Assembly: GCA_000004985.1 (NCBI GenBank)
Contig: GG739325.1
Reading direction: 5' to 3' (one strand)
Source: Naegleria gruberi
Taxonomy: Eukaryota
DNA: 1,820 nucleotides
The translations under genes and the position numbers were made by a program. Below are positions 1-1,820 of this stretch, piece after piece (position 1 is the stretch's first letter; each line of letters starts with the position of its first letter). The notes beneath the pieces were generated by a model. The model saw nothing but the letters and a program-made list of their open reading frames with translations, ran no database searches and had not been told where the DNA came from.

Positions 1-640
1 TTCCTCCAATGGCTACTCTAAGGGTTATCTACACCCAAATCATGGAAAATCGTCAGAAGACAATACCTCCCCACCGAATGGTGTGGAGTCACTATAGCTT
101 GTCACTACCTCCTCGTATTGAGATTGGGTAATTTGCGCGCCTGCTGCCGTCCTTAGATGTGGTAGCGATTTCTCAGGCTCCCTCTCCGGAATCGAACACT
201 GATTCCCCGTACCCGTCAAAGCCTGGTTTGTCCTTTAAACAAACAACGAGCTGATAGGTAAGAAACTCCTCTGCCTGGCCACTAGAAAAAGCAAACCTGA
301 AAGGCCTTATGAAAACCTTGTTAATTCACTTTCCCGCGCCCGAAGGCACCTGCTAGCGGTCGATTCCTAATCCCCCGAATATGTTGCCACACCCGAAAAA
401 CTAGGTTACAATAGCTAGGCTTCAGCACAAATACTATTACCACCCCGAAGGGAACAAGTATTATCGCTGCAGTTAACGGTGGTATCCTTGTAAACTTTCC
501 AGTGGCTAGGAGTATAACTGTTATAATGAGCCTTCCACAGACTATCATTATACACGGACGAAACCGCATATGATTGATCTTACATTTGCATGGCTTAGGC
601 TTTGAGACAAGCATATAGTACTGGCAGGATCAACCAGGTA
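1..640 (-). rRNA. Small-subunit (18S-type) ribosomal RNA, 5' portion (~640 nt). The mature 5' end is at 640 and the gene continues leftwards beyond position 1.
   Basis: Seen in sequence: revcomp of 619-640 is TACCTGGTTGATCCTGCCAGTA, the near-universal eukaryotic SSU 5' terminus. Revcomp of ~118-200 reads GTTCGATTCCGGAGAGGGAGCCTGAGAAATCGCTACCACATCTAAGGACGGCAGCAGGCGCGCAAATTACCCAATC, the conserved 18S core, followed by GAGGTAGTGACAA. Revcomp of 1-20 reads TAGAGTAGCCATTGGAGGAA, the sequence just 5' of the GTGCCAGCAGCCGCGGTAA loop. The landmarks occur in the canonical order and spacing. A bacterial 16S would start AGAGTTTGATC, so this is eukaryotic nuclear SSU. Confidence 0.93.
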
Positions 641-906
641 TCACTGGAGCAAAACGAGTTTTACCTTGTTTGCGCTCCGGTTGGATTTCAAGCGTTCGTT
701 GGTTTGCACCACCTACTGGCTATCCATCCGTTTGCCATTATGAACTCGATTTGAGCCTAAACGAATGAATCGTTTGGGTCTCTGAGGTATGGGGTTCCTC
801 TTGCGAGGGTTTCCCGCTTAATGCGGGTAATCAATATTGAAAAACAGCTGGCTCGTCCCGGGTCAAGGGTTTCCCCTCGGTCCAGGCTTCGCTGGCTGTG
901 GTGGTA

Positions 907-998
907 GGGCAGCCCAAAGGGCTGCGGTGGTAGGCTGGTAGGATCTGGGCAGCCCAAAAGGCTGCGGTTTGGCTGTGGGCAGCCCAAAAGGCTGCGGT
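907..998. repeat. Three tandem copies of a 22-nt element, GGGCAGCCCAAA(A/G)GGCTGCGGT, at 907-928, 947-968 and 977-998. Each contains a perfect short palindrome, GCAGCC(C)-AAA(A)-(G)GGCTGC, able to form a 6-7 bp GC-rich stem with a 3-5 nt loop.
   Basis: Seen directly in sequence. Copies 2 and 3 are identical, and copy 1 differs by one base (AAAG vs AAAA). The 18-nt and 8-nt inter-copy segments (929-946, 969-976) are short, irregular and unrelated. That rules out a CRISPR array and fits spacer sub-repeats. Confidence 0.85.
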
Positions 999-1209
999 TG
1001 AGGTATCTGAATCGGCCCCAGGGGCAGCGGTTGGGCCGGACGGTTGGGGGGCCCTCCTAGGCTCCCGGGTCACACACGCGGGAGGCTCCCTGGACAGCCC
1101 TGGGGTCAGGACTGGCAGCGGGTTGGACCGTTGGCCGTGGGAATGGCCGTGGGTTCTGCCGGCTGGCTGTAGGGTGCCTCGACCGCACGCGTGGCCTGGG
1201 TGGGCCAGA

Positions 1210-1281
1210 GGGCGCGTGGCTGGTGGTTGGCTGGCTGGTGGGCTGGTTGGCTGGTGGCGGGTCAGGTTTGGTTGGTTGGTT
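1210..1281. repeat. G/T-rich low-complexity tract, (TGGN)n-like with TGGC/TGGT units, then GGTTTGGTTGGTTGGTT. Positions 1210-1263 contain no A at all on the + strand.
   Basis: Seen directly in sequence: gtggctggtggttggctggctggtgggctggttggctggtggcgg followed by gtcaggtttggttggttggtt. It is a microsatellite-like simple repeat inside the GC-rich spacer. Confidence 0.6.
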
Positions 1282-1499
1282 AGCAGCGCCCCGCAGTTAC
1301 GCGCTGCCTTGGCTCCCAGCCGCAAGGGCTGGGGGTGCCCACCGACCTTCATCAGGCGGGGAGGGTTACCGACCCCCGGTGTGAACAGCAGGCCCCAACG
1401 GGTGGTTGACCCATTGGGGGCTCCGAAGGGCGTTGATACCCTCGATGAGGGTAATCCCTTAGGATCCTGCTGTCCGCAAGGTTAGGAACTGAAGTTCAG

Positions 1500-1820
1500 A
1501 CATTTCGGGGGGGTCGATGAACTCGAAAGTAGATATGGAAATAACTATAAATAAATAATCTTATAGTGTTTACAATAGAGGTGTCAAAAACGAAAAATCT
1601 ATTAATATATAAATCCACAAGATATAGTTTACTGATAAATATGACCATATTTTTGACTGAAATTTTTTAAAATTTTTGTCCTCACTTCATTTCTAGCCGA
1701 TTTTAAAATAACCAAATACTGTAAAACATTATATTCCTCTTGTAATATATGCATAAAATCGATTAAAAAAATTAACCCGTTTCTACCCAATATATTCTTT
1801 ATAATAGACCTGTATACTCA
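1500..1820. other. Very AT-rich, ORF-free non-coding DNA. It is a candidate intergenic (non-transcribed) spacer of the rDNA unit, or the flank of the rDNA array.
   Basis: Seen in sequence: composition drops abruptly from roughly two-thirds GC (800-1500) to roughly one-quarter GC. No ORF is reported in any frame. A/T homopolymer runs and stop codons are abundant on both strands. The functional assignment is inferred from the rDNA context. Confidence 0.4.

Follow-up and report, generated by a model that had tools for sequence, protein, structure and literature searches.

[quoted passage not shown] The repeats most probably lie within the 5' ETS, next to a conserved and structured core that adjoins the 18S gene. 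A structural or factor-docking role at the RNA level, in the leader of the pre-rRNA, is the reading favoured here, with a probability of roughly 0.55; the main rival is that the repeats are neutral, though transcribed.

In Naegleria, the circular extrachromosomal rDNA element (CERE) carries all the rRNA genes of the cell in about 4000 copies; it is under development as a vector and is considered a drug target in N. fowleri. CERE reports class everything outside 18S-28S as non-ribosomal sequence, with the ETS and the promoter undefined (PMC5805870, PMC7714845), and the sequences governing CERE transcription are still called unknown in papers of 2026 (PMC13398248, PMC13315211). A search of the literature on Naegleria found no mapped promoter, ETS or pre-rRNA 5' end. 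Seven repeat families of 34-371 bp have been given for the N. gruberi EGB element (PMC5805870). These published families belong to the same molecule and region, with no hairpin motif described or compared between lineages; the sequence itself is already public, and the repeat family reported here is undescribed in the CERE papers. In the 'non-ribosomal sequence' beside the 18S gene, a probable promoter, a variable ETS and a structured, conserved core can now be told apart, and a short list of elements for mutation has been obtained. Hairpin sub-repeats in a 5' ETS are an ordinary feature of fast-evolving rDNA leaders, and the by-products of the analysis (the candidate promoter, the division of the region and the case of a spurious ORF) may outweigh the repeats in usefulness. 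The repeats provide a clean, small case of concerted evolution, with the stem kept and the loops, spacers and copy number turned over at near-identical 18S.

Repeat copies and the element that carries them

The window, i.e. the whole stretch of 1,820 nt analysed here, is by its sequence matches the 18S-adjoining part of the N. gruberi CERE. Relatives were gathered by way of a 97-aa ORF inside the 18S gene, as public contigs encoding the same product, followed by cluster look-ups. The assignment is based on the 99% match of a 173-aa ORF of the window to deposited N. gruberi entries (discussed below) and on features of these relatives. In one of them, L005, a 13,799-bp unit recurs within a 23-kb contig, consistent with a circle of CERE size or a tandem array, and a 371-bp tandem repeat lies just past the point where the window ends, about 265 nt upstream of the candidate promoter; the largest repeat given for the N. 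gruberi EGB element is also 371 bp long (PMC5805870). Another, L001, contains the whole 18S-5.8S-28S unit, in which ITS1 is about 33 nt long, and exact matches to both Naegleria/Vahlkampfiidae ITS primers, the use of which was confirmed from the literature. The 5' part of the 18S rRNA gene occupies positions 1..640 on the minus strand (Rfam RF01960 SSU_rRNA_eukarya, 331 bits, E 7e-98, model positions 1-556), and the Rfam 15 covariance models detected nothing in the window except SSU rRNA at E-values up to 1.

A pattern search of the whole window located exact matches to GGGCAGCCCAAARGGCTGCGGT on the plus strand at 907-928, 947-968 and 977-998, with start-to-start distances of 40 nt and 30 nt. 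No fourth site was present in the window when up to three mismatches were allowed, and none of 200 dinucleotide shuffles contained any match. Since the 18S gene lies on the minus strand at 1-640, with its 5' end at 640, the repeats are situated 267-358 nt upstream of that end. The initial annotation, which had reported three tandem hairpin-forming sub-repeats of 22 nt with 40-nt and 30-nt periodicity about 270-360 nt upstream of the 18S gene, is borne out in these respects. It had also written the motif with an optional extra A, 'AAA(A)', which has to be corrected: every copy is 22 nt long, and the sole difference between the copies is a substitution (AAAG versus AAAA, plus-strand position 13) instead of an indel.

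A perfect palindrome had been ascribed to each copy as well; this holds for the 18S-proximal copy at 907-928 (7 + 7, with a 3-nt loop) and not for the distal and middle copies, which form on the plus strand a 6 + 6 stem with a 5-nt loop. As rRNA-sense RNA, these two copies add a seventh pair, U.G, that closes a UUU loop. The copies were scored with a covariance model, R1, built from 16 copies and searched against 166 kb of the relatives. The distal copy, which would be transcribed first (977..998, minus strand; RNA ACCGCAGCCUUUUGGGCUGCCC, an exact match; R1 35.1 bits, E 3.8e-7), pairs 979-985 with 989-995 through six Watson-Crick pairs and the U.G pair around the UUU loop, at -11.6 kcal/mol. 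The middle copy (947..968, minus strand; R1 30.1 bits, -11.6 kcal/mol) is identical to it as a 22-mer, and the proximal copy (907..928, minus strand; R1 34.6 bits, -13.3 kcal/mol) has a 7-bp stem, GCAGCCC/GGGCUGC, with a UUU loop. Isolated folds of single copies range from -11.2 to -13.8 kcal/mol in both orientations, in agreement with the earlier statement that the hairpin can form in either transcript orientation. In the ensemble predicted for the whole ETS, the local stem of the proximal copy has a probability of 0.74, and pairing between the distal and middle copies competes with their local stems (p about 0.57). A degenerate relative of the hairpin is found in the distal ETS at 1310..1337 on the minus strand (CCCAGCC-CUUGC-GGCUGGG; repeat family D1, 83% identity; a weak R1 match of 14.4 bits, E 0.35), and a further one (78% identity) at 1013-1030.

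Retention and turnover of the hairpins between lineages

Over the first 640 nt of 18S, the identity to the window is at least 98.6% for lineages A, B, C, E, F, G and I and about 95% for lineage D; lineage H (L034), whose contig ends about 30 nt into the 18S gene, was grouped solely by its ETS core, 85% identical to the window. Lineage A, N. gruberi itself (the window, L003, L005-7, L036 and L040-42), has three copies with a UUU loop and a spacing of 30 + 40 nt. Three copies are also present in lineage E (L022, L026, L027), with UUA in all three and a spacing of 32 + 33 nt. Two copies occur in lineage G (L032), with the loops UUU(U) and UCUG, and in lineage F (L019 and six other loci), where both loops are UUCG and one copy has its closing pair changed from C-G to U-A. 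The four copies of lineage C (L018, L023) have the form GGCGGCCC-GYUU-GGGCUGCC (GCUU/GUUU) and stand 132-150 nt apart within longer units. Lineage I (L038, L039) carries a variant, GCaGCCC-GCAA-GGGCaGC, at the orthologous site, together with related copies of 60-nt period far upstream. No copies are found in lineage B (L001, L002, L020, L024), which has CAGCC-type simple repeats in their place, in lineage H, which has no member of the hairpin family, or in lineage D (L008, L009, L011, L013), which has hairpin sub-repeats of its own, of 32-34 nt with CCC-GNRA-GGG cores.

The proximal copy at 907..928 has positional orthologues at about -275 in lineages E, G, C and F, and lineage I has a related hairpin in the orthologous position. 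A comparison of spacers between related species, which the initial annotation had put forward as a check, gave a divided answer, with the stem kept in six of the eight lineages of the N. gruberi complex and the motif missing in B, H and D. The motif is therefore not essential in that form, the 18S of lineage B being 99.7% identical. The repeat copy number, proposed as another check, is likewise fixed on one scale and variable on the other. Exactly three copies with identical spacing are present in eight independent N. gruberi contigs, in which the neighbouring simple repeat is length-variable, and between lineages the number ranges from 0 to 4. This simple repeat, detected with Tandem Repeats Finder at 1211..1262 (TGGC/GGCTGGT-type, CCAGCC-type on the RNA strand; strand unassigned), is the length-variable part of the ETS within N. 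gruberi, with 15-nt indels in L005-L007. All strong R1 matches in the 166 kb fall in the ETS on the rRNA-sense strand, with none elsewhere on complete units; the motif is confined to the ETS.

Across the 16 copies of the seed, 98.2% of the stem cells are paired, a fraction biased upward by the choice of copies for carrying the motif, and three of the seven pairs are invariant. The stem has a single compensatory change, C-G to U-A. The eight one-sided changes each leave a G.U or U.G pair in the rRNA sense only, with C.A mismatches on the opposite strand, a wobble-only pattern that amounts to about 3-4 independent events. Against column shuffles, 125 of 500 of which do as well, the covariation of the hairpin lacks significance because the stem is nearly invariant. 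The pairing and the wobble pattern are suggestive at most of a constraint on the stem as RNA. Between lineages A and E, differences are found in 5 of 42 stem columns and 27 of 62 spacer columns, and between A and G in 0 of 28 and 24 of 44, respectively, in counts that include end gaps and depend on the alignment. The copies of one lineage share a loop and have therefore been homogenised among themselves. Fold z-scores for the sense and the antisense strand of the variable ETS in five lineages were mixed, with no strand signal. Some stable hairpin is possible immediately 5' of the core in every lineage, an observation given no weight since GC-rich sequence is generally expected to allow this.

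Candidate promoter and conserved core of the 5' ETS

The GC content of the window is 64-73% over about 850-1450 and 22% beyond about 1520. All relatives are built alike, with about 250 nt of moderate GC at the 18S gene followed by a GC-rich, C-skewed block of 450-1400 nt and then by AT-rich DNA. At the AT-to-GC boundary stands a TCGACCC box (1511..1517, minus strand; -877), the downstream half of a candidate Pol I promoter/initiator, the upstream half of which would be a TTTGAC box (1583..1588, minus strand; -948). TCGACCC is found in lineages A, B, C, F and I and appears as TCAACCC in G; TTTGAC is common to six lineages, in one of them as TTTTAT. The start-to-start distance from TTTGAC to TCGACCC is 70-72 nt in six lineages, and the intervening sequence is unconserved. 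Each unit has a single such pair, confined to the rRNA-sense strand, at the point where the GC content climbs from 22% to about 70%; further conserved blocks follow downstream at about +40 (ACCTTGCGGACAGCA) and about +100. Searches for the boxes in lineages D and H did not find them; lineage D has its own conserved block of 250 nt at the boundary, with no confident alignment to the other lineages. Since a bipartite element of constrained spacing heads a strand-asymmetric block running into the 18S gene, the TTTGAC/TCGACCC pair is a probable Pol I promoter. From its position we infer a transcription start near 1500-1530 of the window and a 5' ETS of about 880 nt. For the first 150 nt after this putative start, RNAalifold gave a covariation term of +1.06 and hence no support, on a diverged and unreliable alignment. 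The ends of contigs were considered as evidence for the start site and rejected, as these are DNA assemblies whose contigs continue far beyond the putative start into AT-rich sequence or end within repeats.

The repeats would then most probably lie inside the 5' ETS, some 520-600 nt downstream of the presumed start, as the bipartite element is located 520-600 nt further upstream and covarying RNA helices are found just 3' of the repeats. Of the two placements initially offered, within the 5' ETS or just upstream of the promoter, the bipartite element and the covarying core thus favour the former and speak against the latter. The putative variable part of the 5' ETS extends over 898..1517 (minus strand; 64-73% GC, C-rich on the RNA strand), and alignment between lineages is limited to its 5'-most 130 nt or so.

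At 641..897 on the minus strand lies the 3' core of the 5' ETS, which is structured and conserved (84-99% identical across lineages). For the approximately 245 nt between the repeats and the 18S gene, the RNAalifold consensus of 12 lineages has 54 pairs, eight of them with compensatory changes. The core contains a GNRA hairpin, CGAGGG-GAAA-CCCUUG, in the helix of which a G.U to A.C exchange is seen, and ends in an invariant block of 49 nt adjoining the 18S gene; the 49-mer was found in every locus. The repeats stand where this core gives way to the hypervariable centre of the leader, with the edge of the core 10-100 nt downstream of them, and block identity to the nearest relative drops across them from 92-100% to about 60%. 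Helices with compensatory changes, as a sign of constraint at the RNA level, are present in the core at 641-897, and this sign is weak for the hairpins themselves.

Possible roles of the repeats and the overlapping ORF

The favoured reading begins with an ancestral small stem-loop at about -275, bordering the conserved ETS core on its 5' side. Slippage or unequal exchange would have duplicated it locally, to an extent differing by lineage, and the copies would have been homogenised inside each lineage by concerted evolution. The products, tandem GCAGCCC / U-rich loop / GGGCUGC stem-loops inside the Pol I transcription unit, may act as fast-folding helices that punctuate a C-rich, G-poor and largely single-stranded ETS, and may form a structural or factor-docking module bordering the region that assembles the small-subunit processome. 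The stem would be mildly constrained as RNA, and the loop, the spacer and the copy number would drift freely.

In yeast and human, helices of the 5' ETS scaffold the SSU processome by the docking of UtpA, UtpB and the U3 snoRNP. The Naegleria repeats resemble them as short leader helices upstream of an 18S-adjoining core, with helices kept under fast sequence change; unlike them, the Naegleria helix comes as 0-4 near-identical tandem copies, and the likeness is one of analogy, with no homology claimed to a particular yeast helix. The stepwise co-transcriptional assembly has been covered elsewhere (PMC4803056). A second parallel is A123B, a conserved cluster of short motifs in the 5' ETS of crucifers (Arabidopsis, Brassica) that has been tied to early ETS processing (PMC2910052). 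Like the Naegleria units, the cluster consists of short repeats within the 5' ETS, not the intergenic spacer, and is conserved in a set of related taxa; in each case docking, or a boundary function, in early processing or in trimming from 5' to 3' is a candidate role. However, A123B is defined by sequence motifs and biochemical binding and lies near the transcription start of Arabidopsis, whereas the Naegleria units are palindromic hairpins 270-360 nt from the 18S gene, and no sequence similarity was seen between the two. A stronger proposal along these lines, in which GCAGCCC-loop-GGGCUGC is a selected pre-rRNA cis-element specific to the N. gruberi complex, its copy number tuning rRNA maturation, appears unlikely to us. 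Such an element could be a docking site for an early processing factor or, by analogy with the plant A123B proposal, a roadblock to 5'-to-3' exonucleolytic trimming at the edge of the ETS core. If this proposal were true, the element would provide, together with the candidate promoter, a first functional map of the CERE regulatory region, which is needed for transgenic tools.

The main rival to the RNA-level role holds that the repeats are transcribed but have no function, having arisen by slippage or unequal exchange in a GC-rich spacer that is hypervariable, and we regard it as a real if lesser possibility. It would account readily for the range of copy numbers (0 to 4) and of spacings (30 to 150 nt) in lineages whose 18S is at least 98.6% identical, for the replacement of the whole region by CAGCC-type simple repeats in lineage B, for the single loop of each lineage (UUA in E, GYUU in C), a mark of concerted evolution, and for hairpin covariation short of significance. 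In lineage D, which is more distant, this region holds hairpin sub-repeats of 32-34 nt that are unrelated to the present ones, and it therefore seems generally prone to making such repeats. Even the conservation of the stems could be due to gene conversion among the copies of young lineages, with the arms of the palindrome self-corrected by template switching. Yet the stems change several-fold less than the intervening spacers, and their sequence has been retained in six lineages while loops and spacers turned over; on the sense strand every one-sided change remains compatible with G.U pairing, and a single compensatory change is present as well. The eight N. gruberi contigs, moreover, are free of copy-number polymorphism next to a simple repeat that is polymorphic. 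Polymorphism of the copy number within the species and freedom from constraint between lineages, as expected of a neutral micro- or minisatellite, were not what was found.

Tandem sub-repeats of rDNA spacers include the Pol I spacer enhancers (the 60/81-bp repeats of Xenopus and the 140-bp repeats of mouse) and terminators of the Sal-box/Reb1 type, which act on DNA and lie upstream of the gene promoter or downstream of the 28S gene. Both roles had been suggested for the present repeats. On a DNA-level reading, the palindromes would serve, as duplex binding sites or as cruciforms, one of several functions: Pol I enhancement, termination or pausing through a factor of the Reb1/TTF-I type, a barrier to replication forks, or the origin of the CERE. 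An inverted-repeat core would suit a protein that binds DNA as a dimer, the conservation of the stem is one of sequence and not of covarying pairs, and the single CERE origin is within a 2.1-kb fragment of non-ribosomal sequence; no ARS consensus was found in the window. The reading is nevertheless distinctly improbable. The repeats lie downstream of a promoter-like element, within a uniform strand-asymmetric block that reaches the covarying ETS core, and the half-sites are 3 to 5 nt apart depending on the lineage, a variation tolerable for a hairpin loop and not for fixed phasing of half-sites; the sequence variants, furthermore, give C.A mismatches on the opposite strand. An enhancer finds no support because enhancer repeats sit upstream of a promoter, unlike the hairpins, which lie 520-600 nt downstream of the candidate (the start being inferred) and nowhere else on the unit; the 371-bp tandem repeat upstream of the candidate promoter is a better analogue of the spacer enhancers. 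The suggestion of a terminator is likewise unsupported, as no copy of the motif occurs past the 28S gene or elsewhere on the 13.8-kb unit of L005, or in the 28S 3' flank of the relatives.

The repeats also overlap the 173-aa ORF, at 831..1352 on the minus strand, which had been noted as spurious and as owing its recurring AAFWAA motif to the repeats. Two occurrences of AAFWAA, from the distal and middle copies, confirm the latter point; the third, proximal copy is in a different frame, because the 40-nt spacing is no multiple of 3, and reads SPLGCP. The ORF is 99% identical to BAF74738.1 and AUH25139.1, both entered as 'hypothetical protein [Naegleria gruberi]', which from their accessions we take to belong to the NEG-M plasmid record AB298288 and the EGB record MG699123, respectively. 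Exact look-up of the 173-aa and 120-aa ORFs of the window found neither on record. An unexplained ORF upstream of the 18S gene was mentioned in the EGB announcement of 2018 (PMC5805870), and it is this 173-aa ORF. That both N. gruberi CERE records list it as a hypothetical protein, and that gene callers predict it in several metagenomes, would be in line with the repeats encoding a real AAFWAA peptide motif in a CERE-expressed protein. Such a coding role is very unlikely, because the ORF is unconserved even at 99.4% identical 18S: its positional counterpart in L018 aligns to it with many gaps and an identity of 29%, and lineage B has no such ORF. It has, in addition, no Pfam domain and relatives only among the ORFs of N. 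gruberi-type CEREs, one of the three repeat copies is out of frame, and it runs along the C-rich rRNA-sense strand of a probable Pol I transcript, where long frames arise by chance. The ORF is probably spurious, as first noted, and the deposited 'hypothetical protein' of 173 aa, judged from these comparisons, is most likely an artefact of the repeats. Length changes of the simple repeat at 1211..1262 reappear in the ORF products, which are longer by 5 aa in P0001 and by 9 aa in P0034.

Candidate promoter and adjacent spacer repeats

The transcription signals of the circular extrachromosomal rDNA element of Naegleria (CERE) are described as unknown in the 2026 literature (PMC13398248, PMC13315211). 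Based on its sequence conservation, a pair of short boxes on the minus strand of the window, TTTGAC (1583-1588) and TCGACCC (1511-1517), is a candidate for the two halves of the Pol I promoter of the CERE in the N. gruberi complex. Across six lineages the two boxes keep a start-to-start distance of 70-72 nt, with an unconserved stretch in between; each unit has a single such pair, placed on the rRNA-sense strand at the boundary between AT-rich and GC-rich sequence. In the related contigs it was identified at L005 9765-9842, L001 4164-4241, L032 6676-6752, L038 6387-6463 and, in reverse complement, L037 3225-3302.

Just past the end of the window (1820, corresponding to L005 9533), the N. gruberi contig L005 carries two copies of an AT-rich 371-bp tandem direct repeat (8756-9126 and 9129-9499), which are 98.7% identical; the candidate promoter lies about 265 nt downstream of their end. 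The largest repeat size on record for N. gruberi EGB is also 371 bp (PMC5805870). As enhancer-type spacer repeats, one of several roles considered in the initial annotation for the three 22-nt hairpins of the inferred 5' external transcribed spacer (ETS), this array is a stronger candidate than the hairpins themselves.

The boundary region of lineage D

An almost invariant block of about 250 nt was observed across four lineage D variants in the region of the AT/GC boundary (L009 468-868, L011 4358-4758, L013 541-941 and L008 3808-4208). The TTTGAC and TCGACCC boxes are absent from this block, which may represent a diverged promoter together with the start of the ETS. Independent lineage D assemblies (L015, L016 and L017; L010, L012 and L014) break near one point in the GC-rich ETS, the first three contigs beginning at -403/-405, and these breaks are likely to reflect assembly failure at the sub-repeats rather than a biological end.

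Conserved and variable parts of the ETS

The conserved ETS core (641-897, minus strand) adjoins the 18S gene and contains eight base pairs with compensatory changes in a comparison of 12 lineages. It includes two hairpins with GNRA tetraloops, CGAGGG-GAAA-CCCUUG, in which a G.U to A.C exchange is present, and CCUC-GCAA-GAGG; the 49 nt directly preceding the 18S are invariant, even in a lineage with just 95% 18S identity.

In the variable ETS, tandem hairpin sub-repeats were also identified in lineages D (L011 5164-5536; units of 32-34 nt with CCC-G(C/U)AA-GGG cores) and I (L038 6684-7265; GUAGCC-UCCG-GGCUGC-type units with a period of 60 nt), and modules of a hairpin and an A/C-rich linker seem to be a general trait of Naegleria ETS leaders. 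The hairpin array does not vary within N. gruberi, unlike a TGGC/GGCTGGT-type simple repeat (1211-1262; CCAGCC-type on the RNA strand), which is the sole length-variable part of the ETS in this species and is 15 nt longer in L005-L007. The simple repeat also gives rise to variants, longer by 5 and 9 aa, of a 173-aa minus-strand ORF (831-1352) recorded as a hypothetical protein of N. gruberi (BAF74738.1, AUH25139.1). This ORF is not conserved in the sister lineages and is very probably an artefact of the C-rich ETS sequence.

An ORF of 351 aa that lies downstream of the 28S on the CERE (L005 3327-4382 and 17126-18181, L006 7861-8916) is intact and contains a domain of the His-Me finger endonuclease type (PF05551).
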